Shown: positions 1 to 64,000 of the stretch, piece after piece
How positions within the stretch are numbered: position 1 is the first letter of the stretch
How the letters are laid out: each line of letters begins with the position of its first letter
The notes under the pieces: model-generated
Databases searched by the model: none
Told to the model about the DNA's origin: nothing
The model's input: the letters and a program-made list of their open reading frames with translations, nothing else
Program-made: the position numbers and the translations under genes
From: Bdellovibrionales bacterium
GTDB lineage: Bacteria; Bdellovibrionota; FAC87; UBA2466
Assembly: GCA_009692515.1 (NCBI GenBank)
Contig: SHZA01000005.1
Span: 2,517 to 66,516, forward strand
Direction: 5' to 3'
DNA length: 64,000 nucleotides

Positions 1-4
1 CCGT

Positions 5-889
5 CTAGGTCATGGCCTCTACGCCACCGATGATCTCCATTAACTCTTTTGTAATCGCTGCTTGTCGTGCTTTGTTATACAGCAAGGTGAGATGATCGAT
101 CATCTCCGATGCATTTTTTGTCGCACTTTCCATAGCCGACATTCGCGCGCCATGCTCACTTGCTACCGATTCCAAAACACATCTAAAAAACTGCATATAA
201 AAATGCTTGGGCACAATTTCATTTAAAATTTCTGTTTTTGAGGGTTCAAAAATATAACTTTTAAGTCGCAGATCCTCTCCGGCCTTTAAAATTCCCACTA
301 CCCCTTCGGGGGCCTCGGTGGAAATAGGAATGAGTCTCTCTGTAGTTATATTTTGCTGAATCGCAGATTTGAATTCGTTGTAGACCAAATAAATGGCGTC
401 GAACTCCTCTTTTTGGTAGGCCTCTAAAATTTCATGCGCAATAGCAGAGGCCTTTGCGTAAGTTACCTTTCCTAACAGTCCTTCATGACAGGTAGAAATA
501 GGATGTCGTTTTTTAAAAAAGTCCTGCGCTTTTTTGCCAATCACGTCGAGAGTCACCTCCACTCCCGCAGCCTGCTTTACCTTTATAAATTTCAGCGCCT
601 CTTTAAATACATTGGCATTAAAGGATCCACAAAGACCCCTGTCACCTGCCACCACAATTAATCGAACCCTTTTTTCTTCGCGCGAAACTAAAAGAGGATG
701 CTGAATTCCCTCTTGTTGAAAAAGTGAAAGCAGAATCGAATAAATACGATAAGCAAAAGGCCTTGTGTTTAAAATGGCCTCTTGAGATCGGCGCAGCTTA
801 GCAGCCGCTACCATTTTCATAGCACGCGTGATCTGCCGTGTGTTTTGAACCGAGCCAATTCGTTTTCGTATTTCCTTGCGATCTGCCAT
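5..889 (-). CDS. atpG: F0F1 ATP synthase gamma subunit
   Basis: The 294-aa ORF has a typical gamma-chain N-terminus (MADRKEIRKRIGSVQNTRQITRAMKMVAAAKLRR) and lies immediately downstream of atpA on the same strand. Confidence 0.9.
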   Translation of the reverse strand: MADRKEIRKRIGSVQNTRQITRAMKMVAAAKLRRSQEAILNTRPFAYRIYSILLSLFQQEGIQHPLLVSREEKRVRLIVVAGDRGLCGSFNANVFKEALKFIKVKQAAGVEVTLDVIGKKAQDFFKKRHPISTCHEGLLGKVTYAKASAIAHEILEAYQKEEFDAIYLVYNEFKSAIQQNITTERLIPISTEAPEGVVGILKAGEDLRLKSYIFEPSKTEILNEIVPKHFYMQFFRCVLESVASEHGARMSAMESATKNASEMIDHLTLLYNKARQAAITKELMEIIGGVEAMT

Positions 890-901
890 TAGCTTTTCTC
901 T

Positions 902-2410
902 CTACGCGAAAGTTGTCCCAAACTCTTCTAAAGCCTTCGTCAAACTAGTTTTCACTTGGTCATCAATGGCTTTTTTAGTTTTGATTTCTTCAAATAGTTT
1001 TGGATATTTTTGATCAATAAACTCAAACAATCCTTTTTCGTAAGAACCCACACGGTCCACCGGAATTTTATCTAAGAATCCAAAGGTACCCGCGTAAATA
1101 ATTACCACCTGTTTTTCCATCGACAAGGGAACGTACTGTCCCTGTTTTAAGATGGTGACCATTCGCTCTCCTCGAGCCAATTGATCTTGTGTGGCCTTAT
1201 CTAAATCGGAGCCAAACTGAGCAAATGCCGCCATCGCTCGGTACTGCGCCAAGGTCAGACGCAAATTACCTGCAATAGATTTCATCGCTTTCGTTTGAGC
1301 GCTTCCACCCACACGAGAAACAGAAAGGCCCACGTTAATAGCTGGACGAATTCCAGAATAAAAAAGATCCGTATCTAGAAATATCTGCCCATCGGTAATC
1401 GAAATTACGTTGGTAGGAATGTAGGCCGATACGTCACCGGCCTGAGTTTCAATAATAGGAAGTGCTGTTAAACTTCCGCCACCCTCTTTGTCACTCAATT
1501 TCGCAGCCCGTTCTAATAAACGACTGTGAATATAAAAGACATCTCCAGGATAGGCCTCTCTACCCGGCGGACGTCTTAGCAATAAAGATAGTTGTCGATA
1601 AGCAGCCGCCTGTTTAGTTAAGTCGTCATAAACGATAAGAGCATGCTTTCCATTATCACGGAACCATTCTCCCATAGTGACACCCGCATAAGGCGCAATG
1701 TATTGGAGCGGAGCTGCGGCACTCGCCGTTTCTGAAACCACAATAGTATATTCCATGGCACCCGCTGAACGAAGCTTGTCTACTACCTGCGCGACGGTAG
1801 AATTTTTCTGTCCAATGGCGACGTAAATGCAAAACACCCCTTGGCCCTTTTGGTTGATGATAGTATCCAGCGCAATTGCAGTCTTTCCAGTTTGGCGATC
1901 GCCAATAATAAGTTCTCTCTGCCCACGACCGATAGGAACCATCGCATCAATCGCTTTAATCCCAGTTTGTAAAGGCTCTCTCACCGATTGGCGTTTTACG
2001 ATTCCTGGAGCTTTAATTTCTATGTTTCTAAATTCCTTCGATTCAATAGCGCCCATACCGTCAATCGGCTGGCCTAAAGCATTTACCACTCGACCGACCA
2101 AAGCTTCTCCCACAGGAACCTGAAGAATTTTTCCAGTGCGCTTAACTACGTCACCTTCTTTGACCCCTACAACCTCTCCAAAAACTGCAACTCCGACACT
2201 TTCCTCGTCAAGATTTAAAACAACACCGAAAAGTCCACCGGGAAACTCAACCATTTCACCTGCCATGGCTCCTTGAAGACCATAGATTCGGGCCACACCA
2301 TCTCCCACATTGAGAACGGTTCCCGTTTCAGCAACTTGAACCTCTTTATCAAAGTCTTCAATGCGGTTTCTAATTATGTCACTGATTTCATCGGCACGAA
2401 TTTGCTGCAT
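902..2410 (-). CDS. atpA: F0F1 ATP synthase alpha subunit
   Basis: The 502-aa ORF carries a Walker A motif (GDRQTGKT) and a conserved alpha-subunit sequence throughout. Confidence 0.95.
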
Positions 2411-2421
2411 CTTTCCTCCAA

Positions 2422-2964
2422 TTAACCCGAAATTAAAATATCTTCAAAACTATTTAACCAGCCTACTAAGGAGCCATCGTAAGTCCGGCCCCCGGCAGTG
2501 GCTTTCAGTCCCCCAATTAATGAGGGAACTACGATATAAGTAGCCTCTACCTTTTTTCCTAATAGTGTCTGAAATTTTTCTTCAATTTTTTTCTTTTCAT
2601 CTGCTTCAAGTGTCGTGGCTGTTTCTACAATTAGCGGCATGACATTAGTAGACTCTAAAAGAATTAGCTGCAATCTCTCTGCAATAGAAGCGACTAAACC
2701 CAGTCGTTTCGCAGAGGACAAAACCAATAAAACTCGCTTAGCAGTTTCTGATAAAGATTTTTTTAAAAACAGGTCCTTCAAAATAGCATGGCGATCTTCT
2801 GTGGAATAAATATCACTTGTTAATACCAAGGATAGTTCCGAATGAGTGCTTACGGTTTGTGCAAACTCTTTTAGTTCTGCAATTAAGGATCGGAGATTCG
2901 CTCCATCCTTAACATAATCAAAAATCGCCTTGGCGTACCGATATGAAACTTTATCTTGTGCCAT
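2422..2964 (-). CDS. atpH: F0F1 ATP synthase delta (OSCP) subunit
   Basis: The 180-aa ORF resembles the OSCP/delta family (AKAIFDY...) and sits between atpF and atpA. Confidence 0.85.
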
Positions 2965-3433
2965 GACCTACCAACTCCACAAATTCCGATACCAGCTTAT
3001 GCTTATCCTGCGCAGGTAGGTGTTCTCCTAAATAAAGCTCAGCAAGCTCAACACTTCTTTCAATGGCCTCTCGTTGTAAGGCTTTTTTTGCTTTGACCGT
3101 TTCACCCACACTCATCAACTCTGCCTCTTTTTTTATTCGCTCAGATTCCTGCTTCGCCTCAAGGATCGCCTTTTCTTTGAATTTTTTTAGGCTCTCTACG
3201 GCATCGATATGGTTTTGTTTGGCGTGAGTTTGGGCCAGATTCCAATGACTCTCCCATTTTGCGAGCGCTGCATTTGCTTCAAGAGAAAGTTTTTCTGCTT
3301 CACCGATCTGTTTTTTTACCGATTCGGAACGGGCTACTAAAAATTGTCCAAACGGTTTTCTACTAAAATAAACTAAAACAAAAAGCACCACACCGAAATT
3401 TAAGAGGCTCGCAATGACTGTACTTGTTTCCAT
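2951..3433 (-). CDS. atpF: F0F1 ATP synthase subunit b
   Basis: The 160-aa ORF has one N-terminal TM helix followed by a long charged coiled coil, in the expected atp operon position. Confidence 0.8.
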   Translation of the reverse strand: METSTVIASLLNFGVVLFVLVYFSRKPFGQFLVARSESVKKQIGEAEKLSLEANAALAKWESHWNLAQTHAKQNHIDAVESLKKFKEKAILEAKQESERIKKEAELMSVGETVKAKKALQREAIERSVELAELYLGEHLPAQDKHKLVSEFVELVGHGTR

Positions 3434-3435
3434 CT

Positions 3436-3951
3436 CTACCCTTGTATTACCGGTCGATTATTTAAGTTTTTTTTTAAATCACTATTTATGCCTGCAATAC
3501 TCACAGTTTTTCCCACCAATTTACTAGCAATTCGGCTGGCAAAATCTGAAATTAACGGGGAGAGATCTGCCCTAGCCTTTTCGACATCAGTTTTTATCTG
3601 TTTTCTAAGACCGTTTAGTTTTTCACCTACGTCATCACGCGCGGCTTGAGTAATACGATGTTCCTCTTCAGAAATTTTCTTTCGTTCCTCATCCATCCAC
3701 AACGAGGTGGTGCGATGCTCTGCCTTTATAAAATTTTCGTAATCTGCTTTTAGTTTCTCCGCTTTTAGTTTTGCTTTTTCAGCGGCATCTTTAAGTCCGT
3801 GGGTTTTTTGTTCTCGAATGTGGATTAATTCTAGGAGGGGTTTGAAAACCCATAGGTTCATGACAAATAAACTAGATAAAAACAGGGCTAACTGAATCGA
3901 AAACTCGATTGCAAACTGCTGATTTAATACAAGCCCTTCCATTATCTGCAT
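3436..3951 (-). CDS. atpF2: F0F1 ATP synthase subunit b' (second b-type subunit)
   Basis: The 171-aa ORF has an N-terminal TM segment and a K/E-rich coiled coil, and lies directly upstream of atpF as in bacteria that encode b and b'. Confidence 0.7.
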   Translation of the reverse strand: MQIMEGLVLNQQFAIEFSIQLALFLSSLFVMNLWVFKPLLELIHIREQKTHGLKDAAEKAKLKAEKLKADYENFIKAEHRTTSLWMDEERKKISEEEHRITQAARDDVGEKLNGLRKQIKTDVEKARADLSPLISDFASRIASKLVGKTVSIAGINSDLKKNLNNRPVIQG

Positions 3952-4089
3952 GGCGTTCCTCTTAGCATCTTTGTCCGGTTCAAAACTGGCACTGCGTACA
4001 CAGTTTAGATGCTTTTATTTACAGCCGAGGAATGGGCGTGTCAAGGAAGGGGATCGGCTTTTTAGCCAGTGTTTCAAAGGTCTTAGTCG

Positions 4090-4488
4090 TTAGTTTGATT
4101 TTGTTTGGCGGGGTAGACCGGGAAGAGGGCCTAGCATTTTTGTTTTTCCATCAAAGACAGCCCCCTCCTCAATTTGAAGTATCGCAGTCTGAATGGTGCC
4201 ACGAACTACGGCTGGAGCCTGTATCTCGACTCGCTGCGTTGCATATACGTCACCTGAAAAATGGCCTGAAATAATCACAACATCGGCCTCTACCTGGCCC
4301 GTAACCTGTGCTTCATCTCCAATAATTAAGATGTCGGGTGTAAAGATCTCCCCTTTAAAGCTGCCATCAATGCGGGCAGTTCCTTCAAACTGTAAGCGAC
4401 CTTCTAAGTGACAGCCCTTTTGGAGCACCACCGTTATTTCATGACTTCCAGAGGGAAGGTCAAATGGATCCGTTCTGCGTTGAAACAT
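4090..4488 (-). CDS. bactofilin family cytoskeletal protein
   Basis: The 132-aa ORF shows repetitive beta-helix bactofilin (DUF583) sequence (TVVLQKGCHLEGRLQFEGTARIDGSFKGEIFTPDILIIGDEAQVTGQVEADVVIISG). It overlaps the 3' end of parB by 29 nt. Confidence 0.8.
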   Translation of the reverse strand: MFQRRTDPFDLPSGSHEITVVLQKGCHLEGRLQFEGTARIDGSFKGEIFTPDILIIGDEAQVTGQVEADVVIISGHFSGDVYATQRVEIQAPAVVRGTIQTAILQIEEGAVFDGKTKMLGPLPGLPRQTKSN

Positions 4489-5377
4489 TTTCCCCTTTTA
4501 GCTGATCAGCAAGGCGCATTAAATCTTCGCGCGTTGAATAGGTAATTTGAATTAATCCCTGCTTTTCAGAACCCACAATTTTCACCATGGTTCCAAAAAT
4601 TCTCTTGAGATCCTCTTCTAGAGCTCTTACATGAATATTTTCTGGCGTCGGTGTGGTGGTATCCTTATTTTTGTCGCGAAGATATTCGTTCACTTTGCGC
4701 TCTGTTTCACGAACAGATAGTTTTTTCTTCACTATCATTTCGCGAACGGCCATTTGGTCATCGGCCGATTCTAAAGATAACAATGCTCTAGCATGACCCA
4801 TCGTTATATTACCCGCCGTGATGTCTTCGCGAATCACTGCTGGCAATCTTAGTAAGCGCAACATGTTGGCAATAGTTGCTCTGTTTTTTCCAACACGCGT
4901 TGCAATATCTTCTTGAGACAATTGAAATTCATCCATCAATTGTTGGTAGGCAATCGCCTCTTCAATACAGTTTAAATCTTCTCGTTGAATATTTTCAATG
5001 ATCGCCATTTCTAAGGAGGTTTGGTCGCCATCGATCTCTTTTACTACTACAGGAACCTGTTTAAGCCCCGCACGCTGAGCAGCTCGCCATCGACGCTCAC
5101 CGGCGATCAATTCATATCGGCCATCTTTTTGTCTAACAATTAAAGGTTGAATGATTCCATGAACCTTAACCGACTCTACAAGCTCATCGAGAGCCTCTTT
5201 TTTAAAAATTTTTCTGGGTTGATAGGTATTAGGAACAATCTTTTCGATATCACAATAAAAGAAATCTTTCTTATATTGAGAGCCTGGCAATGTGCCTTCT
5301 GGGCCCTGCGCCTCGGGAATTAAAGAGGCCAAGCCTCGTCCCAGTGGTTTTTTTCTGTCAAGATCAAGAGTTGCCAT
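4460..5377 (-). CDS. parB: chromosome partitioning protein ParB/Spo0J
   Basis: The 305-aa ORF contains the ParB box ([31 protein letters not shown]) and an HTH. It is downstream of parA, overlapping it by 14 nt. Confidence 0.9.
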
Positions 5378-6287
5378 GTTCGATACCTTTCTGTTCGGTC
5401 ATTCTAATTTCATTTAAAATTTCTACTGGAATTGATAAAATATCTTCCGTAATCGATTCCTCAGTCTCAACCTTTACTTGGGGTTTTGTCTCTGCCGTTT
5501 TTTCAGGCCCCTCTAATCGCCTTATAACCTCTTGGGCTAAGCTTAAATAACTCTGAGATCCTGTAGAGCTAATGTCATAGAGCAACACAGGTTTTCCATG
5601 GCTAGGACTCTCACTCAATTTTACATTTCTTGGAATCACCGTATCAAATACAGTACTCTTGAAGTGACTCTTCACCTCAGTTACCACCTGTCTTGAAAGA
5701 TTATTTCGAGAATCAAACATCGTTAATAAAATTCCCAGCTGCTGCAAATCTTTGTTTAATCCTTTTCGAATAAGCTCTGCCGTATGTAAAAACTGTCCCA
5801 ATCCTTCCATTGCATAATACTCGCACTGAAGTGGAATTAAATAGTAGTTGGCGGCTGTTAAGGCATTAAGTGTTAAAAGACCTAAAGAGGGCGGGCAGTC
5901 GATAAAAATATAATCAAACTTCATGCCTTCAGCTTTTAATAACTCTTCAAAGGCATTTTTTAATCTAGTCTCTCGTGCAATAGCCTGAACTAATTCAATC
6001 TCTGCACCACTCAAATTGTTGTCTGAGGGACAAACCTTTAAAAACTCAAGGTCGGTGGGATAGATGGCCTCTCGCATTGGTAAATCGTCGATTAGAACAT
6101 GATAAATGTTTTTATCAATGAACAATCCTTTTTGAATGCCTAATCCACTCGATGCATTTCCCTGCGGATCAAGATCCACTAATAAAACTTTTTTCTCAGC
6201 AGCAGCAACCGAAGCCGCAAGATTCACTGCTGTCGTGGTTTTTCCGACTCCACCCTTTTGATTCGCAATTGCTATAATGTTTGCCAT
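5364..6287 (-). CDS. parA: chromosome partitioning ATPase ParA/Soj, with an acidic C-terminal extension of about 50 aa
   Basis: The ORF has a deviant Walker A motif ([20 protein letters not shown]). At 307 aa it is longer than the usual ~255 aa because of a Glu/Thr-rich tail. Confidence 0.9.
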
Positions 6288-6646
6288 AATTTTGTACGGA
6301 CCTAGTTAAAATATGTGTTTGATATTTTTATCATATTAATTTTAGATCTTCAAAATTTTTTATTAATAATAAATATCGAATCCTGTTTCTTTGTAACTAA
6401 AATCGCTCTTTTTTTTCTGTCCATTGTTTGAATTATTTGTGCCGCGGCGCACACTAGAAAAATGTTTCCGGAATTCCTACTCTCTCTTTGATCAACCATC
6501 ATATTTTAATTTATCACGGGGTCTCTCCTCGACACTCCACAATAAATAGGATCTGTTGGGCAGTAAGTTCCTCTGTTTTATTTTACGCGCTCACCGATCT
6601 TAATTTAATAGGCGAAAATTTATTTTCAAAATAGAAATCGATGGGG

Positions 6647-6662
6647 TGTTCCACGTGGAACA
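6647..6662. promoter_or_regulatory. parS-like centromere site TGTTCCACGTGGAACA (first of a tandem pair)
   Basis: This is a perfect 16-bp palindrome that differs from the canonical parS TGTTTCACGTGAAACA only at the symmetric positions 5 and 12. It lies between parA and rsmG. Confidence 0.7.
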
Positions 6663-6671
6663 AAATTGGGT

Positions 6672-7307
6672 CTATTTTGTTCCACGTGGAACATAGTCAA
6701 AACTCTCAACTCGTCTAGGGCCACAGTCCATTGGAAGCTCATAATAAAGCTCTCCAGTTTTCACAAAGCCTTTTCCACAAACTATGGGGTCGCTGCTTCC
6801 GCCCACATTTAAAATCAACGTGCTAGATTCTGTCATGCGAGCGCCCATGAATTTAAATAGTTCTGCGGGAGGAAGAACTGCTCTGGCCAAAAATAGGCCC
6901 GTTTGTCTCTCCATAGGAAAGTCTCCGCCCAACCTAATATTCTCTAAATTTAGTGTGGTGAGTACTACCTGAAGAAAGCCCTGCTTCTTTAGCATTCGCT
7001 CATAAATATTTACCTGTGCTTTAGGATAACGAATAGCCGTGATCACACCCGGAAATCCAGCACCCGTACCGAGATCAAATATGGGGCGATTCTTTCTTTT
7101 TGAATCCGCAAAATCGGAAATAAAAATACTATCTACGTAATGGGAGGCAAAGGACCTCTCGATACTTTTTCGAGAAACCAGAGACATGTTCTCGTTCCAG
7201 CTTTTCAGCAGTGCGAAGTGGGCTTCATAGAGTTCGATCTCTCTTTCAGTAGGCTTTGCTAGGTTTGGGAATTTATCTGTAAAATTTTTAAAGTGTTCAG
7301 TTAGCAT
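6672..7307 (-). CDS. rsmG: 16S rRNA (guanine527-N7)-methyltransferase RsmG (GidB)
   Basis: The 211-aa ORF has a SAM-binding motif (FDLGTGAGFPGV) and the conserved gidA-gidB synteny. Confidence 0.9.
   Translation of the reverse strand: MLTEHFKNFTDKFPNLAKPTEREIELYEAHFALLKSWNENMSLVSRKSIERSFASHYVDSIFISDFADSKRKNRPIFDLGTGAGFPGVITAIRYPKAQVNIYERMLKKQGFLQVVLTTLNLENIRLGGDFPMERQTGLFLARAVLPPAELFKFMGARMTESSTLILNVGGSSDPIVCGKGFVKTGELYYELPMDCGPRRVESFDYVPRGTK
6678..6693. promoter_or_regulatory. parS-like site TGTTCCACGTGGAACA (second, 31 bp from the first)
   Basis: The 16-mer is identical to the first site. It overlaps the last codons of rsmG (VPRGTK). Confidence 0.7.
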
Positions 7308-9223
7308 AATGTTTTATGAAGGAGATCCGTTTTTTGTCGAATATGAAAAGAGAGGGCTGAAAGAGCTGCTGGGGTAACTCCGGAAATATTGGCGGCATCG
7401 GCTAGTGTGGCAGGTCTAAATTTTTCCAATTTCTCTCTTGTCTCAATCGAGAGTCCTGAGACGGTGCTATATTTCAAAACGGAAGGAATGATCATGGTTT
7501 TAAGTTTTTTTAGTCGTTCGATCTCCAATTTTTGCATGGCCACATAACCTTCATATTTGACCTCTATTTCTATGGTCTCAGCTGTTTGGCGATCAAGGAT
7601 TGCTGGGGCTGTGACATCGGATACCGCCAAGACCTCTATTAATGATAGTTCGGGTCGTTTAATCAAGGAGTCTAGATTTTGTCCATGAACCATTGGGGAG
7701 AGTCCTTTACTTGCCAGAAGAGCCTGTACCTTTTCAGTGGGTTTTAGAAATGTCTTTTTAAGAAATATTTGGGTGGCCTTAATGATCTGAATTCGTTCCT
7801 CTAGCTGCTGTTTCTGAATTTCGCTGAGCAGTCCTAAAGCCAGTGCGTATTGGCTCAGGCGTTGGTCTGCATTGTCCTCTCTTAATGAGAGTCGATATTC
7901 TGCTCTTGAGGTAAACATTCGATAGGGCTCATTGATTCCAAGGGATGTTAGGTCATCTATCATAACTCCAATATACGATTCGGTTCTAGATAGGGTGAAT
8001 GGGTCGCGTCCTTGGGATAATAGAGCCGCATTAATTCCCGCAATCAAGCCCTGCGCGGCGGCCTCCTCATAGCCTGAGGTCCCATTAACCTGGCCTCCAA
8101 GAAATAGACCGCTCACCTCTTGCGATTCTAAGGTGGCCTTTAATTGTTTTGGGTCGATACAGTCATACTCAACAGCATAACCATATCTAGCTATCTTTAC
8201 CTGGTCGCATCCGGGAATCGCTCTAATAAAGGTATCCTGCACATCTGCGGGCAGACTTGTAGAGATGCCATTGGGATAGATCCAATTAGAATCTAGGGCC
8301 TCGGGTTCAAAAAACAGCTGGTGTCTATTTTTTTCTGGAAATTTTACTACCTTATCTTCGATAGAGGGGCAATATCTTGGACCCACGCCTTTGATCTCTC
8401 CGCTATATAAAGGTGATCGATGCAGATTATCTCTTATCGCCTGGTGCGTTTTTTCATTCGTAAAGGTAAGAAAGCAGGATATTTGGGGCAGGGCGATTGA
8501 GCTATCCCAGAAACTAAACTTATGGGGCGGTTGATCGCCTTGTTGCTCCTCCATCTGTGAAAAATCGATAGACTCAGAAAGCAGTCTCGCTGGTGTTCCC
8601 GTCTTCAAACGTAATAGTTTAAATCCCAGATCCCTAAGGTGATCGGAAAGACCTAAAGACGGGGCCTCTCCAAATCGCCCGCCTTCCGACTTTTCAAGTC
8701 CCGTATGCATTACCGCCTTCATAAAGGTACCCGCAGTAATAACCACGGCCTTTGCATAAACCTCTTCAGACTCGCCATTATGTTTTAGCGTTCTAATTCC
8801 TTTAATTGTAGAGCCTTCAACCAGTAGAGCCTTGACCTCTCCATGATAGACCTCTAGTCCGGGAGTTTCCTTAATCACCCTTTGCATTCGTAAAGCGTAT
8901 TGCCTTTTATCGGCCTGACATCTTGAGGATTGAACTGCGCTCCCTTTTCTGGTGTTCAATCTTTTAAATTGAATCCCTGTAAAGTCTGCATTTCTTCCCA
9001 TCTCGCCACCTAGGGCATCAATCTCTTTAACCAGCTGGCCTTTGCCAACGCCACCAATGGATGGATTGCATGACATTTCTGCAATCTTTGAGGGATCCAT
9101 ACTCACAAGAAGTGTAGAGCTGCCCATTCTAGCCGAGACAAGAGCCGCCTCACAGCCAGCGTGTCCGCCACCAATCACAACCACATCAAAATGTTTCACG
9201 TGGAACAATTTATTACTTTCCAA
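7301..9223 (-). CDS. mnmG: tRNA uridine 5-carboxymethylaminomethyl modification enzyme MnmG (GidA)
   Basis: The 640-aa ORF has an FAD-binding N-terminus (FDVVVIGGGHAGCEAA) and is conserved along its full length. Confidence 0.95.
   Translation of the reverse strand: MESNKLFHVKHFDVVVIGGGHAGCEAALVSARMGSSTLLVSMDPSKIAEMSCNPSIGGVGKGQLVKEIDALGGEMGRNADFTGIQFKRLNTRKGSAVQSSRCQADKRQYALRMQRVIKETPGLEVYHGEVKALLVEGSTIKGIRTLKHNGESEEVYAKAVVITAGTFMKAVMHTGLEKSEGGRFGEAPSLGLSDHLRDLGFKLLRLKTGTPARLLSESIDFSQMEEQQGDQPPHKFSFWDSSIALPQISCFLTFTNEKTHQAIRDNLHRSPLYSGEIKGVGPRYCPSIEDKVVKFPEKNRHQLFFEPEALDSNWIYPNGISTSLPADVQDTFIRAIPGCDQVKIARYGYAVEYDCIDPKQLKATLESQEVSGLFLGGQVNGTSGYEEAAAQGLIAGINAALLSQGRDPFTLSRTESYIGVMIDDLTSLGINEPYRMFTSRAEYRLSLREDNADQRLSQYALALGLLSEIQKQQLEERIQIIKATQIFLKKTFLKPTEKVQALLASKGLSPMVHGQNLDSLIKRPELSLIEVLAVSDVTAPAILDRQTAETIEIEVKYEGYVAMQKLEIERLKKLKTMIIPSVLKYSTVSGLSIETREKLEKFRPATLADAANISGVTPAALSALSFHIRQKTDLLHKTLC
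9193..9208. promoter_or_regulatory. parS-like site TGTTTCACGTGGAACA (hybrid half-sites) inside the mnmG 5' coding region
   Basis: The 16-mer has one canonical half (TGTTTCAC) and one variant half (GTGGAACA). It encodes LFHVKH of MnmG on the minus strand. Confidence 0.6.
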
Positions 9224-10577
9224 TGCAAAAATCGGAGAAAATCCGACCTAAAACCTCATCGACATCGACCTTCCCTACCACATTTTCAATCTGTACCATA
9301 ATGTTTCGGTTTTTTTCTGATAAGATTTCAGGCGGAAGACCAAGAAGTACCGTTTGTCTCATCTCATTTAACAAAAGCAAAACCCCTTCCAGGCGACTTG
9401 CCTGCACGGCAGTAGGAATAGGCCCGCTTTGCCCTAAAACAATCGTTTGGCTTCGACCCTCTAGTTTCTGCCAAAATATCTCCATCTCTATATTAGAAAA
9501 TACCGAACCAGACACTGTAATCGCTTCCAGTTCTTTAGAAACGGCCCGCCAGCCAGAAAGATCCTTCTTGTTCCAGAGAATAAAATGGGGGGTCTCAGCG
9601 TATTTTTTTAAAAGTTCTTTTTCCTTCTCGGTGATTCCTTCGGTTCCATCAACTACCAAGATCCACATTGAGGCAGAGGCCAAAAAGGCGGCGCCCAATT
9701 CAATTCCCTCCTTTTCAATGGTATTAACCGTCGGTCTAATTCCGGCGGTATCCACTACGGTCCATGGACGATCTAGAATTTCGAATGTTTCCTCGATTAC
9801 ATCTCGAGTGGTTCCTGGCTCTTCGGAAACGATAGCCCGATACCTTCCCAATATAGAATTAAATAAGGACGACTTTCCAGCATTAGGCCGACCCACCAAC
9901 ACCAATTTTGGGAGGGTGTTTCCACCCCGAAAGCGTGAGTATCTCTGAGTAACCTCTGAGCACTCGCGAGTAATCTGATCAATTACGCTCAATGAGTGCT
10001 CAGAAACGGTTGCGTATTCCTCAGAGAAATCTACTGCGGTATCTAACAGGGCCTGTAGTCCAATTAATTTAGATCTCAAACTACCGATCTTTTTTTCTAA
10101 TTCTCCATCTTTTCTGGAATAGATGGCCTCTAGATCTGCGGTATGAACGGCCTTAAATACATCGGCTAGGTTCTCTAGTTCTGCTGTCGTCTGCTTTCCA
10201 TTCAACATTGCCCTATATGAAAACTCCCCTTTTTCAGCAGGACGAGCCAAGTGAAGTAACAGCTCCTTCTCTAGGGCATGTACCACGGCAATAGATCCAT
10301 GACAGTGAAACTCTATCGTATCATCGCCAGAATGGGAGTGGGGTGCCACAAAACTAATCAGTACAATGTCATCAATTTTTTTCTGCGTACTCGCGCGAAG
10401 CTCGCCAAACCACATAGCTCGCTTTTTAGAAAGTGTTTCGCCATTAGAGAAAAACAAACGATCTGCAATGGTAAATGCCTGGCTTCCAGACAACTTTACA
10501 ATCGCCACTGCGGAGGGAAGGGTTCCCGTAGTAAGAGCAAAAATAGTGTCCGCTAAACTTAGGTTTTTACGCAACAT
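9213..10577 (-). CDS. mnmE: tRNA modification GTPase MnmE (TrmE)
   Basis: The 454-aa ORF has a G domain (GRPNAGKSSLFN, DTAG) and the C-terminal CIGK motif. Confidence 0.95.
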   Translation of the reverse strand: MLRKNLSLADTIFALTTGTLPSAVAIVKLSGSQAFTIADRLFFSNGETLSKKRAMWFGELRASTQKKIDDIVLISFVAPHSHSGDDTIEFHCHGSIAVVHALEKELLLHLARPAEKGEFSYRAMLNGKQTTAELENLADVFKAVHTADLEAIYSRKDGELEKKIGSLRSKLIGLQALLDTAVDFSEEYATVSEHSLSVIDQITRECSEVTQRYSRFRGGNTLPKLVLVGRPNAGKSSLFNSILGRYRAIVSEEPGTTRDVIEETFEILDRPWTVVDTAGIRPTVNTIEKEGIELGAAFLASASMWILVVDGTEGITEKEKELLKKYAETPHFILWNKKDLSGWRAVSKELEAITVSGSVFSNIEMEIFWQKLEGRSQTIVLGQSGPIPTAVQASRLEGVLLLLNEMRQTVLLGLPPEILSEKNRNIMVQIENVVGKVDVDEVLGRIFSDFCIGK

Positions 10578-10579
10578 AA

Positions 10580-12196
10580 CTACGCCAGTTGCGGAAGTGA
10601 TCCCTTTTTATCTTTGAGAGCACCCTGCTGAATCACACCTAGCAGTGTACTTACAAAAATATAAAGGGTAAGCCCCGAAGGTAAATTAATCATCATGAAG
10701 GTAAAAATCACCGGCATGAACAACATCATTTTTTGCTGCGCCGGGTCCATTCCAGCACTTGGAGTCATTTTTTGCTGTAGGAACATGGCCGCTCCCATTA
10801 AAACGGGATAAATATAGAAGGGATCTTTAGTAGATAAATCCTGAATCCAACCAAAAAATGGCGCGTGAAATAGCTCAATAGAATTTCCAAGGACTGCATA
10901 CAACGCAATAAAAACTGGCAATTGAACCAACATCGGCAAACATCCCCCAGCAGGATTCACTTTGTGTACTTTAAACAAAGCCATTTGCTCTTCGTTTAGT
11001 TTTTTCTGATCGTCCTTATGTTTTTCTTTAATCGCGGCAATTTGCGGTTGAAGCTTTTGCATAGCCTTCATCGACTTCATACTTTTTTGAGATAGTGGAT
11101 AAAATAGCGCCCTCACTAAAATGGTGAGAAGAATAATGGCGACACCGAAGTTATGAATGAATTTATGAAAAAATCTAAGCAGCTCTAATAACGGATAGGC
11201 TACCACTGCAAAGGTTCCATAATCGATCAATTTTTTTAACCCAGGAACCTTTGAGAGTTCATTGTAATCCTTAGGCCCCACATAAAACCTGAGAGCAAAC
11301 TTAAGTTCCGTTTGATCCTTTTTCAAAACAATCGGATACCTTAAATAGACCCCATTAAAATTCTCGGTCTTTTTGTAAACCACATCTGGGTTTATCTGAC
11401 TTTCTTGATTAATAACGACATTTGAAAAATATCGATTTCCAAAGGCCACCCAGTTGGTATGCCCCTGTTGAACCGCTTCATCATCTTTTCGCAGTTTTTC
11501 TATCGAGACACGTTTGATCTCATCATTTTGATAAACCACAACCTCCCAAGACTTCAATGGAAGCTGGGCATCAAATTGCTCACTTTCATTAGTTCCCACT
11601 GGAATCAAAAGATTTCCCCACTCTTTTTGGGCCCCTTTTGGAAAGGTAATAGTAACGTCTGCATCGATAAAATTTGAATTCTCTGAAACTCGATATTCTT
11701 TTGTGACAACCGCCTTCTTTGTGGCTTTAGAGAAGGTAACCACATTTCCAAGGCGCTTGGCGTCATAAGCCCCCCGTGAAAACTCTGCTAAATTTGGATC
11801 TGTAAAAATAGTCGATAGGGCCAAGGAGGTCTTTTCCGGAGACACCAGGCTAATTAAGGGCGAGTGATTATCGATAGTTTCATGAAACTTAGGAAGGTTT
11901 GCTGTGACAATCTTGCCTCCATTATTGGAAAACAATAAATCCATATTAGGCGTTACTATTTGGATAACTCTCCGATCCAAAACAATAGGAGAAAAATCTG
12001 ATGCCTTCATTAAACCAGGGGCTTGCTGCGGAGACCCTCCAGCTTCTTTAATCCCAGACTTAGCGGTCTGGACCGCGGCAAGCTCTTCAACCCTCTGTGT
12101 CGAAACTGTCGGTGTTGGAATGGGTGCAAACCATCGCATGTAGGTCAACCAAATTAAAAGCATTAATGAAACTGCTAACCAAGTTTTGGATGCCAT
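10580..12196 (-). CDS. yidC: membrane protein insertase YidC
   Basis: The 538-aa ORF has an N-terminal TM segment, a large periplasmic domain and a C-terminal 5-TM core. It sits in the rnpA-yidD-yidC-mnmE synteny. Confidence 0.9.
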   Translation of the reverse strand: MASKTWLAVSLMLLIWLTYMRWFAPIPTPTVSTQRVEELAAVQTAKSGIKEAGGSPQQAPGLMKASDFSPIVLDRRVIQIVTPNMDLLFSNNGGKIVTANLPKFHETIDNHSPLISLVSPEKTSLALSTIFTDPNLAEFSRGAYDAKRLGNVVTFSKATKKAVVTKEYRVSENSNFIDADVTITFPKGAQKEWGNLLIPVGTNESEQFDAQLPLKSWEVVVYQNDEIKRVSIEKLRKDDEAVQQGHTNWVAFGNRYFSNVVINQESQINPDVVYKKTENFNGVYLRYPIVLKKDQTELKFALRFYVGPKDYNELSKVPGLKKLIDYGTFAVVAYPLLELLRFFHKFIHNFGVAIILLTILVRALFYPLSQKSMKSMKAMQKLQPQIAAIKEKHKDDQKKLNEEQMALFKVHKVNPAGGCLPMLVQLPVFIALYAVLGNSIELFHAPFFGWIQDLSTKDPFYIYPVLMGAAMFLQQKMTPSAGMDPAQQKMMLFMPVIFTFMMINLPSGLTLYIFVSTLLGVIQQGALKDKKGSLPQLA

Positions 12197-12213
12197 ACTT
12201 TATCTTTCCCTTT

Positions 12214-12429
12214 TTAAACTATCGAATCAAAACCGTGAGGCCCGAAGGAATGACAACTTAAAAGTCGCTTAATTCCCAGCCAACCCCCAACCAAAAACCC
12301 CTTTTTAATCACTGCCTCTCCACAATAAACGGAGCAGGTAGGCTCAAACCGACAACAACCACCAAAAGAAAACAACAGGTGAAGTCCTCTAGATACAGCC
12401 CAAAAGATTAAGCGAATTCCCTCTTTCAC
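12214..12429 (-). CDS. yidD: membrane protein insertion efficiency factor YidD
   Basis: The 71-aa ORF has the conserved Cys motif (CRFEPTCSVY). Confidence 0.85.
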   Translation of the reverse strand: MKEGIRLIFWAVSRGLHLLFSFGGCCRFEPTCSVYCGEAVIKKGFLVGGWLGIKRLLSCHSFGPHGFDSIV

Positions 12430-12449
12430 ACTATTTCCTGCATCTGCTT

Positions 12450-12866
12450 TTATCTGATGTTTTTAGGCCGGCCGATGTATTTAATAAACTCATTTACCTC
12501 TTCTGAAACTTCTAAAAGGCCCAATCTCTTCCACTGCGTGGTTAATGAACTTAACCCAAGTACATTAACGTCAATCCCCTGAAAACTATCAAGATTTTTT
12601 CTAAAAACCTCTCGCAACAATCTCCGAATTCTATTTCGGGCTACTGCACTTTTTAACACCTTCTTGGATAAGGAAAGACCCAATCGACCCTTACCTTCAC
12701 GAGTAAAAACAAAGGTAAAAAACCCTGTTTTTACCCGCTCAAACCGAGAAAATCGAAAGTCTTTTTTCTTTTTTAACCTGGTTGTTTTAGCAAGCTTCTG
12801 ACAACGAGAAGGTGCTTTAATCTTCTCTTCCAACGTACCGATGCTATTTTCCACCAAGGCAAACAA
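12450..12866 (-). CDS. rnpA: ribonuclease P protein component
   Basis: The 138-aa basic protein has the RNR motif ([11 protein letters not shown]). It appears to use a TTG start and lies downstream of rpmH. Confidence 0.8.
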
Positions 12867-12993
12867 CTAATCTTCTTCGACCTTTACGGCGACGTCTGGC
12901 TAATAAAGCCCGTCCATCTTTGCGGCTCATTCGCTTCAGCCAACCGTGGGTTCTTTTTCGCTTAATCCGACTGGGTTGATATGTTCTTTTCAC
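12844..12993 (-). CDS. rpmH: 50S ribosomal protein L34
   Basis: This 49-aa ORF falls below the track cutoff and was translated manually ([49 protein letters not shown]). It has a GTG start, an upstream GAGG, and overlaps the rnpA start by 23 nt. Confidence 0.75.
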
Positions 12994-13298
12994 TTGAAAC
13001 CTCTACTTAAGTAATCTTATGTTTAAACCGTTGCATCCTATTGATTCCTACAGCCCGTGTCAAACCCTTTGCTGGCCCCTATTCAAATCTTCTGCACCAC
13101 CGACCGCTCCCACCCAATTTATCTCCTTTAGCAAATGGCTACAGGCCCAAACTCACTGCTTGTAGGTCGTCATAAATTGTTTTCATTTGTTGTCAATAAA
13201 ACTACTTCTATGAATTACCGTGCTTTGGGTTGCCAAAAGAAATCTGCTTTGTTAGCTGTTTGCCTCAACGGGTGGGGCAGGGCCTTAAAATTACCAGT

Positions 13299-14600
13299 AT
13301 GAGTTCAAAATCTTGGTTACAGATTCGAGATCGGTTAAAAGCATCTTTACCCGGTCATATTTTTTCCACGCTAGTCGAACCTACGTCCTGTTTAGAAACT
13401 GACGCTGCTTTAGAGTTATCTTTTCCTAATCGATTTACCAAAGAAAGTTTTGAAGAAAAATGTTTGTCTCCTATGAGACTTGCCCTGAAAGAGCTTTCTT
13501 TGGATACAAAACGGGTAGAGCTTTTCGTTTTTAAAACGGCCTCCGTAGAAACACAACCCGCTTTTTTGTCTCCCTCTTCAGTGAGTCCTTTTGATCCAAA
13601 ATATACCTTTGAAACTTTTGTGATTGGGTCTTCTAACCAATTTGCTCATGCCGCCTGCCAGGCCGTCTCAAGACAACCAGGACAATGTTACAACCCTCTT
13701 TTTATTTTTGGTGGCGCGGGACTCGGAAAAACGCATCTCCTTCGCGCCATTGGACATGAAATTTTTAAAACCCAAAACAACCTTCGGGTTTTATTTCTAA
13801 CAAGTGAGGCATTTACCAATGAACTCATTCAAGCGATTCGCATCGATAGAATGAGGGAGTTTCGCGAAAAGTATCGCGCGAGTTGTGATGTTCTTTTACT
13901 CGATGACATTCACTTTTTAGCGGGAAAGGAAAGAACTCAAGAGGAGTTTTTCTATACCTTTAATTATCTTCATGAATCTAGAAAACAGATCGTGATCACC
14001 TCCGATCGTTACCCCAAGGATATTTCTGGGTTAGAAAACAGACTTCAAACTCGATTTGAATGGGGATTAGTCGCCGATGTTCAACCTCCCGAGGTTGAAA
14101 CTCGCGTGGCTATTTTAAAAAATAAAGCGGAGGAACAAAATATTCTACTTCCCGATGAAGTAGCTCACTATATTGCCTCTCACGTTACCTCAAATATTCG
14201 TGAGCTAGAAGGGTCGCTACACCGATTGCAAGCGCATGCTTCGCTGAACCATACCTTAATCACTATGGAGCTCGCACAACAAACCCTGAGAGATTTGGTG
14301 CCAAAAATAAGACACCAACTAACGCCGGATGGGATCTTAAAATTGGTCGCGCTTACTTTCGGATTAAAAATAATCGATTTAAAGGCCGACAAAAGAGCCC
14401 GTGTTTTGAGCGAACCCCGACAAATTTGTATGTATTTACTCAGAAAACATTTGATGATGTCACTTCCTGAAATCGGAGCTTTTATGGGTAATCGCCACCA
14501 CACAACGATTCTCCACGGTGTGAATGAGATCATTTCTCGTTCAAAAACAAATCCGGAAATTGAGAACAACATTGCGCGAATTGAAAGTCTCATTAGGTAG
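13299..14600 (+). CDS. dnaA: chromosomal replication initiator DnaA
   Basis: The ORF has AAA+ Walker A (GGAGLGKTHLL) and the domain IV HTH. The track ORF begins at a TTG at 13230, but the DnaA-like N-terminus MSSKSWLQIRDRL starts at the ATG at 13299. Confidence 0.9.
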   Translation: MSSKSWLQIRDRLKASLPGHIFSTLVEPTSCLETDAALELSFPNRFTKESFEEKCLSPMRLALKELSLDTKRVELFVFKTASVETQPAFLSPSSVSPFDPKYTFETFVIGSSNQFAHAACQAVSRQPGQCYNPLFIFGGAGLGKTHLLRAIGHEIFKTQNNLRVLFLTSEAFTNELIQAIRIDRMREFREKYRASCDVLLLDDIHFLAGKERTQEEFFYTFNYLHESRKQIVITSDRYPKDISGLENRLQTRFEWGLVADVQPPEVETRVAILKNKAEEQNILLPDEVAHYIASHVTSNIRELEGSLHRLQAHASLNHTLITMELAQQTLRDLVPKIRHQLTPDGILKLVALTFGLKIIDLKADKRARVLSEPRQICMYLLRKHLMMSLPEIGAFMGNRHHTTILHGVNEIISRSKTNPEIENNIARIESLIR

Positions 14601-14993
14601 TTTAAACACTTTTTTGTACTTTTATGAAACGGAGCGTCTCGAAATTAACGAATCAAGGGCGTAAATCGATGATAAACAACCATTGATATACGTTACTATT
14701 GCCATATGTGGATAACTAGGTAAGACTTTATTTAGGGGCATTGTTAATAACTATGTTGAAAACATTGTTAATTGTTTGTTAATTGTTTGTTGATAACTTG
14801 TTGATAACTTTTCATCCACAGCTTATCCACAGGTTTTAAAAAGTTATCCACACGGTTATCCACAGGATCATCGTTAATGGTATTAAGTAGTTAACTGAGT
14901 TGTTAACTTATCAACAATGCTAACTACTACTACTATAGATCTATATATATATAGATAGGGAAAAAGATAAGAAGAAGGAACTCAGGGGGAATC
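14601..14993. other. oriC (dnaA-dnaN intergenic replication origin)
   Basis: Perfect TTATCCACA boxes sit at 14823, 14844 and 14856. Weaker boxes are a 1-mismatch box at 14812, TGTGGATAA at 14707, TGTTGATAA at 14788 and 14799, and TTATCAACA at 14908. CTA x4 repeats at 14924-14935 adjoin a (TA)n AT-rich tract at 14936-14957. The coding-strand switch happens here. Confidence 0.8.
14812..14864 (+). promoter_or_regulatory. cluster of four same-orientation DnaA boxes (tCATCCACA, TTATCCACA x3)
   Basis: These are direct matches to the DnaA box consensus TTATCCACA, spaced 11, 21 and 12 bp apart. Confidence 0.8.
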
Positions 14994-16148
14994 ATGAAAT
15001 TACAGATTTCGAAAAGCCAATTGTTGTTAGGACTCCAACGTGTACAGAATGTGGTAGAGCGAAGAACTACGATGCCCATCTTGTCTAATGCACTTTTAAA
15101 AACAGAAAAAAATGGATTGTCTTTATCTGCCACAGATTTAGAGGTTGGAATTCAGTCGATTTTACCTGCTGAAATCATAGAAGAGGGATCCATAACTGTG
15201 AAGGCGAGAAGTCTTTTAGATATCGTGAGAGAACTTCCAAATACCTTAATTCAATTTCAGACAAGGGAAAATAATCGACTAGAAATAAAGGCGAACAAAT
15301 CGGTTTTTAACATCGTAGGACTTCCATCGGAAGACTTTCCAGAAATTCCTAGCTTTTCCTCAGAAGAAAAACAGCAGTTTGTTAGAATGAATGGCCAGGC
15401 TGTGATGGCTATGCTCGATAAAACTTTATACGCCGCATCTACCGACGAAGCGCGTTATCACTTGAATGGTGTTTATTTTGAAACTCTAGAAAATACCATT
15501 GAGGGTGCCGACAAAGGAAAAAAAGTTTTTCGTATGGTGGCCACCGATGCTCATCGCCTTTCTTTAGTCGATAACCCAGAAACTTTATTTGATGAAAGCG
15601 CTTGGAAACTTTTTCAAGATGGGATCATTGTTCCTCGAAAAGGATTAAATGAACTAAGACGTCTTCTGTCTGAAGGTAAAGAGGATTTTTTTGTAACTAT
15701 CAGAGGGAAGATGTTGTTTGTGAAAAGAGACAATATCTTCTTATCTATGCGGTTGATAGAGGGGAAATATGCCGATTATCGTCGTATCATCCCTGAAAAG
15801 GCGATTAATACTATCTCTGTGGACCGAGAAGCCTTTCTGGCATCACTTAAACGAATTTCTTTGATGTCGTCCGATAAATCTCGTAGTCTAACCTTCAGTT
15901 TAACTCCTGGAGTTCTGCAACTTTCAAGTCAAAGTCCAGAATTAGGGGATGCTAAGGAAGAGATCAGTATCGATTACACAGGCGAAGAATTCAAAATTGG
16001 TTTTAACTCTCGTTATTTGATCGATGCCGTTTCTACAATGGAAGGTAAACAAATAATTTTAGAAATCCGAGGAAAACAAAATCCCGGAGTGATTCGTTCC
16101 TCCGATGGGCCTAATCATACTAGCGTGGTGATGCCGATGAGGATTTGA
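14994..16148 (+). CDS. dnaN: DNA polymerase III beta sliding clamp
   Basis: The 384-aa ORF follows an RBS (AGGGGGA) and is conserved across the three beta-clamp domains. Confidence 0.95.
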   Translation: MKLQISKSQLLLGLQRVQNVVERRTTMPILSNALLKTEKNGLSLSATDLEVGIQSILPAEIIEEGSITVKARSLLDIVRELPNTLIQFQTRENNRLEIKANKSVFNIVGLPSEDFPEIPSFSSEEKQQFVRMNGQAVMAMLDKTLYAASTDEARYHLNGVYFETLENTIEGADKGKKVFRMVATDAHRLSLVDNPETLFDESAWKLFQDGIIVPRKGLNELRRLLSEGKEDFFVTIRGKMLFVKRDNIFLSMRLIEGKYADYRRIIPEKAINTISVDREAFLASLKRISLMSSDKSRSLTFSLTPGVLQLSSQSPELGDAKEEISIDYTGEEFKIGFNSRYLIDAVSTMEGKQIILEIRGKQNPGVIRSSDGPNHTSVVMPMRI

Positions 16149-16175
16149 TTTTTTAAATTAACCTTTTAATAATAA

Positions 16176-18634
<2,459 letters not shown>

Positions 18635-18635
<1 letters not shown>

Positions 18636-21151
18636 TGGAAATTTTAGACGTACATCTTAGTCAGGTTAGTATTGAAGACCAAATGAAGGATGCGTATCTC
18701 GAATACGCCATGTCTGTCATTGTGGGACGCGCATTACCCGATGTGAGAGATGGGTTAAAACCGGTACATCGCAGAATTTTATATGCCATGTATGACATGG
18801 GAAATACTTACGAGAAAGCCTATAAAAAATCGGCACGTATTGTTGGTGATGTGATTGGAAAGTATCACCCGCATGGTGATACCGCCGTGTATGAAACCAT
18901 GGTGCGAATGGCCCAAGATTTTAGCATGCGCTACACCTTAATCGACGGGCAGGGTAATTTTGGATCGGTAGACGGAGATGCTGCGGCCGCCATGCGATAT
19001 ACGGAAGTGCGCCTAGATAAAATTTCTAATCAAGTTCTTGCTGACCTTGAAAAAGAGACCGTTAATTTTAATCCCAACTATGACAATTCTTTACAAGAAC
19101 CGGCAGTACTTCCTACTAGAATTCCGACTCTTTTAGTTAATGGATCCTCAGGAATTGCAGTAGGAATGGCCACCAATATTCCGCCGCATAATTTGAGAGA
19201 GATCATTGATGGAATAAAGGCAGTTATCGCAAATCCAGGAATTAGTATTTTAGAATTAATGCAAATTATTCCAGGGCCCGATTTTCCTACAGCCGGATTT
19301 ATTTACGGAAGAAATGGTCTTAAGGAAGCGTATCATACAGGAAAAGGAATTATTCAGTTACGTGCTAGAGCAGAAGTTGAAGAGGCTAAAGCGGATCGCC
19401 AAAGAATTGTAGTCACAGAACTTCCCTATCAAGTCAATAAAGCCAAACTCATTGAGCACATTGCTGAACTCATTCGAGACAAAAAAGTTGAAGGAATTTC
19501 CGATATTCGCGACGAATCGGATCGAACCGGAATGCGGGTTGTTTTTGATCTGAAAAAGGGCGAGGACAGTCGTGTTGTTTTAAATCAGCTATATAAAAAT
19601 ACGCAGATGCACGTTTCCTTTGGAATCAGCATGCTAGCAATCGATCATCAGCAACCCAAACTTTTAACACTCAAAGATTGTTTGATAGCCTTCCTTCAAC
19701 ACAGGAAAGAGGTCGTTACCAAACGAACCGTTTTCGATTTAAGAAAAGCGGAAGAGAAAGCACATATTTTAGAGGCCTTAAAAAAGGCCGTTGAAAACCT
19801 TGATGAAATCGTAGCACTTATTAGAAAGGCCACCAATCCTAGCGAAGCCCAAGAACAGCTTATTGCTAAGTTTGTTTTTTCTGAAGTTCAAGCCAAGGCT
19901 ATTTTAGAAATGAGACTTCAACGCTTAACAGGCCTTGAAAGAGAAAAAATAGTTTCAGATTATAACGAAACCATGGCTACGATAGCTGAGTTAAACGCCA
20001 TTCTATCCGATGAAAATAAAGTATTAACAATTATCGGCAAAGAATTAGAAGAGGTGAGAAAAAATTTCGGTGATGCTCGTCGGACAGAATTTATCGACGA
20101 ACAAGAGGAAATGACCCAGGAAGATTATATTTTAGAGGAGGAGATGGTAGTGACCGTCACCTATTCTGGATATGTCAAACGACTCTCAGTTGATGCCTAT
20201 CGTTCTCAACGTAGAGGAGGCAAGGGGTCTATCGGTGTTTCTACTAAGGCGGAAGATTTTATTGCCGATATCTTTGTGGCAACGACTCACGACAATATTT
20301 TGTGTTTTACCGATCAGGGTAGAGTGTATTGGTTGAAGGTTCATAAAATTCCTGAGGCAGGGCGGATCGCTAAGGGCAAACCGATCGTTAATCTACTAAA
20401 TCTTACTACTAACGAACGGGTTCAGGCGGTATTGCCGGTAAAAGAATTTAAGGAAAACGAGTTCGTTACGATGGTAACTCGACAGGGCACGATCAAGAAA
20501 ACCAGTCTAGGTTTATTTTCTCGCCCGATGAAAAAAGGAATTATTGCCATCACTACTGAAGGTGGCGATCTTCTGGTGGATGCCAAAATTACCGACGGAA
20601 ATAATCATATTATCCTTGTAAGTAAATTTGGGCAGAGCATACGGTTTGAAGAACAAGATGTGCGGGCCATGGGAAGAACGGCGCGTGGTGTAGCCGGAAT
20701 GAAATTAGATACCGATGATGTGGTGATTGGAATGGCAATTGTGGCGCCAGAAGACAGCACCGCGCAAGTTTTAACCGTCACCCAAAAAGGGTATGGCAAA
20801 AGAACTTTACTTGAGGAGTATCGCGTTCAAGGACGTGGGGGGTCTGGCGTTATTACGATGAAGATCACGGAAAAAAATGGTCCTGTCATTGCGGTGAGAC
20901 AGGTAAAAGATGAGGACGATCTCATTTTGGCCTCTGATCGTGGCAAGGTAATTCGCACCAGAGTTTCGGAAATCTCTGAAGTAGGAAGGGTTGCCCAAGG
21001 CGTCCGATTGATCTCGCTAGATGACGGAGAAAGCGTTGGCGCAGTCGCAAAAATTGTAGAAAAAGATGATGAAGGAACTGAAGGTAAACCCACATCACCG
21101 ATTGTAAAAAGTAAGGCAGATCCAGATAAGGGTGACGGTAATGCGAAGTAG
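18635..21151 (+). CDS. gyrA: DNA gyrase subunit A
   Basis: The 838-aa ORF has a catalytic Tyr region ([11 protein letters not shown]), a GyrA-box beta-pinwheel CTD and a K/D/E-rich tail. Its start overlaps the gyrB stop. Confidence 0.95.
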
Positions 21152-21322
21152 AGTTTTTTTTTAATTATATTATTTCTTTCTGCGGGTTGCGCAGAAAGAA
21201 AACAGGAAAAACTTTTAGACGCGGCTGAAGCCAAGTTAACGGAAGAAAAATATTCTGAAGCTATCGAACTACTCAGAAAAGTTATTTCCCTTAATCCTGA
21301 AAGCAAGCTTGGTATTAAATCG

Positions 21323-21925
21323 ATGTATAAGTTGGGCCACACACTAGAAACCTATGGCAGGGATTACGCAGGAGCCATTTTCAACTATCAAGAGGCCATT
21401 CGATTAAGTCGAGATCCTGTTTCCGTTTATGAGATTCAAAAGAGAGTCGCCAATCTTTTTTTTGAGCAGGCTAAGGACACCGACAAGGCTATTGCGGCCT
21501 ATAAAAAGCTAATGACCTTTAATCCCAAGAGTTTGGAGACCGATTTTTTTCAGTTTAGAACTGCGGAGGGGTTTTTTAAGCAGAATAATTTTGATCAGGC
21601 CAGACTAGAATATCAACTACTGATAGAGAGCTTTCCCAAAAGCCAATATATCGAAAAGAGCCGATTTGAAATTGGGAATACCTATTACATGGAAGGTAAG
21701 TACGACATTGCTCTGGAATCTTTTAAGCAGGTAGGTCGATATCATAATCAAGGTGAATATACGGTGGAGGCCGAGTTTTTAATTGCGCAGTGTTTAGAGC
21801 AAACCAATAAACTAAGAGCGGCTTTACAGGCCTATGAAGGGGTAAAAAGTCGATATTCCAATCCCAGAATCGTCCAGTTTCGAATAGAGCAGCTTAAGGG
21901 CAGAATAAAAAAAGAGGGAAAATGA
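21323..21925 (+). CDS. TPR-repeat (lipo)protein, N-terminus apparently frameshifted
   Basis: The 200-aa ORF has TPR repeats. Its frame stays open upstream to the gyrA stop and encodes LIILFLSAGC (a lipobox), but the only ATG, at 21141, is in another frame across a T9 tract (21154-21162). Confidence 0.6.
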   Translation: MYKLGHTLETYGRDYAGAIFNYQEAIRLSRDPVSVYEIQKRVANLFFEQAKDTDKAIAAYKKLMTFNPKSLETDFFQFRTAEGFFKQNNFDQARLEYQLLIESFPKSQYIEKSRFEIGNTYYMEGKYDIALESFKQVGRYHNQGEYTVEAEFLIAQCLEQTNKLRAALQAYEGVKSRYSNPRIVQFRIEQLKGRIKKEGK

Positions 21926-22143
21926 TAAAAATAGACACCAAAAAACTGAGGGTCGCCATCATTATGGGAAATGCGGTGATGACCAAGGCGATTATGATCT
22001 GTGCGGGTTGGTATTTTGGTACGAAGCTAGACAAACAATATGGTACCGAACCGTACTGGATGATTAGTCTTGTCGTTTTAGCCATGATTCTTGGGGTTTG
22101 GTTTATTCTATTTACGGCTAAAAGATTTAAGCTCACAGACTAA
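21922..22143 (+). CDS. AtpZ/AtpI-like small membrane protein preceding atpB
   Basis: The 73-aa ORF has 2 TM helices and follows the G..G..LD...GT.P pattern. Its ATG overlaps the upstream TGA (ATGA), and atpB follows. Confidence 0.5.
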   Translation: MIKIDTKKLRVAIIMGNAVMTKAIMICAGWYFGTKLDKQYGTEPYWMISLVVLAMILGVWFILFTAKRFKLTD

Positions 22144-22313
22144 AAGAACCGCTGCCTTTAATAGCGGTTGATAGTGAACGATCAACTTTGTTTGGAAGGT
22201 TGATTTGTGACGATCAACCCTACGCCCACTTAAATCATTCAACCTATTGAATCTTTATTGAAAGATTAAAATAATGGGGGTATTAACAGTGGGTTAAATA
22301 GGAGTTAAACGTA

Positions 22314-23042
22314 ATGCAAAGTCATGGTTCCGCACATCATGGTCCCGAGAGCTGGCTCACAAAGCTACCCTTCTTGCCCCAACAGCGAGAGTGGGAGAGT
22401 GTTAATGGTGCTGTCTTAGTTTTTGTCCTTATTTTGGTGGTGTCTCTTTTAGTGAATCGGATTATTAAGGGTAAAATTCAAGAAAATGTGATTCCTCGTC
22501 CCAAGGTGGGTCTCTTTTCCGTTATCGATCTACTGGTCGAGGCGCTTTATAATTTAATCGTGGGTATTGTCGGTCACCATTATGGGGCCTATGCCTTTCC
22601 CTTCATTGCCTCTATTTTTATTTATGTACTTTTAAATAATCTTTTAGGCCTTTTGCCTATGTCGGCCTCTCCTAGCGCAGCATTTCCTATAGCATTTGCT
22701 TTGGGGATATCTAGTTTCATTTTTTACAATTGGATGGGTGTCAAAGCTAACGGGCTGATTGGGTATGGAAAACACTTTTTAATGGGATTAGGTGTTTTTG
22801 GAATTCCTATTGCGGGCGTTGAGATGATTTCTCATGTCATTCGTCCCTTTACCTTGGGATTACGTCTTAGAACTAACATGCATATCGATCACATGTTGGC
22901 CGGCGCTTTTGCGGAGCTCTGTAAATGGATTGTTCCAGTTCCCCTGTTGCTTTTTGGAGTTGTGGTCTGTACGATTCAGGCCTTTCTTTTTGCGGTTTTG
23001 ACAGCTGTTTATGTACAGATGGCAACGGAACATGAAGAGTAA
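22314..23042 (+). CDS. atpB: F0F1 ATP synthase subunit a
   Basis: The 242-aa polytopic protein contains the conserved Arg region (RPFTLGLRLRTNM) and has an RBS (AGGAG). Confidence 0.85.
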   Translation: MQSHGSAHHGPESWLTKLPFLPQQREWESVNGAVLVFVLILVVSLLVNRIIKGKIQENVIPRPKVGLFSVIDLLVEALYNLIVGIVGHHYGAYAFPFIASIFIYVLLNNLLGLLPMSASPSAAFPIAFALGISSFIFYNWMGVKANGLIGYGKHFLMGLGVFGIPIAGVEMISHVIRPFTLGLRLRTNMHIDHMLAGAFAELCKWIVPVPLLLFGVVVCTIQAFLFAVLTAVYVQMATEHEE

Positions 23043-23062
23043 TTTTTTTTAGGAGGTAAGAA

Positions 23063-23386
23063 ATGAAACTAATGAATATGTGTAAATTGGCGCTAACGGT
23101 AATGGTAATCTCTTCGGCAAGTGTATTTGCAGAGGAGGGAGCTCATGCAGCTTCTGGTGGAATGGGTTCACTCCTTCCGCTTTCGGTGGGTCTTGCAATG
23201 GCTTTGGCTGTTCTAGGAGCCTCTACAGCACAGGGTAAAATTGGTGCGGCATTTATGGATGGTGTTTCCCGAAATCCAGGAGCACAAAAATCTATGTTTG
23301 TTCCCTTGATTCTATCCTTAGTATTCGTAGAGACACTAGTAGTGGTCACCTTTCTAGTAGCACAAAGTTTACTTGGAAAATTCTAG
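23063..23386 (+). CDS. atpE: F0F1 ATP synthase subunit c, with an N-terminal signal-like extension
   Basis: The 107-aa ORF has a C-terminal c-subunit hairpin (GAAFMDGVSRNPGAQKSMFVPLILSLVFVETLVVV). A strong RBS (AGGAGG) at 23063 supports the long form. Confidence 0.85.
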   Translation: MKLMNMCKLALTVMVISSASVFAEEGAHAASGGMGSLLPLSVGLAMALAVLGASTAQGKIGAAFMDGVSRNPGAQKSMFVPLILSLVFVETLVVVTFLVAQSLLGKF

Positions 23387-23420
23387 TTTTATAACTAGAA
23401 AGCAATAAGAAATAGTTTTG

Positions 23421-23457
23421 AAAACCATCTGTATCGTAAGGTATGGATGGTTTTTTT
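23421..23457 (+). terminator. putative intrinsic terminator after atpE
   Basis: A short hairpin (CCATC...GATGG) is followed by a T7 run. Confidence 0.4.
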
Positions 23458-23493
23458 GTTTTATGGAGTGTAACTAAATTTGCAGAGCAGAGT

Positions 23494-26322
23494 TTATTTA
23501 TTAAGGGTCTTTTTTAAATACCGACCGGTGTAAGAGTTATTTACCAGAGAAAGACCCTCGGGAGTTCCCTGGAAAAGGATCTCTCCTCCACCACCGCCAC
23601 CCTCTGGGCCTAAATCAATTAAGTAGTCGGCCTGTTTGATCACATCTAAGTTGTGTTCAATCACTATTACGGTGTTTCCGTGCTCGACTAATAGTTGAAG
23701 AATTTGCAGTAGCTTTCTAACGTCCTCAAAGTGTAGGCCTGTAGTGGGCTCATCTAAAATATAGATAGTTCTTCCGGTGGCTCGTCGACTTAATTCCTTT
23801 GCTAATTTAATTCGCTGAGCCTCTCCGCCAGAAAGAGTTACCGCATTTTGTCCTACCTGAAGATAGCCTAAGCCCACATCTAATAAGGTGGTTAATTTGC
23901 TTTTGATTTGGGGAACTCGCTCAAAAAATAGTGCGGCCTGCTCTGTGGTCATTGTAAGCACATCGGCAATACTTTTTCCTCGATAATGAACATCAAGTGT
24001 CTCGCGATTATATCGAGCTCCTCGACAGACCTCGCATTGGACGTAGACGTCGGGTAAAAAATTCATAGTGATTTTAAGGTTCCCATCACCGGAGCAGGCG
24101 CTGCATCTGCCGCCCTCAACATTAAAAGAGAATCTTCCGGCTCCATACCCGCGCACCTTTGCCTCTGGAAGGCCTGAAAAAAGGGCTCTAATATCGGTGA
24201 AAAGGCCCGTATAGGTCGCGGGATTTGATCTGGGCGTTCTTCCTATGGGGCTTTGATCGACATAGATTACCTTGTCTAAATATTCGATCCCTTCCATGGC
24301 ATCTAGATCGCTGAAACTTTGCGTGCGTCCTGAAAACTTAAGTTGCAAAGCGGTCAAAAGAGTGTCGATCACAAGGGTGCTTTTTCCAGAGCCGGAAACC
24401 CCAGTGACGCAGATGAGTGTTCCCAGGGGAAAGTTCACATTAATATTTTTTAGGTTGTTCTGTCTGGCTCCGAGAAGTTTCAGATACCGCCCACCAGAAG
24501 CGGCTCTTCGTTGGTGCGGAATTTCTATTTTCATTTTTCCTGATAGGTATTGTCCTGTGAGTCCGCGAGACTCTTTTTTTAGGTCCTCTGGAGATCCCTG
24601 AAAAAGAATCTCTCCGCCGTGCTCACCCGCTCCGGGACCAATATCGATGACAAAATCGGCGCGCTCGATAGTTTCCTCGTCGTGTTCTACGACTAAAACG
24701 GAATTACCCTGATCTCTTAAGCCTTGAAGTGTCTTAATAAGCTTATCATTGTCCTTTTGGTGCAGTCCGATGCTGGGCTCATCTAGGACATAAAGAACAC
24801 CCACTAGATTAGATCCGATTTGAGTGGCCAGGCGAATGCGTTGTGATTCTCCACCTGAAAGGGTCGCAGACGATCGAGATAAAGAAAGATAGGACAACCC
24901 GACATTACTTAAAAAGTAGAGTCTTGAAATAATTTCTTTCAGAATGGGTTCGGCGATTGCAATATGTTGTTTGCCGAAGGACAAAGATTCCACAAAGGTA
25001 ATCGCCTCTGAAATGGGGAGTTGAGAAACGGTGGCTATATTTTTATCACCGATAAAAATAGATAAACTTTCTTTTTTAAGCCGGGCACCCAGGCAAGAGG
25101 GACAGTTTTTATGACTGATGTATTGACTGAGTTCGTAATCATCATAGGTGGAACCACTTTCCGATAGCTTCTCCTGAAGCGTGGGAATGACTCCATCAAA
25201 AGTTTGTTTAAACGCATGGGTGGAGCCCCAGCCCTTTGCCTTAAACTCAATCTCTTCTGAACCGGAGCCGTAAAAAATAATATTTTGTGCCTCCTCAGGA
25301 ATTGTTTGAAAGGGGTCAATAAGACTAAAGAAATACTTTTCAGAAAGTGGCTGAAATACCTTTTCAAGCCACGGACGTGGCTTAGAGACCCAGGGAAGAA
25401 TGGCACCCTGCAAAATTGAGAGTTTTCCATTGGGAACAATAAGAATGGGATCAAACTTAGGGAGTGATCCTAGCCCCGCACAATCGGGACAAGACCCATG
25501 CGGACTATTAAAGGAAAAACTTCTTGGTTCTACCTCGGGGACGCTAGTTCCACAATCTGCACAACCATAACGGGTCGACATAAATCGTGGTGGCATTTTT
25601 TCGTCGAAGTAACGAATCTCAATAACACCTTCCGCTAGCTTATTAGCAATCTCTAGTGCGTCCATTAGACGGCTTTCAATTCCCGCCTTTAATACTAAAC
25701 GGTCTATGTAAATAGAAATGTCATGCTTGAAGCTTTTTTTAAGTTTGAGAGGAGCCGATAAACTGACCTCTTCACCATCAATATCTGCGCGAACAAATCC
25801 CTGGCTTCTTACCTCGGTAAGCTCCCTTTGAAACTCCCCTTTTTTTCCTCTGGCAATCGGAGCAAGAACAGCAAATTTAGTTCCAATCGCTCCCTGCATA
25901 ATATGATTTCGAATTTGGTCTAAGGTTTGACTGTCAATCGGCTTTCCACAAACGTAGCAATGAGGAATGCCTGCTCTGGCATAAAGCAATCTGAGAAAAT
26001 CATAAATTTCGGTAATGGTTCCCACGGTAGATCGTGGGTTTCTTGAAATATTTTTTTGTTCAATAGAAATAGAGGGAGAAAGGCCATCAATGCTATCCAC
26101 GTCGGGCTTTTTCATTTGACCAAGAAACTGTCTCGCATAAGCGGAAAGGGACTCTAAGTAACGGCGTTGCCCTTCGGCGTAGATGGTATCAAAGGCAAGA
26201 GATGATTTTCCAGACCCACTTAATCCGGTGATAACGACGAGTCGATTTTTTGGGATAGTGATAGAAATGTTTTTAAGATTGTGTTCCCTCGCACCCTTTA
26301 TGACAATTTCTTTACTCCGCAT
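23494..26322 (-). CDS. uvrA: excinuclease ABC subunit A
   Basis: The 942-aa ORF has two ABC ATPase modules ([20 protein letters not shown]) and zinc-finger Cys clusters. Confidence 0.95.
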
Positions 26323-26328
26323 AACACC

Positions 26329-27693
26329 TTAGCAAACTTCATTTAATAAAACGGAAACGGTTCCTTCCATTTGCGCCTGTATCTCCTTAAGTCGTTTCTC
26401 AGAGGTGGCCTCAAAACGGAAAACTAAAACAGCCTGGGTATTAGAGGCTCGCACGAGACCCCATCCATCAGGATACTCCACTCGTGCACCATCGATTTCA
26501 TTTACCTTCAAACCGAGGCTCTTAAACCGCTCCAATGCTTTTTGGACCACCGAAAACTTAATCTCATCAGGACAGTCACGACGAATCTCTGGTGTGGCAA
26601 ATGAGCTTGGAAGATCGGCCAACAGCTCAGAGGTTGTTTTTTTTGTTTCCGAAAGAATTTCGAATAATCGCGCGGCGGCATAAATAGCGTCGTCAAAACC
26701 ATAATAGCGGTCACTAAAAAACATATGCCCCGACATTTCACCCGCAAGCAAAGCGCCCGCCTCCTTCATTTTGGCCTTAATAAGACTATGACCTGTTTTC
26801 CAGAGAATGGGTTTTCCTCCGTGAGCAGCAATGTCATTAAATAGGCGATGAGAGGCCTTTACCTCTGAAATAATAGTGGCACCCTTGTGTTTTTGTAAAA
26901 TAGAGCGAGCATATAAAACTAAAAGCTCATCGCCATAAACCGGTTTTCCAGAGGGGTCTACGACTCCCAAACGATCTGCATCTCCATCAAACCCAATGCC
27001 GACCACAGCACCTGTTTTTTTAACCATGGCCACGAGAGCGGTAAGGTTTTCCATTACGGTGGGGTCTGGGTGGTGGTTGGGAAAGGTTCCATCAAGCTCT
27101 GAATAAAGCTCGGTGACTTGACAGCCAAGTTTTCTGAAAATTTCCGGAGCGATCATTCCGCCCATGCCATTGCCACTATCGATCACAACATTAAGGTTAA
27201 GCGGATGCTTAATATTCTTAATAATCATTTCGGTGTAGGCCGGCACCACATCTGCCTCACTTCGCGTTCCAGAACCGGAGGTAAAATCTCCAGCTAATAG
27301 CAAAGCCTTAATTTCTTGAATGTCCTCTCCATAAATGGTGGAGGCACCCACACAGATTTTAAAACCATTGTGCTCTGGGGGATTGTGGCTTCCCGTTATC
27401 ATGATGCCACCCTCTGTTTTTAGTTGAATCACAGAAAAATAGAGTAACGGTGTGGGAACTAAACCCACATCGATCACATGGATGCCAGAGGCCAGGAGCC
27501 CTTCGGTTAGTGCCGTTTTAATTCGATCGGAACTTATTCGGCAGTCTCTACCCAAGGTAATTTTCTTTCCGCCTTTTCTTGAAATAAAAGTTCCAATGGC
27601 CCTACCCAAAGAAACAACAGTGGCATTGCCCAGGTCTTTATCTGCCACCCCACGGATATCATATTCGCGAAACATTTTCTCATTTAGAGTCAT
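26329..27693 (-). CDS. phosphomannomutase/phosphoglucomutase family protein
   Basis: The ORF has the active-site motif [13 protein letters not shown]. The track ORF extends to 27861, but homology begins at [15 protein letters not shown], which corresponds to the ATG at 27693. Confidence 0.85.
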
Positions 27694-28702
27694 CGGTATT
27701 CCTTTTTGGTTCATCTGAGGTGAAGATGATGTTGGATTCCACTTTTTTCTTTTCAATCCACAGGGCCATTTTCTTTTCGAGTTCAATTGCGACCATTTGA
27801 TTTTTAAGGAGCTCCTTTTTCTCTTTGGGCAGAGTAGAAAAATCGGGGGTTCGAATCTCAAGAAGCTTTAAAATATGAAACCCGTCGGCCATTTTTAAGG
27901 GTAAGGTGATTTTTCCAATTGCAGTTTTTGGAATGACCGCTTTAAATTCCTTCGATAGCGAAGATAAAGAGAAGTAACCCAAAACACCCTCTGGGCTTTG
28001 CGAATCATCGGAATACTCTTTTGCCAGACGAGAAAAGTCGTCGGTTTTTTTATTAAGCTCGACCCAAATAGTTTTAGCCCTTTTTTCTGCTTCGATAATG
28101 CCCTCAGCGCCCTTTTCTTTTGGGGCAATTAAAATGTGAGCAAGCTTAAACTCCCTTTCCATTTCATCCGAAGTAGAGTTTCTCAAATGAAAATGGCGTA
28201 ACTGCTCCTCTGAAATTTCTAAAGAAGGCCGAACCTCTCTATCGATAAGATTTCTTCTTTCAATTTGTCTTTTAATCCCCTCTTTATACTCAGCCAAGGT
28301 GGATCCTAATTGCTTAAGTCGTTCTGTTAACTGGGCCTGACCGATCCCGTTTCGTTTTAAAATAGAATTAATCTGACCCTCGATTTCTTGAGGGCTAGCT
28401 CCGAGGTCTAATTTTTTGACCTGTTGATTGACCAGTCGCTCCTCAACAAGAAGTTGGAGTGCGGATGTTCTGTTATCTATGACCGCATTAGGAATGCCAC
28501 CAAACAACTCCTGGAAACTTTTTGATTTTATTTTTTTCTGAAAAACAGCAATGTCAGATTCCAAAATAGGCTCATCATTAATAATCACAATGGTTTTATC
28601 AATAATTTTGGGTGCCGCTCCAACAAAAGAACAAACGAAGAACAGATAAAAAAGGTTACAAAGTTGAGTTGAAAAGATTTTCATTTCTGTAGATTTCTCC
28701 AT
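27680..28702 (-). CDS. SurA-like periplasmic chaperone / parvulin-type PPIase (paralog 1)
   Basis: The 340-aa ORF has a signal peptide, a SurA N-domain-like region and a PpiC parvulin domain (HILIA...GVLGYF...GFHILKL). Confidence 0.75.
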   Translation of the reverse strand: MEKSTEMKIFSTQLCNLFYLFFVCSFVGAAPKIIDKTIVIINDEPILESDIAVFQKKIKSKSFQELFGGIPNAVIDNRTSALQLLVEERLVNQQVKKLDLGASPQEIEGQINSILKRNGIGQAQLTERLKQLGSTLAEYKEGIKRQIERRNLIDREVRPSLEISEEQLRHFHLRNSTSDEMEREFKLAHILIAPKEKGAEGIIEAEKRAKTIWVELNKKTDDFSRLAKEYSDDSQSPEGVLGYFSLSSLSKEFKAVIPKTAIGKITLPLKMADGFHILKLLEIRTPDFSTLPKEKKELLKNQMVAIELEKKMALWIEKKKVESNIIFTSDEPKRNTDDSK

Positions 28703-29612
28703 CTTTTAAAAGCTTGGCCAGCCATTCTTTATAAACGCGGCCCTCTTTGTCTTTTTTTAGTGTCTTTACAATTTCTGCTTTTGCCTCATTAAACTGCAAC
28801 CGTTTTGCTAGCTTTTTTTCGACAACCTTAAGCAGGTGCACACCGTATCGACTAGAAATAGGTTTGGAAAGGGTGTTTATTTTTAGTTGAAAGGCCTCAT
28901 TAAAAGCATCGATCTTTTCGTTTTTAGCAAAAAACCCAAGATCGCCACCTTTACTAGCGTCGGGACTCATAGATCGGGCTCGCGCAGCCGATTCGAAGGT
29001 GGTTTTGCCGGTAAGAAGTTCCTGTCGAACCTTTTCTGCCTCCTCCTTTGTGGGGACTACGATTTGAAAGGCGTGAACGCGTTCGGGCTCTATGAACTCC
29101 TTTTCGTGTTGATGAAAGTAGGTTTTTACCTCCTCATCGGGCACGAGGGTTTCATTGGCAAATAGCGATTCGGTGATTTTTTCAACGAGAAGCTGGTCTT
29201 CAATTCTTTGTTTTAATTGAAGCTCGGTGGTGTTCTGCTTTTTGAGCATTTCCGCGAATCCACCAGGGGGATACCCGTCCTTCCAATTGGCTAAACGACT
29301 CTCTACCTGTTCGCGTCCGACACGAACCTGGTGTTTTACGCTCTCTTGTCTTACTAGCGTAAGAATGACCAATTCATTGAGTGCTCGAATTTTTAGTTGA
29401 TCAATTATTTTGGGGTTTTTTTGAGAAACATCATCTTGTTCGGCCTTTAGCTGCTCGTAGCTAGTTAAAAAATCGCCATAATAAACAGGATCGCCATTAA
29501 CCGTTGCGATGATAGCCGTTTTCTTATCCTCTAATTTCGAGGTGCAACCCGGGAAAAAAAAAACCAAGAAGAGAACTAACAAACCACAAAATCTCATTTT
29601 AGTTTTACCCAA
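28656..29612 (-). CDS. parvulin-type PPIase, probable lipoprotein (paralog 2)
   Basis: The 318-aa ORF has an N-terminus with Cys after a hydrophobic stretch (FFPGC) and a PpiC domain (VHAFQIVV...GGDLGFF...GVHLLKV). Confidence 0.7.
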   Translation of the reverse strand: MGKTKMRFCGLLVLFLVFFFPGCTSKLEDKKTAIIATVNGDPVYYGDFLTSYEQLKAEQDDVSQKNPKIIDQLKIRALNELVILTLVRQESVKHQVRVGREQVESRLANWKDGYPPGGFAEMLKKQNTTELQLKQRIEDQLLVEKITESLFANETLVPDEEVKTYFHQHEKEFIEPERVHAFQIVVPTKEEAEKVRQELLTGKTTFESAARARSMSPDASKGGDLGFFAKNEKIDAFNEAFQLKINTLSKPISSRYGVHLLKVVEKKLAKRLQFNEAKAEIVKTLKKDKEGRVYKEWLAKLLKDGEIYRNENLFNSTL

Positions 29613-30391
29613 AGGGAAGGGGGTTCGACCGTTGCTTTTTGTTCAAGATCTTTTAAGAGGTCATTTAAAAGAGCAAGCTCTCTTTCCTGTTCAAAACGGC
29701 CCTGTAGAAATTGTAAATAGGATGCCGGCGCTGCGGTGAAGGGTTTTTTCTCAAACCACTGAAATAGATGGACCGTATTTCCTATCTCTATGGGATCGGA
29801 AACTGAGTTTTTAGAAAGGGCCAGAACCCTTAAGTAAACCGCCTCTGGAAAATTATGCGGTCCACGAAAGTCGGTGTCTCCACCAAAAAGGCCAGCAGAG
29901 TCTTGGGAAAACTGAGTGCATAATGATTCGAAGGAGCTCTCTTTTTTTAGGCCTTTTTGGATTTGATCAAGGGCTAAGTCGGCCACCTGTTTTTCCATTT
30001 CGGTGCGTCTATTTAAAACGAGATGCCGAATTCTAACCAGTGGGAATTTGGTGTAAAAGTTGTGAAGCTCCTTTTCCGTAGGGCTAAACTCCTTCTTTTT
30101 TGTTTTTCGCTCCTCTTCAATAAACCGTTTATATAGAAGGGCATTGATCTCAGCTTGAATTTCTGGTGTTCGCTCAAGGCCACGTTTTTTAGCCTCTTGA
30201 ACGATTAAGCGATATTGAATAAGGCGCTTAATTTTTTCATCACGAGTTTTTGCTTGGGTGTCATGAAGGAGATCCTCCTCAAAAAGGGGTTCCCCATTTA
30301 TTTTCCCAAGCTCTAGCGACGGGATGGCAGCCGCAGATAACCAGGTAGACAGAAAAACAAAAAAGAAGATTGAGAGTTTAAGCATGGGCAC
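29594..30391 (-). CDS. SurA/PrsA-like parvulin-type PPIase (paralog 3, divergent)
   Basis: The 265-aa ORF has a signal peptide and a degenerate parvulin domain (RIRHLVL...GGDTDF...GNTVHLFQ). Confidence 0.6.
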   Translation of the reverse strand: MPMLKLSIFFFVFLSTWLSAAAIPSLELGKINGEPLFEEDLLHDTQAKTRDEKIKRLIQYRLIVQEAKKRGLERTPEIQAEINALLYKRFIEEERKTKKKEFSPTEKELHNFYTKFPLVRIRHLVLNRRTEMEKQVADLALDQIQKGLKKESSFESLCTQFSQDSAGLFGGDTDFRGPHNFPEAVYLRVLALSKNSVSDPIEIGNTVHLFQWFEKKPFTAAPASYLQFLQGRFEQERELALLNDLLKDLEQKATVEPPSLWVKLK

Positions 30392-30450
30392 ATGCTAGCG
30401 GAATCTTGCCTGCTGTGCAATCCCTGGTGCACCAAGACAGAATAGAGGGC

Positions 30451-31023
30451 CTACGTTTTTTTCTCTTTATTTGCATGGAACGAAAGAAGGTCTTTAATCA
30501 CCTCTTCAGGCGTCCATTCATTCTCTTTATAATCTTTGAGGGGGTTTAATAGCGGGCCCAATAAGACACTCTTGGAGTTGTGAGTAATTAGGCCATTAGA
30601 AGGAAATGCAAGCGCGTTAAACTCTGCGGAAAAATCGGAAAGTACCCGATCGGGACCGGTCGCCAAGGTGAAATAGACCTCATTGAGACCGAACTTTTTT
30701 CCATACCGCTTCAACACCGAAGGAGAGTCTTGAGTGGGATCTAGCGTTACAATAAGAAACTTAAGTGGAACGGTGGGTGCAGATTTTTTCCACGCCGTAA
30801 ATAGGCGCCTATTTAATGACATCGTAAGCGGACACATTTTGGGTAAGGGACATCGCGTATAGATAAAGGAAACAAAAAGATAGCTCCCTTTCATATCGTT
30901 TAGTTCAAAGGATTTTCCATCTTGGTTCTGTAGGGTGTAATTTTTTAAAGGGGCCTCGGCTCTCGCAAAAAAAGAGCACAGAGACAGACTAAAAAGAAGG
31001 ATTCCAAAAAGAGAGTTCAGCAT
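30451..31023 (-). CDS. SCO1/SenC family thioredoxin-fold copper chaperone
   Basis: The 190-aa ORF has a signal peptide, the motif FIYTRCPLPKMCP and a downstream conserved His (ITHNSKSVLLGP). Confidence 0.7.
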   Translation of the reverse strand: MLNSLFGILLFSLSLCSFFARAEAPLKNYTLQNQDGKSFELNDMKGSYLFVSFIYTRCPLPKMCPLTMSLNRRLFTAWKKSAPTVPLKFLIVTLDPTQDSPSVLKRYGKKFGLNEVYFTLATGPDRVLSDFSAEFNALAFPSNGLITHNSKSVLLGPLLNPLKDYKENEWTPEEVIKDLLSFHANKEKKT

Positions 31024-31159
31024 AATAAGCCTTCCCTAAAAAGAGGATGACGCACCCGCAAGATAGCGGCCTGCTTTGTGAAACGATAATTTAGTGGCAT
31101 AATAGATAGAACATCTTTTTTAATAAGACCCAACAAAAAAATTAAACGAAATTGAGCCG

Positions 31160-32422
31160 ATGAAGATTCTTTTCTTAAATCAGACATTTTATCCAGATTC
31201 TGTGGCCACCGCTCAGCAATTAACCGATCTTGCGACCTATTTAGTTCAAAAGGGACATGACGTGAGTGTGATCGCTGGAAGGCGAGGCTATGAAAACAAA
31301 GAGGCGGTCTTTGCGTCGAGAGAAACCTTTCGGGGAATTAAAATTCATAGACTACAAACTACGGGATTCGGCAAACAACGATTTGCTTTGCGGCTGTTTG
31401 ATGCACTTACTTTTGATCTCATGTTGGTTTTGAAGCTCCTTTTTTTCCCGCCACAGGATATTGTGGTTAGTTTTACATCTCCACCGCTGATTGGATTTTT
31501 GGGAGGGTTTTTCTGTCGTCTTAAAGGGGGCAGGGCCGTTCAGTGGTTAATGGATATTAATCCCGCCGCTGCCTTTGCCGTGGGTTATTTAAAAAGAACC
31601 TCTCTGGTGGGTAGAGTTTTGAGTTGGGCATTTAAGGTAAGTCTGAGGTCTAGTTCTCACATTGTTGTTTTAGATAAATGGATGAAAAAGGTGGCCGTTG
31701 AATATGGGGGATCACATGATAAGATCTCTGTAATTCATCCCTGGTCTCTTTTTGAGCCCGCAGAAGGACCACTCCATCAGAATGAATCCTGTTTTCGAAA
31801 AACGAATAATTTAATCAATAAGACCTTAATAATGTACTCAGGAAACCACAGTGTGGTTCATCCGCTTGCTACGGTGCTACAGGCGGCAAAGCAAATGAGG
31901 GCAGACAGCACTATTGTATTTGTTTTTGTGGGGGGTGGATTGAGATCTTTAGAGGTGAAGGCCTTTAAAGAAAAAGAGAACCTATCTAATATTGTTCAAT
32001 TGCCATTGGTTCCAAGAGAACAGTTGACCGACTCACTCACAAGTGTAGATGCCCACATCGTAGTGATGGGAGATGCGGTAAACGGGCTTGTTCATACCTC
32101 TAAGGTATATGGAGCTATCGCAACGGGAAAACCGATCATTTATATTGGGCCGAAAAAAAGCCACGTCATGGATCTTTTAATCAACTGTAAACAAAGCCAT
32201 CATTCGGAACACGGAGATGTCGAGAGTGTTGTTGCTGCCATCTCAGAGATTAAAGCACTTTCTAAAGAAACAAAAGAACGTGTAGCGGTAGAAAATAAAA
32301 TGTTTTATCGGAATCAATTTTCCGCGGAAAAATGTTTTACCGTTTTTTCAGAAGAGGTGCTTCGAATGCCAATGGATCGGGTTGAACTAGAGCCGACTAC
32401 ACTTTCCGGCATGCCTATTTAA
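31160..32422 (+). CDS. GT-B fold glycosyltransferase (GT4/WcaI-like)
   Basis: The 420-aa ORF has an N-terminus (MKILFLNQTFYPDSVATAQQL) and C-terminal Rossmann region typical of family 4 glycosyltransferases. Confidence 0.7.
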   Translation: MKILFLNQTFYPDSVATAQQLTDLATYLVQKGHDVSVIAGRRGYENKEAVFASRETFRGIKIHRLQTTGFGKQRFALRLFDALTFDLMLVLKLLFFPPQDIVVSFTSPPLIGFLGGFFCRLKGGRAVQWLMDINPAAAFAVGYLKRTSLVGRVLSWAFKVSLRSSSHIVVLDKWMKKVAVEYGGSHDKISVIHPWSLFEPAEGPLHQNESCFRKTNNLINKTLIMYSGNHSVVHPLATVLQAAKQMRADSTIVFVFVGGGLRSLEVKAFKEKENLSNIVQLPLVPREQLTDSLTSVDAHIVVMGDAVNGLVHTSKVYGAIATGKPIIYIGPKKSHVMDLLINCKQSHHSEHGDVESVVAAISEIKALSKETKERVAVENKMFYRNQFSAEKCFTVFSEEVLRMPMDRVELEPTTLSGMPI

Positions 32423-32443
32423 GCCAAGGGCCGGACAGGGCAG

Positions 32444-32848
32444 TTACTGCCCCTCTCGAACTAAATTACGATTCCATGCTGGAATCTCCACAATAAGATC
32501 CTCCTCCCCATTAGGAACACACTGACAGGCTAACCTAGAAGAGGGTCGCACCTCTGGGGCTAAATCCAACATGTCATTTTCGTTATCTGTGGCAACGGAA
32601 CAACTTTGATTCCCCTTTTTCAGATAGACATGACAGGTAGAGCAGGCGCAAACACCGCCACACGCATGGTCAATATCTATCCCGGCACTCATCGCAATAT
32701 CTAAAATACTTCCGGGCAAACCGGTTCCATAAACGGCGGCATCTGGCAGGACTTCAATAGTTTTATCGAGATTCAAAAAAGTAATCCGAAAGGGTTTTTT
32801 GGGTTTCTGAATTTCTGGACACGGAATGTAGGGGTTGGTTCCACCCAT
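32444..32848 (-). CDS. [2Fe-2S] ferredoxin, adrenodoxin/Fdx type
   Basis: The 134-aa ORF has the Cys ligands CGGVCACSTCH ... LACQC. It also has an N-terminal extension of about 30 aa. Confidence 0.8.
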   Translation of the reverse strand: MGGTNPYIPCPEIQKPKKPFRITFLNLDKTIEVLPDAAVYGTGLPGSILDIAMSAGIDIDHACGGVCACSTCHVYLKKGNQSCSVATDNENDMLDLAPEVRPSSRLACQCVPNGEEDLIVEIPAWNRNLVREGQ

Positions 32849-33021
32849 AATCTAACTCTCCTTTCTAAAATGAAATATCGGCCAGCATAACAAGCACAAT
32901 GAAGCAGCGCAACAGGCAATGTAAAAGCGAATATCGACAATAGTAGAAAAGAGTATTATTATATAAGTGTCTTATCAAATTCAAAAAAAAACCTTATTTA
33001 CAACCGTTCCACGGGGGAATC

Positions 33022-33837
33022 ATGAAAAATATTATTATCGGCCTTATTTGCACCTTTAGTTTTTTGTCTGCCACAACTCAAGGTAAAGGAACTGCCGCCT
33101 TTTCCAAAGGAGGATCGGGATTTCTTTTTTCTGACGCCAACTCTTTTAATAACGGGGGACAGATGGCCCAAACTATGGGAACCGCAGTTGAGGGTTACTA
33201 TACTAGACATAACCAGTTAAACACTCAGTCGTTCACACCTTCGGCGGTTTGGGGTTCAGGAAAGGTGGGATTAGGTGCCTTTGCGAAGAGGTCTGGTTCG
33301 GTATTAACTGGAACCGATAGCGCGTATGCAGATTCGGCAGGTGCAGGTTTAGGCGTGAGTTTAGCTCAGGGTCGAGTGACTGTGGGCGGAACGATTACTC
33401 GAAGCCTAGACACGGCACAGTCAAATGATGGGACTGTCAATGCAGCCCTGAACTACAATGGTTCAAAGGGCATGGGCTTTCATATGGGTGGCGGTTTTGG
33501 AACCACTTTAAATAGCTCTTCAAATACAGAAACTCGAACGGTCACTCTTGCCTTGGGCTGGGGCTTTAGCAGCATGGCTAACTTTGAGGTCGATTATAAA
33601 TTAAAAGACCTGGATAACACTAGCAATAACTATACGGTGGGCTCCTATTTAAATTTCGGGGGTTCTAGTTATTATATTGGAACGGGATATATTTATGATA
33701 AGCCAAGCGAGGAAAGCTCGGTCTCTGGTCGATTGGGTTATGTCATGGGAAGTTTAGATTTTTCAGTTCATGGCGAGCACACTTTACTGGATGGACAAAG
33801 TCCCTATTATGGCGCCACACTTCGCGCAGCCTTTTAA
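33022..33837 (+). CDS. outer membrane beta-barrel protein (hypothetical)
   Basis: The 271-aa ORF has a signal peptide, G/S/T/Y-rich alternating strands and a C-terminal ...LRAAF beta-signal. Confidence 0.5.
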   Translation: MKNIIIGLICTFSFLSATTQGKGTAAFSKGGSGFLFSDANSFNNGGQMAQTMGTAVEGYYTRHNQLNTQSFTPSAVWGSGKVGLGAFAKRSGSVLTGTDSAYADSAGAGLGVSLAQGRVTVGGTITRSLDTAQSNDGTVNAALNYNGSKGMGFHMGGGFGTTLNSSSNTETRTVTLALGWGFSSMANFEVDYKLKDLDNTSNNYTVGSYLNFGGSSYYIGTGYIYDKPSEESSVSGRLGYVMGSLDFSVHGEHTLLDGQSPYYGATLRAAF

Positions 33838-33927
33838 TTAGTTCCTGTCGAGAAATGAAAAAAAATTCGCGCGAAGCGTGACACAACAATCCTTTTCGAC
33901 AGCAACTAATCGACGATCCCCATTTCA

Positions 33928-35454
33928 GTGATTCAAGAAAAAATAGAGTATCCCAGGTTATCTGGGATACTCCTCTCTCTAGGTCCCTTCGCCCTCTTCT
34001 TTATTGCTATGAGCATTCGAACAAAAATTATTGGCTCCTTTTTTTCGGTTCTCGTTCTTTTCGGAGCGGTGTCATCGTATACCTACATCCAATCCCGCCA
34101 AATTAATCGGCAGCTCTCAATGCTCAGTGAGCTATTTCTTCCTCTTTCTCGCCAGATGCTCCAGATTCAGGTGGGAACGCAAAATCTAGCCGAAGAGATT
34201 CACCACTACTATTCTGACGGTGAGCCAGCAAGTGATCGGAGCACCTTTTCTAGAATGGCCAGAGACCTTTACCCCTACGCCATTCAAAAAAAATTCATGA
34301 TAGCAGAGCAGTTACTTATAAGTTTTGAGGGAACCTCCAATAAAAGCATCGCACAAATGACCCTGTTACTCACAGAATTAAAAGAAAACTTCGATGCCTT
34401 AATCAATGCGAAACAAAAAGCACAATTCGACGCACAATTTATTATTTTTAAAAAGAAGCTACAGGGGTTCTCCAAAAAAATTGATGACGAATGTGAAAAA
34501 ACAACGACGGCAGCAAAAGCGATAGGTCAGGAAAGCCATCTTACTACGGTAGGGCTCTCTTTTTTACTGCTGTTTCTGGGGCTTTTTTGTCTCGTTATCT
34601 CCTATCAGGTGCTAAACCCACTTCCTCATCTTATTCAAAGCCTCAAAAAACTTACGGGTGGAGATTTTGATCAAAATATAAAGGTAAAAACGTCAGAAAA
34701 AGACGAAATAAGTCAGCTGGCTAGAGAGTTTAATCGCATGTTGGGCGCACTAAAGGATCGGGATCACAAAATTAAGGGGCAGCAAAAAGAGCTCTTACAA
34801 TCGGCGAAGTTGGCGGCTATCGGGCAGCTTTCTGCCGAGGTGGTTCACGAAATTAGAAATCCCCTTAACTCCATTAATCTAAATATCGATTGGCTGGCCT
34901 CAGAAATCAAAGATTCAAACCCAGAAATAAAAAAAACCATAGAGAGCATTTCCAGGGAGATAGAACGACTCGCACAAATCACAGAAAGTTATTTAGTCAG
35001 GGCGAGAGTTAAAGAGAAGACAGGGAAAACTACCGAGGTTAATGAGTTGCTCCAAGAGCTTATTCATTTTGAACGTGGAGAGACCAGAAACGTAGTTATT
35101 GAAACCGAGTTTGAGCCGGGGGAAATTTATATTCAAAGCGACCGCTCCAGAATTAAACAGGCCTTCATAAATATTTTGAAAAATGCGAAAGAGGCCATGC
35201 CACAAGGCGGGAAAATTAGAGTAAAAACGGTGGTTACAGAGGAGCATATGCAGGTTGTTTTTTCCGATTCCGGCATGGGAATGACCGCTGAAACAAAAGC
35301 CAAAACCTTCACCCCCTTCTTTACGACCAAACCTAACGGAACAGGTTTGGGACTAGCCCTTACCAAGGAAATTATAGAGGCGGCCAAGGGAAGGATTTTG
35401 GTGTCAAGTGAGTTGGGCATTGGCACTACATTTACCTGTCAGTTTTCACGTTAA
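33928..35454 (+). CDS. sensor histidine kinase (2 TM, HAMP, HisKA, HATPase)
   Basis: The 508-aa ORF has an H-box (HEIRNPLNSI) and G-boxes (GMGMT...GTGLGLAL). Confidence 0.85.
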   Translation: MIQEKIEYPRLSGILLSLGPFALFFIAMSIRTKIIGSFFSVLVLFGAVSSYTYIQSRQINRQLSMLSELFLPLSRQMLQIQVGTQNLAEEIHHYYSDGEPASDRSTFSRMARDLYPYAIQKKFMIAEQLLISFEGTSNKSIAQMTLLLTELKENFDALINAKQKAQFDAQFIIFKKKLQGFSKKIDDECEKTTTAAKAIGQESHLTTVGLSFLLLFLGLFCLVISYQVLNPLPHLIQSLKKLTGGDFDQNIKVKTSEKDEISQLAREFNRMLGALKDRDHKIKGQQKELLQSAKLAAIGQLSAEVVHEIRNPLNSINLNIDWLASEIKDSNPEIKKTIESISREIERLAQITESYLVRARVKEKTGKTTEVNELLQELIHFERGETRNVVIETEFEPGEIYIQSDRSRIKQAFINILKNAKEAMPQGGKIRVKTVVTEEHMQVVFSDSGMGMTAETKAKTFTPFFTTKPNGTGLGLALTKEIIEAAKGRILVSSELGIGTTFTCQFSR

Positions 35455-35464
35455 AGGATACTTC

Positions 35465-36919
35465 ATGAAAGAAAATTATCGTGTCGTTGTGGTCGATGAT
35501 GAGGCCGCTAATCTTGAGTCTTTGGAGCGAATACTAAAAAGTGACGGCGCCAACGTCTCTGTTTTTTCTGACCCCCAGGAGGCTCTATTACATTTAAGAA
35601 CCGGTCTCGCGGATGTGTTATTAACCGATCTCCGCATGAAGTCATGGAGCGGAATGGATCTTTTAGATGCCGTAAAGGCCTTAGACTCGTCGATTGAAGT
35701 GATCATGATGACAGCCTTTGGAACGGTCGAGATTGCCGTTGAAGCGATGAAAAGAGGATCTCATGATTTTATTACAAAACCCCTTCAACGAATTCAGGTT
35801 TTAAAGGCCATTCATCGCGCTCTAGATCGGCGGCAACTGGTTTTGGAAAACACGCGACTTAAAGCCGCCGTCTTTGAAGCGAGCCATGGTGCAGATCGAA
35901 ATATTATTGGGAGATCTCAGGCGATTGGAGGCATGATGGAGGTGGCTCTTCGGGCCGCAAGAAGTCGCGCGAATGTTCTTATCGACGGAGAAAGTGGCAC
36001 GGGCAAGGGGCTTCTAGCGCAGTATATTCATGACAATAGCGAGGCCGCTCTTTTGAAAAAAGGGGGTTTCGTTAAAATTAATTGCGCAGCAATTCCTGAT
36101 AATTTATTAGAGGCGGAACTTTTCGGATACGAGCCAGGAGCCTTCACCGGCGCGAACAAAAAAAAACAGGGCAGAGTCGAATTGGCCCATGAGGGCACTC
36201 TTTTCTTAGATGAGATTGGAATTGCACCCCCCACTCTTCAAAGTAAATTACTAAGGTTTTTACAAGAGGGAGAGTTTGAGCGTCTGGGTAGTAATGATAC
36301 TATCAAAATTCAAACCCGAGTTATTAGCGCGACTAACGTGGATCTCAAAGCGGCCATTACCAATCGGCAGTTTCGAGAGGATCTGTTTTATCGTTTAAAT
36401 GTATTACACATTAAAATTCCAGCTCTTCGTGAACGAACCGAGGACATCCCATTGCTAGTCGCCCAATTCTTAGAGGTCGCGGCACGAAAAAATGGCCGGC
36501 CCGTTCCTCTAATTCACGCAGATGTGTTTGAGGTGTTGTCGCATCATGATTGGCCCGGAAACATTAGAGAGCTGCAAAACTTAATAGAACGGCTGGTAGT
36601 TTTAAATACAAGTGGTGAAGTGAAACTGGAGAACCTACCCCAAGAGTTTGGCTGCGGAAAAAAGGATAATGTGATTCGGGTCCCCATTGGCCTCCCACTT
36701 AAAAAGGTAGAGGGTTTATTATTTAAGGAAACGCTTAAGGCAACTAAAGGAGACAAAAAAGTTGCCGCCTTTCTTTTGGGAGTTCATCCAAGAACCATCT
36801 ATCGTTACTTAGAGCAACAACAGGTAACCACGACAGAAAAACCTACAGGTACCGATGCTTTAATTCCCCGGACCAAAGAAGTTGATGAGCCCACAGAAAA
36901 ACAGTTCAACTTACCCTAA
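35465..36919 (+). CDS. sigma-54-dependent response regulator (NtrC family)
   Basis: The ORF has a receiver domain (VVVVDDE), AAA+ Walker A (GESGTGKG), a GAFTGA motif and a C-terminal HTH. It starts at the ATG at 35465; the track ORF begins at 35408. Confidence 0.9.
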   Translation: MKENYRVVVVDDEAANLESLERILKSDGANVSVFSDPQEALLHLRTGLADVLLTDLRMKSWSGMDLLDAVKALDSSIEVIMMTAFGTVEIAVEAMKRGSHDFITKPLQRIQVLKAIHRALDRRQLVLENTRLKAAVFEASHGADRNIIGRSQAIGGMMEVALRAARSRANVLIDGESGTGKGLLAQYIHDNSEAALLKKGGFVKINCAAIPDNLLEAELFGYEPGAFTGANKKKQGRVELAHEGTLFLDEIGIAPPTLQSKLLRFLQEGEFERLGSNDTIKIQTRVISATNVDLKAAITNRQFREDLFYRLNVLHIKIPALRERTEDIPLLVAQFLEVAARKNGRPVPLIHADVFEVLSHHDWPGNIRELQNLIERLVVLNTSGEVKLENLPQEFGCGKKDNVIRVPIGLPLKKVEGLLFKETLKATKGDKKVAAFLLGVHPRTIYRYLEQQQVTTTEKPTGTDALIPRTKEVDEPTEKQFNLP

Positions 36920-36940
36920 TCGTAGGGTAGACACGAGACT

Positions 36941-38023
36941 ATGAGTATTGGGTTAATAATTACAGTTTTAGTGGTTTCGGGTCTTGGCGGCACAGGAGTT
37001 TTCTTTTTTAAAAAAAGAAGGGGCACCCGGTCTGCGAAAACCGATCTTACTCCCAACAGCGCCGTTCTCACCTCCCCACCGCGCGGAACTTTCTCCTCGA
37101 TATCGAATCCGCAACCTTCCTCGGGCCTTGACAAAAAATTAGAAAAAACAAGAGGATCACTTTTTGGAAAGCTTGCCCAGTTTTTAAGTAAAGGGGCAGA
37201 TGGCAGTGTTAGTGATTCCGATTGGGATAGCATTGAAGAGGTTTTCTTGGCGGCAGATGTGGGACACGGGACTTCACAAATTCTTTTGAGTGCCGCAAGA
37301 GAGGCACTTAAAACAGCAAAACCGAAAGAGTTGAAGGAGATTTTACGAGAGGTCAGCGGTAGTTTTTTTTCATCGCAAGCTCACGGTGAATTACACATTC
37401 AGACAGAGATTAAGCCCCTAGTTATTAGTATCGTCGGAGTCAATGGCGCTGGAAAAACGACCACCATTGGAAAACTTGCGTATCAACTTCAAAAATCTGG
37501 ACGAACGGTATTGTTAGGAGCGGTGGACACCTTTCGAGCGGGAGCTATTTCGCAATTAAAGGTATGGGCAGATCGTACGGGGGCTCAGTTTGTAACCGGC
37601 AGAGAGGGCGCAGATCCCGGTGCGGTGGCCTTTGATTCGGTGACCGCCGCAAAGGCCAGAGGACTGGATATTGTTTTGTTAGACACGGCGGGAAGACTTC
37701 ACACCAAATCAAATTTAATGGAAGAGCTAAAAAAAATTCACAGAGTAGTTAAAAAGGTAATACCCGAAGCTCCCCATGAGACATGGTTAGTTATCGATGG
37801 AACGCTAGGACAAAACTCTGTCATTCAGGCCAAGGAATTTCAAAAGGCGATCCCTTTAACAGGGGTAATTATTACAAAACTAGATGGGACGGCTAAAGGT
37901 GGCGCGGTTTTGGCTATCGCGGCGGAACTAAAACTTCCTATTCGATATATTGGAATAGGAGAATCGGTTGAGGACCTGACTCCTTTCGAGCCTAAAGCAT
38001 TTGTTGATGCTATATTAGGATAA
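36941..38023 (+). CDS. ftsY: signal recognition particle receptor FtsY
   Basis: The 360-aa ORF has an N-terminal TM segment and an NG domain (GVNGAGKTTTIGKLA, DTAGR). Confidence 0.9.
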   Translation: MSIGLIITVLVVSGLGGTGVFFFKKRRGTRSAKTDLTPNSAVLTSPPRGTFSSISNPQPSSGLDKKLEKTRGSLFGKLAQFLSKGADGSVSDSDWDSIEEVFLAADVGHGTSQILLSAAREALKTAKPKELKEILREVSGSFFSSQAHGELHIQTEIKPLVISIVGVNGAGKTTTIGKLAYQLQKSGRTVLLGAVDTFRAGAISQLKVWADRTGAQFVTGREGADPGAVAFDSVTAAKARGLDIVLLDTAGRLHTKSNLMEELKKIHRVVKKVIPEAPHETWLVIDGTLGQNSVIQAKEFQKAIPLTGVIITKLDGTAKGGAVLAIAAELKLPIRYIGIGESVEDLTPFEPKAFVDAILG

Positions 38024-38051
38024 TGTTCAATATAAACTTTCGGAGCTACAA

Positions 38052-39665
38052 GTGAATACAGCCTTCATCACTTTAATGGGCGGTACCGCCCTCATGATTT
38101 TTTCTATCGACGAGATTTCAAAAAGCGTTCGATATTTAGCAGGATCTAAGTTTCGTACTTGGATTAATATGTTTGCCTCTAATCGACTTAGCGCCATTCT
38201 TTTGGGACTCGTTTTATCGCTATTGTTAAGTAGTAGTGGAGCGGTGACCGTTATGTTAGTGGGGCTTGCCAATGCGAGGCTACTGACTCTGGAGCAGGTT
38301 TTTGCGGTCACCTTAGGGGCCTCTATTGGCACTACTTTTATTGTTCATTTATTTGCCTTTAATGTTTCACAATATGGGTTGTTAATTATTGCTGCGGGGG
38401 TGACACTTGAAGCCGTCTCCAGTTCAGACAGGCTCACCCGTATTGCTAAAGGGCTTCTGTATCTTGGAATTATGTTTTTCTCGATGTCTCTAGTTGTGAG
38501 TGCTGGAAAAGAGATGGAACACAACGAGCTCTTTAAATATATTTTAGAGTATTTCAGAGATCGTCCCTTTGCCTCTCTTGTTTTAGCCGCTATTTTTACA
38601 GCGGGAATTCATAGTAGTGCCGCAACAATTGCTTTTATGATGTCTTTGATGGTGGCCAGACATGCCAGTGTTTACGAGGCTATTCCCTGGATCTTGGGAG
38701 CCAATTTAGGAACGACAACGACCGCATTTTACGCCAGTTTTAAAACGGGCTCACTTGGGAAACAGGCGGCGCTAGGGCATCTGTTTTGTAAGGTTGTAGG
38801 TGTGGCGATCTGTTTTCCACTGATGGGTCCATTGGGAAAACTAGCAGAATATATTGGTGGCGATGTGAGTCGACAAATTGCAACCACGCACACGCTATTT
38901 AATGTGTTTCTTGCGATATTATTTTTCCCTTTTATTACTTGGGGTGTCGCCTTTGTTAAAAAAATAGTTTCTGATAAAGATGAAAAAGGAGAGTTTTCAT
39001 TCCATTACTTAGATCCGAGAACATTAGAATCTCCTGAGTTGGCATTGGCGCAAGCACAAAGAGAGATCTTAAGATTGTCCGATATTGTTGAAAAGATGCT
39101 GACAAAAAGCATTACGTTGTTTGAACCCGGAAGACTTGGCCAGGTAGAGTCGGTAAAGGCAATGGATAAGCTTGCAGACTTTTTAAACCGCGGAATCAAA
39201 TTGTATCTGACGAAGCTTTCTCAAAAAGACATGACCCCCGAACAGGTACAACGAGAGTTTGAGCTTCTTTTAAGAACAAATGACATGGAAAACATAGGGG
39301 ATATTGTAGATAAAAATATTTTAGAGTTGGTCAAAAAGAAACATAAAAAAGGATATGTATTCTCGAAAGAGGGTTGGACCGAAATCACGGGGTTTCATGA
39401 AAAGGTTGTTGAGTGTGTTAGAGTTTCGACAGCTTTTTTTACCTCGAGAGATCCCGCTCTTAATGCCAGACTGGCTATTTTAAAGGAACAGATTGGGGAT
39501 CTATTAATAGACCTGAGTGAGCAACATGTTCAACGGCTTCACCGAGGCGTCAAAGAAAGCCTTGATACCACCTCCGTTCACTTAGATTTACTTGGCAATC
39601 TGCAACACATCTCAGTCTTGGCTACAAACTTTACAAGGTTCAATAGTACAAAAGGGACCACCTGA
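38052..39665 (+). CDS. Na/Pi cotransporter family protein with C-terminal PhoU-like domain
   Basis: The 537-aa ORF has a duplicated NptA-type core (SSSGAVTVMLVGL...GASIGTT). Confidence 0.8.
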   Translation: MNTAFITLMGGTALMIFSIDEISKSVRYLAGSKFRTWINMFASNRLSAILLGLVLSLLLSSSGAVTVMLVGLANARLLTLEQVFAVTLGASIGTTFIVHLFAFNVSQYGLLIIAAGVTLEAVSSSDRLTRIAKGLLYLGIMFFSMSLVVSAGKEMEHNELFKYILEYFRDRPFASLVLAAIFTAGIHSSAATIAFMMSLMVARHASVYEAIPWILGANLGTTTTAFYASFKTGSLGKQAALGHLFCKVVGVAICFPLMGPLGKLAEYIGGDVSRQIATTHTLFNVFLAILFFPFITWGVAFVKKIVSDKDEKGEFSFHYLDPRTLESPELALAQAQREILRLSDIVEKMLTKSITLFEPGRLGQVESVKAMDKLADFLNRGIKLYLTKLSQKDMTPEQVQREFELLLRTNDMENIGDIVDKNILELVKKKHKKGYVFSKEGWTEITGFHEKVVECVRVSTAFFTSRDPALNARLAILKEQIGDLLIDLSEQHVQRLHRGVKESLDTTSVHLDLLGNLQHISVLATNFTRFNSTKGTT

Positions 39666-39753
39666 TTTGTGGTGCTCCGCAATAAGGCAGTCTAATCCCA
39701 TTGTTATTGAACATCAGGATGCAATCTGTGCCTTGAACAAGTAAAATATTAGA

Positions 39754-42700
39754 GTGAGTAAAAACCCTAAAACCCAATACAAAATAAGAAATGAGCAGAA
39801 CACTATTGTCGGCACTTATGCCGAGGAAGATATTGTATCTCGTATTGCAGCGGGTAAATATAAGGGCATCGAAGAGGTTTCTGTAGAGCCGTATGTCAAT
39901 TGGCAGAAACTAGGATCTCATCCAGCCTTTTATGACGCCTTTCTTCGCAGGCTTTTTGTTTCAGAATATCAAGCGGTCGCAAAAGAGGATGGGGTTGCTA
40001 ACAATAACGAGAAAAAAGGGCCCATTAAATCCTTGGGAAGTGGGATTAATTCCGCTAGCAGTAAAGCAGAAATAAAAAACAATCTAAAATCCTTTGAGGT
40101 TGAAAATGATAAGGCTCAGGCGACACAGCAGTTGCTCACCGAGCGAAATAATGCCCAAGAAGAGCTTAGTGCACAGCATGAACTTGAGAAACTCCTTCTC
40201 GACAATCCAGTTGATGGCTCGGTCCTTAAGGATCCTATTGAAGAGTTGGAGTTAATTTTTGATCAAAATGACAATCAGCAGAGTCCACCAATTGAAGACC
40301 CGCTAAAATTTGAGCTGCCGAAAGAAGAAACTCTTTCAGGGATCAAACTATTTACTCCTCTGGATACAGGCGTTCCGGCGATTGAGAAAAAAACGAAACA
40401 AAGAAAAAAGTTGATAGCGGCTAGTGTCGGCCTAGGACTCGGATTTTTATATTTAATGGGGCAATCGGGTCCTGAGACCCTTCCCGTTTCTGTGGCACTA
40501 GAAAAGGGGAGCTCACTTGGATATACCTCGGGTGGGTACGCGTTAACTGCGATTAATAAAGAGGAGTTAATTTCGGCTTTAATCGACGAGGCAGCTCATT
40601 TTTATGATTTAGATACGCCCCTTCACTATGAAGGGGCCCTTTCTTTGTTTAAGGAGGCAAGTGGATTGCGTCCTGAAGATCCTGCGTTGCTGGCCTGGGT
40701 AGTATCTGCTGAGGCACATCTATGGGAAGGAAAGTTAAATGACTCGAAGGCGACGGCCGAGCTCACTAATCTAATCGAGAAAGGAAGGGTTGCGGATCCG
40801 CAACTCAGCGCCTTCTACCGCGCGGAAGCTCTAATGGCATATGCCCAAAAAAACTTTGATGTTGCAGTTGAAAAGGTGGGTTACGCCACAGAGTCCGATC
40901 CGCTGGATTTAGAATCGGGAGTTTTGCAGGCTGAGTTTTTAAATGCAAGTGGGGATACTAACCAAGCAAAAATGGTGATTGAGAATGTGATTTTGCAGCG
41001 CCCAACTCAAGTCCACGCCTATTTTGTGGCGGCTCAAAATGCGCTGGACATGAGTGATTTAGTTCGCGCAGAAGAGCGAGCAAAACAGGCGCTTTCGATT
41101 AATCCCATGCACGCCAATACCCATTATGTTTTGGCGGAAATATATCAGCGAAAAGGAAGTCTGGGGCCCGCGATTGCACACTTTGACTTAGTCACAAAAC
41201 TTGCGCCGCTAGCCACCCAGTCGATTTTAGCAGATGCCCACTTCAGTCTAGGCAAGCTTCTCGAGGAGCAGGGGAATACTGCTGAGGCTGAAAAACACAA
41301 CTCTTTAGCCTTTTATTTTTCAAAGGGACTCACTCCTGGACTGAGTAAAAAAGTTTCTAATATCTCATTGGATGACGAAAAATTAAAAAAGCTGGCACAG
41401 GAATCTTCATATGGTCGAATTTTTTACGATTCACGTGCAGAGGAGCTGTTAAGTGAAGGAGAGTGGCTGCGGGGCCTAGGATACCTGCAAGTGGCAAGAC
41501 TTCTTGAACCCAAAGATCCTGACGCTTTAGTTCGTGTTGCTGATGTTGTAGAAAAGCGCGCCACCTCCTATAAAAAACTAAAACGCGCCGAAATTCTTTA
41601 CGAAAGAGCGATTGAGATCGACCCCTTTTATTTAGACAGCTATATTAAATTAGCTGAAATTGAGAGCTCGCAATATAACTTCGACAAAGCCTATCAACTG
41701 CTTTCTCGTGCAGCCGAGGTGTTGGGGATTGAGGGATTAAATTCATTTGTAAATAATGGGTGTAAAGGAAATTTTAATCACTCTAATAAGGCGAAAGATG
41801 AGTACAAAGTTTTTCTCGGCCTTGGGAAACAATTTTTTAAAAGAGAAAACTTCCCCTGTACGGGAGCCTTCTTAGCCTACGCAAGAAGTGAAAGCCCAGT
41901 GAACTCCGATATCTTTTTTTATCAGGCAAAACTTGAGGAGATATATAAAAAAGATGCCGCTCAAGCAGCAGCCATCTCCTATTATCAGTCTTTTACTATC
42001 GATAGTGGTAATTATGAAGCCTTGGCTGGATGGGCCAGAGTAAAAGTTAAGCAGGGCGAAAAAAATTACGCGATAAAGTTTGTGCGCGCTCTGCTGGAGG
42101 CCGAGTCACAAAACGCCAAACTTTTTTGGGTGTTAGGAGAGATCTACTCTGAAAACCAAGAGTATCAGAGATCAATTACTTTTTATAAAAAGGCCCTTGA
42201 TTATAATTCACAATTCTCAGGAGCCAGAATCTCTATGGCGAGATCGCTCTCTGCCACAGGCCAAAATCTGCAGGCAATTAGGGAATTTATTTTTGCGGCA
42301 GAAACCGACAGAAGAAAGGTCATAGGTTATTTCGAGGCGGCGCAATTACAAACTATCAATCGAAGATATCAAGAGGCTGAATCTCTTGTGTCAAAGCTCA
42401 TCCAAGCGACCCCTAATTTTCCGGGGGCCCATCGATTGCTGTCTCAGATTTATCAGTTTTCAGCTAAAAATACCGAGGCCATTGCAGAAATGGTAACTGA
42501 GGTAGAGAACAATCCCCAAAATACGAAATTTCTAATCGAGCTAGGCGAACTTTATATGAAGTACCAAAAACAGCAGGAGGCTATCGTCGTATTGGCTAAG
42601 GTGACTCATCTCCCAGACGAGAAACTAGCACCTGAATTTCGGGTCGAACGAACAAAGGCATTTCTATTACTGTCTCGGTGCTATCGTTTTTTGAAGCGAC

Positions 42701-42909
42701 CGGATAATGCAGAGAGCGCGATACATCTCGCACTGGAAATTGATTATAATGATCCTGAGCTGCATAGAGAGTTAGGATATGTTTTTAATGATCTCCAAAG
42801 GTATCGCGAGGGAGTAAAAGAATTTGAAATTTATTTGGAGCGCAATCCGGCTGGCGTCGACGCTGAAAATATTAAAAAGCTGATCAAGGTAATGGTAATC
42901 GAAGATTAG
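39754..42909 (+). CDS. large TPR-repeat protein with N-terminal DUF4339-like domain and one TM segment
   Basis: The 1051-aa ORF starts with GTG. Its N-terminal ~60 aa (YKIRNEQ..GTYAEEDI...VNWQKL) are followed by a charged linker, a TM segment (LIAASVGLGLGFLYL) and many TPR repeats. Confidence 0.7.
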   Translation: MSKNPKTQYKIRNEQNTIVGTYAEEDIVSRIAAGKYKGIEEVSVEPYVNWQKLGSHPAFYDAFLRRLFVSEYQAVAKEDGVANNNEKKGPIKSLGSGINSASSKAEIKNNLKSFEVENDKAQATQQLLTERNNAQEELSAQHELEKLLLDNPVDGSVLKDPIEELELIFDQNDNQQSPPIEDPLKFELPKEETLSGIKLFTPLDTGVPAIEKKTKQRKKLIAASVGLGLGFLYLMGQSGPETLPVSVALEKGSSLGYTSGGYALTAINKEELISALIDEAAHFYDLDTPLHYEGALSLFKEASGLRPEDPALLAWVVSAEAHLWEGKLNDSKATAELTNLIEKGRVADPQLSAFYRAEALMAYAQKNFDVAVEKVGYATESDPLDLESGVLQAEFLNASGDTNQAKMVIENVILQRPTQVHAYFVAAQNALDMSDLVRAEERAKQALSINPMHANTHYVLAEIYQRKGSLGPAIAHFDLVTKLAPLATQSILADAHFSLGKLLEEQGNTAEAEKHNSLAFYFSKGLTPGLSKKVSNISLDDEKLKKLAQESSYGRIFYDSRAEELLSEGEWLRGLGYLQVARLLEPKDPDALVRVADVVEKRATSYKKLKRAEILYERAIEIDPFYLDSYIKLAEIESSQYNFDKAYQLLSRAAEVLGIEGLNSFVNNGCKGNFNHSNKAKDEYKVFLGLGKQFFKRENFPCTGAFLAYARSESPVNSDIFFYQAKLEEIYKKDAAQAAAISYYQSFTIDSGNYEALAGWARVKVKQGEKNYAIKFVRALLEAESQNAKLFWVLGEIYSENQEYQRSITFYKKALDYNSQFSGARISMARSLSATGQNLQAIREFIFAAETDRRKVIGYFEAAQLQTINRRYQEAESLVSKLIQATPNFPGAHRLLSQIYQFSAKNTEAIAEMVTEVENNPQNTKFLIELGELYMKYQKQQEAIVVLAKVTHLPDEKLAPEFRVERTKAFLLLSRCYRFLKRPDNAESAIHLALEIDYNDPELHRELGYVFNDLQRYREGVKEFEIYLERNPAGVDAENIKKLIKVMVIED

Positions 42910-42924
42910 AATACTGAGGAAATT

Positions 42925-44181
42925 ATGATTGATTTAAAGGTATTGGTGAGTGAACCCGAAAAGGTCCGCGAGTCGTTTAAAAAAAGAAATAACGACAAAT
43001 TAATCTCAGCGCTTGACCAGGTGATCGAGCTAGATAAAAAACGCCGTTCAGGATTGCAAGAGGTTGAGGTTTTAAAGGCGAGAAGAAATGAGGCTTCAGC
43101 ACAGATATCGCAACTCAAAAAAAATAAACAGGACGACTCTGTAATTTTAGAGGAGATGAAAGCGGTCTCAAAAAAAATAAAAGAGTTAGATGAAGCGGTA
43201 TCCGAAATTCAGAATGAACTAAATAGGTTTCTCTTAGAGTTCCCAAATATTGCAGATGTGAGTGTGCCATCTGGTAGCAGTAGTGAGCAGAATATAGAGG
43301 TGAAGAGATGGGGTGATCCTCAGACATTTTCATTTCCAGTCAGGTCCCATGATGAAATTGGGGAAAAAAGTGGAGTTCTTGATTTTAAGAAGGCCGGAGA
43401 GGTGACCGGAGCGAGATTTGTTTTTTTAAAGGGCCTGGCTGCGCGAATGGAGATGGGACTCATTCAGTTTATGTATCAAACGCACATCAAGGCCGGCTAT
43501 GAACCGATCATTCCTCCGTTCATTGTTAATCGAGATAGTCTTACGGGGACTGGGCAACTTCCGAAATTTGAGGAGGATGTTTTTAAACTTGAGAAGGTAG
43601 ATTACTTTTTAACTCCTACAGCCGAGGTTCCCGTTACTAATTATCACCGCAACGAAATTTTAGAGGAGAGGGCTCTTCCCAAACATTATGTTGCCTATAG
43701 TCCTTGTTTTAGATCCGAGGCTGGCAGCTATGGAAAAGACACTAAGGGCCTAAAACGACAGCACCAGTTTAATAAAGTAGAGCTTGTTAAATTTACGCGC
43801 CCAGAAAACTCGATGAGTGAGCTTGAGTCGATGCTGGAAAGTGCGGAGAAAATTTTGCAACTATTAAAACTTCCCTACCGAGTTATTCTTTTGTGTGGTG
43901 GTGATATGGGCTTTTCTGCAACTAAGACCTACGATATCGAGGTGTGGTCACCTTTTATAAAGGGATACATGGAAATTTCTAGCTGTAGCAACTGTACAGA
44001 CTTTCAAGCGAGACGAGCGAACATTCGTTTCAGAGATACGGCATCGGGAAAGGTTCAGTTTGTACATACCTTGAATGGGTCGGGCTTGGCGGTCGGAAGA
44101 ACTTTATTAGCAATCATGGAAAATTATCAACTAGAAGATGGTACCTTTGAAATCCCAGGAGTGCTAAAGCCCTATATTTGA
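42925..44181 (+). CDS. serS: seryl-tRNA synthetase
   Basis: The 418-aa ORF has an N-terminal coiled-coil arm and class II core motifs. Confidence 0.95.
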   Translation: MIDLKVLVSEPEKVRESFKKRNNDKLISALDQVIELDKKRRSGLQEVEVLKARRNEASAQISQLKKNKQDDSVILEEMKAVSKKIKELDEAVSEIQNELNRFLLEFPNIADVSVPSGSSSEQNIEVKRWGDPQTFSFPVRSHDEIGEKSGVLDFKKAGEVTGARFVFLKGLAARMEMGLIQFMYQTHIKAGYEPIIPPFIVNRDSLTGTGQLPKFEEDVFKLEKVDYFLTPTAEVPVTNYHRNEILEERALPKHYVAYSPCFRSEAGSYGKDTKGLKRQHQFNKVELVKFTRPENSMSELESMLESAEKILQLLKLPYRVILLCGGDMGFSATKTYDIEVWSPFIKGYMEISSCSNCTDFQARRANIRFRDTASGKVQFVHTLNGSGLAVGRTLLAIMENYQLEDGTFEIPGVLKPYI

Positions 44182-44191
44182 AGCTGACCGC

Positions 44192-45394
44192 CTAGCTTTT
44201 TTCTGGTTTTGTTTCTTGGTCCCCAACCTTGTCGATCGGCTTAGTTACCTTTATCTTTTTTTCTCTCGTTTGGAGTTCTTGCAAACCTAATTGGCATGCG
44301 GTTTTAAGAGATTGTGTTGCAGCAGAAGCCCTACACGCTGTGAGCACAACCTTAGCTCCTTCTGGAAACTTTTCAGCCTGTTTTCCCAGAACAAGAGCCG
44401 CGCTAATTTTAATTCCCTCATCGACATCCTTTTTTTCAAGTAATCCCTGAATCACCTTAATAGAGGCCTCACTAAAATCCCCGCAAATTCCGAGAGCTAA
44501 AATGGCGTTTTCTAAAAGATCGGTATCGCCACCCTGTTCAATAAGCTCGATGAGGCGACTAGAGATTTTTGGGTTTGGGGATTCGGGTAATGCTTGAATA
44601 ACATCTAAGCTTGCTAAAATAACATCGGGATCGGAACTTTCGATGGTTTTTTCGACGGCAGCTAAGGTTTTGGAATCTTTCTTTGCCTGAGCTTGCAAGG
44701 CAGATAAACAGGTTAACACTAATGTAGTATCGCGACTCTCTGAACACTCAATAAGGAGATTTACTACAGAGTCTTGACCCTGGCCTTTTTCCGAAAGGGC
44801 CTTTACCACACCCCTTCGAACTTTAGAATTATCAGATTTTTGAAAGGCGGCGATCAACGGGACAATGCTCTGACTGGATCCAAACTGCTCTAAATAATCT
44901 AGAAGGGGAAGTAACTCATCTAGCTCAGTTGATTGCTTTAGTGTTTCTAAGAGAGCATCCTGAGTTGAGGCGTGACTATCTTTTCTAATAATAAAGGTTC
45001 TGATTAATGTTCCTCTCAATTTAGGATCCTGTTTATATTGTTCAAGCAAAGACCTTCTTATGGTGTCGGCCTTGCTTTTGCTTCCGGCCTTCCCCATCGC
45101 CTTTGCACAGAATACTTTAATGTGTTCATCGGGATCTTTGATGCACTTTATGAGTGTGGTCACGACCTCATCTTGATAAAGAGATTGAGAGTATTGGCTT
45201 AATTTAAATGCCGCCACCTTTCTTTCTTCAAAATCTTGGCTTTCAGAAAGAGTTCTGGCCCACAATAAAACGGGATTGGTAATGGGTGTGGAATATTTTC
45301 TGGCCCTGCTTCTGCGTTTAGCAAAAGCAGGACCGGATGAAAGAATAAGTAATCCACCAAGCAACGAAATGAGAAGTATTTTTTTAGCCTGCAT
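44192..45394 (-). CDS. secreted HEAT-repeat protein (hypothetical)
   Basis: The 400-aa ORF has a signal peptide and repeated HEAT/PBS-lyase-like units. It lies 9 bp downstream of the S8 protease gene on the same strand. Confidence 0.55.
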   Translation of the reverse strand: MQAKKILLISLLGGLLILSSGPAFAKRRSRARKYSTPITNPVLLWARTLSESQDFEERKVAAFKLSQYSQSLYQDEVVTTLIKCIKDPDEHIKVFCAKAMGKAGSKSKADTIRRSLLEQYKQDPKLRGTLIRTFIIRKDSHASTQDALLETLKQSTELDELLPLLDYLEQFGSSQSIVPLIAAFQKSDNSKVRRGVVKALSEKGQGQDSVVNLLIECSESRDTTLVLTCLSALQAQAKKDSKTLAAVEKTIESSDPDVILASLDVIQALPESPNPKISSRLIELIEQGGDTDLLENAILALGICGDFSEASIKVIQGLLEKKDVDEGIKISAALVLGKQAEKFPEGAKVVLTACRASAATQSLKTACQLGLQELQTREKKIKVTKPIDKVGDQETKPEKS

Positions 45395-45403
45395 TTTTAA
45401 TAA

Positions 45404-46816
45404 CTACTTTACTGAATGTAAATCTAATCGCCCTGAAGTAGCAACTTTTCCTGCTACTGCACTCGTATTAGCCGTTAGGCTGAGAAGCCTTTCTTTTACG
45501 GTTTGAGCCGACTGAGTTAAGTCTTGCGACCAAACTACAGCCAAGGCACCTGCCACAAATGGAGATGCCATAGAAGTTCCATCCCACGTTGCCTTGATGC
45601 TACCAAGATCAACTACAGTATCTTGATAACGGTCACCAGGTACCGTCGATAAAATTTTCACCCCAGGGGCTCCTAACTTAATAGAATTTTTTCCCCAGTT
45701 TGAAAACTCTGCCAATTGATCACTAGAATCTAACGCGGCTACACCGATCATGTTTGGAAGATTATAGACGGCAGGCACCACGGGCTTAGCATCGGTATCA
45801 ATATCAAAGCCATTAGATTTTCCAGCGGCCTGATCAAGACGTCCATTACCCGCAGCCACTACAAATAAAACACCTTTTGCCTCGGCTCTCTGAATCGCCT
45901 CTTTCAAAGGTTTGTCATCCTCATCACCAGCCTCGCCACCCCAGCTAGCATTGATAATATTCGCGCCATTAGCGACCGCATAGTCGATAGATTTAATAGC
46001 GGCATCGGTACTACCCTCACCCTTTTCGCCAATAAAGCGTAAGGCCATAATTTTGGCTTGAGGGGCGACACCCGCAGTGCCCAAACTATTATTTAAGGAG
46101 GATGCGATCACTCCAGACACGTGAGTTCCGTGGCCTGGGTTTCCTCCGCTTAATAAAATATCCATCAGGTCCATTGAAAGATCATAGGGTTTATTATCAT
46201 TGGTACTAAAATCCCAGCCGACCACATCATCAATATAACCATTTTTATCGTCGTCAATTCCATTGCCAGAAATTTCAATTTTATTTCTCCACATACTATT
46301 AATCAAATCAACATGGTTATAGTCTACTCCGGTATCGGTTACCGCAACCACGATCCCTTTTCCCTGTGGAGTTTTATTGTGCCCATTAATGGCGTCGATA
46401 GAAAACATTCCCCATGAAGATTTAAATAGAGGATCAAGGCCGCTTGCCTGAATTCCAGGAGTTTTTATTTCTGGATTATCGGTGTAAGCAGGAGCATCTA
46501 AAGTAGTCTGTCCTTTTTTTAGTTGTTCAATGATTGCGCCTCGGTTGGCTACAATTGAGGGGTTTTGAAATAGATGAATCTTTTTATTTTTAGCAATATA
46601 AGCAACGCTAGAATCCCAAACTCCGTCGGCTCTGGAATCGGAGGTCCACTTGTAAAGATTTCCTTCTTTACTAACGAGCTCGAATTTCCCACCATTTCTA
46701 GAGAAGAAACTTTTTTGAATATCGATTTTATCTGAGTTAAAACGAACTAGATATTCCTGTGAAAAAACATTTGTGGTTATACAAACTGCAAAGATGGATG
46801 CGATCCAAAGTTTCAT
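45404..46816 (-). CDS. secreted subtilisin-like serine protease (peptidase S8)
   Basis: The 470-aa ORF has a signal peptide and the catalytic triad motifs VAVTDTGVD, GHGTHVSG and GTSMASPFVAG. Confidence 0.9.
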   Translation of the reverse strand: MKLWIASIFAVCITTNVFSQEYLVRFNSDKIDIQKSFFSRNGGKFELVSKEGNLYKWTSDSRADGVWDSSVAYIAKNKKIHLFQNPSIVANRGAIIEQLKKGQTTLDAPAYTDNPEIKTPGIQASGLDPLFKSSWGMFSIDAINGHNKTPQGKGIVVAVTDTGVDYNHVDLINSMWRNKIEISGNGIDDDKNGYIDDVVGWDFSTNDNKPYDLSMDLMDILLSGGNPGHGTHVSGVIASSLNNSLGTAGVAPQAKIMALRFIGEKGEGSTDAAIKSIDYAVANGANIINASWGGEAGDEDDKPLKEAIQRAEAKGVLFVVAAGNGRLDQAAGKSNGFDIDTDAKPVVPAVYNLPNMIGVAALDSSDQLAEFSNWGKNSIKLGAPGVKILSTVPGDRYQDTVVDLGSIKATWDGTSMASPFVAGALAVVWSQDLTQSAQTVKERLLSLTANTSAVAGKVATSGRLDLHSVK

Positions 46817-46890
46817 TGTTTCCCCCTAAATTTTTGATTTTTCTGTTGCTTATAATGAGGCTAAACTAGCTTGTTGAAACGTCAAGGGGT

Positions 46891-47733
46891 ATGATGATTT
46901 CAATGAAACAAACGATCTTAATATGCGTCAAAGAATTTGATAAGGCCGCAGGTCTTGCAAAAAAGGAACTTACTCAGTGGGCCAAGACACAAAGCATTTC
47001 TATCCTTGAGATCACCTCTGCAATCGAAATTATTTCCGAAAAAAAACAAAAAGAGATTCTACTGGGTGTTGCGATCGGTGGAGACGGAACCTTTCTCACT
47101 TTGGTTAGAAAGTTAGCAAGGAAAGATGCCTTTCCTCTAATGGGAGTTAACTTAGGAAGTCTAGGCTTTATTACAGAGGTAAATCGAGATGAAATGATTA
47201 AGGTGATGACTCAAGCCTTAAAAGGAAAACTGACAGAGGAAAAAAGACCGTTATTAGACGTTGAGGTTTTTAGAAAAAATAGAAGAGTGGCCTCGGGTTG
47301 TGTTTTTAATGATGCGGCTATTACTAAAAGCAGAAACACGACGATGCTGCGTTTTGATGTGAGTGTGGCAGGAGATTTTTTAAATCACGTGCGGGCCGAT
47401 GGGTATATTATTTCGACACCCACAGGGTCTACCGCTTATGCACTGTCCTCAGGAGGGGCGTTGATTCATCCGGGTGTTTCCGCAATCGAACTCGTTCCTA
47501 TTTGTTCTCACTCGCTCTCCTCGCGCCCCATTTTAGTTCCTATGTCAGCTGAGATTGTGATTGAGATGAAGGAGCCCAGAGGAGAGGCCTCTCTAGTTTA
47601 TGACGGGCAGATTAGTTTTGCTTTAGAACAAGGCGATCTTCTTAAGATTCGAGCCAGCAAAAACTTTTTACGGCTTTTGCATCCGCCACAACAAAAGTGG
47701 TCTGAAGCATTACGCAAAAAACTGGGATTATAA
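46891..47733 (+). CDS. nadK: NAD+ kinase
   Basis: The 280-aa ORF has the GGDGTFL and DGYIISTPTGSTAYALSSGG motifs. Confidence 0.9.
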   Translation: MMISMKQTILICVKEFDKAAGLAKKELTQWAKTQSISILEITSAIEIISEKKQKEILLGVAIGGDGTFLTLVRKLARKDAFPLMGVNLGSLGFITEVNRDEMIKVMTQALKGKLTEEKRPLLDVEVFRKNRRVASGCVFNDAAITKSRNTTMLRFDVSVAGDFLNHVRADGYIISTPTGSTAYALSSGGALIHPGVSAIELVPICSHSLSSRPILVPMSAEIVIEMKEPRGEASLVYDGQISFALEQGDLLKIRASKNFLRLLHPPQQKWSEALRKKLGL

Positions 47734-47736
47734 TCG

Positions 47737-49068
47737 GTGAAACCCACTTTGGAATCGGCACTTGATTTTATTAAGCATCACCCTAAACTGGTGATTGCCG
47801 AAGACTATGAAATTTTGTGTCAAAAAACAGAAACTCATTCATGCTATTTCAAAAATGGAGAGGCTATCGAGGAGTCGAGAGATTCCCGTTGGTGGATACA
47901 GATGCGCATTTTGCACAGGAAGCGACTCGGATCCACATCGACCGTATTTTGCAATGAACAAAGTTTAAATAGTATGGTCGATAAAGCCTTTGAATTAGCA
48001 GATAACACTACGGTAGATCCGTGGTTTCGATTTCCGCTTTGGAAGCCAGCCCTTTTGGAAAAAACAACAATAAAAGAGTCGGGATCGGTAGACTCGGCAT
48101 TAAAAGAGGTTTTTTTTGAGACTCTATTTCCGGAGTTAGCATCGCCACCCATAGGACTCGAGGAGCGATATTTTCGACAGCAGGAACACCGAACTCTTCT
48201 GCGGAAAACCGAAAAAATGATCCTGTCAGATGAGAGTGAAATTCAGCAATTTCAATTTGCTTTGGTAAATCGGGGGGCGGGTGGAGAGTTTTATCGACTA
48301 GAAGATATCAGGGGAGGAAGTGCCCCCTTTTTAGCGAAAGGGGCGGTTTTAGATGCTCTACTCAGAAAATCAACAAGATTAAATCGATTACAGGTTGCCA
48401 CAAAGGTGATTCCTGGCAGTTATCTTTTGGCTGGGATTGTGGTGGCGTCGTTACTTAAAAGTATCGAGTCCTATTTTGGCGGGCCATTAGCAGGCCTAGG
48501 GAAAACCCCTCTGGCAAATCTCCTCGGAAAACCTGTTTTTTCAGATGCGGTCTCCCTAACCGATGATGGACTTTATTTAGGCGGTGAAGGCACTAGACCT
48601 TTTGATTGCGAGGGTGCCACCTCTCAACAAACAAAGGTAGTCGAGTCGGGAATCTTAAAAACATTTTTACATGATGCCAACAGTGCAGCTAAATACAATC
48701 GAACGAGTACGGGAAACTTAATAAGGGCCCCAAATAATATTTCCCGTGTAGGTGCCACCAATTTTTATTTAAATCCCTCCACAACGAGGCTCTCCGAACT
48801 ATTTTCAGAAATGAAGGAGGGGGTTTATATCGAAAGTGTGGATCGCTTTCACAGGGAGCTAACGCGAACTGGCAAGTTGGAGATATTGGGTCAGGGTTGG
48901 ATTGTAAAAAATGGAGAGCCCACTGGCCCGCCGCAACAATTGTTATTGACGGTGGATCCTCTAGAGATTCTTAAGGAAATAACTGTGGTGGCAAGTGATT
49001 TAAGTTTTTGGGGGCGGTATGGTGCTCCCTCAGTTTTCCTAAAGAAAATGCCGTTAGGTGAGATATGA
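47737..49068 (+). CDS. TldD/PmbA family metallopeptidase-like protein
   Basis: The 443-aa ORF is conserved in the PmbA_TldD C-terminal region. Confidence 0.8.
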   Translation: MKPTLESALDFIKHHPKLVIAEDYEILCQKTETHSCYFKNGEAIEESRDSRWWIQMRILHRKRLGSTSTVFCNEQSLNSMVDKAFELADNTTVDPWFRFPLWKPALLEKTTIKESGSVDSALKEVFFETLFPELASPPIGLEERYFRQQEHRTLLRKTEKMILSDESEIQQFQFALVNRGAGGEFYRLEDIRGGSAPFLAKGAVLDALLRKSTRLNRLQVATKVIPGSYLLAGIVVASLLKSIESYFGGPLAGLGKTPLANLLGKPVFSDAVSLTDDGLYLGGEGTRPFDCEGATSQQTKVVESGILKTFLHDANSAAKYNRTSTGNLIRAPNNISRVGATNFYLNPSTTRLSELFSEMKEGVYIESVDRFHRELTRTGKLEILGQGWIVKNGEPTGPPQQLLLTVDPLEILKEITVVASDLSFWGRYGAPSVFLKKMPLGEI

Positions 49069-49781
49069 AAACAAAAGCTTTTGGAATCACCAATATTGGC
49101 ATGAAACGCAAATTAAATGAGGACACTTTTCTAGTCGATGACGAGCTAGGACTATTTGTAGTGGCCGACGGAATGGGGGGCCATCTGGGCGGTGAAGTTG
49201 CCAGTAAATTAGCGGCCGAAACCATGCAAAAATTTTGTCGAGAAAACAAGGATCTACCTCCAAGAGATAGACTTGAAAAGGCTGTGAACAGAGCCTGTGA
49301 AGACATTTATACAGAATCAAAAAAAGATGCGGGTGTCGCTGGAATGGGAACGACGGTGGTGGCACTTTTAGTCGATGGAGGCTATGTTTATATTGCTCAG
49401 GTCGGAGATAGCCGAGTGTATCTTTTTGCCCAAGGGGCTGCATGGCAAGTGACCGAAGATCACACGATCGTTCAAGAGGAGATCCGTGCGGGATTAATCT
49501 CTCATGAGGATGCTAGTAACCACCAACACAAAAATGTAATCACACGGTCGGTGGGCTATGAAAAAACGGCCTTAGTAGATATTTATCGACGAAAACTGCA
49601 AATTAACGATACCTTTCTTCTCTGCTCTGATGGCCTTTCTGGTTTAGTAGAAATCAAAGAAATGCTAGAGCAATTAGAGGCTCACTCCATGGAAACCAGT
49701 GCCGAAAAGCTTATCGAGCTTGCCAACTCTAGAGGCGGTGATGACAACATTACCATTGTTCTCTGTCGCGCTATGGAATAG
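49065..49781 (+). CDS. PP2C-family (PPM) Ser/Thr protein phosphatase
   Basis: The 238-aa ORF has metal-binding motifs (FVVADGMGGH ... DGLSG ... GGDDNITIV). It overlaps the upstream gene by 4 nt. Confidence 0.85.
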   Translation: MKTKAFGITNIGMKRKLNEDTFLVDDELGLFVVADGMGGHLGGEVASKLAAETMQKFCRENKDLPPRDRLEKAVNRACEDIYTESKKDAGVAGMGTTVVALLVDGGYVYIAQVGDSRVYLFAQGAAWQVTEDHTIVQEEIRAGLISHEDASNHQHKNVITRSVGYEKTALVDIYRRKLQINDTFLLCSDGLSGLVEIKEMLEQLEAHSMETSAEKLIELANSRGGDDNITIVLCRAME

Positions 49782-49917
49782 TAGTGCAGCTTGGTTTGAC
49801 TAAAGCAATTAGCTAATGTTTATATGACAAAGTACAAATGGACACAACGCGTCCAAGAGAGAGGTCGTTACGTTAGGGAACAGAAAAAAACGATGGTGGC
49901 AGGAGCGGTTTGTAACC

Positions 49918-50856
49918 GTGATGGTGATTCCGGAAAGAACCCGAGAGGTTCATAAGGTCATTGTGCCCTTTTTATTGGTAAAACTAGGGATTGCTTTGTT
50001 TTCAGTGGTCACGATTTTTTTAGTCATTATTGGTGTGGATTACTTTCATGTTTTAGGAAGCATGGGAGAGAATAAATCACTTAAAGGAGAAAACTTTAAG
50101 CTGCGCCAGGAAATTCAAACGGTTAGAAATAAAGTTGATTCTATGGAAGGCACGATCGATCGTGTTAGAAATTACGCAAAGAAATTACAAATTCTTACAG
50201 GTCAAGGCGATGGGAAAAAACAAATAGAGATGCCATCTGGCCCTATCGATTTAGAACCGGAGAGAGTCCCATCGAGTCGCGGAGATAAACATTCGCAAAA
50301 TCTATTTTCAGATCCAGGGGTGAGCCCCGTTGCCTATTCACCGAGTAAAATAGGATTAGAGGAAAAGCTTCAAAAACTACAGGTCGATGGAGAACAGACC
50401 GAGAGTGAACTTTCAAAACTGCATGTTTATCTAATTGCAAAAAGTGCAATCATCAATGCCACCCCCTCGCTCTTACCTATCGCGGGCTGGATCTCCTCCA
50501 CCTTTGGTTATCGACGAAACCCCTACGATGGCAGCTATCGACTTCATTCGGGAGTCGACATTGCAGCAGAACCGGGAACGCCAGTGAGGGCTCCAGCGGA
50601 TGGCCTTGTTATCTTTTCCGGTTATCGAGAGGGTTATGGCAAGGTGATTGTGATCGATCATGGTTATGGAATAAGAACCTTATTTGGCCACAACTCAGCA
50701 GTTTTTGTTGGGCAAAGCGCAAAGGTAAAACGTGGAGAAACTATTTCTCAGGTAGGGAACACAGGGCACTCCACAGGACCACATCTTCATTATGAAATTA
50801 GAAAAAATGGAATCCCTGTAAATCCTGCCACCTTCTTTTCTAGAGGTCGTTTTTAA
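49918..50856 (+). CDS. M23 family metallopeptidase (EnvC/NlpD-like, TM plus coiled coil plus LytM domain)
   Basis: The 312-aa ORF has HSGVDIAA ... GNTGHSTGPHLHYE in the C-terminal domain, preceded by an N-terminal TM segment and a coiled coil. Confidence 0.85.
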   Translation: MMVIPERTREVHKVIVPFLLVKLGIALFSVVTIFLVIIGVDYFHVLGSMGENKSLKGENFKLRQEIQTVRNKVDSMEGTIDRVRNYAKKLQILTGQGDGKKQIEMPSGPIDLEPERVPSSRGDKHSQNLFSDPGVSPVAYSPSKIGLEEKLQKLQVDGEQTESELSKLHVYLIAKSAIINATPSLLPIAGWISSTFGYRRNPYDGSYRLHSGVDIAAEPGTPVRAPADGLVIFSGYREGYGKVIVIDHGYGIRTLFGHNSAVFVGQSAKVKRGETISQVGNTGHSTGPHLHYEIRKNGIPVNPATFFSRGRF

Positions 50857-50864
50857 CGTCGCAA

Positions 50865-51509
50865 TTACGCCTTTACCTTTTTCCAGTCATCTAAAAATGT
50901 TTTCAATCCTGAATCGGTAAGTGGATGTCTTGTTAACTGATGAACTATCTTTACAGGAAGAGTCACCACGTCGACACCCATCTTGGCACATTCTAGAACA
51001 TGAATGGGGTGCCGAATACTTGCAGCAAGAACCTTGGTTTTAAAAGAATACTGTCCAAAAATCTGGATGATATCTGCTACCATCGCTAAACCATCTTGAC
51101 CCAAATCGTCTATCCTTCCGATGAACGGACTTACATAGGTAGCGCCAGCTTTTGCAGCAAGAAGAGCTTGTACAGGTTGAAAAATCAGCGTGACATTAGT
51201 AGGAATTCCTTCGGCTGCCAGAATCTTTACAGCCTTCAGCCCCTCACTCATCATGGGAATTTTAACCACAACATTATCTCCGTATTTACGAAGTTCTTTG
51301 GCCTCTCTCAACATTTCAGTAGCCGTGGTACCTATGACCTCTAAACTAACCGGTCCCTTCACCCAGCGACAAATCTCCTTAGCAACCTCATTAAAAGGTC
51401 TTCCCGATTTTGCGATTAATGAGGGGTTGGTCGTCACACCATCTAAAACGCCTAGTGAGTCGGCCTCTTTAATTTCTTCAATTGATGCGGAATCGATAAA
51501 ATATTCCAT
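50865..51509 (-). CDS. tal: transaldolase / fructose-6-phosphate aldolase (Tal/FSA family)
   Basis: The 214-aa ORF has the N-terminus [15 protein letters not shown]...GVTTNPSLI. Confidence 0.9.
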
Positions 51510-51692
51510 GGGTCCTCCATAACTTTAGAGTTCAAACTATTAAGTAATTGTCGTTCACGACTTAAAACACACCGGTTTTTTAAGGGCCTTATTGGCAGAG
51601 CATACAACCCATGTTCTACTAAAAGACCTTAGAAAACACAACGCTACTGGTCACGAAAGAGATCTTGAGTATTGTAATTCGGACTACCAAGC

Positions 51693-51722
51693 TTGACAAA
51701 AGAAAAGCAAAATTTCTAATAT
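51693..51722 (+). promoter_or_regulatory. putative sigma70 promoter (TTGACA-N18-TAATAT) upstream of the ABC operon
   Basis: The sequence matches the consensus -35 hexamer and has an A/T-rich -10, about 55 bp upstream of the ATG at 51779. Confidence 0.35.
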
Positions 51723-51778
51723 GGATCACAAACTTACAGCCGAAGACGTCTTAAAACTAACTGGGGTTTAACAAATTT

Positions 51779-52717
51779 ATGATCGAAGTCAAAGAACTTA
51801 CCAAAAAATACGGCGATAGAATTGCGGTCGATAATATTTCTTTTAGCGTAAAGCGTGGAGAGATTTTAGGTTTCCTTGGACAAAATGGTGCGGGGAAAAC
51901 TACGACGATGAAAATGTTGACCTGTTTCATGCCGGCCACATTGGGAACGGCGAGCATTGCGGGATTTGATGTTTTTGAAAATTCCTATGAAGTAAAAAAA
52001 AGGATTGGGTACCTTCCTGAAACCCCACCACTTTACCCAGAACTTTTAGTTTCAGAATACTTAAATTTTGTAGCGGATCTCAGAGGCATTCCTCGAGGTG
52101 AAAAGAAAAAAAGAATAGAGGTTGTTTTAGATCGCTGCCAACTAGGAGATGTTAAAAATAGATTAATTGGAAATCTTTCTAAAGGATATCGACAAAGAGT
52201 GGGGCTTGCACAAGCCTTAATTCATGATCCGGAAGTTTTAATTCTAGATGAACCTACAGTGGGGCTAGATCCTAAACAACAAAGTGAAGCGCGCAGCCTT
52301 ATTAGATCCTTACGTTCCGAGCGAACGGTAATTTATAGTACCCATATTCTTTCTGAAGTTGCGGCCACCTGTGACAGAATTATTATTATTGATCGTGGAA
52401 AAATTGTAGCTCAAGAGGCGATTAATTCTCTGGGAGCTACCGGCTCGTTGACTAAAACAGAGGTTATTGTACAGAGATCATCTGAAAATGTGGCTCAATG
52501 TTTGCGTTCGATCAGTGGAGTTAAGAGCGTTCAATGCCTATCTAATGGCAAGGAACGGATTATTGTTGAGTCGGAGGCCCAAGAGGACATCATGGCTGAA
52601 ATAGCAAAGGTGGTAGTGAATAATAATGCAGGATTAATTCGAATGGCGCCAGTCCAACTCGCATTAGAGGATTATTATTTAGATCTTATCGGTGGAAAAA
52701 GAGGAGTCGTAATATGA
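51779..52717 (+). CDS. ABC transporter ATP-binding protein (ABC-2/GldA-like)
   Basis: The 312-aa ORF has Walker A (GQNGAGKTT), a signature motif and Walker B (ILDEPT). Confidence 0.85.
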   Translation: MIEVKELTKKYGDRIAVDNISFSVKRGEILGFLGQNGAGKTTTMKMLTCFMPATLGTASIAGFDVFENSYEVKKRIGYLPETPPLYPELLVSEYLNFVADLRGIPRGEKKKRIEVVLDRCQLGDVKNRLIGNLSKGYRQRVGLAQALIHDPEVLILDEPTVGLDPKQQSEARSLIRSLRSERTVIYSTHILSEVAATCDRIIIIDRGKIVAQEAINSLGATGSLTKTEVIVQRSSENVAQCLRSISGVKSVQCLSNGKERIIVESEAQEDIMAEIAKVVVNNNAGLIRMAPVQLALEDYYLDLIGGKRGVVI

Positions 52718-53487
52718 GGGGCGCGATAGCTATTGTTAAAAGAGAGATTAGATCCTATTTTTGTTCCCCCATCGCCTATGTAGTATTGGGTGTGTTTCTA
52801 TTTGTGATGGGAGTTATTTTTGCGAAGTTTGTAGATCTTTATCAAAGATTTAATAGTGCCCAACAGTTTGGCCAGGCGCAGGGAATTACGATTGATAAGG
52901 TCGCAACCTATCTTTATCAGAATATGGCCTTCATTTTGTGTTTTGTGACCCCTTTTCTTACGATGAGATTATTTTCAGAGGAAAAACGCCAACACACACT
53001 TGAACTACTATTTACCGCACCCGTGAGGGAGTTAGAAATAGTAATTGGAAAATTTTTGTCGGCCTATTTTTTGATGTTATTAATGCTGGCCGTTTCTGCC
53101 ATTTATGTTTTTTTTATGGTTCTTTGGGGAAGTCCAGAACTTAAAATTATTGGAGCCACCTATTTAGGATTAGCTTTGGCACTCGCCTGTTACGTGTCTC
53201 TTGGCGGATTAATTTCGGCGATGACGTCTAGTCAAGCTATCGCAGCGGTCTGGACATTTATTGCCCTATTATTTTTATGGTTGTTGCAATCATTAGGGCA
53301 GGGGATTACCGCCGCGTGGGGACCCATTCAGTGGGGACCGACCTTGGTTTATATTTCTCCTCTGGGCCATTTTAATTCTTTTTCAGAGGGGTTAATTCAT
53401 GTGAAGGACGTGGTTTACTTTGTTTCCTTCACAATATTTTGTCTTTTTTTGACCCACCGAGTGGTGGAAAGCAATCGTTGGAGATAA
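52714..53487 (+). CDS. ABC-2 family transporter permease (GldF-like)
   Basis: The 257-aa ORF has 6 TM segments and overlaps the ATPase gene by 4 nt. Confidence 0.75.
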   Translation: MRGAIAIVKREIRSYFCSPIAYVVLGVFLFVMGVIFAKFVDLYQRFNSAQQFGQAQGITIDKVATYLYQNMAFILCFVTPFLTMRLFSEEKRQHTLELLFTAPVRELEIVIGKFLSAYFLMLLMLAVSAIYVFFMVLWGSPELKIIGATYLGLALALACYVSLGGLISAMTSSQAIAAVWTFIALLFLWLLQSLGQGITAAWGPIQWGPTLVYISPLGHFNSFSEGLIHVKDVVYFVSFTIFCLFLTHRVVESNRWR

Positions 53488-53491
53488 CTTT

Positions 53492-55072
53492 ATGAGTATC
53501 ATCGCTATTATTGTGGCCTTAGCGGCTACGGCTGTCAGTGCAATCTCTGCCTATTTGGCTTGGGAAAGTGTTCTGATTTGGCAAATTTCTTTAGAAGTAG
53601 CGATTGTCGCCTATGTCATCTACTTTATTAAAGAACGACGATTTTTAATTGAGCTCTTCTCCAGAAAAACAACTCGCTATGGGCTCAATGCTATTATCAT
53701 GTCGCTGTTTGCTTTCGGAATTCTAATCGTAGTAAATCTGATTGCGAGCAAACATGATCTCAAGAAGGATCTTACGAAGAACAAGCTGCATACCCTATCT
53801 GATCAATCTATTAAGGTGTTAAGGGCTCTACCGGGAGAGGTTAAACTAAAGGCCTTTATCAGTCCTGTGCAAATGGGCGAGTTTGAAAAAATTCTTGATA
53901 AATATACCTACTATACAAAAAATTTGAAAAAAGAATATATCGACGTAGATAAAGATCCGTTGGCGGTTCAAAAATATAATATTAAACAGACCGGAACGAT
54001 TATTGTAGAGAGTGAATCCAGAACTTCGAGAGTAGAAAATCTTTTGGGCCCTGATGATCCAAAGCTTGAGGAGAAGATTACCAATGCGATTATTCAGGTT
54101 GCTAAAGGAGATAAAAAGAAACTCTATTATATTTCTGGACATGGTGAAAAGCTTCTCACCGATACAGGTAAAGAGGGTTACTCTGAGATGAAGGAGCAGT
54201 TAGAGGGCGGTCGTTACAAAGTTGAGGAATTAATTTTGGTAGAAAAAGGAATGGTTCCTGCAGATGCCGACATCGTTATGATTGCGGGACCAAAGTCAGA
54301 TTTTTTCGGGCCAGAGTTAAAGGCGCTTGAGGCCTATCTTGGAAGAGGCGGAAAATGTTTGATGATGCTAGAGCCCACCTCATCGCCAACTCTAAAAAAC
54401 CTATTGGCTAAATATGGAGCTGTTTTTAATCCTAAAAAGACGGTCGTAGAATTAAATCCACTTCAACAATTAGCGGGTGGAAATCCCCTAACTCCCATTG
54501 TAACCACCTATAATAAAGAAAGTGAAATCACTCGAGAGGCAAAGCAGATAAGTTTATTTCCTATAGCGACTCCGATTGAAAAGATGGAGCCCATCCCACC
54601 AGACCTTAAGGTGGTAACTCTTTTTTCTACAAGCGCAAAAAGTTTTGAGTCTGATCTTAAAGAAAATCAGGTGAAGCCCAATCCTAAATTGGATCGTAAA
54701 GGACCCTTGTCTTTGGCCGTTTCTGTGACCGGCAAGGGGACCGCAAAGGTCGAGGTTACCAAGCCGATTCCTGGCGCAAAGGTAGAGGATAACAAAGCGC
54801 CAGACTTTAGATTGGTGGTCGTAGGAGATTCCGATTTTGCTTCTAATAGCGGGAGAAGATTTGGCATCAATGGCGATATTTTTCAAAATATCTTGAGTTG
54901 GTTGGCCCATGAAGAGGATCTGATCTCTATTCACCCGAGGCCGCAGAACACGAGTGAATTTGAAATTACAGAAACACGAATGAGAGTGATTAACTTAGCC
55001 TCTATCGTGTTTGCTCCGATGTTCATGTTCATTTCGGGTCTGGGAGTGTGGGCGGCTCGTCGTAAAAAATAA
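53492..55072 (+). CDS. GldG-like ABC transporter auxiliary component
   Basis: The 526-aa ORF has N-terminal TM segments, a large extracytoplasmic domain and a C-terminal TM anchor. It is the third gene of the ATPase/permease/auxiliary triad. Confidence 0.6.
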   Translation: MSIIAIIVALAATAVSAISAYLAWESVLIWQISLEVAIVAYVIYFIKERRFLIELFSRKTTRYGLNAIIMSLFAFGILIVVNLIASKHDLKKDLTKNKLHTLSDQSIKVLRALPGEVKLKAFISPVQMGEFEKILDKYTYYTKNLKKEYIDVDKDPLAVQKYNIKQTGTIIVESESRTSRVENLLGPDDPKLEEKITNAIIQVAKGDKKKLYYISGHGEKLLTDTGKEGYSEMKEQLEGGRYKVEELILVEKGMVPADADIVMIAGPKSDFFGPELKALEAYLGRGGKCLMMLEPTSSPTLKNLLAKYGAVFNPKKTVVELNPLQQLAGGNPLTPIVTTYNKESEITREAKQISLFPIATPIEKMEPIPPDLKVVTLFSTSAKSFESDLKENQVKPNPKLDRKGPLSLAVSVTGKGTAKVEVTKPIPGAKVEDNKAPDFRLVVVGDSDFASNSGRRFGINGDIFQNILSWLAHEEDLISIHPRPQNTSEFEITETRMRVINLASIVFAPMFMFISGLGVWAARRKK

Positions 55073-55074
55073 AA

Positions 55075-55776
55075 CTAAAAGCGAGTGCTGCCGAAATAGT
55101 TAGGAACTAATTGCACCCAATCTGAAAGTGACTCCACCGTTTTTCTTGTAGTCGCTTTTCCTAAGGCCTCGGCAAGATCGCTGGCTACCAAGGGTTGTTT
55201 TATTACGATAATAGAAGAGTCTGAGGGAAGGGCGGCTAAATTAATTCTCTCATCTAAAAGAACCACGAGAGAGCGATTCCCCGAAAGAAAGGTCCAATCG
55301 GAGTGAGTTGTTTCCGCAATTAACTGTAAAGAGCTATCTGTATTAACCTTGAAATGAGCTGAGGCAAACCGATCGGCAGTGATATGGGTAAGCACCTGTA
55401 GTTCATCACATAGAATTTGCGATTGCTTAGAGGCCCATTTAAGCGCGCGAGCTTCAGAGCCACTGAGCATTTCAATCGGCACCCTCTTGACATAGGCCAA
55501 GGCCTTTAAAGAGGCGAGAGCAATTCTAAGTCCGGTAAAAGAACCGGGGCCTGAGGTGGTAATAAAGCGCGAGATGTTACCTATCGAAAGACCGCACTCC
55601 TTAAGTGAGATCTCTAATTGAGGAATAAAACGTTCGGAGTGATCACCGGTTTCAGTGATTACTTTAAAGAGAATAAGATCTAGTGCCATTGAGGCTCTTG
55701 ATCGATGAATGGCCAATGTCCCTTGGGAAGAGGACATGTCTAAGCTTAACCAGATTTCATTAAAGTCGTTATTCAT
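55075..55776 (-). CDS. tsaB: tRNA threonylcarbamoyladenosine biosynthesis protein TsaB (YeaZ)
   Basis: The 233-aa ORF has the motif SGPGSFTGLRIALA. Confidence 0.8.
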   Translation of the reverse strand: MNNDFNEIWLSLDMSSSQGTLAIHRSRASMALDLILFKVITETGDHSERFIPQLEISLKECGLSIGNISRFITTSGPGSFTGLRIALASLKALAYVKRVPIEMLSGSEARALKWASKQSQILCDELQVLTHITADRFASAHFKVNTDSSLQLIAETTHSDWTFLSGNRSLVVLLDERINLAALPSDSSIIVIKQPLVASDLAEALGKATTRKTVESLSDWVQLVPNYFGSTRF

Positions 55777-56189
55777 CTAGCGGCGTAGTAACCGTTTTTT
55801 AAGAGGGGTTCAACATCCAAAGAGTGGGAAGCGGTAGAACTACCAAAATTAGACTGTTAAGCAAGGGGAATGCCTAACAAGAGATTTCGGTTGCTTAGGG
55901 GATTGCCATTTTGGGCTACTCTACCGCTCCCTAATTTACGCTCGATTCCGATTTCAGTGGGCTTGCATCTCTGCATCTTTCCCACTCAACAAGTATAACC
56001 CGTTGCGTTACAGCGTTTCAATAGGCAACATTTAGACAGTATTTCTCAAAACTCGGAAAGCACCAAGGCTTCAATGGGTTATTGCGGCCACTGTTTAGAC
56101 ACTGAACGCAATAAAAAAACAATTCAGCTAGTCGTATTCGCACTCTCCTGTTATGCAACGAGTCGGGCACCTCTCCAGGGTTTTTTTAA

Positions 56190-56453
56190 ATGAATGAAGA
56201 CAAGGTAAAAATTAAAATTCTAGATACCCAAGGCAACTGTAAAGAACTATGGGTAGAGGTGGGCTCTAATCTTCGCGAAGTCTTACTTCGGAATCAGTTT
56301 TCCTTATATCAAGGGAAGTTTAAAACATTAAATTGTAAGGGCATGGGAGTGTGTGGGTCGTGTAAAATAATCGTTCGAGAACGTGACGAGGACTGGGAAA
56401 GACGCGCGTGTCAAATTCAATGCTTTCAGGATTTAGAAATACGTTTAAAATAG
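56190..56453 (+). CDS. small [2Fe-2S] ferredoxin-like protein
   Basis: The 87-aa ORF has Cys spacing C-x4-C-x2-C ... C (NCKGMGVCGSCK ... CQIQC), which is typical of beta-grasp 2Fe-2S ferredoxins. Confidence 0.5.
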   Translation: MNEDKVKIKILDTQGNCKELWVEVGSNLREVLLRNQFSLYQGKFKTLNCKGMGVCGSCKIIVRERDEDWERRACQIQCFQDLEIRLK

Positions 56454-56476
56454 AAACTCTTTAAGAGGGTGATGCT

Positions 56477-57145
56477 TTGAAAACAAAAAGTTATTTTCAT
56501 ACCGTAATTGGAACTAGGGAAAAGAATGAGGACTCTTATTTAGCAGAAGACTCTATGGGACTCTACGCCGTGGCAGATGGCATTGGTGGGGGCCTTAAGG
56601 GAGAGGTCGCCTCACAAATGGCGGTTGAAGGATTAAAAAAACATCGTCCTGAAATTCAATCGATGCGAGAAATATTTCAATTATTACAGAAAGAAATTCA
56701 CCAGGAGTCCATGGACACTTTGGGCGAGGCTTTAATGGGAACCACGCTCAGCGCCGTGGAATTAAAAAACAACAAAGCTACGATTTGTCATGTGGGAGAC
56801 TCTAGGGTCTATTTTTTTGATGGCAATGTTCTTCGTCAGATGACCGAAGATCAGGAAATTTACGATGAACACTTAAGGGGTACCGTTCTTAATTCTTACT
56901 TAGGAATCGTATCGGATATTCATCCACTCCGCATTGTGCAAGAGACCATGGTGGTGGCTCCTGGGCAGCGATTTTTAATTGCGAGTGATGGCCTGTTTAA
57001 GCAGATCACTGATATGAGAATTGTAAGTATTATCAGAGAAAATCTAGCGACACCAGAAAGACTGGTTGAGCAGCTTTGCGAAGAGGCCGCGCACCATGAG
57101 TACTCTGATAATGTTACTGTGGTTTTTATTGAGCTTAATGAATAG
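56477..57145 (+). CDS. PP2C-family (PPM) Ser/Thr protein phosphatase (second copy)
   Basis: The 222-aa ORF has YAVADGIGGG ... DGLF motifs. It uses a TTG start with an AAGAGGG RBS. Confidence 0.8.
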   Translation: MKTKSYFHTVIGTREKNEDSYLAEDSMGLYAVADGIGGGLKGEVASQMAVEGLKKHRPEIQSMREIFQLLQKEIHQESMDTLGEALMGTTLSAVELKNNKATICHVGDSRVYFFDGNVLRQMTEDQEIYDEHLRGTVLNSYLGIVSDIHPLRIVQETMVVAPGQRFLIASDGLFKQITDMRIVSIIRENLATPERLVEQLCEEAAHHEYSDNVTVVFIELNE

Positions 57146-57151
57146 GATCTT

Positions 57152-57517
57152 ATGTCGGCAGATCAAGTCGCTAGTATTTCAAAAAAAAAGTTTGAAGAGT
57201 TATCAACGAAAACCTTTTCCGTAAAAATAAAAGGTAAAGTTGTTAAAGGGTTTATTACAAAAAAGAAGGGGCATTATTTTGCCTATCTAAATTTGTGTAA
57301 GCACCTCCCTGTCACCCTAGATCTGAATGACGGAAACTTTTTTGATTTTGAAAAAAAGTACTTTCAATGTCACATGCATGGAGCCATGTATGAAATAGAA
57401 ACGGGGTTTTGTATCGCAGGGCCTTGTCAAGGGGCTCGGCTAGAGATGTTAGAAATTATTGAAGAGGAGTCGAAGCTTTTGATTAAGGTGCCCGCTAAGT
57501 TTGCAGAAATTAAATAA
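57152..57517 (+). CDS. Rieske [2Fe-2S] domain protein
   Basis: The 121-aa ORF has the two Rieske boxes CKH ... CHMH with 21-residue spacing. Confidence 0.75.
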   Translation: MSADQVASISKKKFEELSTKTFSVKIKGKVVKGFITKKKGHYFAYLNLCKHLPVTLDLNDGNFFDFEKKYFQCHMHGAMYEIETGFCIAGPCQGARLEMLEIIEEESKLLIKVPAKFAEIK

Positions 57518-57535
57518 TAAAGGCAGAGATATTTT

Positions 57536-58702
57536 ATGGAAACAAAAAAAATGCGATTTGAAACCCAGTTAATTCATGGTGGAGAACCCTCGCCCCTTAT
57601 CGAACGTGCGATCACGATGCCTATTTTCCAAAGTAGCACCTATGAGATTGGTGCAGATTCTTTGGGAGAAATTAATTACCATGACATTCGTTATGTGCGC
57701 TTGAACAACACTCCAAATCACTTGGCCCTACACGCTAAAATTGCCCAATTAGAGCAGGCTGAATCTGCGGTGGTGACCTCCTCTGGAATGTCGGCGATTA
57801 CCTCAGCCCTTTTGGGTTTGGTGGCCAAGGGAGAGCACGTTCTTGCTCAAGATAATCTCTATGGTGGCACCGTTCATTTTTTAAAAGAATTCTTTCCTCA
57901 GATGGGAAGAGAGGTTACCTTTTTTCCAGCCGATGACACCGCAAACTTAGCACAATATTCCAAAGGCAATACCCGAGCGATCTATGTGGAGTCTACGTCA
58001 AATCCTCTCTTAAAAATTCCAGATCTAAAAGAGGTGGTACGATTTGCAAAAAAACAGGGGTTGCTATCGATGATCGATAATACCTTCCCATCACCCGCAA
58101 ATTTTAATCCGATTCCCTTTGGATTTGATGTGGCTCTTCATAGTGCGACTAAATATTTAAATGGTCACTCCGATGTCGTAGCGGGCGCTATTGTTTCGAG
58201 TAAAGCAATTTTGCAAAAACTGATGCCACTTTTTAATCATCTAGGGGGTTGTTTAGACCCTCACGCCTGTTTTTTACTTCATCGGGGTTTAAAAACGCTG
58301 AGTGTGAGAGTGAGCTATCAAAATAGTTCAGCTCTCAAAATCGCAAAAGCACTTGAGGGTTGTTCTAAGGTTGCCAAAGTGATTTATCCTGGCCTTCCTT
58401 CTCATCCCGATCATGTGAGAGCCCGAGAATGGTTTCGTGGTTTCGGAGGCATGTTGTCTTTTGAATTTGATGGAACTGCTATTCAAGCAGACCAAGCACT
58501 AAAGAAACTTAAAATTCCTTTTTTAGCACCAAGTTTGGGTGGAGTAGAAAGTTTATATGTACGCCCAGCCACCGCATCCCACTCAGGAATTTCAAAACAG
58601 GATAGAGAAAAACTTGGAATCAAGGACAGTTTAGTGAGAGTGTCGATTGGACTTGAAGCTCCTGAAGATTTGATAGAAGATTTCATCGAAGTTTTAAATT
58701 AA
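57536..58702 (+). CDS. Cys/Met-metabolism PLP-dependent enzyme (cystathionine gamma-synthase/beta-lyase or methionine gamma-lyase family)
   Basis: The 388-aa ORF has a PLP-lysine region (DVALHSATKYLNGHSDVVAG). Confidence 0.85.
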   Translation: METKKMRFETQLIHGGEPSPLIERAITMPIFQSSTYEIGADSLGEINYHDIRYVRLNNTPNHLALHAKIAQLEQAESAVVTSSGMSAITSALLGLVAKGEHVLAQDNLYGGTVHFLKEFFPQMGREVTFFPADDTANLAQYSKGNTRAIYVESTSNPLLKIPDLKEVVRFAKKQGLLSMIDNTFPSPANFNPIPFGFDVALHSATKYLNGHSDVVAGAIVSSKAILQKLMPLFNHLGGCLDPHACFLLHRGLKTLSVRVSYQNSSALKIAKALEGCSKVAKVIYPGLPSHPDHVRAREWFRGFGGMLSFEFDGTAIQADQALKKLKIPFLAPSLGGVESLYVRPATASHSGISKQDREKLGIKDSLVRVSIGLEAPEDLIEDFIEVLN

Positions 58703-58745
58703 TTGCGTTATCTATGATAACTCTCTAGGTTTGGAGGTCTAAAAA

Positions 58746-59261
58746 GTGTTTAAAAAAAGTCTAATCGCATTTGTGGCATTGTTTTTAGTAGTAGTGACTT
58801 CGGCAGAGGCCATTGCTAAAAAAGAGATAAAAAAAGGAGCTAAAGTGTTAATCATTGAAACAACTCACGGAAATATTGAAGCTGAATTGTATGCAGAGGA
58901 TGCACCTAAAACAGTGGCGCGCATTCAAGAGTTAGCGGGTAAAGGATTTTATAACGGACTTACTTTTCATCGTGTGGTTCCTGGTTTTGTGGTTCAAGGC
59001 GGAGATCCCAAGGGAAATGGAACGGGCGGATCGGGACAGAATATTCCAGCAGAGTTTAATTCTAAAAAGCATGTTGAAGGAACTTTAGCAATGGCAAGAT
59101 CCGCAGATCCCAATTCTGCAGATAGCCAATTTTATATTTCTTTAGGAACCCATTCCCACTTAGATAATAACTACACCGTTTTTGGTTCTGTGGTTAAAGG
59201 GATCGATGCGGTAAAGAAAATTAAAATGGGCGACAAGATGACAAAAGTTTATATGAAATAG
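58746..59261 (+). CDS. periplasmic cyclophilin-type peptidyl-prolyl isomerase
   Basis: The 171-aa ORF has a signal peptide and the motif FHRVVPGFVVQGGDP. Confidence 0.9.
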   Translation: MFKKSLIAFVALFLVVVTSAEAIAKKEIKKGAKVLIIETTHGNIEAELYAEDAPKTVARIQELAGKGFYNGLTFHRVVPGFVVQGGDPKGNGTGGSGQNIPAEFNSKKHVEGTLAMARSADPNSADSQFYISLGTHSHLDNNYTVFGSVVKGIDAVKKIKMGDKMTKVYMK

Positions 59262-59278
59262 ATCTGACGGTTAAAATT

Positions 59279-59572
59279 TTAATCTAAAAGATGCGAAGGC
59301 TTCTCAACCTTAAATTTTTCTAAAAGGGTGAAGAGGCCTTCCTCATTTTCAGCGACCACTTCAATACAGGAGCAAATCCAAACCCAAGCGGTTCCCACCT
59401 TTTTTGTACTAAATTGATAGACCGCAGAACGTGAGGGAGTATACACCACCTCGATGGCACGACGATAACCATCACCTGGTTTTTCTAGCTGGATATCTAA
59501 GTTAGAAACCTCTCGACGAATATCTGTAAGATTTTCTGTATTTTGTCGCCGTATAATATAACGCATCGCCAT
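59279..59572 (-). CDS. hypothetical protein
   Basis: The 97-aa ORF has no recognisable motif. It is divergent from the RRM gene. Confidence 0.35.
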   Translation of the reverse strand: MAMRYIIRRQNTENLTDIRREVSNLDIQLEKPGDGYRRAIEVVYTPSRSAVYQFSTKKVGTAWVWICSCIEVVAENEEGLFTLLEKFKVEKPSHLLD

Positions 59573-59897
59573 AGGTATTTGATATCCTTCTCTAGTTTTA
59601 AGCTAACTATCTATTAACCAGAACCTTTTTTATACTCAACTAGTGCCAAAATGACAAAGAAAGATTTAGCTCCATTTTTTGTGAGGCATGCTTGATTGAG
59701 GCAGATTCCCGTGAGATAGTATAAGGGTATGTGTATGAGTATGTGTTATCTAATTTCCAACCGTGAAAAGGCGAACCGACAACTTCAAGGAATTACCAGT
59801 GTCCTTCCTTAAGAAACTCCAGATGCTTGCCCGAAATTGTAAAAAATGTAGGCTTGATATCCGCTTTTTTTCCTAATTATGAATAGAGAGGAATCCC

Positions 59898-60905
59898 GTG
59901 TCCAAAAAACTATATGTAGGTAATTTAAGTTACGAAGTTACCGAAGAAGAACTATCTCAATTATTCGGCCAGTGTGGCCAAGTGGTTGAAGCGCGTATTA
60001 TCAAAGATAAATTTTCAGGTCGCTCCAAAGGATTTGGATTTATAGAGATGCCCAATGACGATGAGGCCACTCATGCGATCGATCGCATGAGAGGTTATGA
60101 CCTTAAGGGTAGGCCCTTAATGGTGGATGAAGCCAATGAACGCCCTGAAGGGGGTAGCAACGGGGATCGCGGAGGTTATGAAGGCGGAGATCGTGGGGGC
60201 CGTGGCGGTGGAAATAGAGGTGGCCGTGGCGGCGGAGATCGCGGCGGTCAAGCTAGAGGTTATGGCGGCGGCGGAGATCGCGGCGGCCAAGGTGGAGGTT
60301 ATGGCGGCGGCGGAGATCGCGGCGGCCAAGGTAGAGGTTATGGTGGCGGCGGAGATCGCGGCGGCCAAGGTGGAGGTTATGGCGGCGGCGGAGATCGCGG
60401 CGGCCAAGGTGGAGGTTATGGCGGCGGCGGAGATCGCGGCGGCCAAGGTAGAGGTTATGGCGGCGGCGGAGATCGCGGCGGCCAAGGTGGAGGTTATGGC
60501 GGCGGTGGAGATCGCGGCGGCCAAGGTAGAGGTTATGGCGGCGGTGGAGATCGTGGCGGCCAAGGCGGAGGTTATGGCGGCGGTGGAGATCGCGGCGGTC
60601 AAGGCGGAGGTTATGGCGGAGGTTATGGCGGAGGCGGAGATCGTGGCGGCCAAGGCGGAGGTTATGGTGGCGGCGGCGGAGATCGCGGCGGCCAAGGTAG
60701 AGGTTATGGCGGTGGCGGAGATCGCGGTGGCCAAGGCGGAGGTTATGGCGGCGGTGGAGATCGTGGCGGTCGTAGTGGGAGTGATCCCGGTGGCCGTAGT
60801 GGCGGCGATCGAAATCGTAGCGACCGAGAGGATCGAGGCAATGACGGGAATCGCGGTCGTGGAGGCAGTGGTGGCGACCATGATGATGAAGGTGGCAACT
60901 ACTAA
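59898..60905 (+). CDS. RRM-domain RNA-binding protein with a ~250-aa Gly/Arg/Tyr-rich repeat tail
   Basis: The ORF starts with GTG after an AGAGAGG RBS. It has RNP-2 (LYVGNL) and RNP-1 (KGFGFIEM) followed by about 13 tandem 13-aa units (GGDRGGQG[G/R]GYGG). Confidence 0.85.
   Translation: MSKKLYVGNLSYEVTEEELSQLFGQCGQVVEARIIKDKFSGRSKGFGFIEMPNDDEATHAIDRMRGYDLKGRPLMVDEANERPEGGSNGDRGGYEGGDRGGRGGGNRGGRGGGDRGGQARGYGGGGDRGGQGGGYGGGGDRGGQGRGYGGGGDRGGQGGGYGGGGDRGGQGGGYGGGGDRGGQGRGYGGGGDRGGQGGGYGGGGDRGGQGRGYGGGGDRGGQGGGYGGGGDRGGQGGGYGGGYGGGGDRGGQGGGYGGGGGDRGGQGRGYGGGGDRGGQGGGYGGGGDRGGRSGSDPGGRSGGDRNRSDREDRGNDGNRGRGGSGGDHDDEGGNY
60228..60776 (+). repeat. 39-bp near-perfect tandem repeat array, coding (about 13-14 units)
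   Basis: The unit ggcggcggagatcgcggcggccaaggt[g/a]gaggttat repeats head-to-tail with only occasional single-base changes. Confidence 0.85.
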
Positions 60906-60936
60906 GCTCGCATAAAAAAATAAAAACAGTTTAAAA

Positions 60937-60965
60937 AACCCGGAGCTCTGAGCGAGTTCCGGGTT
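60937..60965. terminator. bidirectional intrinsic terminator between convergent genes
   Basis: The stem AACCCGGA/TCCGGGTT has a 13-nt loop. It is followed by a T-run on the plus strand and preceded by an A-run, which forms the minus-strand T-run. Confidence 0.6.
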
Positions 60966-60975
60966 TTTTATTTTT

Positions 60976-61758
60976 CTAGCGTTTATGAATGAGCGCTAAA
61001 ATAATTTCAAAGAAGATTAGAAACACTACAGAGGCCTCAAGAATCGCAGTTCTTCTGTTTGAGGTAAAGTCGGCCAAAATTTCAATATTATCTTGAATCA
61101 AACTTAACTTTCTATCTAGCGTTCGAAAGCGAATTTCAATATCAAAGTTAGCCTGAAGCTCTTTAAAGATCTCCTCTAATTCTTTGCTTTTCCATGTTTC
61201 ATCTGGCGGGTCTAAAATCGCCACATTGCTAATAATATGCTGACGAGCACTCGCAGAGGTTCCAATTAGTTTTAAAAGGCTTTTTGTTTTTAAAGAGACG
61301 GCGCCAAAGGAGGCGAGAGTTTGCATAAAAGCAGATGCTTCATTTAGCATTCGATCGGCCAGTGCTTCAAAGTATTCTAATGCGGCAGATTGCCCCACTG
61401 AAATAGCAATGAGTCGCAAGAGATCAAGCGAAAGTTCTTTTACCTCTACATATTCAAAGGCAACTCTATTTGGAAAATCACCCACATTAATTTGATAAGT
61501 TTCAGTAGTAGGATTCGGTAATCCGTTTCCCAGAACCATTTTTATCTTATTCATTTCAATTTCGACCTGTTCATTCGACATATTAAAAAAAACAAGACAG
61601 CCGAAACGATAAATAAATAAATAGGTATTTTCCCCGTATTGAAGTCTTAATTCCTGTGGAGAACTATCAACTACACGACCCGAAAGCACCGAACGAATAC
61701 TTTTAATGTGAATCGAATCGTATAAGTTAATGGCCTGCATGAGATAGCCACTTGCCAT
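60976..61758 (-). CDS. DUF155/RMD1(YagE)-like protein with C-terminal TM helix
   Basis: The 260-aa ORF has architecture and sequence features resembling the DUF155 family, but the assignment is tentative. Confidence 0.45.
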   Translation of the reverse strand: MASGYLMQAINLYDSIHIKSIRSVLSGRVVDSSPQELRLQYGENTYLFIYRFGCLVFFNMSNEQVEIEMNKIKMVLGNGLPNPTTETYQINVGDFPNRVAFEYVEVKELSLDLLRLIAISVGQSAALEYFEALADRMLNEASAFMQTLASFGAVSLKTKSLLKLIGTSASARQHIISNVAILDPPDETWKSKELEEIFKELQANFDIEIRFRTLDRKLSLIQDNIEILADFTSNRRTAILEASVVFLIFFEIILALIHKR

Positions 61759-61815
61759 AAATTTACCATCTCCTCTATTTTTGAAAATCTAGATAAACTA
61801 GCATATAATACTAGT

Positions 61816-62427
61816 ATGATTACACGCATGAACCAAACAATCATGACTCTCTGCATTTTGTTGGCTTCGACAATTTCGGTGCGAAGTGAAGCCCATTTTC
61901 TCGAGGTGTTTGCCAAGGCCTCAGCCTCAAAAAACTTTATCGATAAGGACAGCTATTCGATAAGTGTTTCTGGTGCAACTGGCTTAGCTATTTTACTGAT
62001 TCCACAAATAAGAATTGAGGGACGTTATACCGTAGTGAGTAGTTTGCAAAATCAACTCAATGTCGGCAGTCCTTCAGTGATCGCAACTCTGAATGATATT
62101 AAAACAGAAACTAATATTTATAGTGTGGGTCTAGACATCGATCTTTTAAGTGATAAATATGCCATTCAACCTTTTGTATTTTTGGGAGCGGGTTATGTGG
62201 AATCACTTCGGTCCTATTTTGTAACACTCGCCGGAAACAGTTCGGCAACTTTAATTAATGAACCCAAAACAATGGGAATTTCTGCAAATATTGGCGCGGG
62301 AATTAGAATTCGTATTGCTAAATCGGTTGCCTTTGAGGCCGAAGTTTATGGTTACGGGATTGATCCGCAAAAACCGGATCCTTTAATCAACCTGTATGGG
62401 AATGTGGGCATTCGCATTTTCATGTAG
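61816..62427 (+). CDS. small outer membrane beta-barrel protein (OmpW/OmpA-like)
   Basis: The 203-aa ORF has a signal peptide, an amphipathic beta-strand pattern and an aromatic C-terminus. Confidence 0.5.
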   Translation: MITRMNQTIMTLCILLASTISVRSEAHFLEVFAKASASKNFIDKDSYSISVSGATGLAILLIPQIRIEGRYTVVSSLQNQLNVGSPSVIATLNDIKTETNIYSVGLDIDLLSDKYAIQPFVFLGAGYVESLRSYFVTLAGNSSATLINEPKTMGISANIGAGIRIRIAKSVAFEAEVYGYGIDPQKPDPLINLYGNVGIRIFM

Positions 62428-63703
62428 AAGGTTTTTTCCCCCGAAGACCTAAAAACTCTTGAAATTTTTTCTCACCGCCTCGTGCCGTAGGAATATAGAA
62501 TCTTTTTTCTTTTATTTTTTCTGGTAAAAATTGAGCTTGAACCCAGCCCCCTTCATGCTGGTGAGGTGAATCATAACCCTTTCCATAACCCCAGCTTTTC
62601 ATCATTGAAGTAGGGGCGTTTCTAACCGCCATCGGAATTTCTAGGCCGCCAGATTTTTTTACCTCTTCAATAGCTTCATTAATCGCCTGATAACTTCGAT
62701 TGCTTTTTTCAGAGCAAGCCAAGTAGGTAGTGGCCTGTGCCAGTGGAATTCTCGCCTCGGGCATTCCTAAAGCATGAACGGCTTGAAAACAACTGGTGGC
62801 GAGCATTAGCCCCGCAGGATTGGCATTGCCGATATCCTCAGAGGCAAGAATCACAAGTCTTCGCGCAATAAAAACGGGGTCCTCTCCGCCCTCTAGCATT
62901 CTGGCTAAATAATAAACGGCCGCATCGGGGTCACTTCCGCGAACGCTTTTTATGAAAGCAGAAATAGTATCGTAATGGGCCTCCGATTTTTTGTCGTAAT
63001 AAAGAGATTGCGCTTGGGTGACCTCATCAAAATCTTTGATTTCAATTTTTTCAGACGAGGGGGAGGCTAAGCAAACATGATCTAAAAGATTCAAAGCTTT
63101 TCTGGCATCTCCCTGAGCACAGGCCGCAATTCTTTCTAATACCTCTGGAGTGACATTTTCGGGAGCCGATCGCATAAGAACAGAAATAAGCTCCTCAGAT
63201 TGTAGCGCATTAAACTTGTAGATAATGCAACGAGAAGCAATGGCATTATTAATTTCAAAAGAGGGGTTTTCCGTTGTGGCACCAATAAAGCGAATGCTTC
63301 CCTCCTCTAAAAAAGGGAGAAGCACATCCTGTTGAGATTTATTAAGACGATGAACCTCGTCAATAAAAAGAATATAAGCGGGTCTCCCCCCGCGAAAGGC
63401 TAGTCGCGATTTTTCTAAAACCTCCTTAATTTCTTTGACCCCAGAAGTTACCGCAGAGAGTGTCTCAAAATGCCGTTGAGTATTTTTTGCAATCAGGGAG
63501 GCTAAGGTTGTTTTTCCTGTGCCAGGCGGGCCCCAGAAAATAAAACCACACCATTTGTCGGTTAATAATATTTTTTTAAAGCGGTCGTTTAAAAAATGGG
63601 TTTGGCCGACCACCTCAGAAAAATCTTGTGGGCGAGCCCTTAGTGCCAAAGGGGTATCGGCAGAGCCAGTAGAGAAAAGAGAATCTTGAGAATCAAAAGC
63701 CAT
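62420..63703 (-). CDS. rarA: replication-associated recombination protein A (RarA/MgsA AAA+ ATPase)
   Basis: The ORF has Walker A (GPPGTGKTTLA). Its probable start is MAFDSQDSLFS at 63703, although the track ORF extends to 63739. Confidence 0.85.
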   Translation of the reverse strand: MAFDSQDSLFSTGSADTPLALRARPQDFSEVVGQTHFLNDRFKKILLTDKWCGFIFWGPPGTGKTTLASLIAKNTQRHFETLSAVTSGVKEIKEVLEKSRLAFRGGRPAYILFIDEVHRLNKSQQDVLLPFLEEGSIRFIGATTENPSFEINNAIASRCIIYKFNALQSEELISVLMRSAPENVTPEVLERIAACAQGDARKALNLLDHVCLASPSSEKIEIKDFDEVTQAQSLYYDKKSEAHYDTISAFIKSVRGSDPDAAVYYLARMLEGGEDPVFIARRLVILASEDIGNANPAGLMLATSCFQAVHALGMPEARIPLAQATTYLACSEKSNRSYQAINEAIEEVKKSGGLEIPMAVRNAPTSMMKSWGYGKGYDSPHQHEGGWVQAQFLPEKIKEKRFYIPTARGGEKKFQEFLGLRGKKPST

Positions 63704-63790
63704 TCTATGTATATAGACCGCTTTCGTGATTAAAAGCATTGAGATTTTTTGTGGTTTGTTCTTTTGGAGAGATGGCTATAATCAGTGTCT

Positions 63791-64000
63791 ATGAAGGTTG
63801 AAAAACGCAGTGTCCTATCTTGGTATCTTACCAAGTACATGGCCGTGGAGATTTTGGGAAGTTTTCTAATGGGAACTGCCATCTTTCTTCTTATCATGCT
63901 CACATTTCAGGCGATTCGCCTCAGTGAGTTTGTGGTGGTTCATCAAGTGGCAATGAAAGATGTGGGGCGCATCTCATTTTACCTAATGCTGTCCTTTTTG
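63791..64000 (+). CDS. LptF/LptG (YjgP/YjgQ) family permease, 5' partial
   Basis: The ORF begins at ATG 63791 with MKVEKRSVLSWYLTKYMAVEILGSFLMGTAIFLLIML, a typical LptF/G N-terminus, and runs off the window. Confidence 0.55.
   Translation, partial: MKVEKRSVLSWYLTKYMAVEILGSFLMGTAIFLLIMLTFQAIRLSEFVVVHQVAMKDVGRISFYLMLSFL

Follow-up and report, generated by a model that had tools for sequence, protein, structure and literature searches.

A conserved T run within the signal peptide of a gyrA-linked TPR lipoprotein gene is a probable programmed recoding site in freshwater Bdellovibrio-like bacteria

Introduction

Runs of nine A or T residues give efficient RNA polymerase slippage (PMC1088944, PMC5009743), and T runs longer than eight have been linked to transcriptional realignment (PMC3711429). 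In Shigella flexneri mxiE, RNA polymerase adds one untemplated U at a T9 run, which fuses two open reading frames (ORFs) (PMC1088944, PMC5009743). Slippage is also known from Thermus thermophilus dnaX (A9) and from insertion sequence (IS) transposases (A9/T9), where insertions predominate (PMC1088944, PMC5009743, PMC3711429). Sites that combine a slippery run with a "shifty stop" have the 0-frame stop beside the run (Weiss et al. 1987, as presented in PMC5009743), and U_UUU_UUU is a weak motif for ribosomal −1 shifting in E. coli (PMC5009743, PMC4066793). In Mycoplasma fermentans P78, as far as the citation of Theiss and Wise 1997 in PMC3711429 goes, a frameshift at a poly-A tract abolishes the product, and the switch occurs in the DNA with both states frequent. 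A frameshift in the poly-A tract of Citrobacter rodentium tssM is rescued by transcriptional frameshifting (PMC4256274).

Here, we analyzed a TPR lipoprotein gene that lies directly behind gyrA in a 64,000-nucleotide stretch of Bdellovibrionales DNA (the window). We consider it probable, at roughly 70%, that this is a conserved programmed recoding gene whose two parts are joined on a U-run. We read the run as a built-in recoding signal, and not as an error or a switch, because the same broken arrangement is kept in relatives.

The locus resembles mxiE in having a T run between a short upstream ORF and a main ORF, and both the run length and the direction of the correction match; in mxiE, slippage is required for the long functional product. 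However, the mxiE product is a cytoplasmic regulator of the AraC type, encoded on a virulence plasmid, whereas the TPR site sits 5–10 codons after the start, within a signal peptide and against the gyrA stop. Its run is also conserved clade-wide over saturated synonymous divergence, and we infer slippage at it from sequence. With T. thermophilus dnaX and the IS transposases, the locus shares a homopolymer of nine and a nearby out-of-frame stop. Slippage in T. thermophilus dnaX makes a shorter extra product and both products are used, whereas without slippage the TPR gene yields a peptide of 7 residues that has no obvious use. Unlike the IS transposases, the TPR gene is not a mobile element.

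As in the −1 programmed frameshifting of E. coli dnaX and IS3-type elements, the 0 frame contains an X_XXY_YYZ heptamer from which a −1 shift would enter the productive frame, and the 0-frame stop adjoins the slippery run as at "shifty stop" sites. In contrast to E. coli dnaX and IS3, no conserved Shine-Dalgarno (SD)-like stimulator, expected 10–14 nt upstream, and no conserved hairpin or pseudoknot, expected 5–9 nt downstream, was found at the TPR locus. Like P78, it is an operon gene for a lipoprotein with a homopolymer in the part that encodes the N-terminus, but the TPR run is fixed at one OFF length relative to its frame across the 13 lineages, with hardly any in-frame alleles. At endosymbiont poly(A) tracts, polymerase infidelity reportedly restores the product, as Tamas et al. 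are said to have found in 2008. The endosymbiont and tssM cases are alike in that a homopolymer indel interrupts a needed gene and polymerase infidelity restores enough product; those lesions are recent and lineage-specific, whereas the one studied here is ancient and clade-wide, with a conserved adjacent stop. A literature search on slippage in Bdellovibrio gave nothing relevant.

Results

The features of the locus, all on the plus strand, are as follows (positions are those of the window).

18635–21151, plus strand: gyrA coding sequence, 838 aa, from the ORF list
21128–21132, plus strand: SD-like AAGGG, 8 nt 5′ of ATG 21141, formed by Lys-Gly codons of gyrA
21141–21164, plus strand: leader ORF in the 0 frame, ATG CGA AGT AGA GTT TTT TTT TAA, encoding MRSRVFF and a stop
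21154–21162, plus strand: T9 slippery run of exactly nine T, the candidate recoding site
21162–21164, plus strand: 0-frame stop TAA, which shares one T with the T9 run and ends unshifted translation after 7 codons
21161–21190, plus strand: start of the body frame (−1), with the h-region and lipobox LIILFLSAGC; Cys codon TGC at 21188–21190
21173–21201, plus strand: perfect 12-bp hairpin, arms 21173–21184 and 21190–21201, loop on the lipobox codons
21188–21925, plus strand: mature TPR lipoprotein, ~245 aa, 13 helices, TPR solenoid; stop TGA at 21923–21925
21323–21325, plus strand: first canonical in-frame start, ATG, which is Met-60 of the repaired protein and the gene callers' choice (200-aa product)
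21922–22143, plus strand: atpZ/atpI-like small membrane protein gene (PF09527), whose ATG overlaps the TPR stop (ATGA 21922–21925)
22314–23042, plus strand: atpB, downstream F0 gene (Pfam ATP-synt_A)
23063–23386, plus strand: atpE, downstream F0 gene (Pfam ATP-synt_C)

The gyrA gene ends in AAT GCG AAG TAG (stop at 21149–21151), and these last codons harbor the ATG of the lipoprotein gene (21141–21143) in the +1 frame. From the leader ORF the gene obtains its start codon and the signal peptide its basic n-region. From its position, AAGGG is a putative ribosome-binding site, and the remaining lineages have GAAGG or AAGGG at the equivalent site. The TPR frame shares the gyrA reading frame and is open from 21152, the first base past the gyrA TAG, to the TGA at 21923–21925. 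Its N-terminal stretch reads SFF-LIILFLSAGC, and from 21152 onward it contains no ATG, GTG or TTG before ATG 21323. We searched positions 20600–22400 and saw no intrinsic terminator at the T run. The locus follows gyrBA immediately and adjoins the replication origin.

Most of this anatomy had been proposed in the original prediction and was borne out: the ATG at 21141 with its upstream AAGGG, the overlap with gyrA, the MRSRVFF leader running into TAA, the open TPR frame with its lipobox and without an early start codon, the T9 run as the place where the frame must change, and the ATGA overlap with the atpZ-like gene. The frame arithmetic was different. T8 and T11, proposed as the restoring lengths, give MRSRVFF(F)NYIISFCGL... 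and a stop after 28–29 codons. T10 restores the frame (MRSRVFFLIILFLSAGC..., 261 aa), as does T7 (260 aa), so the event needed is +1 nt in the DNA or RNA, or a −1 ribosomal shift. The 261-aa T10 product is collinear with the uninterrupted orthologues P0010–P0016 and P0024. Only the recoded product has a signal peptide with a basic n-region, an h-region and a lipobox Cys, MRSRVFFLIILFLSAG-C; judged by pattern, an equivalent signal peptide is present in the recoded product of all lineages.

The set that we read directly consists of freshwater Bdellovibrio-like bacteria. GyrA served as a tblastn query, and the gyrA orthologues match Pfam DNA_topoisoIV and DNA_gyraseA_C. The set comprises 25 distinct, independently assembled contigs from 13 species-level lineages at 57–96% protein identity. 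In all 25, the start codon overlaps with the gyrA end and is followed by a short basic leader and by T9 or T10, a recurrence beyond what chance would give. Comparing tract length in these orthologous loci, we found T9 in 11 and T10 in two of the 13 OFF lineages. The correction required is identical in every contig (+1 nt or a −1 shift); the other wrong frame never occurs, and no T8-type OFF allele was seen. The leaders have 5–10 codons with at least one Arg or Lys in every lineage (MRSRVFF, MQSRVFF, MRIRVFF, MLVRVFF, MIRTKVFF, MRVPIKVFF, MVPRFFF, QTKFFF, MEIRVFF, MVIRVFF, MAVRIFF and MPRILLKTVFF), and the hydrophobic stretch and [GAS]-C lipobox in the −1 frame are kept throughout. A perfect X_XXY_YYZ heptamer lies in the leader frame of all lineages (GT_T TTT TTT_ in the window), and the codon preceding its run always has T as third base (GTT, ATT or TTT). 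A 0-frame stop follows the run directly in 12 of the 13 lineages, as TAA in 11 and TGA in L029; L016 has TAC. This stop is maintained via TTA followed by A (Ile, Thr or Ser codons) or TTG followed by A, in three codon combinations.

The columns of the run are invariant in the DNA alignment despite saturated synonymous sites: pS between lineages is 0.77–0.94 and pN is 0.08–0.28. The TPR body is under purifying selection, with a dN/dS of 0.078 between the window and L012, the closest pair. TTC, CTN and GTV codons never occur inside the run, although TTT makes up only 60–89% of Phe codons and TTA 6–40% of Leu codons. In every lineage, the TPR body is in the gyrA frame right after TAG or TAA, which follows from the geometry of a +1 overlapping start plus a −1 shift. 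In the GyrA tree, of which only the neighbor-joining topology is used, L029 falls outside the recoded clade; it is a single MAG contig.

In the non-recoded sister lineages L077, L079 and L080, the annotated ATG (ATG CGT AAA or ATG CCT AAA) is homologous to ATG 21141 and is embedded in gyrA AAT-GCx-TAA; we take ATG 21141 to be the true start. The signal peptides of these three lineages are of the usual kind and run without interruption, as in MPKLFFFLLS..., where a T8 is in frame. Over 5,755 nt, the run is the only difference between L011, whose T10 is out of frame, and L014, whose T11 is in frame; the run thus does change length in the DNA or is at times read ambiguously. The L014 contig is the single in-frame allele against 25 OFF contigs. 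Seven protein clusters (~115 contigs) hold only truncated calls of 197–252 aa and one 266-aa in-frame protein. The ATGA overlap of the TPR and atpZ/atpI-like genes is arranged in the same way in the relatives.

Pfam TPR families match the lipoprotein body, and an AlphaFold model of the in-frame window translation has a pLDDT of 94.9. Foldseek ranks generic TPR solenoids best and places BamD (3qky) at position 17, with a TM score of 0.44. BamD (YfiO) was rejected as an identity (TIGR03302 at 55.0 against a cut-off of 81.4; Pfam YfiO at 24.7 against 25), as was YbgF (CpoB; TIGR02795 at 75.6 against 90.1). The public names "BamD" and "TolA-binding protein" are thus not supported; NBX68052.1, for example, is named "BamD" and starts MFLFGC. 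The 200-aa call of the window, MSP18266.1 (P0081), is recorded on three contigs.

The hairpin at 21173–21201 begins 11 nt after the heptamer and 11–12 nt after the P-site codon, folds at −17.3 kcal/mol (z −3.6) and has one compensatory change, C-G to U-A, in L012. RNAalifold on 12 lineages gave no consensus pairs around the run, and single-sequence folds were significant only in the window, L012 and L005, most lineages being no better than shuffles. The hairpin is a possible local stimulator that is not conserved across the clade.

The window's coding sequence contains four further in-frame A/T runs of 9–10 nt (one T10 and three A9), all intact and read correctly. The in-frame T10, in another lipoprotein gene of the window, is not conserved in lineage B, where the TPR T9 is the sole A/T run of at least 9 in 20.7 kb. 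By the argument of Baranov et al. (PMC1088944), the polymerase of this organism may slip little at runs such as these four, or slippage there may be tolerated. No other broken genes or homopolymer frameshifts that would point to poor assembly were seen in the window.

Discussion

We propose that translation begins at ATG 21141, probably by translational coupling to gyrA, and that the seven codons of MRSRVFF would form the positively charged start of the lipoprotein signal peptide. The frame would move back one nucleotide inside the T9 run at 21154–21162, and the shifted frame would go on as L-IILFLSAGC and the TPR domain. This could happen if slippage of RNA polymerase along the nine T gave a fraction of transcripts one extra, untemplated U, as the U10 mRNA would join both parts in frame (GTT TTT TTT TTA, VFFL). 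As an alternative or additional route, the ribosome could shift −1 on U_UUU_UUU with the 0-frame UAA adjoining, which would give an identical protein. Unshifted or unslipped events would end at the TAA after seven codons. A possible purpose would be a low, fixed lipoprotein yield from the gyrBA-coupled message; another would be an influence on atpZ-atpB-atpE through the ATGA overlap. The slipping enzyme, its efficiency and any regulatory purpose are what we infer from this arrangement.

Polymerase slippage is our tentative choice for the dominant route, at a little under an even chance. With the run-length threshold taken from PMC1088944 and PMC3711429, an uninterrupted A/T run of about nine or more at the frame junction points to this enzyme, and the junction carries T9 in the window and T9 or T10 in 13 of 13 lineages. 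Furthermore, a 1-nt change fuses the two ORFs into a full-length homologue of single-ORF proteins, and the run and frame arrangement are kept among diverged orthologues. Against the polymerase route, the stop codon that abuts the run in 12 of 13 lineages would fit a ribosomal "shifty stop" site better, and in the window a strong hairpin follows 11 nt further on. The T10 versus T11 difference between L011 and L014 shows that the run can change length in the DNA or be read ambiguously, and the four other long in-frame runs of the window would also count against this route if they mean that the polymerase slips little.

The adjacent stop and the hairpin are what a dominant ribosomal −1 shift would lead one to expect, and this route, nested within the recoding reading, is plausible but doubtful. 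Peptidyl-tRNA-Phe, alone or in tandem, would slip on U_UUU_UUU while a slowly decoded 0-frame UAA or UGA is in or after the A site, and the window hairpin may help. The perfect heptamer in all lineages, the invariant T before its TTT codons, the adjacent stop, and the hairpin with its spacing, z score and compensatory change in L012 all fit. However, U_UUU_UUU and U_UUU_UUA are far less shift-prone in E. coli than A_AAA_AAG (PMC5009743), no consensus downstream structure emerged and L016 lacks the adjacent stop. The purine-rich bases 5′ of the run also appear too close to it to act as a dnaX-type upstream stimulator.

The original prediction had offered a switch by poly-T slippage, of which slippage survives as the best idea, while the DNA ON/OFF switch is not supported. 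In classical phase variation, replication slippage would toggle the lipoprotein, and atpZ through coupling, between T10 (ON) and T9 (OFF) in subpopulations. Long T runs are intrinsically hypermutable, L011 and L014 differ only in the run, and, like P78 in the account given in PMC3711429, the gene of this surface-directed lipoprotein does carry a simple repeat within its 5′ coding sequence. However, ON and OFF lengths are not both common: all 13 lineages and 25 contigs share one OFF register against one ON contig, the ~115 contigs of the seven protein clusters add no other in-frame allele, and T8-type OFF alleles are missing. The gene is conserved, syntenic, housekeeping-like and under strong purifying selection, which is not typical of a contingency locus, and sister clades hold uninterrupted orthologues. 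An OFF state fixed across saturated divergence would not keep the ORF unless the OFF DNA still yielded protein. We regard phase variation as improbable.

A start downstream of the run is very unlikely, whether at ATG 21323, which would give a cytoplasmic TPR protein of 200 aa, or at some non-canonical codon just before the lipobox. Gene callers do pick TTG-initiated MCLSAGC..., MFLFGC... or MYKLG..., but the chosen starts vary by lineage and are absent in some, and they would leave a "signal peptide" of only 2–5 residues. A signal peptide of that length cannot function, judging by what is known of Lgt and LspA substrates. Across the lineages there is no conserved alternative start, canonical or ATT, ATA or CTG, so the orthologues with a conserved downstream canonical codon that would have spoken against the original prediction are absent. 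In the window, the first canonical start is at 21323, and the interval from the gyrA stop to the Cys in L013 is devoid of ATG, GTG, TTG, CTG, ATT and ATA. The lipoprotein gene probably does not begin at ATG 21323: Met-60 is replaced by Leu in L073, L074, L076 and most homologues, and the 43 residues from Cys to Met-60, together with the h-region and lipobox, are conserved as protein.

A sequencing or assembly error hiding a true T10, the other option in the original prediction, is scarcely credible. Homopolymers are error-prone and the L011/L014 discrepancy may be noise, but the same out-of-frame length recurs in 25 distinct contigs from different samples, projects, assemblers and lineages, the window's 200-aa call is on three contigs, the window's other long runs are intact, and no other broken genes were noticed in it. 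Equally far-fetched are a decaying pseudogene, which a frameshift near the 5′ end might suggest but which strong purifying selection (pN far below pS) on an ORF intact in all lineages contradicts, and read-through of the gyrA stop into a GyrA-TPR fusion, which the shared frame might suggest but which is rejected on logical grounds, since the +1 start and −1 shift explain that frame and a lipoprotein signal peptide in mid-GyrA would be meaningless, and because of a gyrA stop that varies between TAG and TAA without a conserved read-through context.

Under the favored reading of programmed recoding, a more speculative and rather improbable extension is that the run is a regulatory sensor beyond a fixed attenuator, in which the slipped or shifted fraction sets the expression of the lipoprotein and atpZ-atpB-atpE, and that this device arose twice, in the main clade and in L029. 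If true, slipped transcripts would be sensitive to UTP level or elongation rate, shifted ribosomes to release-factor activity at the adjacent stop, and the F0 genes would be set via ribosome traffic and the ATGA overlap.

Public annotations in the clade give this protein truncated at the N-terminus. Because the signal peptide is lost with it, predictions of localization and function are wrong, and pseudogene or frameshift filters would misjudge the gene as an assembly error. To our knowledge, bacterial chromosomal genes that are not mobile seldom have conserved recoding; prfB and dnaX are known cases, along with a few more. If true, programmed recoding here would extend this list by a case that spans a clade of uncultured freshwater Bdellovibrionota, with the unusual placement of the site within a lipoprotein signal peptide, 5–10 codons from the start and abutting the gyrA stop. 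It would also be a natural setting in which to test polymerase against ribosome slippage at a U-run beside a stop codon.

A gene out of frame behind gyrA

The lipoprotein gene 3' of gyrA, here called the TPR gene, requires one added nucleotide, equivalent to a ribosomal -1 shift, at a run of thymines near its start. The junction in the window has the following features:

18635-21151, + strand: gyrA, 3' end ...GGT AAT GCG AAG TAG
21128-21132, + strand: AAGGG, 8 nt 5' of the leader start
21141, + strand: leader start ATG, within the last gyrA codons, +1 frame
21154-21162, + strand: T-run of exactly nine bases (T9)
21173-21201, + strand: perfect 12-bp inverted repeat (hairpin) with the lipobox Gly-Cys codons as its loop; -17.3 kcal/mol, z -3.6

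The leader frame reads ATG CGA AGT AGA GTT TTT TTT TAA (MRSRVFF, stop). One nucleotide back, the body frame stays open from the first codon past the gyrA TAG (21152) to the TGA at 21923-21925. It encodes SFF-LIILFLSAGC-AERKQEK... and then the TPR domain, with no ATG, GTG or TTG in the window 5' of ATG 21323. The original prediction had described this layout correctly, but its restoring lengths, T8 or T11, both lead to a dead frame; T10 restores a 261-aa protein (MRSRVFFLIILFLSAGC...), and T7 restores the frame as well. Next comes a 73-aa PF09527 (atpZ/atpI-like) ORF, whose ATG overlaps the TPR stop; atpB and atpE follow it. The window is origin-proximal, with yidC (10580-12196, -), rnpA (12450-12866, -), dnaA (13230-14600), dnaN (14994-16148), and after them gyrB and gyrA. 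Candidate oriC regions are the non-coding gaps at ~12.9-13.2 kb and 14.6-15.0 kb.

The same interruption in relatives

A search with the repaired protein matched 78 homologues. Those above ~68% identity all have odd N-termini (MCLSAGC, MLLAFVGC, MFLFGC, MLASC, or a MYKLG start), and those at ~60% have normal MRK... signal peptides. We read the DNA of close relatives directly in 25 distinct contigs (NCBI MAGs, ENA, JGI, Logan) from varied projects and assemblers, representing 13 species-level lineages, which are phylogenetically non-independent counts. The relatives with the interruption are uncultured Bdellovibrionota, such as Bdellovibrionaceae bacterium UBA2466, and synteny is constant (dnaA-dnaN-gyrB-gyrA-TPR-atpZ-atpB-atpE, beside rnpA-yidD-yidC). 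All 13 lineages have a start overlapping the gyrA end (ATG, but GTG in one), a leader of 5-10 codons with Arg or Lys, and the h-region and lipobox in the -1 frame. The run in recoded lineages is T9, or T10 if an AAG or AGG codon stands before it. A leader-frame stop lies directly past it in 12 of 13, the exception (L016) having TAC at that position; the TAA is formed by Leu-TTA and an A-initial Ile, Thr or Ser codon, and the TGA of lineage L029 by TTG and ATT. The bases just 5' of the run (21149-21153 in the window) are always purine-rich and Shine-Dalgarno-like (TAGAG, TAAGG, TAGGA, CTAGG); the gyrA stop and the leader Arg/Lys codon partly dictate this.

The nine run positions are invariant alignment columns despite saturation of pS. 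TTC, CTN and GTV never break the run, yet at these loci just 60-89% of Phe is encoded by TTT and 6-40% of Leu by TTA. Uninterrupted sister lineages have an annotated start homologous to ATG 21141: in L077, L079 and L080, gyrA ends ...AAT GCx TAA with ATG CCT AAA or ATG CGT AAA, and in L077 the start is followed by CTA TTT TTT TTC, an in-frame T8.

In simple neighbor-joining trees of the TPR protein and GyrA, the main recoded group is monophyletic both times, consistent with one ancestral 1-nt loss in that group. L029, a groundwater MAG at 57% identity, is placed outside it among uninterrupted lineages. Its junction (JACQOU010000331.1, 2975-3020) reads MPRILLKTVFF, T9, TGA, then LICIALLSSC; this design could be either a second, convergent origin or an error in one contig.

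Polymerase or ribosome

Slippage by either polymerase or ribosome would yield the identical protein (VFF-L). We tentatively favor polymerase-dominant recoding, with a probability of about 0.42. On runs this long, bacterial polymerases slip efficiently with no further signal, selection against such runs becomes visible, and insertions predominate in polymerase slippage (PMC1088944, PMC5009743, PMC3711429); insertion is the direction needed here. A direct precedent is Shigella mxiE, whose two ORFs are fused when a single U is added at a U-run (PMC1088944). No recognizable intrinsic terminator incorporates the T-run.

A ribosome-dominant -1 shift appears less likely. A perfect heptamer in the correct frame, the stop adjoining the run (12 of 13 lineages) and the suitably spaced window hairpin all favor it. 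In E. coli, U_UUU_UUU supports -1 shifting comparatively poorly (PMC5009743), which counts against this route, and consensus folding across lineages found no conserved stimulatory RNA structure around the run. The closest relative (96% identity) retains the hairpin via one compensatory double change (C-G to U-A); in more distant lineages, that position shows only weak U-rich/A-rich pairing.

That this genome tolerates several in-frame runs of 9-10 nt speaks against efficient polymerase slippage. The window holds six A/T runs of at least 9 nt in 64 kb and shows no obvious avoidance of slippage-prone runs. Besides the TPR run these are:

29554-29563, - strand: in-frame T10 in ORF 28656-29612, signal peptide of a SurA-like PPIase lipoprotein (MRFCGLLVLFLVFFFPGC)
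3467-3475, - strand: in-frame coding A9 (KKK), read correctly
36158-36166, + strand: in-frame coding A9 (KKK), read correctly
57181-57189, + strand: in-frame coding A9 (KKK), read correctly
32983-32991: intergenic A9

As a control for the TPR run, the SurA-like T10 shows that the genome tolerates long in-frame T runs. It is not conserved in a compared relative (lineage B), whose orthologue reads MMFRLFLLLASVFCLCSC and where the TPR T9 is the sole A/T run of at least 9 nt within 20.7 kb.

Phase variation and other alternatives

The original prediction also offered T-tract length as a DNA on/off switch, which is disfavored. A switch would make both in-frame and out-of-frame lengths common, with both wrong frames represented, but all 25 contigs share one wrong register. 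Seven 90%-identity clusters (42 member sequences; ~115 contigs with fragments discarded, possibly counting re-assemblies of the same data) hold only truncated calls of 197-252 aa except P0100, a 266-aa protein from L014. Its locus (T11, in frame, 2019-2029) and L011 (T10, out of frame, 2831-2840), apparently two assemblies of the same strain, are otherwise identical over 5,755 nt, so that either the tract length truly varies or the reads are ambiguous there, in either case as an exception. Replication slippage is frequent on tracts of this kind, so a T10 revertant, if better, would have been fixed many times by now. Since T10 revertants are absent, the simplest reading is that T9 plus slippage may be the selected, or at least a fully sufficient, state. 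Of the features that sequence can test, those of recoding families are present and those of phase variation are not; the run is predicted to resemble mxiE-type realignment or a slippery run with a shifty stop, unlike a phase-variable contingency locus.

An ordinary downstream start was rejected: callers' starts vary between lineages with none shared, L013 has no near-cognate start before the Cys, and Met-60 (ATG 21323), the called start in the window, is Leu in several lineages. Nor is this a pseudogene, as purifying selection acts strongly on the TPR body (dN/dS 0.078 in the comparison with the 96%-identical lineage; pN 0.08-0.28 in other lineages, far under a saturated pS of 0.77-0.94). The suggested homopolymer miscall fails because the out-of-frame run recurs in 25 contigs, other window runs read correctly and no other gene of the window looks broken.

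The protein and its significance

The mature part (~245 residues) is modeled by AlphaFold as an all-helical TPR solenoid of 13 helices (pLDDT 94.9). Profile and fold searches returned only generic TPR proteins, and BamD and YbgF/CpoB scored under curated cut-offs, so neither public name, "BamD" or "TolA-binding protein", is supported. The product is predicted to be a conserved envelope TPR lipoprotein whose gene lies between gyrA and the F0 genes. All database proteins of the recoded clade are truncated at the N-terminus, with arbitrary TTG, GTG or ATG codons taken as starts, and are inconsistently named BamD, TolA-binding protein or TPR protein (MSP18266.1, MCX6102650.1, NQW44416.1, NBX68052.1, NBY18999.1 and a JGI "TolA-binding protein"); MSP18266.1 (P0081, 200 aa) is identical to window ORF 21323-21925.

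A literature search on slippage in Bdellovibrio found no published report of this case. A regulatory purpose, including an effect through the ATGA overlap on atpZ-atpB-atpE, is speculative. What is distinctive is that the run sits in a signal peptide right next to the upstream gene's stop and is kept across a clade of uncultured bacteria.

Follow-up and report, generated by a model that had tools for sequence, protein, structure and literature searches.

The five genes and their products

Five co-directional open reading frames (ORFs) lie close together on the plus strand of the window, the 64,000-nucleotide stretch of Bdellovibrionales DNA that was analysed. They encode a mini [2Fe-2S] ferredoxin-like protein of 87 amino acids (Fdx87, positions 56190-56453), a PP2C/PPM Ser/Thr phosphatase of 222 amino acids with a TTG start (56477-57145), a soluble Rieske-type [2Fe-2S] ferredoxin of 121 amino acids (57152-57517), a Cys/Met-metabolism PLP enzyme of 388 amino acids (57536-58702) and a cyclophilin-type peptidyl-prolyl isomerase of 171 amino acids with a GTG start (58746-59261). 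An earlier note on this DNA had described five tightly spaced genes, 6-43 bp apart, and the spacers are indeed 23, 6, 18 and 43 bp, in order. Each ORF is preceded by a Shine-Dalgarno-like motif. The families that the note had named for the last four products were likewise recovered with Pfam scores above the cut-offs.

The phosphatase matches the Pfam models PP2C with 47.7 bits (cut-off 20.3) and PP2C_2 with 43 bits (cut-off 24), and SpoIIE also scores above its cut-off. It has the fold family and the four metal-binding Asp motifs in common with bacterial PPM/PP2C phosphatases such as tPphA, PstP, Stp1/PrpC and PppA. The metal-binding residues D19, D34, D171 and D211 lie within the motifs NED (17-19), ADGIGG (33-38), SDGL (170-173) and SDN (210-212), which align with those of PDB 5d2u, the PPM phosphatase with the highest score among the tPphA-type matches. 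The nearest solved structures are tPphA, PppA, PstP and Stp1, and the best PDB sequence matches have E-values of 1e-16 to 1e-10. The operon protein differs from these phosphatases in being shorter, and its score against the Stp1/IreP equivalog NF033484 of NCBIfam (128.1 bits) is below the cut-off of 230. There are 261 homologs at E<=1e-20, mostly of about 221 amino acids. The 385-amino-acid protein P0283 was rejected as a possible Fdx87-PP2C fusion, since its gene call extends too far at the N-terminal end, where it runs antisense over tsaB and has no similarity to Fdx87.

In stp/stk pairs the phosphatase gene typically lies beside a Hanks kinase gene. Unlike in these pairs, no Hanks kinase gene adjoins the operon PP2C, and a domain scan of the window genes detected neither a kinase gene nor a phospho-acceptor (FHA/STAS) gene near the operon. 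A second PP2C paralog with 33% identity is located 7 kb upstream (49065-49781) among unrelated housekeeping genes; it overlaps the end of a PmbA/TldD gene, which itself lies 3' of an NAD kinase gene. PP2C genes in unrelated operons are thus normal for this genome. An anti-phage defence system was considered and rejected: PADLOC gave one marginal PP2C match (E 1.8e-4) and no stretch passing alone.

The Rieske protein reaches 39.6 bits in Pfam, above the gathering cut-off. Its candidate ligands, C49-K-H51 and C73-H-M-H76, are invariant in 21 homologs, a conservation that the earlier note had looked for, and C87 and C92 are extra invariant cysteines. The AF2 model (pLDDT 84.9) supports the Rieske fold, as all 49 matches of a Foldseek PDB search at E<=1e-3 are Rieske domains, with the ferredoxins of carbazole, naphthalene and biphenyl dioxygenases at the top (target-normalised TM-score ~0.7-0.76). 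Judged by this model, the protein has the fold of electron-carrier ferredoxins. It is of the same size and carries the same CxH...CxxH ligands as the Rieske-type ferredoxins of three-component aromatic-ring oxygenases (CarAc, BphF/BphA3, the NDO ferredoxin and T4moC), on which the predicted structure superposes with the TM-scores given above; however, the sequence identity is only 14-19% and the operon protein has the two extra cysteines C87 and C92. Neither an oxygenase alpha subunit nor an NAD(P)H reductase was found among the genes at 42.9-61.8 kb or in those related loci for which genes were called.

Fdx87 is, by its sequence, a putative divergent member of the Fer2 superfamily. Its best Pfam match is Fer2_4 (19.7 bits, cut-off 22.8), followed by Fer2 (17.3 bits, cut-off 21) and DHODB_Fe-S (16.2 bits), all of them sub-threshold; four members of its family (P0071, P0076, P0079 and P0082) pass the Fer2 cut-off. 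The earlier note had proposed a small 2Fe-2S ferredoxin with a Cx4Cx2C motif. Four cysteines are indeed invariant in 18 diverse family members, but the motif is C49-x5-C55-x2-C58...C74, and C78 is not invariant in the same comparison. With small Fer2/Fer2_4 proteins, that is plant/vertebrate-type ferredoxins, HcnA-like subunits and the C-terminal cluster domain of PyrK, Fdx87 shares the C-x5-C-x2-C...C arrangement within GxGxCGxC and a length of about 85 amino acids. It differs from them in its fourth cysteine, which follows only 15 residues on, in its small close family (22 representative clusters at E<=1e-10 in an exhaustive profile search) and in its unreliable AF2 model (pLDDT 54.7, below 50 in the cluster loop). 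Of the structure models that the earlier note had suggested for both iron-sulfur proteins, that of the Rieske protein supports its fold, and that of Fdx87 is too poor for a fold search. The genes scanned in the window, at 42.9-61.8 kb, include no oxidoreductase partner for the two proteins, and an electron-carrier role thus has no identified endpoint there.

The PLP enzyme matches Cys_Met_Meta_PP (Pfam: PF01053) with 405.6 bits, covering positions 1-378 of the 381 in the profile, and its PLP lysine K206 lies within SATKY (203-207). With this full-length match and lysine motif it is predicted to be of the cystathionine gamma-lyase (CGL), cystathionine gamma-synthase (CGS) or methionine gamma-lyase (MGL) type. 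It is assignable to no single specificity among these: CGS, CGL and MGL structures score equally in the PDB, and all 25 listed NCBIfam equivalog matches are below their cut-offs, the best with 333.3 bits far below 594. The cyclophilin reaches 153.7 bits against Pro_isomerase (Pfam: PF00160, cut-off 21.7), and its best NCBIfam match is PpiA, below the cut-off. It starts with a signal-peptide-like segment, VFKKSLIAFVALFLVVVTSAEA, and is therefore probably exported, as a PpiA-like periplasmic protein.

Conservation of the locus among Bdellovibrionota

The co-localization of orthologs that the earlier note had asked about is present in about 50 Bdellovibrionota loci, which keep the same gene order with tiny or overlapping spacers. 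The gene-order loci comprise 27 genome and 16 metagenome loci, plus those reached via PP2C homologs; the metagenome scan for Fdx87 was run with the narrower family alignment A6. Across 45 loci the spacers measure between -8 and about 50 bp. The operon belongs to Bdellovibrionaceae/Pseudobdellovibrionaceae-type MAGs. The whole neighbourhood of about 11 genes is as syntenic as the five-gene string, with equally syntenic flanking genes for an ABC transporter, tsaB, a 97-amino-acid orphan, an RRM protein and DUF155. All comparison genomes come from one lineage in which synteny is generally high, and conservation can therefore not tell whether the operon is under selection or whether rearrangement is slow.

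Only PP2C, Rieske and cyclophilin are constant across the loci. The core is PP2C, (DUF2203) and Rieske, followed downstream by the cyclophilin; four accessory genes, for the mini-ferredoxin, the PLP lyase, DUF2203 and a divergent DAO-like protein, are present in some loci and absent from others. Fdx87 is missing in two loci (L082 and L085) and the PLP gene in five (L004, L008, L010, L012 and L082). Many relatives have a DUF2203 gene in the gap between PP2C and Rieske, in many loci overlapping the Rieske gene by 4 nt. In nine relatives a DAO-like gene lies directly 3' of the Rieske gene and overlaps it; where the PLP gene follows this ORF, the two overlap by 4 nt in three loci and are separated by 5 bp in L011. 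The window copy of the operon is reduced, with neither DUF2203 nor the DAO-like gene. PDB and NCBIfam searches gave no informative match for DUF2203 and the 97-amino-acid orphan, and literature searches on Bdellovibrio with PP2C/Rieske, as well as on DUF2203, returned nothing relevant.

Apart from L027 and the lone PP2C of L080/L081, all loci keep PP2C-(DUF2203)-Rieske adjacent, often with overlapping stop and start codons. In the most reduced locus, L082, the called PP2C and Rieske genes overlap by 20 nt. In L027 a 3.6-kb insert with a LysR gene splits the string into two units, so that PP2C is 3.6 kb away from DUF2203-Rieske, and in L080/L081 a PP2C with 45% identity stands alone. Searches for the Rieske family yielded members from Bdellovibrionota and Verrucomicrobia MAGs only; the neighbours of the verrucomicrobial homologs, read from the sequence, are glycosyltransferase-, Trm112- and LarC-like ORFs, and neither PP2C nor DUF2203 occurs near them. 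In another lineage, a gene for a distant relative of the mini-ferredoxin (30-32% identity) immediately follows the cysD-cysNC sulfate-activation genes. None of the operon partners accompanies these distant homologs, be it the verrucomicrobial Rieske protein, the cysD-cysNC-associated mini-ferredoxin or the lone L080 PP2C. There are no fusion proteins among 52 Rieske and 261 PP2C homologs.

A structured RNA on the minus strand beside tsaB

The earlier note had also placed a long structured leader upstream of the five genes. A conserved structured element does exist there, but it is encoded on the minus strand (55818-55933, ~115 nt), diverging from the operon, and is therefore no leader of the five genes. 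It is conserved in nhmmer searches and was delineated with the alignment A2 and the covariance model R1, which together with per-sequence folds support the minus strand. R1 finds one minus-strand match per locus (window: 42.7 bits, E 1.6e-8) and three plus-strand echoes, which score far lower. Base pairs are formed in 95.5% of the alignment cells, and compensatory changes occur in 20 of the 25 pairs. The RNA is built from a long outer stem, a GGAC/GUCC helix, a U-rich tail and C-rich single-stranded stretches, for which the consensus is ACCCCCGA and, in the hairpin loop, UACCCCUC; the copy in the window is more diverged. A plus-strand fold of the 413-nt intergenic region (z = -2.35) is superseded by this analysis.

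The promoter scan detected a sigma-70-like promoter on the same strand (55992-56021; -35 TTGAAA at 56021-56016, -10 TATACT at 55997-55992), which points into the structured RNA and tsaB. Its columns AAGTATAAC...TTCAATATACAnnnTGTATACAG are invariant or nearly so in 22 loci, and relatives have an adjoining conserved GTATAC-type palindrome. The structured RNA belongs to this divergent, tsaB-side transcription unit. Rfam 15, searched over the whole window, gave no match to it at gathering score, and a permissive Rfam scan of 55600-56400 (E<=5) gave nothing but a SraC match by chance (E 0.66). The idea of a riboswitch for SAM or another sulfur compound, or of a leader, upstream of the operon was also rejected, as the Rfam scans detected none.

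The RNA may be either an sRNA or the 5' leader of tsaB, whose start lies 42 nt further downstream. RsaE/RoxS and CcsR are types of regulatory sRNAs with C-rich loops that pair with Shine-Dalgarno regions. The structured RNA is like them in its length of ~115 nt, its exposed C-rich stretches, its own promoter and its terminal stem with a U-run; it differs in that it matches no Rfam family and in that it may be a cis-acting tsaB leader. Attack-phase sRNAs of Bdellovibrio are given by HD100 coordinates in PMC3627812. This strongly covarying RNA adjoining tsaB is new, suitable for RNA family databases and the most novel by-product of the analysis.

Interpretation of the operon

The reading to which we lean, with a confidence a little above even, is a genuine lineage-specific Bdellovibrionota operon that is predicted to co-transcribe proteins of mixed functions, and not a dedicated five-part pathway. 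Since gene content varies between relatives, the locus looks like an ordinary lineage-specific operon and no new regulatory pathway. In such an operon Fdx87 and the Rieske protein would be small soluble one-electron carriers, whose partner enzyme would be encoded elsewhere or, in relatives, would be the adjoining DAO-like protein. The PLP enzyme would act on cystathionine, homocysteine or methionine by gamma-elimination or replacement, as would fit a predator feeding on prey amino acids, and the cyclophilin would be exported and act independently. PP2C would dephosphorylate targets of Hanks-type kinases encoded elsewhere and would be co-expressed with the redox and lyase proteins, not necessarily acting on them. 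That phosphatase, redox proteins and lyase are functionally coupled is unproven, and the lasting PP2C-Rieske adjacency that speaks against a mere mixture is also what a functional pair would show.

That adjacency is the main argument for a redox-responsive phosphatase switch, in which PP2C and Rieske, bridged by DUF2203 where present, would act together and the other genes would be passengers. It is the sole adjacency kept in essentially all loci, including L082 with its 20-nt overlap, and the 4-nt overlap of DUF2203 and Rieske points in the same direction; yet gene overlaps are common in the window genome, even between unrelated functions. The separation of the two genes in L027, the lone PP2C of L080/L081, the verrucomicrobial Rieske homologs with neither partner nearby and the lack of fusions among the Rieske and PP2C homologs also argue against the switch, which we regard as unlikely. 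The earlier note had proposed that the five (or first four) proteins form one integrated redox-sensing or sulfur-metabolism module, in which PP2C would dephosphorylate and thereby control either the C-S lyase or the iron-sulfur proteins. The tight conserved operon with its frequently overlapping stop and start codons and the conserved Cys/His ligands are consistent with this, and the mini-ferredoxin after cysD-cysNC would be a second, independent sulfur association. However, the rest of the string persists in the five lineages without the PLP gene and the two without Fdx87, DUF2203 and DAO-like genes are inserted, the string is split in L027, and co-localization does not extend beyond the syntenic block, whose flanks are conserved to an equal degree. 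Moreover, the distant homologs are partnerless, no kinase or FHA/STAS gene is nearby, the cyclophilin is predicted to be exported, and the structured element taken for a leader lies on the opposite strand. Regulation of such a module by dephosphorylation thus found no support beyond co-transcription, and we consider the module quite unlikely.

In enzymes of the HcnABC, opine-oxidase and D-hydroxyproline-dehydrogenase kinds, a DAO-type flavoprotein is paired with a small Fer2_4-type [2Fe-2S] subunit, and YhfW-like proteins are DAO-Rieske fusions. The locus could be a remnant of such an enzyme, or a split DAO-Rieske fusion, whose flavoprotein was lost in the window. Fer2_4 as the best Fdx87 match, the DAO-like ORF overlapping the Rieske gene in nine relatives and its tight junctions with the PLP gene would suit this origin. 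Yet in HcnABC-like dehydrogenases the flavoprotein is encoded together with the small [2Fe-2S] subunit, whereas here the DAO-like gene never adjoins Fdx87 and is missing from most loci, including the window. Besides, the DAO-like proteins have weak, C-terminal matches to PF01266 (28.7 and 29.5 bits, cut-off 27.9), with none for L010, no convincing relative in PDB or NCBIfam and no obvious GxGxxG motif in the sequences read by eye. We judge such an origin very unlikely.

The most far-reaching proposal is that the lasting PP2C-(DUF2203)-Rieske adjacency encodes a Ser/Thr phosphatase switch of predatory Bdellovibrionota that is redox-gated. With electrons from the mini-ferredoxin, the Rieske cluster would govern the phosphatase through its redox state, and phospho-signalling would thereby be linked to the metabolic state of the predator, e.g. 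to the breakdown of sulfur amino acids while prey is digested. Independently of this, the C-rich-loop RNA of ~115 nt would represent a new family of regulatory sRNAs across the lineage. We hold this proposal to be rather improbable. To our knowledge, no iron-sulfur-dependent control of a bacterial PPM phosphatase has been described.

The corrected picture of the locus is that of a variable operon, with a longer form that carries DUF2203 and the DAO-like gene. If it is merely a transcription unit of mixed function, the operon matters little, and adds uncharacterized Rieske, mini-ferredoxin and PP2C subfamilies specific to Bdellovibrio-like predators. If the PP2C-Rieske pairing is functional, it would matter more, as life-cycle switching in these predators is poorly understood.

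Operon layout and protein families

Five co-directional ORFs on the plus strand occupy positions 56190-59261, with a Shine-Dalgarno-like motif ahead of all five starts. They encode the 87-aa mini [2Fe-2S] ferredoxin-like protein Fdx87 (56190-56453), a 222-aa PP2C phosphatase with a TTG start (56477-57145), a 121-aa Rieske protein (57152-57517), a 388-aa PLP enzyme (57536-58702) and a 171-aa cyclophilin with a GTG start (58746-59261). The spacers measure 23, 6, 18 and 43 bp, as expected from the tight 6-43 bp spacing described in the earlier note, whose observation is largely correct. The last four proteins score well over the curated Pfam cut-offs for PP2C, Rieske, Cys_Met_Meta_PP and Pro_isomerase, which confirms the identities read from the sequence, and NCBIfam offered an equivalog-level assignment for none of the five.

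Fdx87 falls below threshold for the Pfam domains Fer2_4, Fer2 and the PyrK-type DHODB_Fe-S, while several members of its family pass the Fer2 cut-off. An exhaustive profile search showed the close family to be small, with 22 representative clusters at E<=1e-10, followed by a tail of generic [2Fe-2S] domains. Across 18 diverse members C49, C55, C58 and C74 are invariant and C78 is not, therefore the ligands are conserved as C-x5-C-x2-C-x15-C and the Cx4Cx2C motif originally assigned to this protein has to be replaced.

The CKH...CHMH ligands named for the Rieske protein (C49-K-H51 and C73-H-M-H76) show no variation among 21 homologs. The search for homologs of this protein led to Bdellovibrionota MAGs. 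Two further cysteines, C87 and C92, are invariant in the same 21 homologs; they lie on either side of the Gly-Pro in the 'Pro loop' (GxCxxGPC), potentially forming a disulfide or an additional metal site. An AlphaFold comparison had been proposed for both small proteins: the AF2 model of the Rieske protein (pLDDT 85) can be superposed on soluble Rieske ferredoxins, namely those of the carbazole, naphthalene and biphenyl dioxygenases, and that of Fdx87 was too poor for use. The PP2C has all four metal-binding Asp motifs and aligns best with tPphA-, PppA-, PstP- and Stp1-type phosphatases. The PLP enzyme matches cystathionine gamma-lyase, cystathionine gamma-synthase and methionine gamma-lyase about equally. 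The cyclophilin is PpiA-like (NCBIfam) and begins with a typical signal-peptide-like segment, which together point to a protein that probably acts in the periplasm.

Conservation and variable gene content

The Rieske alignment detected 41 loci in the genome collection. In tblastn searches with the window proteins, 27 of 27 Bdellovibrionota loci share one gene order: ABC permease, ABC auxiliary protein, tsaB (minus strand), Fdx87, PP2C, Rieske, PLP, cyclophilin, a 97-aa orphan (minus), an RRM protein and a DUF155 protein (minus). In the reciprocal direction, a scan of metagenomes using the alignment of Fdx87 added 16 loci of the same order, so the orthologs are indeed co-localized in other genomes, and the loci found via PP2C homologs are consistent with this order. 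In 45 loci the genes either overlap or are separated by short spacers (values of -4 and -8 recur often), thus the operon organisation is old and stable. The differently oriented flanking genes are conserved as well as the five, indicating that the synteny is general in this lineage and not specific to these genes. Among these flanks, the 97-aa ORF (59279-59572, minus) is convergent with the cyclophilin gene, is kept in most related loci at 41-75% identity and has no Pfam, NCBIfam or PADLOC match. The RRM-domain RNA-binding protein (59898-60905, plus) has a long Gly/Arg/Asp/Tyr-rich tail, encoded by a 39-nt unit repeated 13.5 times in tandem (GGDRGGQGxGYGG repeats; array 60228-60769), where the local GC reaches 0.49.

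The content of the string varies between the related genome and metagenome contigs (L numbers). About 20 loci have a DUF2203 gene in the gap from PP2C to Rieske, and in nine a very divergent DAO-like ORF directly follows the Rieske gene; examples are found in L006 (5634-5999 and 6387-7391), L004 (1619-1975), L010 (6308-7381) and L012 (6323-7342). DUF2203 is about 120 aa long and often overlaps the Rieske start by 4 nt. The DAO-like ORF has 334-357 aa, no obvious GxGxxG motif and, in three loci, a 4-nt overlap with the PLP start. Neither gene occurs in the window, whose copy of the operon is a reduced form. The PLP gene is absent from L004, L008, L010, L012 and L082, and Fdx87 from L082 and L085. 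In two lineages a PCMT (protein-L-isoaspartate O-methyltransferase) gene is inserted between the structured RNA described below and Fdx87 and becomes the first gene of the string (L010 3778-4440; L087 1310-1909). In L027, 3.6 kb including a LysR gene separate Fdx87-X-PP2C from DUF2203-Rieske-PLP-cyclophilin. The one constant part is PP2C-(DUF2203)-Rieske, followed downstream by the cyclophilin.

A structured RNA on the opposite strand

The 413 bp between tsaB and Fdx87 are conserved at the nucleotide level even where the proteins of the loci are only about 50% identical, and contain two conserved elements. One is a structured RNA of about 115 nt (55818-55933, minus strand), which folds into a long outer stem, a GGAC/GUCC helix and an inner hairpin with C-rich unpaired stretches and a minus-strand U-run. 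The other is a sigma-70-like promoter on the same strand (about 55990-56035; -35 at 56021-56016, -10 at 55997-55992), the hexamer positions of which are invariant or nearly so in the intergenic alignment. In relatives, a GTATAC-type palindrome lies upstream of the RNA.

Nine minus-strand copies served to build a covariance model. It detects a single copy in each locus, in every case on the strand opposite to that of the operon; in the window this copy reaches 42.7 bits (E 1.6e-8). Plus-strand echoes appeared in two loci in one scan and four in another, at 19-27 bits versus 63-120 bits for the minus-strand copies of these loci. Paired cells make up 95.5% of the resulting alignment, and compensatory changes are seen in 20 of its 25 pairs, compared to at most 6 in slid-partner controls. 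Many of the pairs are of the G:U type when read on the minus strand; on the plus strand the same positions would hold A-C mismatches. Rfam has no match to this RNA. With fold and promoter both on the minus strand, its predicted transcription runs away from the operon, toward tsaB, and it is either an sRNA or a tsaB leader. The long structured leader suggested for the operon therefore exists as a structured element, but not as the operon's own leader; the 5' UTR of the operon must lie within the approximately 150 non-conserved bases before 56190.

Functional readings of the operon

The earlier note's interpretation, a redox-sensing or sulfur-metabolism module regulated by dephosphorylation, is supported only partly: the operon and its ligands are conserved, but a regulatory module of all five parts is improbable. 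Besides the variable gene content and the equally syntenic flanks, homologs outside the block are not linked to the partners. Verrucomicrobial Rieske homologs (37-41% identity) occur without any of them, and distant mini-ferredoxins (30-32%) follow cysD-cysNC or sit next to a metallophosphoesterase gene. A PP2C with 45% identity to that of the operon stands alone in L080 (6001-6741) and L081 (2187-2927), with no Fdx87, Rieske or structured RNA; it adjoins integrase and transposase genes and a DUF6029 gene, surroundings which suggest relocation or horizontal transfer. In the window itself, a second PP2C paralog (49065-49781, plus strand, 238 aa, 33% identical) overlaps with its start the end of a PmbA/TldD-like gene (47737-49068) that comes after an NAD kinase gene (46891-47733). 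Hence it is nothing out of the ordinary in this genome for a PP2C gene to lie in an unrelated housekeeping string or for neighbouring genes to overlap. Moreover, the gene scan of 42.9-61.8 kb turned up no gene for a protein kinase or for an FHA or STAS protein. The persistent adjacency of PP2C and Rieske leaves room for these two as a functional pair, which is also unlikely, though less so than the five-part module. An origin as a degenerate HcnABC- or YhfW-like dehydrogenase is possible and weakly supported, and a defence system was excluded.

Further Fdx87-like matches (L059-L077) have 30-44% identity. In L060, L063, L066 and L074 a distant relative at 30-32% identity, 101 aa long in L060, L066 and L074, lies directly downstream of cysD- and cysN/APS-kinase-like genes, confirmed by Pfam for L060 (3178-6300) and read as ORFs in the other three; this is an independent tie of the protein type to sulfur metabolism. 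On two higher-GC contigs a Fer2-type relative is divergent from an adjoining calcineurin-like metallophosphoesterase (L079 4333-6360; L058 1766-3123), a loose parallel to the ferredoxin-phosphatase pairing that may be coincidence.

The best-supported reading is that of a real operon, specific to this lineage, which mixes functions and contains a small redox sub-set. Fdx87 and Rieske would make up this sub-set, joined in relatives by DUF2203 and the DAO-like protein; a PLP enzyme of the gamma-lyase type, a PP2C phosphatase acting independently and an exported PPIase would share its transcript. Judging by family membership, electron-carrier roles and sulfur amino-acid catabolism may be inferred. 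This gene arrangement was not found in the literature searched. The proteins extend known protein kinds by new subfamily members, and the operon is undescribed but unremarkable; of greatest interest among the by-products is the RNA on the opposite strand, which is conserved, covarying and unannotated.

Follow-up and report, generated by a model that had tools for sequence, protein, structure and literature searches.

We identified, in a 64,000-nucleotide stretch of Bdellovibrionales DNA (the window), a gene for a single-RRM RNA-binding protein whose repetitive glycine-rich tail is the longest that we found for this protein type in bacteria. The complete CDS occupies 59898..60905 on the forward strand, starts with GTG and encodes 335 aa plus stop. 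In the reading that we judge probable, it is a chromosomal bacterial Rbp-type gene in which a 39-bp unit was amplified to 13 copies, giving a protein that works through a multivalent tail and an autoinhibitory tip.

The first 82 residues (59898..60143, forward strand) form the RRM, as judged from a Pfam match, the AF2 fold and a Foldseek match. Pfam RRM_1 (PF00076) matches aa 5-74 with an E-value of 3.9e-24 and 84.8 bits against a cutoff of 20.7, and RNP-2 (LYVGNL, aa 5-10, 59910-59927, forward strand) and RNP-1 (KGFGFIEM, aa 44-51, 60027-60050, forward strand) both carry aromatic residues. Together with the predicted fold, this places the domain in the RRM_1 family. The RNP-1 motif occurs only once in the 64-kb window. 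Using a 50-sequence alignment, AF2 gave pLDDT values of 93-96 over residues 1-80 and the RRM topology beta1-alpha1-beta2-beta3-alpha2-beta4 (E3-8, H16-24, E31-36, E43-51, H54-64, E75-78); AF2 from the single sequence was uninformative even over the RRM, and the alignment was used instead. Foldseek returned 852 PDB matches at E<=0.001, and the best 50 of these 852 are nearly all RRM domains. The best match is the bacterial RNA-binding protein PG1 (7JLY, 49% identity, TM 0.92), and the RRMs of NtGR-RBP1 and CIRBP are also among the top structural matches. The N-terminus, M-x-KKLYVGNL, lines up with that of orthologs that have an ATG start in place of GTG. With a single RRM followed by a Gly-rich C-terminus, in a bacterial genome and with bacterial orthologs, the protein fits the bacterial glycine-rich single-RRM Rbp class (cyanobacterial type I-like). 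The NCBIfam model NF058537 Rbp_regulator (RNA-binding regulator, equivalog domain) scored 96.3 bits over aa 5-82 (E=9.8e-28), below its curated cutoff of 100 bits; the protein is related to this family and membership is not called.

The tail (aa 83-335) is 253 aa long, 3.1x the RRM. The sequence-only reading had described one canonical RRM followed by a periodic Gly/Arg/Asp/Tyr tail of roughly 250 aa, about three times the RRM and built from about 13 near-identical 13-residue units, and the measured values bear out each part of this description. Parsing of the protein divides the tail into four segments, all on the forward strand: a degenerate start, PEGGSNGDRGGYEGGDRGGRGGGNRGGRGG (aa 83-112, 60144..60233); a tandem array of 13 units with the consensus GDRGGQG(G/R)GYGGG (aa 113-286, 60234..60755); a non-repetitive segment rich in Arg, Asp, Ser and Asn (aa 287-326, 60756..60875); and an acidic C-terminal tip, DHDDEGGNY (aa 327-335, 60876..60902), of a type conserved in relatives. 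Tandem Repeats Finder reports a period of 39 bp and 13.5 copies at 60228-60769 (87% matches, score 781). As assembled, eleven of the 13 units have precisely 13 aa; of the other two, one has 17 aa through an additional YGGG and one has 14 aa. Degenerate units lie on either side of the array (aa 89-112 and 287-299). Nucleotide identity among the eleven canonical 39-bp units averages 93.7% (range 84.6-100%), and at the protein level they differ recurrently only at unit position 8, which is G or R (GGA/AGA). Pairwise codon differences among these units are 94 synonymous versus 40 nonsynonymous.

Gly makes up 58.5% of the tail, Arg 12.6%, Asp 9.5% (Asp plus Glu 11.1%), Tyr 6.3% and Gln 5.1%, and we count 20 RGG, 16 DRGG and 14 YGG motifs. 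There are 32 Arg, 19 of them directly preceded by Asp, and 16 Tyr, which recur every 13 residues in the array; a single aliphatic residue and no Cys occur in the 253 residues, and the net charge is +4 (NCPR +0.016). Over the array GC content reaches 0.69, up from about 0.40. In the AF2 model, residues 86-335 have pLDDT values <50 and no secondary structure, and the tail is thus predicted to be disordered.

Across the array three of the six frames are open, so that an open frame alone is not evidence of a gene. Two overlapping ORFs (60127-60915 on the forward and 60117-60881 on the reverse strand) were rejected as genes, being Ala/Val/Glu- or Ala/Thr/Ser-rich read-throughs of the repeat that have no homologs. 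The coding frame assigned here is supported by its continuity with the RRM and by a C-terminal tip that is conserved in orthologs. Units differ in length by multiples of 3 nt. The same features bear on whether the gene is real but its repeat count, and with it the 253-aa length, is an artefact of an expanded or mis-joined array. We consider such an artefact unlikely. Public short-read MAGs do break exactly at this tail: a contig end falls inside the Gly tail in 9 of 160 fetched loci, the related loci L161 and L001 stop inside it, L002 has an N gap there, and the exact 335-aa sequence has no match in a collection of 15 billion proteins. However, the array remains in frame from the RRM through the conserved tip, carries consistent variants (GGA/AGA alternation, GGC/GGT, one 51-bp and one 42-bp unit) unlike the usual collapse or duplication errors, and lies at 59.9 kb of the contiguous 64-kb window, between stretches of unique sequence. 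Since public short-read MAGs break inside such tails, counts of bacterial RNA-binding proteins with long low-complexity tails are probably too low.

Upstream of the gene we observed several conserved elements on the forward strand. In an alignment of the window with the related loci L161, L081, L001 and L162, the box GCCAAAATGACAAAGAAAGATTT (59645..59667), about 25 nt upstream of the -35 element, is almost invariant and could be an UP element or operator. A putative sigma-70 promoter (59692..59720) follows, with a -35 TTGATT (59692-59697), a 17-nt spacer and an extended -10 TG-n-GATAGT (59712-59720); four relatives, with only 70-73% identity in their coding flanks, keep it as CTTGAT(T/C)G ... 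TGGGATACT. A consensus promoter scan did not report it, as its 8/12 matches lie below threshold, and we therefore assigned it from conservation. Between the promoter and the start codon lies a conserved 5′ leader of about 170 nt (59727..59897) with near-invariant blocks in five genomes, for which nhmmer finds matches in syntenic relatives only. Rfam searches of the window and the leader, at gathering and permissive thresholds, gave no match other than a lone chance hit to STnc410 at E=1.7. An RNAalifold model of the leader with three helices was rejected as unsupported, having one compensatory pair, a covariation term of 0 and a single-sequence z-score of 0.66. From its conservation the leader is a plausible candidate for an autoregulatory or cold-responsive UTR; the lack of statistical support for a structure counts against this role. 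A Shine-Dalgarno-like site, AGAGAGGA (59885..59892), lies 6 nt upstream of the GTG, and its AGAGG core is kept in orthologs. Downstream, an intrinsic-terminator hairpin (60932..60970; 17 pairs, 7 of them GC, a loop of 5 and a T-tail), preceded by an A-run and followed by a T-run, separates the RRM gene from the convergent DUF155 gene, which ends at 60976. No tRNAs were found in the window.

The genes around the RRM gene follow one order in the window and in L081, L162/L163 and L161: Rieske / Cys-Met PLP enzyme / cyclophilin / 97-aa ORF / RRM / DUF155 / 203-aa ORF / MgsA. RRM identity to these orthologs is 82-91%, and it is 82-100% over the positional orthologs P0009, the L081 protein and the partial P0272. 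These orthologs include P0009 (195 aa, deposited as 'MAG: RNA-binding protein [Deltaproteobacteria bacterium]') and the L081 protein (182 aa). Their tails comprise about 100-113 aa of GGGGRRFGGGG(RD) units, with Phe in place of Tyr and without Gln, and both have RD-rich pre-tip segments like aa 287-326. Acidic tips close P0009 (YDDEGSGNY), the L081 protein (YDDDGGGNY), P0005 (GDDGGGNY) and L083/P0298 (RRDDNDGNY), and the same tip type ends P0295, P0306, P0307, P0280 and P0276. L161, at 93% nucleotide identity, begins a GDRGG...QGRGYGG tail before its contig ends; among the orthologs compared, the GDRGGQGxGYGGG unit is common only to this 93%-identical relative (P0272, a gene truncated by the contig end). 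We conclude from gene order and sequence that the 335-aa gene is the positional ortholog of the 182-195-aa glycine-rich RRM proteins of related uncultured Bdellovibrionota-like genomes. Because the orthologs have tails of about 100 aa built from another repeat, the 253-aa tail appears to be a lineage-specific expansion. In public MAGs this uncultured lineage carries the label 'Deltaproteobacteria bacterium'. The sequence-only reading had called this a real, expressed gene; the synteny, promoter, leader and C-terminal tip kept in relatives bear out the first of these two points.

This conservation bears heavily on a eukaryotic origin, whether by horizontal transfer of a FET/hnRNP/GRP-type gene or by eukaryotic contamination. 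Such an origin might be read from the composition of the tail, which is as in TAF15, from metagenomic protist proteins that join two RRMs to GGDRGGYGG tails (P0066), and from the eukaryotic multi-RRM proteins that head full-length searches. However, the top eukaryotic matches win solely by summing several RRMs, whereas among single-domain relatives the closest, at 82-91% identity, come from bacteria and have gene order, promoter and leader in common with the window gene. The window's flanking genes are typical bacterial ones, the protein has neither a SYGQ domain nor a zinc finger, the different tails of the orthologs suggest that the repeat arose in situ, and the present data put the RRM in a Bdellovibrionota-like clade. 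We therefore regard a eukaryotic origin as extremely improbable.

The neighborhood also touches on whether the protein might be an ssDNA-binding, SSB-like factor, with a disordered linker and an acidic tip that recruits partner proteins. Bacterial SSB combines a nucleic-acid-binding fold, a Gly-rich linker and an acidic, aromatic-ended tip, and the 335-aa protein parallels all three. In addition, a Helicobacter RRM protein was deposited as 'Ss-DNA binding protein 12RNP2' (2ki2), and the gene for the replication-associated ATPase MgsA is nearby. MgsA is, however, two genes off on the opposite strand and has no operon link, the characterized bacterial RRM relatives act on RNA, and the nearest NCBIfam model is an 'RNA-binding regulator', so that we consider an SSB-like role very unlikely.

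We then placed the tail among those of other bacterial RRM proteins, with relatives collected by a clade-specific RRM profile and from loci fetched from genome and metagenome contigs. The longest of the 151 complete bacterial relatives fetched has 195 aa and their median length is 105 aa; 74% of them end in Y, W or F. In word-indexed, exhaustive, profile and locus searches, all bacterial single-RRM relatives stayed within about 220 aa, and the 253-aa tail is thus an extreme outlier, the longest found here for this type. The earlier statement that its length is unusual in a bacterium holds in these searches, although the 10-30 aa given for known bacterial RRM tails was too low: orthologs have 100-113 aa, Comamonas RRM proteins have about 125 aa, and cyanobacterial C-terminal regions range from 0 to about 130 aa, with that of Prochlorococcus MIT9313 Rbp_2 comprising 116 aa, 66 of them Gly (PMC9333190). 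The tail therefore lies at the far end of a continuum, and the architecture itself is not new. Longer metagenomic matches that carry only PF00076 (P0038, P0103, P0104, P0066, P0099 and others) were rejected as long-tailed bacterial proteins, all having two or three RRMs and being of eukaryotic type. In the word-indexed and exhaustive full-length searches, eukaryotic multi-RRM proteins came out on top through summed domain scores, making these searches little informative on bacterial tail lengths. A protein search with the tail alone gave only two matches, since composition correction suppresses low-complexity sequence; it was useless for prevalence, yet it revealed P0272.

How the tail might work can be outlined from its composition and from better-known proteins. 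Tandem amplification of the 39-bp unit would have extended it from the roughly 100 aa seen in orthologs to 253 aa. The RRM, whose motifs are present, would bind single-stranded RNA through the RNP-1/RNP-2 aromatics Y6, F46 and F48. The near-neutral tail, with Gly spacers between its Arg and its evenly spaced Tyr, would touch RNA and itself at many points, each contact being weak and non-specific (Arg-Tyr, Arg-phosphate), as its composition and knowledge of FET proteins and RGG domains suggest. Such contacts would let the protein act as an RNA chaperone or anneal RNA, and would make it strongly prone to self-association or to condensation with RNA. The ...DDEGGNY tip may behave like the acidic C-tips of Hfq from E. 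coli and A. baumannii: by occupying the Arg-rich tail or the RRM surface in competition with RNA, it would inhibit the protein itself or help to recycle it. The conserved promoter would drive expression, and the leader, conserved over its ~170 nt, may be the site of autoregulation or cold control of the kind reported for other bacterial RRM proteins. Most likely, then, the protein acts as a regulator or an RNA chaperone, with a multivalent tail that aids self- and RNA association and an acidic tip that is autoinhibitory. Several observations count against this mechanism. The unit and length of ortholog tails turn over rapidly, as neutral slippage would give, and the Asp that precedes 19 of 32 Arg, with a net charge of about zero, could weaken RNA binding relative to cationic RGG boxes. 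Deletion of the short Gly-rich tail of Synechocystis Rbp1 had no effect on growth in the cold (PMC9333190), showing that Gly tails can be dispensable.

These observations lead to the possibility, which we take seriously but hold to be less probable than a functional expansion, that this is an ordinary glycine-rich Rbp whose tail is a coding VNTR, its length a selectively near-neutral product of slippage during replication or of unequal recombination. The protein would then function as its relatives of 100-195 aa do, and nothing specific would come from the additional repeats. Length and unit do vary freely among close orthologs, with ortholog tails of 10-110 aa, GGGGRRFGGGG units in L081 and P0009 and tails of only 10-60 aa in most of the clade. 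The 94% identity of the units indicates recent amplification, and the dispensable Rbp1 tail again fits. Conversely, every unit indel is in frame, the conserved tip is kept downstream of 170 aa of repeats, and codon differences are mostly synonymous (94 versus 40) except at one patterned G/R position. The tail type is also common to the 93%-identical relative, implying that it persisted over some divergence, and the number of Gly repeats affects function in A. baumannii Hfq (PMC11617691).

The closest sequence analogue of the tail is the D-R-G-G-(G)-Y-G-G region of human TAF15, a FET protein, which has the same grammar of Asp-Arg-Gly-Gly ... Tyr-Gly-Gly and likewise lies C-terminal to an RRM. 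Gly accounts for 58.5% of both the bacterial tail and TAF15 GAR motif 4 as quoted in PMC9957100, Arg for 12.6% versus 14.6%, and acidic content is similar with a net charge near zero in both. The TAF15 motif has 82 aa with a period of 7-8 aa, whereas the bacterial array has about 174 aa with a period of 13 aa and added Gln, and the whole 253-aa tail is three times longer than the GAR motif. The tail has the multiple RGG repeats of FET proteins, with the D-R-G-G...Y-G-G units of TAF15, which establishes resemblance only. There is no N-terminal SYGQ-rich prion-like domain (the RRM starts at residue 2-5 with no N-terminal extension), no RanBP2-type zinc finger (RRM_1 is the sole Pfam match and the tail lacks Cys) and no C-terminal PY-NLS of the form R/H/K-x(2-5)-PY (the C-terminus is DDEGGNY). 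Thus, of the label 'FUS/hnRNP-like' in the sequence-only reading, the likeness to eukaryotic RGG/YGG domains stands and the wider kinship does not. Since the RRM is of bacterial lineage, the similarity to TAF15 is convergent and the protein is not a member of the FET family. A stronger version, in which the protein is a convergent bacterial counterpart of the TAF15/FET low-complexity domain, seems to us rather doubtful. In that case RRM-[DRGG-YGG]n would form RNA-dependent condensates, with copy number as an evolvable dial for saturation concentration and the acidic GNY tip as a solubiliser or autoinhibitor. To our knowledge, the PRMT methylation that regulates RGG domains in eukaryotes has no counterpart in bacteria.

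Bacterial condensate scaffolds are a handful, including RNase E, DEAD-box helicases, SSB, PopZ and Dps, and we know of none among these five that combines an RRM with RGG/YGG sequence, the dominant grammar of eukaryotic RNP granules. The gene, with a single domain and 13 near-identical units, is a minimal natural system in which to test bacterial RNA-protein condensation, and its close orthologs with shorter or different tails provide built-in controls. In such a system, the effects of repeat number, Asp-Arg pairing and the acidic tip on RNA chaperoning and condensation could be studied free of eukaryotic modifications such as arginine methylation.

Among known systems, the bacterial glycine-rich Rbp proteins (Synechocystis Rbp1, Anabaena RbpA, Bacteroides RbpA/B/C and P. 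gingivalis PG1) share the N-terminal RRM of ~80 aa with canonical RNP-1/RNP-2, the Gly-rich disordered C-terminus right after it and the aromatic last residue. They differ in having an irregular G/R/Y stretch, where the 335-aa protein has a near-perfect 13-fold repeat with Asp, Gln and Tyr, and in ending R-Y or R-W instead of in an acidic GNY tip. Cyanobacterial Rbp1 is required for growth in the cold, and cold-regulated cyanobacterial rbp genes are described as having a conserved 5′ leader, as the window gene does (PMC9333190); the Bacteroides RRM-1 proteins are cold-shock-like and autoregulated (PMC13370968). The positional orthologs (P0009, the L081 protein and P0272) share the neighborhood, promoter, leader, RD-rich pre-tip segment and DD[DE]GxGNY tip. 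The class IV glycine-rich RNA-binding proteins of plants and animals (AtGRP7, NtGR-RBP1, CIRBP, RBM3), with roles as RNA chaperones and in the cold response, have the same layout of an RRM and a Gly/Arg/Tyr-rich tail; however, their tails are about 60-90 aa, irregular and eukaryotic, whereas the RRM of the 335-aa protein groups with bacterial sequences. A. baumannii Hfq is a bacterial RNA chaperone that joins an RNA-binding fold to a long disordered region of tandem Gly/aromatic/Gln repeats and an acidic tip, although its fold is a hexameric Sm rather than a monomeric RRM and its repeats are shorter and without Arg and Asp. In its GGFGGQ-repeat CTD, repeat number and tip influence RNA binding, autoregulation and fitness (PMC11617691), and autoinhibition by an acidic CTD has been described for Hfq (PMC5606850).

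The RRM protein is encoded at 59898-60905 on the + strand by 335 codons with a GTG start, 5′ of which lies a Shine-Dalgarno-like AGAGAGGA, and a 17-pair hairpin with an A-run and a T-run on either side lies between the gene and the convergent DUF155 gene. Residues 5-74 match Pfam RRM_1 (E=3.9e-24), with canonical RNP-2 (LYVGNL) and RNP-1 (KGFGFIEM) motifs and all three aromatic RNA-contact residues (Y6, F46, and F48) kept; coordinates, domain, and motifs are as the sequence-only reading had given them. The nearest NCBIfam model, 'RNA-binding regulator' (NF058537), gives 96.3 bits, which is under its cutoff of 100. In an AlphaFold2 model from a 50-sequence alignment, aa 1-80 have a pLDDT of 93-96 and the beta-alpha-beta-beta-alpha-beta RRM topology, while aa 86-335 fall below 50 without secondary structure. 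The top Foldseek match in the PDB is the bacterial RNA-binding protein PG1 (7JLY; 49% identity, TM 0.92), followed by the RRMs of RBM39, CIRBP/hnRNP A18, Fox-1, TIA-1, HuR, and tobacco GR-RBP1. The protein belongs to the RRM_1 superfamily and to the group of glycine-rich bacterial RNA-binding proteins with a single RRM (Rbp).

The tail (aa 83-335, 253 aa) is 58.5% Gly, 12.6% Arg, 9.5% Asp, 6.3% Tyr, and 5.1% Gln, with 20 RGG and 14 YGG motifs, Tyr at 13-residue spacing, and one aliphatic residue in all; its net charge is just +4 because Asp precedes 19 of the 32 Arg residues. Tandem Repeats Finder gives a period of 39 bp and 13.5 copies at 60228-60769 (score 781), and the translated array divides into 13 units (aa 113-286) with the consensus GDRGGQG(G/R)GYGGG. 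Eleven of the 13 are exactly 13 residues long, one has an additional YGGG, one has an additional G, and degenerate units lie on either side of the array. The canonical units have a mean nucleotide identity of 93.7%, some pairs being identical, and Gly/Arg at unit position 8 is their sole recurrent amino-acid change. The copy number is less likely to be an assembly error, which is opposed by an array that is in frame and internally patterned and by the conserved acidic tip (DHDDEGGNY, aa 327-335) kept downstream of it. GC over the array is ~0.69, up from about 0.40, and three of the six reading frames are open through the repeat, so an open frame carries no evidential weight there; we take the RRM-protein frame as validated by its continuity with the RRM upstream and with the conserved C-terminal tip. 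Two other ORFs overlapping the repeat, 60117-60881 on the - strand (254 aa) and 60127-60915 on the + strand (262 aa), were rejected as artefacts of GC-rich periodic sequence. Their translations are rich in Ala/Thr/Ser or Ala/Val/Glu, and they could mislead automatic gene callers.

The length of this tail is unusual, as had been proposed. Among the 151 complete RRM proteins from 163 fetched bacterial loci, total length has a median of 105 aa, a 95th percentile of 140 aa, and a maximum of 195 aa, and the 118 closest clade members in the protein database span 63-146 aa. Apart from the window protein, the longest bacterial-type proteins with a single RRM that were seen (190-228 aa) are from Comamonas (P0059 and P0098) and Acidobacteriota (P0077), together with P0031 and P0065, which are without known origin. 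Longer 'RRM-only' matches were rejected as long-tailed bacterial proteins; every one inspected has 2-3 RRMs and is of eukaryotic type. The earlier figure of 10-30 aa for known bacterial tails proved too low, since cyanobacterial Rbp C-terminal regions range from 0 to ~130 aa, that of Prochlorococcus MIT9313 Rbp_2 having 116 aa with 66 Gly (PMC9333190). The tail is thus roughly twice the longest documented one, and the exact protein is absent from a 15-billion-protein collection. Nine of 160 scanned loci run off the contig end in the Gly tail, L161 (2985-3415) and L001 (4001-4290) are truncated within it, and the tail of L002 has an N gap. Breaks or N gaps in Gly-rich tails were also seen at L010, L049, L055, L082, L101, L133, L139, and L140. 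Because short-read assemblies break in Gly tails, long ones are systematically under-sampled, and databases probably under-represent long low-complexity tails on bacterial RNA-binding proteins or label them 'partial'. As a separate observation, 74% of the 151 complete proteins (L001-L163) end in an aromatic residue, most commonly R-Y (53), R-W (23), or R-F (11); the sub-clade including the window protein has an acidic stretch and G-N-Y instead. That the C-terminal aromatic is conserved while the disordered tail before it varies points to a specific contact at the terminus.

The gene neighborhood is typically bacterial. Genes for a PP2C phosphatase, a Rieske protein, a Cys/Met PLP enzyme, a cyclophilin, and a 97-aa ORF (opposite strand) precede the RRM gene, beyond which lie DUF155 and MgsA, both on the opposite strand, with a 203-aa ORF between them. 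A clade-specific RRM alignment, used to scan contigs from genomes and metagenomes, picked up relatives labeled Deltaproteobacteria, Bdellovibrionaceae, Pseudobdellovibrionaceae, or Oligoflexia. Gene order is identical in L081 (a 187-kb JGI contig; RRM 91% identical, flanks ~70-74% at the nucleotide level), in L162/L163, which encode P0009 ('MAG: RNA-binding protein [Deltaproteobacteria bacterium]'), and in L161 (GCA_013205415.1; 93% nucleotide identity across 3.4 kb), making these positional orthologs; L001 aligns at 72% nucleotide identity along ~3.8 kb that runs from upstream into the RRM gene, and its contig ends inside the gene. The L081 product (182 aa) and P0009 (195 aa) have tails of 100-113 aa built, unlike the window's, from GGGGRRFGGGG with or without RD, and end in the acidic G-N-Y tip as YDDDGGGNY or YDDEGSGNY; the tip also occurs in P0005, P0276, P0280, P0295, P0298, P0306, P0307, and P0380 of the sub-clade. 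P0272, the L161 product annotated 'partial', has an RRM identical to the window's and a tail opening GDRGG...QGRGYGG, and is incomplete since the contig terminates inside the array. The different ortholog unit and the tail start shared with P0272 indicate a lineage-specific tandem expansion within an otherwise conserved gene, and the expanded type is common to the window and at least one relative at 93% identity. Two neighboring ORFs are also conserved. The 97-aa ORF (MAMRYIIRRQN...EKPSHLLD; 59279-59572, - strand), divergent from the RRM gene and without a match in Pfam or NCBIfam, keeps its position and an identical C-terminus in L081, L161, and L162/L163. The 203-aa ORF (61816-62427, + strand), without a match in a family search, shares 8 bp with the end of the convergent MgsA gene and has conserved counterparts in L081 and L163; its signal-peptide-like N-terminus, alternating beta-strand-like sequence, and ...GIRIFM end suggest a small outer-membrane beta-barrel.

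Conservation across five genomes, the window and four relatives, also delimits a promoter region and leader at 59645-59897 (+ strand), clearly more conserved than the coding flanks (70-73% identical). It comprises an upstream box, G(A/C)CAAA(A/T)TGACAAAGAAAGATTT, a putative promoter in which 17 nt separate a -35 TTGAT(T/C) from the extended -10 TG-n-GATA(G/C)T, and a nearly invariant leader of ~170 nt. No Rfam family matches the region, the three-helix RNAalifold model of the leader lacks covariation support, its single-sequence fold is no better than those of shuffles, and an nhmmer leader profile finds syntenic relatives only. Conserved 5′-UTR boxes are described in cold-regulated cyanobacterial rbp genes (PMC9333190) and autoregulation is reported for Bacteroides RRM-1 proteins (PMC13370968). 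By analogy with both, it is reasonable to infer that the leader may have a clade-specific autoregulatory or cold-responsive role.

FET (FUS/EWS/TAF15) proteins have a 'sticker-and-spacer' make-up, and so does the tail, in which Gly forms the matrix for Arg and regularly spaced Tyr. From this composition and its likeness to TAF15, the tail would be expected to add non-specific RNA contacts, with RNA annealing or chaperone activity following, and to be strongly prone to self-association or condensation with RNA. The acidic tip could act as acidic C-tips do in Hfq, where they are competitors of RNA and bring about autoregulation of the chaperone (PMC5606850). Against this mechanism, Asp-Arg pairing leaves the net charge near zero, and Synechocystis Rbp1 can do without its short Gly tail (PMC9333190). 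Neutral slippage would also produce tail turnover, and ortholog tails do turn over rapidly, as it predicts. We put forward tentatively, and consider rather unlikely, a reading in which the protein is a condensate scaffold of TAF15 type that arose convergently in bacteria, its saturation concentration being VNTR-tunable and its tip autoinhibitory. The observation in the sequence-only reading stands and its interpretation does so in part: the protein takes a known type to a new extreme and is not categorically new. It is an attractive, clean natural candidate to test RGG/YGG-driven RNA-protein condensation in bacteria, and its array one for testing repeat-number tuning.

Among known systems, A. 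baumannii Hfq is an especially close parallel to the tip; it has a long GGFGGQ-repeat CTD and an acidic tip, and requires its full repeat number for fitness (PMC11617691). Protist-type two-RRM metagenomic proteins (P0066, P0099, P0038, and P0103) have (GGDRGGY)n or (YDDRGG)n tails closely resembling the window's unit, so it appears that RRM proteins of different lineages have repeatedly evolved the DRGG-YGG grammar. Eukaryotic horizontal transfer or contamination is effectively excluded by the bacterial descent of the RRM and the bacterial synteny. The closest published sequence to the tail is the longest GAR motif of TAF15, GGDRGGGYGGDRGGGYGG... (82 aa; 58.5% Gly, 14.6% Arg, 11 Asp, and 10 Tyr; PMC9957100), which equals it in Gly fraction and charge balance at one third of the length. 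The window protein lacks the SYGQ domain, zinc finger, and PY-NLS of the FET family, and with an RRM of bacterial descent in conserved bacterial synteny, FET membership was rejected; its TAF15-like tail is convergent.
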